Below are positions 1-12,474 of a stretch of DNA of 12,474 nucleotides, piece after piece (positions within the stretch are counted from its first letter, which is position 1; every line of letters starts with the position of its first letter). The translations under genes and the position numbers were made by a program. This stretch comes from Candidatus Methanomethylicia archaeon (GTDB lineage: Archaea; Thermoproteota; Methanomethylicia; CALHIW01), in contig JAWBQF010000050.1 of NCBI GenBank assembly GCA_038845975.1, positions 1 to 12,474 on the forward strand. Direction: 5' to 3'. Below the pieces are notes generated by a model. It worked only from the letters and a program-made list of their open reading frames with translations. It was not told where the DNA came from and did no database searches.

Positions 1-219
1 GTAGGATTGAAAGCGTAAAAATCGATGTGAATCCAATAGAGAGATGGTTTCGAACACTTAAGAATCGAACAAAAGATTCTACACAACTTCAGACAAGAAA
101 GGGAATCATAAAGATCAACCTATTCCTAAACTTTTTCATCCTCTGGTATAACTGGATAAGACCTCATCAAACCATAGGAAAACCACCAGCAATAACATAA
201 ACCTAAAAGTAACAGTATC
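1..219 (+). mobile_element. 3' end of degenerate IS6-family-like insertion sequence (transposase C-terminus plus right terminal inverted repeat)
   Basis: The frame from base 3 reads RIESVKIDVNPIERWFRTLKNRTK...LWYNWIRPHQTIGKPPAIT* (stop at 198-200). NxIERxFxTLK and YNxxRPH are DDE transposase C-terminal motifs. The end reads GATACTGTTACTTTT on the minus strand, resembling the IS26 inverted repeat GGCACTGTTGCAAA. An inverted copy lies at 12256-12474. Confidence 0.8.
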
Positions 220-327
220 CTATAAACTCTAAGTAAATAATATATAGCTGATGGCTTAAGTTAACAAAGCCCATTTACTTAGAGTTAAACTTAAAAGGCA
301 ATTTAGTATCTTTACTAGGCGAATATT

Positions 328-921
328 ATGGATGGAATTGGAGGAGCTACAACTGTAGGTCTTGTATGTAAAGATGGTGTCATTTTAGCCTCCGAGAAGA
401 AAATGACCTATGGATATACAGTTGTAAGTAGAACTGCGAGAAAAATATTTCAAGTAACAAAGAACATTGGAATTGCATGTGCAGGTCTAGTTTCAGATAT
501 GCAAGCTATAGCAAGGATACTTTCTGCAAATGCTGAATTACTATCCCTTGAACTTAAGAGACCTGTCTCAGTATTAAATGTTGCTAAACTTCTGTCATCT
601 TTAATGTTTGGACGAAGACTAATGCCATATTTTACTGAAGTTATAGTTGCTGGGCTAACAGAATCTACACCAAAATTATATGTTCTTGATCCTTTGGGTT
701 CATTACTTGAAGAAAAATACGCTGCTCTAGGAAGTGGAGGAGCAATAGCTATTGGAGTAATAGAGTCAAAATATAGAGATGATATTAGTGTCGAGGAGGG
801 GGAAAGATTAGCGCTAGAAGCTATAAAGGCAGCTATTATGAGAGATGCTGCAAGCGGAGAAGGAATTGATATAATGATAATCACCAAGGAAGGAATTAAT
901 GAAAAAACCTTATTCATTTAA
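328..921 (+). CDS. psmB: Proteasome subunit beta (probably the non-catalytic paralog, Ala in place of Thr1)
   Basis: Ntn-hydrolase beta motifs GATTVGL..KDGVILASEK, AGLVSD, LDPLGS, ALGSG and RDAASGEGID; 197 aa. Confidence 0.95.
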   Translation: MDGIGGATTVGLVCKDGVILASEKKMTYGYTVVSRTARKIFQVTKNIGIACAGLVSDMQAIARILSANAELLSLELKRPVSVLNVAKLLSSLMFGRRLMPYFTEVIVAGLTESTPKLYVLDPLGSLLEEKYAALGSGGAIAIGVIESKYRDDISVEEGERLALEAIKAAIMRDAASGEGIDIMIITKEGINEKTLFI

Positions 922-980
922 TGTTAGGTATACGTAAAATATTTGATGAAACAAACATTATATATTATGTCTTGTAGGGG

Positions 981-2579
981 ATTCGTATCGACCTGCGTGA
1001 AACATCTAAGAAAATATTAGAAAATTTTCAAGATGTATGGATAACTAGTTCTCAAAAATTATTTAAGTTGGGAATTAAGACATCTTTTTCCAAACAGATG
1101 TTTAAGCCAGGACACCCACATCCAGTATTTGAGCTTACACAAAAGCTGAGAGAACTGTTTCTTCGCTTCGGTTTTGATGAAGTTATAAACACCTACATTA
1201 TTGAAGATACTGACATGTACAAACAGTATGGTGCTGAGGCCCCTGCAATTCTTGACAGATGTTACTATTTAGCTGTAATTCCAAGACCGGATATAGGAAT
1301 AAGTAAAGAAAAGATTGATAAACTTAAAAATATAGTTCCAACTGTTACCACGAAAGAAATAAATGGCCTAAAGGAAGTATTTCATAGTTATAAGAAGGGA
1401 AAAATTTCATCTGATGATTTGGTAGGTGAAATAGCAAGTATTCTTAATGTTAATGAAGCTATGGCTTTAGAAGTATTCGACAATGTATTTCCAGAATTTA
1501 AGGAATTAAAGCCCGAACCCACAAAATTAATTCTCAGAAGTCATATGACTAGTTCGTGGTTTCATACAATATCAGCTTTGCAATATAAACTACCACTACC
1601 AATAAAGCTTTTTTCAGTTGATATAAGATTTAGAAGAGAGCAAAGAGAAGATGAAAAGCATTTAAGCACTCATAGAGTTGCATCATGTGTCATAGTGGAT
1701 GAAGCCTTATCAATTGATGAAGCCTTATCATTTACTAAAGCCTTCCTTAAAGAGTTGGGATTCATTGATGTTTATTTTATTAAAAAATCATCAACTCCAG
1801 CATACTATGCCCCCAACTCAAACTATGAGGTTTTTATAAAGCATAAAGGTAATGATATTGAAGTTGCTGAACTTGGTCTATATAATCCTATATCTTTAGC
1901 TAAATATGATATAGTTTATCCAGTAATTAATATAGGTTTTGGAGTTGAAAGAATAGCTATGGTCATATATAATGAGCAAGACATAAGAAGACTTGTATAT
2001 CCACAATTTTATGGCATATGGGTGTTAACGGATGAAGATATAGCTTCAACAATAAGTTTAGATAAAATTCCGAGTACGGTAGATTCTTGGCTTATATTTG
2101 ATAGACTGATCGAAACTAGTAAAGACAATAAAGATACACAAAGTCCTTGTACCATAAGAGCCTATGAGGGACCTTTTATGAAGAAACATATAATTATTGA
2201 ATTTTATGAAAATGATCCAAGTGTTAAATTGCTAGGTCCTGCAGCATTTAACAGAATATATGTTTATAAGGGCAACATACTGGCTATACCTGAAGAAGGT
2301 TTTGAAAATATAGAATATATAAATGAAGCTCGAACTAATGGAGTTAAGACTAATATACGATTTATTGATGCTGCTATTTGCCTATTTTTATACCAGCTAG
2401 AACAAGCGATACTTATTGGCGCTGAGGAAGTAAATTTAAGGATTAAAATGGTTAAACAACCAAGCGATATAAATATAAGAATCCCCCAAAATATTTATCA
2501 TTATATAACCAGTAGAAATCTTAAAATAGATATTAAAGGACCTGCGTTTATAGGAATATATGCAAGGATAATGAAATAA
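981..2579 (+). CDS. sepS: O-phosphoseryl-tRNA(Cys) synthetase (SepRS); start codon uncertain (ORF track starts at TTG 1068, but the frame is open from 978)
   Basis: Motifs GHPHPV, YKQYGAEAPAILDRCYYLA, LRSHMTSSWF, LFSVDIRFRREQRED, GLYNPISLAKYDI.YPVINIGFGVERIAM, LVYPQF and KLLGPAAFN. The in-frame extension IRIDLRETSKKILENFQDVW resembles the SepRS N-terminus and gives 532 aa. Confidence 0.93.
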   Translation: MRIDLRETSKKILENFQDVWITSSQKLFKLGIKTSFSKQMFKPGHPHPVFELTQKLRELFLRFGFDEVINTYIIEDTDMYKQYGAEAPAILDRCYYLAVIPRPDIGISKEKIDKLKNIVPTVTTKEINGLKEVFHSYKKGKISSDDLVGEIASILNVNEAMALEVFDNVFPEFKELKPEPTKLILRSHMTSSWFHTISALQYKLPLPIKLFSVDIRFRREQREDEKHLSTHRVASCVIVDEALSIDEALSFTKAFLKELGFIDVYFIKKSSTPAYYAPNSNYEVFIKHKGNDIEVAELGLYNPISLAKYDIVYPVINIGFGVERIAMVIYNEQDIRRLVYPQFYGIWVLTDEDIASTISLDKIPSTVDSWLIFDRLIETSKDNKDTQSPCTIRAYEGPFMKKHIIIEFYENDPSVKLLGPAAFNRIYVYKGNILAIPEEGFENIEYINEARTNGVKTNIRFIDAAICLFLYQLEQAILIGAEEVNLRIKMVKQPSDINIRIPQNIYHYITSRNLKIDIKGPAFIGIYARIMK

Positions 2580-2872
2580 GTAACCCCATGTCTGAAAATT
2601 ATAGGTTTTAGAAATAAGATCCTTAATAGATATTAGTGAAGAGATTATATCAGAGTTGATTAGCTTATGAATCAATTTTGACTTTACATGTCAGTCTCTG
2701 CAATTACTTGAAGTTTAACAAACATACTATTGGGGAATATTCATTCAATTAAAATCTGTCTATTATATATAGGCAGACATTTTAAAGACCCATTTTATCA
2801 TTCTTTTAGCAACTTCAGTTTTTAGCTGCTATTTTAAACTCATTCTAAGCCTATTATAATCTATCTAAGCTT

Positions 2873-3334
2873 TCAGTTAATTAATTTTTGGCAATACCGT
2901 CTTAGTATTTCCTCAATTATAGCACTTGTACTGCAAAACTTATATTCTTCATATAGCTCACGCAGCCTTATAATTTGTATATGTTTAAGCCCTTCTTGAT
3001 CTAATCTTTTCCTAATTTCATTCTCTGATATAGGTTGATTTGGGCCTAATAATATTATATCTGGCTTTATGTTGAGCACTACTCTCATTAGATCTTCTCC
3101 CTCATATCCAAGAAAAGCTTCATCAACCTGTTTCAGATTCTTGATGACCATTAGTCTCTGGTTCTCTGGTATTATTGGTTCTCTTCCTTTTATTCTTTTA
3201 ACAGTTGAATCTCTTGCAACAATAACTATAACTTGCCCAATCTCCTTTGCCTTACTAAGGAGTGCTATATGCCCTGGATGTATTATATCCCAAGTCCCAG
3301 CGACAAGAACTTTTCTCACTAAACCCCCCATCAC
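2873..3334 (-). CDS. ribL: Archaeal FAD synthase (cytidylyltransferase-like nucleotidyltransferase)
   Basis: GTWDIIHPGH (HxGH motif), VIVARD, PIIPENQR, KPDIILLGPNQ and a C-terminal CSTSAII; 153 aa. Confidence 0.85.
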   Translation of the reverse strand: MMGGLVRKVLVAGTWDIIHPGHIALLSKAKEIGQVIVIVARDSTVKRIKGREPIIPENQRLMVIKNLKQVDEAFLGYEGEDLMRVVLNIKPDIILLGPNQPISENEIRKRLDQEGLKHIQIIRLRELYEEYKFCSTSAIIEEILRRYCQKLIN

Positions 3335-3386
3335 ATCATGTTTATGATTTATTAATAATACCTCAATAACTTATTAAATTTCACTC

Positions 3387-3470
3387 TTGCCATAAAAACA
3401 GAGCTTTTTATCATTCTTTCAATAACCTATTGCCACTGAACATTTACCAAAAGTTTTGTTTTATTATTTT
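3387..3470. repeat. Degenerate intergenic repeat, copy A
   Basis: Starts TTGCCATAAAAAC, identical to 4505-4517, and stays collinear with copy B through TTTTATCA, AATA, CTGA and CATTT. Confidence 0.55.
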
Positions 3471-3739
3471 TCTAACAATAATATCTGCTTATTTCTACTT
3501 TCTTTACTTATTTCATTTATTTGATTTCTTTTACTCTTATGACTGAGAATTATGCTGCTAACGTCCTATATTTGTTAGTAGTGTTATAATCATCGTAGTT
3601 CATACAATGTTATTGGATGAAAGTGAAATAGGACTATTACCCTAAATATCAATTTAAATTTACCTTAAATATTCAACAATAAGACCAGGCAATACCCACT
3701 ATACAGTGATAGTGGCTTTGTTAGCTTAATTTCTTCCTT

Positions 3740-3860
3740 ATTTATGGTGTTGGTAGGTCTAATGTTATCTTATTAGGGTGGGTGCTTCGTTTGTTTTGTT
3801 TATGTTGTTGTATGTTTGTTATCTGGTATGTCTTTAGAATTTTGTTTATTGTTGATTACT
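3740..3860 (-). pseudogene. Highly decayed IS6-like transposase remnant
   Basis: G/T-skewed tract. The minus strand contains TACAACAACATAAAC (YNNIN) followed by AACATTAGACCTACCAACACCATA, which resembles ATAAGACCTCATCAAACCATA (IRPHQTI) of the terminal element. Confidence 0.4.
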
Positions 3861-3992
3861 ATCCATTAGCTTAACATGGTTTCATCAATACGTAACCTAA
3901 ACAACATAAACATACACCCAATTCCACTTAACAAATCAATTTTAATTACTTTATCGGTAATTAAAATAATATTATCTTTAATATGTTAATAT

Positions 3993-4005
3993 AAAACTTT
4001 AAATA
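3993..4005 (+). promoter_or_regulatory. BRE/TATA box of the aIF-2 beta gene (probable leaderless mRNA)
   Basis: AAAAC followed by TTTAAATA (3998-4005), i.e. -30 to -23 relative to the ATG at 4028. Confidence 0.55.
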
Positions 4006-4027
4006 TAATTTAGTATATTTTAAGTTT

Positions 4028-4441
4028 ATGTCTGAATTAACATATGAACAGTTATTAAATAGAGCATTAAAAAAAATACCTGATAAACAGCTTAAATATG
4101 AAAGATTTGAAATACCTAAGTCAGAAATAATTATAGAGGGAAATAAGACAATAATCACTAATTTTAAGGAGATTTACACAAGATTAAATAGAGAACCAAA
4201 ACATATAGCTAAGTTCATTATGAAGGAAGTAGGCTCAGCAGGAGATCTTGATGATTTAAGATTAACTTTACATGGTAAGTTTAGTAGACAGACAATAAAT
4301 AAAGTTATAGAAGAATATACGAAATTGTATGTTATTTGTCCTGTATGTGGTAAGGCAGATACGTTTATTAAAAAGGAAGAAAGATTAACCTACCTCGTAT
4401 GTGGGGCCTGTGGCGCATCATCGCCTTTAAGGCGTATTTGA
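4028..4441 (+). CDS. eif2b: Translation initiation factor 2 beta subunit (aIF-2 beta)
   Basis: YEQLLNRA, ERFEIP, EGNKTIITNF, LNREPKH and a zinc ribbon CPVC...CGAC; 137 aa. Confidence 0.97.
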   Translation: MSELTYEQLLNRALKKIPDKQLKYERFEIPKSEIIIEGNKTIITNFKEIYTRLNREPKHIAKFIMKEVGSAGDLDDLRLTLHGKFSRQTINKVIEEYTKLYVICPVCGKADTFIKKEERLTYLVCGACGASSPLRRI

Positions 4442-4504
4442 TCAGACTTTTAAATATCACTCTTGAACTTAAACATGTTTAATCACTTCTATTTTGGTTT
4501 TGTT

Positions 4505-4588
4505 TTGCCATAAAAACTTTGCTTTTATCACCTATCTAATAGCCCTGGTTGCTGATCATTTTCTATGAATTCTTTATTTATCTTGTTG
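4505..4588. repeat. Degenerate intergenic repeat, copy B
   Basis: Direct, diverged copy of 3387-3470. A partial third match (TTCTATGAATTCTT..TTTATCTT) lies near 7067-7092. Confidence 0.55.
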
Positions 4589-4924
4589 TATATTAGTACC
4601 ATTGTCCTCATGATATGAATGCATGTTCACCATTATACTTCTCCTTTGTACACAGTATATAATTATCAAGAGCTTAATTCTATCCTCAACTGAACTGAAT
4701 TATTTTCTTTATTAAACTTCTAATATCTAAACTATAAACTTCATGCTTTAATGTGTATGTAAGTTATTTTAAGTATGAACTCGCTGCAAAACTTTCTACC
4801 TAAGTTTAACTATTAAATCCTAAATTAATGTTTAATAATTTTAATGTTCAATCGGAAAGTTTATAATCCATCGTAAATATACTATATAATAACGGATTAA
4901 ACTTAATTAGTAACGCAACTAAGT

Positions 4925-6337
4925 ATGAATACACATGATGATAGCAGTCAGATATACGGGCAAATATATGAATTACTATTCTCATTAACTGATTTTAATA
5001 ATGAACTAGATATTGATTTGCTTAATTCAAATCGTATAATTGACATATATATAAAATTGCTTAAAAATCTTGAGTTGCTTCAAGTTGCAAAAAATAAATT
5101 ACTTAGATATCATATACTCACGTACAAATTTGCAACGAATCATGAAAACTATAAAGAATATAAACACGATATATATTCTTATAAAAGTTTTATTCGGTCA
5201 AGACAACTAACCAGAAAAGCTAATATAGACAGAATTCGCTGTGCAATAGCCTCACATAAAATAGCCGTAGGTCATATCAACGAAAATTACGAAGTATCAT
5301 GTAGTAATCAAGGATGCAGTTTTTCATCAAAGTTAGAGGTATTTCTAAAAACTGATAAGTGTCCTAGGTGTGGCTTCCCTTTAAATATTATTAGAAATCC
5401 AAAAAGTGTTTCCAGGATTGACATCATTAAATATTTACCATATAGCGGTAATTATCTTGATATTGCAACTAAATTTAATTCACACCAGCGATGGGCATAC
5501 AGTGAAATTTTAAGACTTCTGAAACTTGAGGAGCGAAGAGTGCTCACATCGGCTTCCATTATTTTAAAAATGGTTGAAAATGGAAAAATTATAAGGAAAC
5601 GCGTTAAAGTAGAGCTTGAAAGAAAAGATTTTAGGTTATGTGAGGAGAAAATCATCGAAATTTTCGGCCAGAATGCTAGAATAGAGAAGATTACTTGGCA
5701 TAAGTCCAAGCCTATATTAATAAATGATAAGTATGTCCGTCAGTCTCTTGCAATAGCTTATGTTAGGTTTGTTGATGCCTTGCTATCAAAATATAATATT
5801 ACAAGTGAAGATATTTATAAAAAGCTTCCAATATACCTAATCTCCTATGATCTATCTTTATTTTTACTTATGAAAACGGAGTATGAGAGATCAACATCAA
5901 TAGGTCCATTTCCACACATGATATCAAGACCATCTATTAATCAAATCAAAAAATTAACATCAACACTTAGATGGTCTGATATCGCTATCATTGTTAGTAA
6001 TTTAGGTATATGTAAATGGAAATTAACCCAGCAGTCTATAGTACTAAAAGAAGCTATGGAGAAATTGCTAAGAGGAAGTAATAGCATATTTGGCGTCATA
6101 CCGTCAACAGCTATGATAGCAGCATTGATATACCTAACAAGCAATCTTAGTCTTAGCCATGTGTCAGACATGTTTAACGAAAGTATAGCAATGATCATAA
6201 ATGCTTTAACAAGACTTAAGATTTACGGAATTGAAAAATATTTAACAGAAGAGCAAAAATCCAAATTAAATATAGTGCCTGAAGCTGAATCAGAAAAAGC
6301 AAAGTTATTCTTAAAAAAGTTAATGTGTAATTCATAG
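4925..6337 (+). CDS. Conserved archaeal hypothetical protein, DUF530-like, with a putative zinc ribbon
   Basis: 470-aa ORF. RKANIDRIRCAIASHKIA, YLPYSGNY and LINDKYVRQSLAIAY recall the DUF530 family (from memory, not searched). It has CSNQGC...CPRC metal-binding pairs, and a BRE/TATA (CGGAAAG-TTTATAAT) lies at 4853-4867. Confidence 0.6.
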   Translation: MNTHDDSSQIYGQIYELLFSLTDFNNELDIDLLNSNRIIDIYIKLLKNLELLQVAKNKLLRYHILTYKFATNHENYKEYKHDIYSYKSFIRSRQLTRKANIDRIRCAIASHKIAVGHINENYEVSCSNQGCSFSSKLEVFLKTDKCPRCGFPLNIIRNPKSVSRIDIIKYLPYSGNYLDIATKFNSHQRWAYSEILRLLKLEERRVLTSASIILKMVENGKIIRKRVKVELERKDFRLCEEKIIEIFGQNARIEKITWHKSKPILINDKYVRQSLAIAYVRFVDALLSKYNITSEDIYKKLPIYLISYDLSLFLLMKTEYERSTSIGPFPHMISRPSINQIKKLTSTLRWSDIAIIVSNLGICKWKLTQQSIVLKEAMEKLLRGSNSIFGVIPSTAMIAALIYLTSNLSLSHVSDMFNESIAMIINALTRLKIYGIEKYLTEEQKSKLNIVPEAESEKAKLFLKKLMCNS

Positions 6338-7407
6338 TAATCATAAACTATAGTTAGAAAATACATAATAGTTGTGACTAATGGTTTTAATATAGTTTCT
6401 AGAAAATTAAGATTAATAACTTAAATCTGCTTAAGGTTTTCTGATTTAGTAAGTACTGTGGTAAACTGACAAGGCTATAGAATATATTAATAGAGTTATT
6501 AATCATTATCACCAATCCATCTTAATCTTAATGCAATTACTTCAGATTAATAGTTTGCATAAAGTTTTCAACTGACTAATTGAGTTGATGGACTAATTCA
6601 TGAATATAATTGACAATTAAAAGAAGTTTAGTATTTTACAGCTAATGATAATTATTCTAAACTTTAAATTATAGCTTGATGAAATATAGTTAAAGATAAT
6701 AAACATATTTAAGTTCATAAAGTCTCATTATCTGACTACAGTAATTTGTAAGAGCTTTATACTCGTTTCTCTATGAACTTCCTTGAAGAACTATTAGATG
6801 AAATTTAGCTTTATTTTGGGCTTCTACTTAAATAATGAAGTTTTCAGGCAATTAAACATATAGAACAAAGTAGAACATGAAGACATTCATCAGAGAAGCC
6901 ATAAATTCAACATGATAGTAGAAACCAAATTATTACTAGTCATAAATAATTACATAAACAAAAGGAACAAATAGACTTAACATAAAATATTACTTAAATT
7001 TATTCTTACATCATACGCTTTGTTAACCTAAGTGCGTTTTATTACCTCTATTTTTGGTATTGTATCTTCTATGAATTCTTAGCTTTTATCTTCTTATTAA
7101 TCTATGTCTCGTTTAGCATGTATACTATTGACTTCACAACAAATCTAACGACTTTAACCATACTGACACATAAATAAGGGAGAGGAGACCAAAATAAAGC
7201 TAAAATTCACAAAGCCTAAGATAAGGATAGTTTCTAAATACCTCTTAGTGGTCTTTAAATATTTACCATTAATTGATCTAGACTAACCCTAGAACCCCAC
7301 ATGTATATCATTCAAAACCTCACAAACACTCCAACAGCAAGAAAGCGAATCATAAAATATTTGGTAGGTATAATTTTACCAATTATTGAGGACATTACAT
7401 GATACTA

Positions 7408-7461
7408 GAAAAGCTTATAAGGAATGATTTAGGAATTTCAATAGATTTAATTGGGAGGTGA
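7408..7461 (+). promoter_or_regulatory. Promoter (BRE/TATA) and ribosome-binding site of rpl12
   Basis: GAAAAG-CTTATAAG at 7408-7421 and Shine-Dalgarno GGAGGTGA at 7454-7461, just before ATG 7466. Confidence 0.65.
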
Positions 7462-7465
7462 GGAA

Positions 7466-7780
7466 ATGGAATATATTTATGCTAGTATGTTGCTTCATAG
7501 TGCTCGAAAGCCTATTACTGAAGAAAGTATTAAAAATATCCTAAAAGCAGCGGATATTGAAGCAGATGATATAAAGGTTAAAGCACTAGTTGCTGCTTTA
7601 AAAGAGGTAAATATTGATGATATTATAAAGTCAGCAACTCTATCAGTTGCAGCCCCAGTTGTTACTCAAGCTACTACAGAGGCAACTACTAGAGTCGAAG
7701 AAAAGAAGGAGGAGAAGGAGGAAAAGAAAGAGGAAGTAGAGGAAACAATGGCCGAGGGATTGGGAGCATTATTTGGGTAG
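7466..7780 (+). CDS. rpl12: 50S ribosomal stalk protein P1 (L12p)
   Basis: MEYIYASMLLH...VKALVAALKEVNIDDII, an Ala/Glu/Lys hinge and the C-terminus GLGALFG. The start is moved from TTG 7451 to ATG 7466 because of the SD and the conserved MEYIYA start. Confidence 0.97.
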   Translation: MEYIYASMLLHSARKPITEESIKNILKAADIEADDIKVKALVAALKEVNIDDIIKSATLSVAAPVVTQATTEATTRVEEKKEEKEEKKEEVEETMAEGLGALFG

Positions 7781-7839
7781 TTTACTGCCTCTATAGTATA
7801 ACTATTTATTGAAAAGAATTGCTCTATAGCTATTACTAG

Positions 7840-7953
7840 TGGTGCGGGGGGTGGGATTTTCAGAAATCTTTTGAACCCACGAACCCCTACGGGACCGGCG
7901 CCTGTAGCACATCATACAGGCCGGCGCCTTTGACCAAGCTTGGCGACCCCCGC
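7840..7953 (-). tRNA. tRNA-Leu (GAG preferred, CAG possible) with two 13-nt introns (anticodon loop; T-loop 59/60) and encoded CCA
   Basis: Acceptor GCGGGGG/CCCCCGC-A-CCA, D arm GCC-AAGCTTGGTCAAA-GGC, long variable arm and T arm GTGGG/CCCAC. The anticodon loop and the T-loop are each 20 nt instead of 7. The T-loop intron (7857-7869) has helix TTCA/TGAA and bulges AA|A and AA|T. Confidence 0.9.
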
Positions 7954-8070
7954 AATATAAGTGAGGAAGTAAGCTTAGTTAAAAAGTTTTCTACATAAAA
8001 TTCATAATCAATTCTTTTGATTTCACAATAAGTTGCAAACACATACATTATAGTCAATTTAAGAATAATA

Positions 8071-8182
8071 TGGGCCCGAGGGGATTTGAACCCCTGACCA
8101 CCCGGTATCTCAAAAATTTATGAGCCGGGCGCTCTAGTCAATATCTGACCTGGCTGAGCATCCCACATATTGGTACGGGCCC
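8071..8182 (-). tRNA. tRNA-Ile2 (CAU) with three introns (9/10, 22/23, 37/38)
   Basis: Removing 8160-8173, 8134-8144 and 8107-8118 gives GGGCCCGTAGCTCAGCCAGGTCAGAGCGCCCGGCTCATAACCGGGTGGTCAGGGGTTCAAATCCCCTCGGGCCCA. The GGG/CCC acceptor start is typical of archaeal Ile rather than Met tRNAs. Confidence 0.9.
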
Positions 8183-8213
8183 TCCCAGGCCCATTATTTT
8201 ACTACTTAACTAG

Positions 8214-8221
8214 CTTATAAA
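8214..8221 (-). promoter_or_regulatory. TATA box of tRNA-Ile2
   Basis: TTTATAAG on the minus strand predicts a transcription start near 8192, about 10 nt upstream of tRNA position 1. Confidence 0.5.
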
Positions 8222-8464
8222 TTTATATAGTTGGTTTAAATAACACTACCATACATTCGAATTAGAAAGCTTAGTAAATTGGAATTTAAGTAAACTTAAA
8301 CCTCATCTTTTTACATTATTAAAAATAGTTACTTATAGTGTTGTTCTTATTTGTTGCCGTATTGTCTATATAATCTAAAGTTTTCTATTTGTCTAGTGAA
8401 GATATTTTCTTACATGTCCTTATGGAATGGAAAACTATACAGTGTCTCTATGAAGTAGAATTGG

Positions 8465-8792
8465 GGCAGCGGAAGACACCGGCACTCGAAATCTCCATAA
8501 CCACCGTTTGGTAGTCAGCAGTCTCACATCCGCTACCCATGAACGACATGGCCCAGACTTAGGGCCGCTCTATTCCTAGCCTAACCCGTTTCGTCTGTTC
8601 AAGCTTAATCCCTTCCTCCGAAGGGACTAGCTTTGCCATGTCTCCATGGGGCGTGTGATCATAGATGCTTAACTACCTCAGCATGGTCATGGAGAAGCCT
8701 CATGCCGGCTTCTCAGCCCGCCATATAGACCGTTTGCGGTCGGACATATTCCTCAGGGGAGGCCTAGTCCCCCGCCTAAGTCTTCCGCTGCC
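8465..8792 (-). ncRNA. ffs: Archaeal signal recognition particle (7S SRP) RNA
   Basis: 13-bp terminal helix GGCAGCGGAAGAC/GTCTTCCGCTGCC; helix 6 TCCCTTC-GGAG-GAAGGGA; helix 8 GGGTTAGGCTA-GGAA-TAGAGCGGCCC (8562-8587); complementary Alu loops TAGGCC and GGTCTA. It forms a 328-nt GC-rich island. Confidence 0.92.
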
Positions 8793-8947
8793 AGCATTTA
8801 TATATAACACTCATTAATATCTTTTATTATATAAGGCTTGTTAGCTTAATCCATTAACTACATATCACATCCAAGGTTCACAAGATGTATAAAGAAGTAA
8901 AAATAATAAGTAGGCAAAGTATTACTCTGTATATCTAGAGGGATTAG

Positions 8948-10348
8948 ATGATCTTTATGTATGGGCATCCTTATATACCTAATTCATCTAAAAAAATAGT
9001 AGATATGATGATGCAAAAAATGAATATATCTTCCATAGATGATTTGTTTGCAGATATTCCACAAGAGTGCATTCTTAAAAAGCCACTTAATATCCCCCAT
9101 ATTGAATCAGAGATTGAATTAATAAAGTATTTTAAATCTATGTTTTCCAGTGATTTATGTTTTCACGATATGCGCGCCTTCATAGGAGCTGGTTGCTGGC
9201 CACATTATATTCCACCTGTAGTTAAAAGTATAGTTAGTAGAGCTGAATTCCTTACAGCTTACACTCCATACCAATCTGAAATAGCTCAAGGCTTATTGCA
9301 AGCTCTTTTCGAATATCAGTCTATATTATGTGAATTAACAGGCATGGAAGTGGCAAATGCATCAATGTATGATTGGTCAACAGCATTAGCTGAAGCAGCT
9401 CTTATGAGTTACAGAGTAACTAATAAGAAAACGTTTATAGTCCCATACATAATTCATCCTGATAGAAAATCTGTCTTAAAAACATACATTGAACCTCATG
9501 GTATTAAATGTGTTGAGATAATGTATGATAGGGAAAGAGGTATTTTAGATCTAGATGATTTAAAATCTAAATTGAATGATGATGTTTCGGCGGTTTATGT
9601 AGAGATTCCTTCATATTTTGGTTTTATTGATGATCAAGTATATGATATAAGTGATATGGCACATAGCAAAAATGCTTTATTTATTGTGGGTGTAGACCCA
9701 ATATCGCTTGGAATACTAAAAGCTCCTGGAGATTATGGTGCAGATATAGTAGTTGGCGAAGCACAACCATTAGGTAATCCTATAAATTTTGGGGGACCAC
9801 TAATTGGTATATTTGCATGCAAGGACGAATCTAAATTAATTCGAAATATGCCGGGAAGACTTATAGGTATAACTACAACAAAAAATGGTTCCGATAAAGG
9901 CTTTACACTAGTTCTTCAAACACGTGAACAACATATAAGGCGAGAAAAGGCAACATCTAATATATGCACTAATGAGGCACTATGCGCTATCGCTGCGGTC
10001 TGTTATTTATCATTGCTTGGAGGACATGGTCTTAAAAGACTTGGTGAAACTATACTATATAAAACATCATATGCTATTAAAAAACTTAATAGCATAAATA
10101 ATGTTAAAGCTCCACTATTTAAGAATTCTCTTCATTTTAAGGAGTTTGTAGTGAATATTGATGACACCGGCAAAAGTATTACATGGGTACATAAACAATT
10201 ATTAAGAAGAAAAATACATGGAGGAAAAATAATAGTAAATGAATATCCTGAATTCGGAAATTCTGCAATATTTTGTTTTACAGAGCTTCATTCAAATGAT
10301 GATATAGATCTACTTGTTAATTCTCTTGAAGAAATCCTAGGAGGATAG
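8948..10348 (+). CDS. gcvPA: Glycine dehydrogenase (decarboxylating) subunit 1
   Basis: EFLTAYTPYQSEIAQGLLQALFEYQS, ANASMYD, GADIVVGEAQPLG, MPGRLIG and LQTREQHIRREKATSNICTN. Confidence 0.97.
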   Translation: MIFMYGHPYIPNSSKKIVDMMMQKMNISSIDDLFADIPQECILKKPLNIPHIESEIELIKYFKSMFSSDLCFHDMRAFIGAGCWPHYIPPVVKSIVSRAEFLTAYTPYQSEIAQGLLQALFEYQSILCELTGMEVANASMYDWSTALAEAALMSYRVTNKKTFIVPYIIHPDRKSVLKTYIEPHGIKCVEIMYDRERGILDLDDLKSKLNDDVSAVYVEIPSYFGFIDDQVYDISDMAHSKNALFIVGVDPISLGILKAPGDYGADIVVGEAQPLGNPINFGGPLIGIFACKDESKLIRNMPGRLIGITTTKNGSDKGFTLVLQTREQHIRREKATSNICTNEALCAIAAVCYLSLLGGHGLKRLGETILYKTSYAIKKLNSINNVKAPLFKNSLHFKEFVVNIDDTGKSITWVHKQLLRRKIHGGKIIVNEYPEFGNSAIFCFTELHSNDDIDLLVNSLEEILGG

Positions 10349-10350
10349 TT

Positions 10351-11124
10351 ATGTTTAAACAAGCAAAATGGAATGAAAAATTGATATTTGAATATGATGA
10401 GTCAAACATATATAAATCATTCTTTAAAGAACTATCAGAAAGTGAGAAAAACTATATTATGAATTCTATTCCAGAGAAAATTCTAAGAAGAAACCCGCCA
10501 AATATACCTCAACTAAGTGAAGTTGAAACTATAAGGCATTTCACTCGTCTTTCACAAATGTCATATGGAGTAGATCTTGGAGTCTATCCTTTAGGATCCT
10601 GTACAATGAAATATAATCCAAAGGTTAATGAGGAAATAGCTAATAATGATAAAATACTCTGGATTCATCCATACCAAGACGAGGAGACAATTCAAGGTGT
10701 TTTAAAAATCCTCTATGACCTGGCTTTATGGCTTGCTGAAATAGTTGGTGTAGATAAAGTTTCGCTGCAACCAGCAGCTGGAGCCCAAGCTGAGTTTACA
10801 GGCTGCCTAATAATGAGGGCCTATCATAAGGACAATAACGAGGAAAATCGTACAGAGATTTTAATTCCTGACTCGGCTCACGGTACGAATCCCGCTAGCG
10901 CAGTTCAAGCTGGATTTAAGGTAGTTACAATACCTAGTGGTGATGATGGATGTATTGATGTCGAAGCGTTAAAATCAGCTGTAAGTGCAAGAACAGCAGG
11001 TTTAATGCTAACGAATCCTAATACACTAGGGATATTTGAGAAAAATATTCTTGAGATATCGAAAATCATTCATGAAGTTGGGGGGCTTCTTTATTATGAC
11101 GGGGCTAACTTAAATGGAAAATAA
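10351..11124 (+). pseudogene. gcvPB: Glycine dehydrogenase subunit 2, N-terminal half only (truncated)
   Basis: YPLGSCTMKYNPK, LQPAAGA, PDSAHGTNPASA, MLTNPNTLG and YYDGANLN, then a stop after 257 aa. Family members are about 480-500 aa, and the PLP-lysine motif (HLNLHKTF) is absent. Confidence 0.85.
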
Positions 11125-11215
11125 GTAATAAATCACTTTCTAATTAACTGTAATACTATTAGAAGTATATTCCTATTTGGAAAAAAATATATTACAGATA
11201 ACTAAGGAACTTTTA

Positions 11216-11301
11216 GGGCCCGTAGCGCAGTATGGAAGCGCGCCGGCCTTCTATTTATGGAAGAAAGCCGGCGGTCCGGGGTTCAAATCCCCGCGGGCCC
11301 G
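11216..11301 (+). tRNA. tRNA-Arg (TCT) with a 12-nt canonical 37/38 intron
   Basis: Cloverleaf GGGCCCG...CCGGC-CTTCTA|TTTATGGAAGAA|A-GCCGG...CGGGCCCG. The intron is 11254-11265, with central helix CTTC/GAAG. Confidence 0.95.
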
Positions 11302-11653
11302 TGTAGACATTAATTAATATTTTGATCTATATTTAAAGTCTGATAGAATTAAAAACAATTTAATTCTATCATTGGTCAACTAATTTTACTAACTCCTCTT
11401 CATCGCTCTTAAGTTTATTTTAAATTTTGCGCTTAAATTAGCAGCTAGCCTAAAGCAAGTAAATTGAGTTCAATTTAAGCAATATGAATATAGTTCTTTA
11501 TAGTGATATTCCTATTTTTGCGCATTGTTTGTAGAGTTTAAGTTTTTTATCTATCTAGGGGTTTTCTTATAACATTCTTTAATAGAGGAGCCTGACCAAG
11601 AAGAGAATTTTAAGAAGCATAAAAATCACGTAAGGACTTAACATATATGTAAT

Positions 11654-11666
11654 GAAAATTTATATA
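11654..11666 (+). promoter_or_regulatory. BRE/TATA box of tRNA-Glu
   Basis: GAAAA-TTTATATA, with the TATA box at -31 to -24 relative to the tRNA start at 11690. Confidence 0.6.
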
Positions 11667-11689
11667 TTGCATTAGATTAATCATAAACG

Positions 11690-11791
11690 GCTCCGGTAGT
11701 ATACATAAGCCTTATAGGCTTTGGCAGAAAGTCCGGTCAAGTATAGGGGCCTCTCGAGCCCCAGACCCGGGTTCAAATCCCGGCCGGAGCA
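11690..11791 (+). tRNA. tRNA-Glu (CTC) with a 27-nt insertion in the D arm (13/14 or 14/15)
   Basis: Removing 11704-11730 gives GCTCCGGTAGTATAGTCCGGTCAAGTATAGGGGCCTCTCGAGCCCCAGACCCGGGTTCAAATCCCGGCCGGAGCA, a typical archaeal tRNA-Glu. Confidence 0.88.
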
Positions 11792-11925
11792 TTAGTAAAA
11801 TAAAATGTCCTAAATATATACTTGAAAACCCCTCTTCTATGAGTTTTTAAATCTCTTATGATCTAAGAGGTTTATAAATAGAGCTTAGACATGTTTAAAA
11901 TAGAACATAATCTCTTAAGGAACTA

Positions 11926-12012
11926 CGGGCCCGGCGGGATTTGAACCCGCGACCACTCGGTTAAGAGCTACGCCCTATTGTCGAGCGCTCTACCGTGCTG
12001 AGCTACGGGCCC
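11926..12012 (-). tRNA. tRNA-Lys (CTT) with a 13-nt intron at 30/31
   Basis: Intron 11969-11981 (ACAATAGGGCGTA). BHB with outer helix AGAG/CTCT, central helix CGCT/GGCG and bulges CG|A and TA|G. Confidence 0.93.
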
Positions 12013-12042
12013 TTGTAAAATTGCCTTTGAATATGATTTAAA

Positions 12043-12142
12043 TGGGCCCGAGGGGATTTGAACCCCTGACCTCCTGCGCTTCCTGTTTACTGTATGTCAG
12101 GCAGGTTTCAGGATTAAAGTCCTACCACTAGACGACGGGCCC
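12043..12142 (-). tRNA. tRNA-Val (GAC) with two introns (25/26, 12 nt; 36/37, 16 nt)
   Basis: Intron 12107-12118 has helix TAGG/CCTG and bulges AC|T and AA|A. Intron 12080-12095 has helix CCTG/CAGG and bulges AC|A and AA|G. A TATA box TTTATATA lies at 12163-12170 on the minus strand. Confidence 0.92.
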
Positions 12143-12255
12143 AAGAAAAACACTAACAAAAATATATAAATTTTACCAAATTAAAAACTGTTTTGTAAGC
12201 TTAAGTCATTAGCTATATATGTACTTCATATCTAAAGTTCATAAAGCTTGCTAGA

Positions 12256-12474
12256 GATACTGTTACTTTTAGGTTTATGTTATTGCTGGTGGTTTTCCTA
12301 GTGTTTGATGAGGTCTTATCCAGTTATACCAGAGTATGAAGAAGTTTAGGAATAGGTTGATCTTTATGATTCCCTTTCTTGTCTGAAGTTGTGTAGAATC
12401 TTTTGTTCGATTCTTAAGTGTTCGAAACCATCACTCTATTGGATTCACATCGATTTTTACGCTTTCAATCCTAT
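12256..12474 (-). mobile_element. Second, inverted copy of the degenerate IS6-like element 3' end
   Basis: The reverse complement matches 1-219 with 6 substitutions by my count. One of them is AGA->TGA, a stop inside the IERWF motif. Confidence 0.8.

Follow-up and report, generated by a model that had tools for sequence, protein, structure and literature searches.

A probable tRNA-Leu(GAG) gene with an intron inside the anticodon in a hot-spring archaeon of the Candidatus Methanomethylicia

Introduction

When an insertion interrupts the anticodon loop of a tRNA gene, the identity of the mature molecule can depend on the precise base at which the precursor is cut. The locus described here raises this question in a particularly direct form: from the gene as it stands in the DNA, which anticodon is made, and is it the only one? 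The gene is located on the minus strand of a stretch of 12,474 nucleotides (hereafter the window) from Candidatus Methanomethylicia archaeon (GCA_038845975.1 JAWBQF010000050.1:1-12474), a hot-spring archaeon, and its anticodon stem encloses 20 nt, CTGTATGATGTGCTACAGGC (7919..7900, minus strand), in place of the usual 7. A first-pass annotation of the window had proposed that splicing creates the anticodon, that the register of splicing decides the identity of the tRNA, with Leu-GAG as the likeliest outcome, and, as a speculation, that one gene could deliver two leucine isoacceptors, GAG and CAG.

Short introns located away from the canonical 37/38 position, up to three per gene, have been described for crenarchaeal tRNA genes (Thermoproteales, Sulfolobus, Aeropyrum) in the available portions of two reviews (PMC4090602, PMC4033280), and the site 59/60 is named among the frequent ones in the accessible text of the first (PMC4090602). 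The borders of such introns are given, in an excerpt of a third source, as lying between residues 2 and 3 of the bulges that flank a 4-bp central helix (PMC4307357), while relaxed hBH/HBh' motifs are stated, in the available parts of two further papers, to be cut by endonucleases of the alpha-beta and epsilon2 types (PMC3239211, PMC3241643). The analysis presented below makes it very probable that the gene in the window is the genome's tRNA-Leu(GAG), that it carries two protein-spliced archaeal introns, one of which splits the anticodon at 34/35, and that a single product results.

Structure and detection of the gene

The locus encodes a class II tRNA-Leu whose anticodon loop and T-loop each contain an insertion of 13 nt, the one in the T-loop being absent from the first-pass annotation (Table 1). 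All stems of the tRNA were verified pair by pair, and the features of a class II tRNA-Leu are present in the acceptor, variable, D and T arms alike: a 7-bp acceptor stem, GCGGGGG/CCCCCGC, with discriminator A73; a D arm of the form GCC-AAGCUUGGUCAAA-GGC; a 5-bp anticodon stem, CCGGC (7924..7920) / GCCGG (7899..7895); a long variable arm, UCCCGUAGGGGUUC; and a T stem, GUGGG/CCCAC, that also encloses 20 nt where 7 are usual. The acceptor, D arm and T arm are the same as those of the genome's Leu-UAG gene. Once both insertions have been removed in silico, the fully spliced form is an 85-nt cloverleaf that ARAGORN labels tRNA-Leu and that is identical at 73 of its 85 positions to the intron-less Leu-GAG genes of two relatives (G049 and G050). 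Judged at the sequence level, this spliced cloverleaf, its identity to the genes of relatives and the identical exons of five natural alleles (see below) make the locus a gene and more than a chance resemblance. Boxes that resemble the conserved upstream element, CTTTATAA and CTTTAAAT, precede the other leucine genes of the genome, and we take AAAACTTTTTAAC to be a putative archaeal TATA/BRE element.

Table 1. Features of the tRNA-Leu locus and the other leucine tRNA genes of the genome; positions are those of the window unless a contig of the genome (G000) is given
Feature	Position	Strand	Description
tRNA-Leu gene, very probably tRNA-Leu(GAG)	7843..7953	(-)	precursor of 111 nt, G1 (7953) to discriminator A73 (7843); mature form of 85 nt with the two introns out
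Exon 1, positions 1-34	7917..7953	(-)	acceptor 5' strand, D arm, anticodon stem 5' strand, C32 U33 G34
Anticodon intron, 13 nt, UAUGAUGUGCUAC, between G34 and A35	7904..7916	(-)	relaxed hBH / bulge-helix-loop motif
Exon 2	7870..7903	(-)	A35 G36 G37 C38, anticodon stem 3' strand, variable arm, T stem 5' strand, T-loop 54-59
T-loop intron, 13 nt, AGAUUUCUGAAAA, at 59/60	7857..7869	(-)	strict hBHBh' motif
Exon 3	7843..7856	(-)	U60, T stem 3' strand, acceptor 3' strand, A73
CCA after A73	7840..7842	(-)	CUA in the four other alleles; probably fortuitous
Promoter-like box AAAACTTTTTAAC (putative)	7978..7990	(-)	26 to 38 nt upstream of G1; identical in 5/5 alleles, flanks vary
Leu-UAA	G000:C30:26128-26258	(+)	apparently two introns, after the D arm and at 37/38
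Leu-CAA	G000:C21:27193-27290		gene of the same genome
Leu-UAG	G000:C34:19207-19306		gene of the same genome
Leu-CAG	G000:C5:88251-88346	(-)	D-loop insertion

Because of its two insertions, the unspliced gene is missed by the standard finders. ARAGORN reports three genes in the window and, when run with introns over the whole genome, 25, none of which is at 7843..7953. An Rfam search of the window gave five matches, none at the tRNA-Leu locus; a permissive Rfam search of positions 7700-8100 gave seven, with no tRNA at that locus; and among the 36 matches of RF00005 across the whole genome at E <= 1, none falls on the Leu gene.

The two introns and the register of the anticodon

The insertion in the T-loop is an ordinary 59/60 intron in a textbook bulge-helix-bulge (BHB). 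It is the best BHB of the whole precursor, in the strict hBHBh' form, with all four central pairs in place (U54-A, U55-A, C56-G and A57-U), bulges AA|A and AA|U, an outer helix of 5 bp that is the T stem itself, and an inner helix of 1 bp. Its exact register is of no consequence for the product, registers 56/57 to 59/60 all leading to one identical T-loop, UUCAAAU, which is also the T-loop of the genome's other Leu genes.

The anticodon intron is of a different kind, as here each register has its own product. Successive excisions of 13 nt leave the loops CUCAGGC, CUGAGGC, CUGUGGC and CUGUAGC, and ARAGORN labels the corresponding in-silico products Leu-cag, Leu-gag, His-gtg and Tyr-gta; the four outcomes that the first-pass annotation had read from the 20-nt loop (CAG, GAG, GTG and GTA) were thus reproduced exactly, together with their labels. 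The choice between them was approached by scanning the registers with the border rule quoted above, a procedure that had been calibrated on one Leu gene of the same genome and five of relatives, all with canonical introns, and had picked 37/38 in all six. In the 13-nt removal scan, 34/35 is the sole register to pass among eight, with three of four central pairs. Its central helix, GGCC/UGCU, comprises a C32.U mismatch, the pairs C31-G and G30-C, and G29.U; it is flanked on the 3' side by the 3-nt bulge AC|A and by an outer helix, GGCGCC/GGCGCC, of six G-C pairs running from C28-G36 to G23-C41, for which the 3' strand of the D stem is taken. This is the arrangement that had been described in the first reading of the locus for an intron at 7904-7916, including the outer helix, the AC|A bulge and the single central mismatch. 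An inner helix is absent, and the 5' cut (UG|U) falls two bases beyond the central helix, in the loop; the motif is therefore a relaxed hBH, or bulge-helix-loop, as defined in the accessible text of PMC3239211, and not a strict hBHBh', given three of four pairs, no inner helix and a 5' cut in the loop.

The other registers score lower: 33/34, which would give CAG, has two of four central pairs and no outer helix, and the remainder have zero to two. When the T-loop intron has been taken out, ARAGORN with its intron search returns 'tRNA-Leu (gag) i(38,13)', that is, the same register 34/35. Patterns that resemble a BHB often arise by chance in these G+C-rich RNAs, so that the motif alone proves little, and the BHB score was applied only among registers that yield a valid tRNA. 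As a stand-alone detector it was discarded, whole-precursor scans having produced many spurious high scorers.

Leucine tRNA inventory and codon demand

The inventory of leucine tRNAs provides a line of evidence of another sort. The string GCGGGGGT occurs ten times in the genome and begins a Leu tRNA gene in five of them, and exactly five genes of the genome combine the Leu acceptor with A73. UAA, CAA, UAG and CAG each have a gene of their own (Table 1), and an inventory of this type, suggested in the first-pass annotation as a check, leaves GAG as the one anticodon otherwise missing. Searching the genome for GAG anticodon arms that lack an intron returned 14 hits, all of them chance matches outside any tRNA context. 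As completeness of the assembly stands at 93%, the missing part could contain a second GAG gene. Among the Leu codons of 894 long ORFs, CUU accounts for 28.7%, CUC for 5.2% and CUG, the rarest, for 3.1%; CUU and CUC together amount to 34%. For these codons, about 34% of the leucine total, no source of tRNA-Leu(GAG) other than the gene in the window is visible, yet this gene is one that both ARAGORN and the Rfam tRNA model overlook.

Leu-GAG genes of the class

The class to which the host belongs was represented by 62 genomes, and the comparison of Leu-GAG covers 16 genes from 16 genomes, among the loci fetched (L007-L057). All 16 can be read as having the mature loop CUGAGGC, three of them (G014, G049 and G050) being free of introns, and the 3' exon of the window gene supplies the corresponding ...GGC, which is the GAG type. 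The place of the intron varies across the class: 37/38 in six genes, 38/39 in four, 34/35 in two and in the window gene, at or before 31/32 in one, and no intron in three. The Leu-GAG genes of these 16 genomes thereby offer a compact series in which to follow intron gain, loss or sliding at one gene. The motif, the inventory, the 16 relatives and ARAGORN all agree with the earlier proposals that splicing makes the anticodon, that the register sets its identity and that Leu-GAG is the likeliest product. At closer range the sampling is thin, family and order having two genomes each; in the sister genome (62% complete) the Leu-GAG gene is absent from the assembly and, of the Leu genes, only Leu-UAG and Leu-CAA were found.

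Introns at 34/35 elsewhere in the lineage

The 34/35 position recurs in the lineage outside this gene. In the same genome, Arg-GCG (G000:C21:2801-2904 (+)) carries a 19-nt intron at 34/35 in a full BHB, with a central helix scored |||:, an outer helix of 2, an inner helix of 4 and bulges UG|A and AA|C, and Arg-CCG (G000:C10:25224-25319 (-)) an 11-nt intron at 34/35 with a central helix again scored |||: and an outer helix of 2. Each of the two genes also has a canonical 37/38 intron three bases downstream of the first; the motif of this second intron takes proper shape only with the first one removed, which implies a fixed order of splicing. In both Arg genes the central helix is made of G29 G30 C31 C32 of the anticodon stem and the intron end GGCU; in the Arg-GCG ortholog of the sister genome (L245:1501-1604 (-)) the intron end is AGCU, with a mismatch at C32 as in the Leu gene. 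Two genomes of another family (G047 and G048) likewise have Leu-GAG genes with 34/35 introns, of 16-17 nt, with a central helix scored |||: and an inner helix of 3.

These cases share with the window gene a cut between anticodon bases 1 and 2 and a central helix formed by G29-C32 and an intron 3' end that reads (G/A/U)GCU or GGGU, and in all of them the splicing motif must use the anticodon stem itself. They also differ from it: in the Arg genes the central helix is perfect and a second intron, at the canonical site, is present, neither of which is true of the Leu gene, whereas the introns of G047 and G048 have an inner helix but no outer one, and none of these 34/35 introns resembles that of the Leu gene in sequence. 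Taken as a set, three genes in this genome and two genomes of another family add to the natural record of protein-spliced introns located within the anticodon. It can be added that the register again sets identity in Arg-CCG (CCG versus GCG), and that ARAGORN labels the two Arg genes Leu-caa and Val-gac.

Natural alleles in metagenomes

A pattern scan of metagenomes matched 88 stretches, 80 of which were listed as loci (L058-L137). A tRNA filter, requiring a GC[GA]GGGG start within 30 nt upstream, was passed by seven of the 80 loci listed; six of these are this gene, in five distinct sequences, one locus being the window sequence and the rest representing four further alleles, one of them seen twice. 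The remaining locus past the filter, L069, was rejected as a chance match, as were all 96 listed loci of a pattern scan of genome contigs, which are chance matches in G+C-rich bacteria with none past the tRNA filter. In addition, metagenome DNA contigs from three runs show no differences from the window over the parts that they cover, namely 7737-7953 (X2 and X3) and 7737-7922 (X10).

The exons are identical in all five alleles listed, and both introns and both junctions are kept. The anticodon intron measures 13, 17, 17, 17 or 22 nt, its first U and its 3' end, AUG(U/C)GCUAC, being conserved while insertions and deletions are found in its 5' and middle part; the T-loop intron is retained at 59/60 in the alleles, with changes that touch one side of the pairs only. 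As the exons are invariant and the changes in the introns one-sided, the alleles offer no compensatory pair that could be scored as covariation. They do bear on the register, since intron bases 2-3 vary and registers from 36/37 on would consequently give allele-dependent anticodons, leaving only CAG, GAG and GUG as invariant.

Splicing enzymes and proposed maturation pathway

The genome encodes two EndA paralogs (PF01974 genes) and one RtcB. The 183-aa EndA (G000:C1) matches the catalytic chain of the Aeropyrum pernix enzyme, 3p1z_B, with an E value of 4.9e-51, and its alignment has no gaps across the crenarchaea-specific loop, where a Lys occupies the K44 position, the GIDHAPF block also being kept; the 180-aa paralog (C30) is divergent. 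Genes for a catalytic and a structural EndA subunit are accordingly present, the catalytic one with the Lys of the crenarchaea-specific loop, and the pair fits, as far as alignment can tell, a heterotetrameric (alpha-beta)2 EndA of broad specificity and crenarchaeal type. K44 is described in the available part of PMC3241643 as being required for the cutting of bulge-helix-loop substrates.

We infer that the precursor is spliced, and that the shifted fold in which the 34/35 motif appears is the form captured by the enzyme. In the proposed pathway, the EndA alpha/beta pair would cut the precursor and RtcB would rejoin it. G29 G30 C31 of the anticodon stem's 5' strand, with C32, would leave their normal partner and pair with the 3' end of the intron, (U)GCU, and G23-C28 would then pair with G36-C41, three bases off the normal register. 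With this shifted fold, the 3' cut would fall within the 3-nt bulge AC|A, which has a helix on either side, and the 5' cut, UG|U, would lie in a loop, two bases from its start. The joining of CUG to AGGC would generate the loop CUGAGGC, whose anticodon GAG would read CUU and CUC, and no alternative isoacceptor would be expected.

Competing folds and alternative readings

The shifted fold has a competitor. For the window allele at 37 C, the lowest energy predicted for the whole precursor, -48.0 kcal/mol, belongs to the splicing fold, and the rival fold consists of the normal cloverleaf and a hairpin, CUGUA/UACAG, with a 2-nt bulge. A competing perfect hairpin, GCCTGTA/TACAGGC, had been pointed out in the first-pass annotation, and it is indeed found as a 7-bp GCCUGUA/UACAGGC. 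The predicted energy difference (splicing fold minus rival) at 37 C is -0.5 kcal/mol for the window allele and +3.6, +2.0, +2.0 and +1.7 kcal/mol for the other four, and at 75 C it ranges from +0.8 to +2.7 kcal/mol in all five alleles, with predicted pair probabilities of 0.03-0.05 for the central helix versus 0.7-0.85 for the hairpin; in three of the four other alleles the rival hairpin is one pair longer. The hairpin was also considered as the real substrate and set aside by reasoning, any cut in it leading to a loop of 6 or 8 nt or to an anticodon that differs between alleles. The rival fold could thus not be cut into a working tRNA, and it is taken to be a competitor that the enzyme would have to out-bind. 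One could go further and suppose that 34/35 is a recurrent inherited site that serves as a structural switch, the balance of the two folds gating the supply of tRNA-Leu(GAG) by temperature or enzyme. We regard this as an improbable extension of the data; if true, the intron would be a maturation switch on a tRNA that reads a third of leucine codons, and not a passive intron.

RNA data come from one source. A run search listed 21 runs, one of which is RNA (a sediment metatranscriptome), and in that single run no read crosses the Leu gene, the only pieces found being of 34 nt, with two differences and with flanks unlike those of the gene, and belonging to other organisms' Leu tRNAs. The window also encodes an archaeal SRP RNA (8470-8787 (-); RF01857, 129.8 bits), and a 223-nt contig of the RNA run, of high depth, is equal to 8511-8732 within it, with no differences; the host or a near-identical organism is therefore represented in that RNA library, it being understood that an RNA library can also carry DNA.

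The predicted dominance of the rival hairpin at high temperature, the lack of spliced reads in the one RNA run and an assembly that is 93% complete could together be taken to mean that the locus is a decaying, unmatured copy, and that GAG is provided by a gene in the unassembled 7%, or its codons served by wobble reading. Such an explanation is very unlikely to be correct, however, as it does not account for exons that are identical in five alleles though the introns vary, for the conservation of the upstream box, for a cloverleaf that is perfect once spliced, or for the retention of this intron site by Arg genes that look functional in two genomes of the genus.

If the gene is a working one, it could in principle be cut one base earlier, at 33/34, and make tRNA-Leu(CAG). 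The product would be formally valid (ARAGORN calls it Leu-cag), and the junction bases that it requires are conserved in five of five alleles. Nevertheless, we consider it highly unlikely that this is what the gene makes: the register has two of four central pairs and no outer helix, the genome already has a separate Leu-CAG gene, CUG represents only 3.1% of Leu codons while CUU and CUC (34%) would be left without a cognate tRNA, and the resulting loop, CUCAGGC, matches none of the seven intron-less CAG genes, all of which end in A38 (CUCAGGA or UUCAGGA).

The suggestion that both registers are used, so that two Leu isoacceptors arise from one gene, is a bare possibility in that two valid Leu products lie one base apart and the 5' cut falls in a loosely defined loop. 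It has very little chance of being right: CAG requires both cuts to be shifted together, a 3-nt bulge between helices holds the 3' cut in place, the genome already has a CAG gene, and there is no second motif for 33/34. The original speculation about GAG and CAG from a single gene is not supported, in view of the 33/34 motif, the separate CAG gene, the 3.1% share of CUG and a loop, CUCAGGC, that is unlike those of the seven intron-less CAG genes seen.

Finally, cuts at 35/36 or later, with a GUG (His) or GUA (Tyr) anticodon, can be practically dismissed, even though such products receive the label His or Tyr from ARAGORN (which here goes by the anticodon only) and no tRNA-Tyr gene was found in a partial tRNA census of the genome (ARAGORN, Rfam and a T-arm/acceptor scan, in an assembly 93% complete), given that the class II body, G1-C72 and the long variable arm are common to four other Leu genes whereas archaeal tRNA-Tyr and tRNA-His are class I, that these registers have zero or one of four central pairs, and that from 36/37 on the anticodons would differ between alleles.

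The reading of the gene as tRNA-Leu(GAG), spliced at 34/35 to one product, carries a practical consequence, since misplacing the intron by one base leads to the label CAG, His or Tyr, an annotation trap for intron-rich archaeal genomes. Moreover, the five alleles and the competing fold constitute a convenient series of substrates for the study of cut-site choice by a broad-specificity EndA.

Comparison with known systems

The mechanism proposed for the gene is the known archaeal one; what is less usual is the place of the intron, between anticodon bases 1 and 2, which is not claimed here as unreported. The gene resembles the crenarchaeal multi-intron genes, as presented in the available portions of PMC4090602 and PMC4033280, in its strict or relaxed BHB motifs, an alpha-beta EndA and the 59/60 site. 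The lists of positions in the accessible text of the same two reviews (3/4, 20/21, 22/23, 25/26, 29/30, 30/31, 45/46, 53/54, 56/57, 59/60 'etc.') do not include 34/35 (PMC4090602, PMC4033280). The available parts of these and other sources contain no statement either way on 34/35 introns (PMC4090602, PMC4033280, PMC3241643, PMC8450103, PMC4390854), and the position is likewise unmentioned in the accessible sections of PMC2237900, PMC3239211, PMC4307357 and bioRxiv 10.64898/2026.10.13.758758.

Two characterized systems are of particular relevance. In Sulfolobus tokodaii, intron borders of tRNA-Leu(GAG) and tRNA-Met(CAU-1) have been mapped with recombinant EndA, according to the available excerpt (PMC4307357). 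The former is the same isoacceptor as the window gene and likewise has a non-canonical intron in the anticodon arm, the D arm being figured with the anticodon arm according to the legend; however, its intron is described as lying in the anticodon stem, and that of the window gene lies between anticodon bases, a comparison made by description only, on the text available (PMC4307357). In tRNA-Met(CAU-1), a mismatched central helix is offset in vitro by longer flanking helices, as the same excerpt has it, a situation like that of the window intron (PMC4307357).

The second system is the pre-tRNA-Cys(GCA) of ARMAN-2, whose 13-nt intron at 59/60 is reported in the accessible text to have a relaxed hBH (BHL) motif, lacking one bulge, and to be cut in vitro by an EndA of broad specificity (PMC3239211). 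The site is that of the T-loop intron of the window gene, but the roles are exchanged: the 59/60 intron is relaxed in ARMAN-2 and strict in the window gene, where the relaxed one is at 34/35. The endonucleases also differ, being of the epsilon2 type in ARMAN-2, per the same partial source, and predicted to be alpha-beta in this genome (PMC3239211).

Other tRNA genes of the window and genome

Several other tRNA genes of the window are also interrupted. At 8068-8182 (-) a probable elongator tRNA-Met(CAU) is interrupted three times: following position 9, within the D-loop and, by 12 nt, at 37/38; Rfam finds its 3' part only, at 18 bits. A tRNA-Lys(CUU) at 11926-12012 (-) has a 13-nt intron inside the anticodon stem, read as 30/31, and is called Ile or Lys by ARAGORN depending on options. 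The tRNA-Val(GAC) at 12043-12142 (-) combines a 37/38 intron with an insertion after the D arm, the latter being common to Val-UAC and Val-CAC on other contigs, and tRNA-Arg(UCU) at 11216-11301 (+) has a canonical intron of 12 nt and is mislabelled '???' or SeC by ARAGORN. A tRNA-like sequence at 11718-11791 (+), called Glu(CUC), is matched weakly by Rfam (36 bits) and has an odd acceptor/D region (GCUUUGG..., with cmscan mismatches); it may contain a further unrecognised insertion or be degenerate.

In the genome as a whole, 25 tRNA genes were recovered by ARAGORN, 29 by Rfam over the cut-off and 30 by the T-arm/acceptor scan. Many tRNA genes of this genome are interrupted by two or three short insertions each, 11-13 nt being a frequent length.

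Follow-up and report, generated by a model that had tools for sequence, protein, structure and literature searches.

An acceptor-like leader as a putative cis-acting decoy for the splicing of 5'-proximal introns in archaeal pre-tRNAs

Pairing between the leader and the trailer modulates the access of RNase P to pre-tRNAs in bacteria and eukaryotes; the acceptor stem is lengthened there by the duplex of leader and 3' trailer. For the split tRNAs of Nanoarchaeum, Caldivirga, Staphylothermus and Aeropyrum, the available text of two accounts (PMC3218864, PMC4033280) describes a GC-rich leader that takes part in RNA-RNA pairing and enables the splice motif to form. For the non-canonical or multiple bulge-helix-bulge introns of the Thermoproteales type (SPLITS/tRNAscan-SE 2.0), the available portions of the published accounts treat the flanks as sequence to be scanned for the motif and mention no leader copy of an acceptor strand, and the idea that one intron is removed before the motif of the next one forms has already been stated for tRNAscan-SE 2.0 (PMC8450103, in the portion available). 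For Methanopyrus kandleri, the accessible part of the study reports that end trimming precedes intron removal (PMC3695527). Leader pairing in split tRNAs, the scanning of flanks for introns close to the ends and the removal of adjacent introns in a set order are in print already, as far as the available portions of these sources go. A description of an acceptor-like leader was not found in a full-text literature search that covered the sources in part.

The window, which is the whole 12,474-nucleotide stretch of DNA analysed (contig C50), belongs to an archaeal assembly of 2.77 Mb with 34% G+C and carries on its minus strand a tRNA gene with three introns at 9/10, 22/23 and 37/38 (8182-8072, manual parse; Table 1). 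When the three introns are taken out by hand, a 74-nt canonical cloverleaf with anticodon CAT, plus A73, remains. This gene is detected neither by ARAGORN nor by Rfam at the gathering threshold. Its anticodon and its G1-C72/A73 body are common to the GGGCCCG-type tRNAs of the genome, and the initiator tRNA is a different gene (C34). The gene is therefore named here by its anticodon, tRNA(CAU), and judging from its sequence it may encode either tRNA-Ile2 or an elongator tRNA-Met.

The three introns belong to the archaeal bulge-helix-bulge (hBHBh') class, according to the helix definition quoted in the available part of a bioRxiv preprint (10.64898/2026.10.13.758758). The central helices are CCCG/UGGG with one G-U pair at 9/10, GGUC/GACU at 22/23 and CUCA/UGAG at 37/38, and the 3-nt bulges, each with its cut site after the second base, are UAC and AUG at 9/10, AGA and AGA at 22/23, and UAA and AUA at 37/38. 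The 9/10 motif is flanked by the exon helix G1-G3/C11-C13 and the intron helix CA/UG, and the 37/38 motif by the anticodon stem, such that the motif is a full hBHBh' one at 9/10 and of the hBH type at 37/38, as in the Thermoproteales-type introns. The 22/23 intron has no in-register outer helix before the D stem forms and is accordingly parsed by hand as a relaxed motif. The presence of three introns in a single tRNA and of two EndA homologues in the genome is a further likeness to the Thermoproteales type.

Table 1. Features of the tRNA(CAU) gene and of the region upstream of it (positions in the window)
Feature	Positions	Strand	Remarks
TATA-like box TTTATAAG	8214..8221	-	starts 29 nt upstream of first leader base; prediction
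Leader 7-mer GGGCCTG	8186..8192	-	near-copy of GGGCCCG, the acceptor 5' strand (C6 to U); seven of seven bases pair with 3' strand
Spacer GGA	8183..8185	-	between acceptor copy and tRNA +1
Exon 1 (GGGCCCGTA)	8174..8182	-	tRNA positions 1-9; directly 3' of leader; manual parse
Exon 1 helices	8174..8182	-	C4-G7, 9/10 central helix; G1-G3, its exon helix
Intron 1 CCAATATGTGGGAT	8160..8173	-	14 nt, 9/10; TGGG pairs with CCCG; bulges TAC and ATG, cut after the second base
Exon 2 GCTCAGCCAGGTCAG	8145..8159	-	positions 10-22; includes D-loop CCAGGTC 8153-8147
Intron 2	8134..8144	-	11 nt, 22/23; GGTC/GACT as central helix; bulges AGA
Exon 3	8119..8133	-	positions 23-37; anticodon CAT
Intron 3	8107..8118	-	12 nt, canonical 37/38; central helix CTCA/TGAG
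Exon 4	8072..8106	-	positions 38-72; 3' acceptor strand CGGGCCC at 8078-8072
Discriminator A73	8071	-	

The leader GGGCCTGGGA consists of 10 nt (8192-8183, minus strand) and is, as the initial annotation of this DNA had noticed, the sole G+C-rich stretch of an A/T-rich flank, with about 40 A/T-rich bases on its 5' side. Its 7-mer GGGCCTG pairs with the 3' acceptor strand at all seven positions with one U-G pair, at -15.9 kcal/mol, and none of 500 shuffles is as good. That the leader can mimic the acceptor 5' strand had been a side remark in the initial annotation, and it is this property that proves to recur in other genes. The pairing to which the initial annotation had given the main role, GGCCTGG (8191-8185) with the D-loop CCAGGTC, is also present; it comprises seven pairs with one G-U, and its register prolongs the 9/10 exon helix across a GA/AG 2x2 internal loop. 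The duplex of the leader with the D region has an energy of -13.5 kcal/mol (RNAduplex), which none of 500 leader shuffles reaches. The D-loop segment contains GGTC, which serves as exon strand in the central helix at 22/23, and the overlap by which this pairing would cover GGTC is present in the sequence as had been described.

The start of the leader had been attributed to a TATA box. The distance of the TATA-like box from the first leader base agrees with this attribution, as the TATA-to-+1 distance has a median of 30 in 25 control tRNA genes. It points to the start only weakly, because the A/T-rich flank has alternative boxes; boxes of comparable score also suit the mature 5' end in several tRNA genes. 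In metatranscriptome X4, the neighbouring SRP RNA gene is covered about 1000x and the tRNA(CAU) gene about 0-2x. Contigs of metatranscriptome X1 match only conserved 3' parts of tRNAs with 93-95% likeness, and X2 and X3 give zero reads. A tRNA starting at 8192, in which the leader copy is the real acceptor strand, was considered by hand and rejected; a 2-nt micro-exon or an A8 would be required by positions 8-9 (UA) and the D stem.

An acceptor-copy leader is defined here as a 7-mer located not more than about 8 nt upstream of +1 that forms at least six of seven pairs with the 3' acceptor strand of its own tRNA, in a gene in which the first intron is located at 10/11 or earlier and the splice motif thus needs bases of the acceptor 5' strand. 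The definition also includes transcription of the leader and its pairing with the 3' strand in the precursor, a pairing that thermodynamics predicts for tRNA(CAU). The tRNA(CAU) gene has such a 7-mer with a 3-nt spacer, and the central helix of its 9/10 intron is built from positions 4-7; the spacers between the copy and +1 in related cases are 0-7 nt. Thirty-seven tRNA genes were compiled in the genome, a census that is probably incomplete. The first intron is located at 10/11 or earlier in seven of them, namely at 9/10 in CAU and Lys-UUU, at 10/11 in Gln-UUG and Gln-CUG, at 7/8 in Pro-GGG, and at 3/4 in Pro-UGG and Trp. All seven have a G+C-rich leader. Its pairing with the 3' strand is 7/7 in six genes and 5/7 in Trp. 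None of the other 30 tRNAs reaches 7/7 and one reaches 6/7 (Fisher p = 3e-6, calculated with paralogues that are not independent). The first seven leader bases pair completely with the 3' strand because they are near-copies of the acceptor 5' strand, and the copies follow the acceptor sequence: GGGCCCG is accompanied by GGGCCTG and GGGCTCG, AGCCCGG by AGCCCGG, and GGGGCCG by GGGGCTG and GGGGCCG. The acceptor sequences that have such a copy are of three unrelated kinds and the introns concerned are at four positions, and the tRNAs with introns in the D-loop, anticodon arm, variable region or T-loop are without such a leader. The mismatches between the copy and the true strand are compatible with wobble pairing in about 6 of 13 cases (a tally; rough binomial p = 0.04), a proportion that was counted against a decoy function of the copy. 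The Ala tRNAs of the genome have a GC-rich leader and no 5' intron.

The leader is kept in all five of the orthologues found in the sister genome G001, the assembly of which is 62% complete (Lys, Gln-UUG, Pro-UGG, Pro-GGG and Trp), and the search of this incomplete assembly yields no orthologue of tRNA(CAU). Orthologues of tRNA(CAU) with sequence variation were not obtained from metagenomes either, a specific pattern giving no match and a looser pattern giving an identical copy only (L113). Across 62 genomes of the class, none of 46 intron-less orthologues (8 CAU, 28 Gln and 10 Pro-GGG) reaches 6/7, all of them being at 5/7 or below. One genome per prokaryotic species was scanned for GGGCCCGTA followed, after a gap of 8-30 nt, by GGGATGCTCAG, and 26 loci were obtained. 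Ten of them are archaeal tRNAs with a 9/10 intron, and every one of these has an acceptor-like leader beside +1; six are from Bathyarchaeia and one each is from Thermoproteota, Methanomethylicia, Micrarchaeota and a 'Methanobacteriota' MAG. The initial annotation had named conservation of the leader in relatives carrying the same intron as a check, and what is kept is the acceptor copy: when three metagenome Lys variants are added to the ten archaeal loci, pairing with the 3' strand is 7/7 in 9 and at least 6/7 in 12 of the 13 tRNAs, always within 6 nt of +1. The same patterns also match 18 bacterial loci by chance, and among these, which serve as control, none is at 7/7 and three are at 6/7. 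Many of the acceptor-copy examples are related to one another.

The five Lys(UUU) orthologues have an invariant 7-mer, GGGCTCG, and spacers of 2-6 nt (GA, GGAGT, GAGTG, GGAGCG and GGGGAG). RNAalifold detects no compensatory pairs among them, because the paired columns are invariant. A reverse search of 401 genomes of the phylum with a leader-plus-acceptor pattern gives 45 matches, to be read against about 35-40 (a tally) with a reversed-pattern control. Among the 40 of these 45 matches that were viewed, 28 are not in tRNA genes (two are upstream of 16S rRNA) and 12 are at tRNA 5' ends. A 5'-proximal intron is present in 11 of these 12, which include four genes from one further genome (G382), and the exception is an intron-less tRNA-Ile(GAU) (L153) with a similar leader. 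Tracking of the acceptor sequence alone does not tell pairing with the 3' strand from copying of the 5' strand for another reason.

The 3' acceptor strand and the D loop were compared as partners of the leader. The register of the leader with the D loop, 7/7 in tRNA(CAU), gives only 1-4/7 in 11 other 9/10-intron tRNAs. The duplex of the leader with the D region is better than those of shuffles (p < 0.05) in 4 of 12 9/10-intron genes, and the duplex with the 3' strand (p ≤ 0.022) in 9 of 12; the 3'-strand duplex is no better than shuffles for L023, L035 and L045, which have imperfect copies. The 3' strand is the partner of the leader in the minimum free energy (MFE) fold of each of the seven precursors and in the RNAalifold consensus for Lys. 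In tRNA(CAU), the predicted pair probabilities at 37 and 70 °C are 0.96 and 0.93 for the leader with the 3' strand, and 0.05 and 0.03 for the leader with the D loop. The energies of the tRNA(CAU) folds at 37, 70 and 85 °C are -56.0, -22.4 and -9.94 kcal/mol for the leader on the 3' strand (free MFE), -53.0, -19.6 and -5.83 kcal/mol for the same fold with the 9/10 motif enforced, -51.7, -20.6 and -7.99 kcal/mol for the native acceptor stem, and -47.9, -18.65 and -7.39 kcal/mol for the fold proposed in the initial annotation. Among the folds that keep the 9/10 motif, the last one is thus better than the fold with the leader on the 3' strand at 85 °C. These energies indicate that the 3' strand is favoured at moderate temperature and that the D loop is still allowed at growth temperature.

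Nine precursors were folded with and without the leader, a comparison that the initial annotation had suggested (CAU, two Lys, three other 9/10 genes plus L020, and two Gln). When the leader is removed, the probability of the central helix of the 5' intron is 0.001 or less in all nine, because the native acceptor stem wins. When the leader is present, this probability ranges from 0.05 to 0.998 at 37 °C, with six of the nine precursors at 0.4 or higher and seven above the shuffled-leader mean; the Lys precursor of this genome and L020 show no gain over shuffled leaders at this temperature. The three splice motifs of tRNA(CAU) are all compatible with one another in the predicted fold in which the leader occupies the 3' strand. 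Mutual exclusion of 9/10 and 22/23 splicing, which had been proposed, is therefore not required.

We lean, with somewhat more confidence than doubt, towards the interpretation that the leader is a cis-acting stand-in, or decoy, for the acceptor 5' strand, which would let the 5'-proximal intron fold for splicing. In the modelled pathway, the 9/10 bulge-helix-bulge motif would need the true 5' strand out of the acceptor stem, with C4-G7 paired with the 3' terminus of the intron and G1-G3 paired with C11-C13 of the D stem, and the 7-bp GC acceptor stem would normally outcompete this motif. The leader 7-mer GGGCCUG would take the 3' strand and leave the true 5' strand free for the splice motif. 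Pairing of the leader with the 3' strand in vivo would keep a helix resembling the acceptor/T-arm, which may stack on the short exon helix, and would leave RNase P without a substrate at the true +1, so that its cleavage is delayed. A broad-specificity endonuclease would then cut and a ligase would join the exons. After removal of the intron, the perfectly matched true strand, tethered via U8-A9 and the D arm, would displace the wobble-containing copy, and RNase P would take off the leader last. The genome encodes two EndA homologues, which fit a broad-specificity heterotetramer, and an Rpp30 homologue. No match to RF00373 for RNase P RNA is found in the genome, and none to RF02357, a model that is silent in all control genomes too.

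No outer helix other than the D stem is possible for the 22/23 intron, and the D stem would be blocked until the 9/10 intron is spliced, because the 9/10 motif engages C11-C13. This engagement makes removal of the 9/10 intron before the 22/23 intron plausible without a D-loop helix. The D-loop pairing in tRNA(CAU) may be an extra or alternative way to lengthen the exon helix. The initial annotation had regarded the leader as a folding guide in cis. This idea holds insofar as the leader is non-random, probably part of the pre-tRNA and tied to the 9/10 intron; it is not supported for the D-loop helix as the main mechanism. The accompanying proposal that 9/10 splicing comes before RNase P cleavage fits, as this order would be implied by use of the leader.

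The D arm appears as a partner in the tRNAs with a 3/4 intron. Exon 1 of these tRNAs is GGG only, and the leader is therefore predicted to give three of the four bases of the 3/4 central helix and then to pair with positions 10-17 of the D arm. For Trp, this pairing is Watson-Crick at 8 of 8 positions in G001 and at 7 of 8 in the present genome, and each of the three differences between the two genomes improves the pairing in G001. The Pro-UGG leader GCUGAA pairs with UUCAGC. As modelled, the leader of a 3/4-intron tRNA joins two roles, which are to build or extend the exon helix when the length of exon 1 does not suffice and to act as an acceptor copy, and the bases of the tRNA(CAU) leader can, by prediction, do either, through pairing with the D loop or with the 3' strand.

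The first alternative to be weighed is the original proposal, in which the helix GGCCUGG/CCAGGUC lengthens the 9/10 exon helix, hides GGUC and imposes the order 9/10, 22/23 and RNase P. The exact register and the energy of this helix, its superiority at 85 °C among the folds that keep the 9/10 motif and the leader/D-arm pairing in the 3/4-intron Trp and Pro(UGG) of the same genus all speak for it, as does the D loop CCAGGUC of tRNA(CAU), which is unlike those of 8 orthologues of the class. We nevertheless consider it unlikely as the main explanation, given the poor match of the register and the shuffle results in the other 9/10-intron tRNAs, the variable spacer length in Lys and the low pair probabilities. 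At 37 °C, the decoy folds are better than its fold by 5-8 kcal/mol, no variant orthologue of tRNA(CAU) is present among those searched, and the complementarity is partly automatic, arising when an acceptor-like GGGCCNG meets a D loop with CC..GG.

The leader may also be a non-functional footprint, which is a tolerated by-product of the gain or spread of the 5' intron by partial duplication or gene conversion of a leader-exon 1-intron cassette. Exon 1 is the same in the CAU and Lys genes, as is a 14-nt intron with GGGAT at its end, and their leaders are similar; perfect tandem copies are seen in Bathyarchaeia and Gln, and spread of introns among tRNA genes has been proposed for Thermoproteales in the available part of one review (PMC4090602). 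A footprint is nonetheless improbable in view of the 7-mer that stays invariant next to a variable spacer in the five Lys orthologues, of the range of acceptor sequences, intron positions and phyla (several) in which the copy occurs, and of the splice helix that is predicted to be unable to form without the leader; the geometry of a target-site duplication is also unfit for a copy upstream of exon 1. It is very unlikely that the leader is a G-rich initiation region or a generic determinant for binding of RNase P or a protein, that does not base-pair with the body of the tRNA. Short, G-rich leaders are frequent in archaeal tRNAs, as stated for M. kandleri in the accessible part of PMC3695527, and the Ala leaders mentioned above are compatible with such a role, but the sequence of the leader varies with that of the acceptor, and composition-preserving shuffles do not match its duplex energies (0/500).

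We extend the decoy interpretation only tentatively, and with a confidence a little short of even, to the generalization that archaeal tRNA introns in or near the acceptor 5' strand generally depend on a pseudo-acceptor strand in the leader, with the order of processing reversed such that splicing comes first and RNase P last. The leader would then be a widespread cis element of Thermoproteota (Methanomethylicia and Bathyarchaeia) and beyond, and in tRNA(CAU) its 10 nt may switch from one partner to the other, the 3' strand or the D loop. If the decoy interpretation is correct, it would account for the survival of introns within the helix that is the most stable of a tRNA, although acceptor stem and splice motif are rivals for its bases; it would predict a gene-specific reversal of the order in which ends are processed first and introns later, and would offer a compact case in which RNA strand exchange times processing steps. 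A copy of the acceptor strand just upstream of the gene is a simple sequence rule, which should aid gene finders that miss such tRNAs.

The likeness to split tRNAs, to which the initial annotation had pointed, is a loose resemblance in the use of a GC-rich leader. It does not extend to trans-splicing, as all exons are in order on one strand. Unlike a split tRNA, tRNA(CAU) is one gene and one transcript, with its exons within 111 nt behind one promoter-like box. Its leader, unlike those of split tRNAs, joins no trailer and forms no motif at a leader-exon boundary, and the enzyme expected to remove it is RNase P, not the splicing endonuclease. The enzymes are the same as in M. kandleri, namely RNase P, endonuclease and ligase, but the opposite order is proposed for tRNA(CAU). 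The leader is predicted to be needed for the splice motif, or to be part of the central helix at the 3/4 introns, and we therefore infer that splicing comes first in these genes. As in the leader/trailer pairing of bacteria and eukaryotes, a flank would form pairs and influence how RNase P gains access. That pairing extends the acceptor stem, whereas the leader of tRNA(CAU) would replace the 5' strand inside the stem.

Among the loci matched by a leader-plus-acceptor pattern search of 401 genomes of the phylum, a common architecture is seen in four tRNA genes (L141, L158, L159 and L160) of G382, another genome of the Thermoproteota, in which a perfect GGGCCCG copy is followed by a 5-6-nt spacer, by GGGCCCGT and then by an intron of ~22 nt. 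The spacers of the G382 tRNA genes (CCCGGA, CCTAGA and CCTGG) partially match D-arm sequence. GGGCCTG is also located, with a 5-nt spacer, upstream of an intron-less tRNA-Ile(GAU) gene (L153, G081:C1:1316859-1316878). This gene is the sole counter-example to the association of an acceptor-copy leader, a 7-mer just upstream of +1 that pairs with the gene's own 3' acceptor strand, with a first intron at or before 10/11. At L149 and L150 (genomes G350 and G116), the GGGCCTG...GGGCCCGT pair precedes the 16S rRNA 5' end (TCCGGTTGATCCTGCCGG) by ~70 nt, and presumably forms part of an rRNA processing stem.

The two tRNA-Ala genes of the window's own genome share the G+C-rich leader GGTGCTGAGTGAT, even though the single intron of each is located in the variable region. 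TGCTGA of the leader is complementary to TCAGTA of this intron; tRNA-Ala may represent a further case of leader-intron pairing. In contrast to the genes with acceptor-copy leaders, tRNA-Glu carries its acceptor copy within an intron: within its 28-nt D-loop intron lies another acceptor-like 7-mer, GCTTTGG, which pairs with the 3' strand at 7/7 positions. ARAGORN and Rfam mistake this intronic 7-mer for the start of the gene and place the 5' end at 11718.

Features of the window and its genome (G000)
Feature	Position	Strand	Remark
tRNA-Lys(CUU)	12012-11926	-	13-nt intron at 30/31; re-parse of ARAGORN 'tRNA-Ile (aat)'
tRNA-Glu	11690-11791	+	true start 11690 (GCTCCGG)
SRP RNA	8463-8792	-	Rfam match 8470-8787
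Class-II tRNA, probably Leu(CAG)	7953-7843	-	parsed by eye only
Two tRNA-Ala genes	C21:17290-17383; C34:313-406		

The probable tRNA-Leu gene is matched by neither ARAGORN nor Rfam. It appears to contain a 13-nt intron near 33/34 and a second intron, of ~12 nt, within the T loop, and CCA is gene-encoded 3' of A73. Archaeal RNase P RNA is not detected in the whole genome with RF00373 or with RF02357, the latter being uninformative; this RNA may have diverged in sequence, be interrupted or be missing from the assembly. An Rpp30 homologue is encoded at C38:1584-2201.

The SRP RNA is strongly expressed, with a read depth of ~800-1150 in the metatranscriptome run X4. In three X4 reads the sequence jumps from 8792 to 8475 ('goes back 318'); a further two connect 8733 with 8479 and have 11 additional letters. 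These junctions suggest a circular or permuted form. Position 8643 is C in place of T in about half of the reads.

The tRNA-Lys(CUU) reading is a better parse than that of ARAGORN, and its intron position is identical to the split site that PMC3218864 describes for Lys(CUU) of Nanoarchaeum and Staphylothermus.
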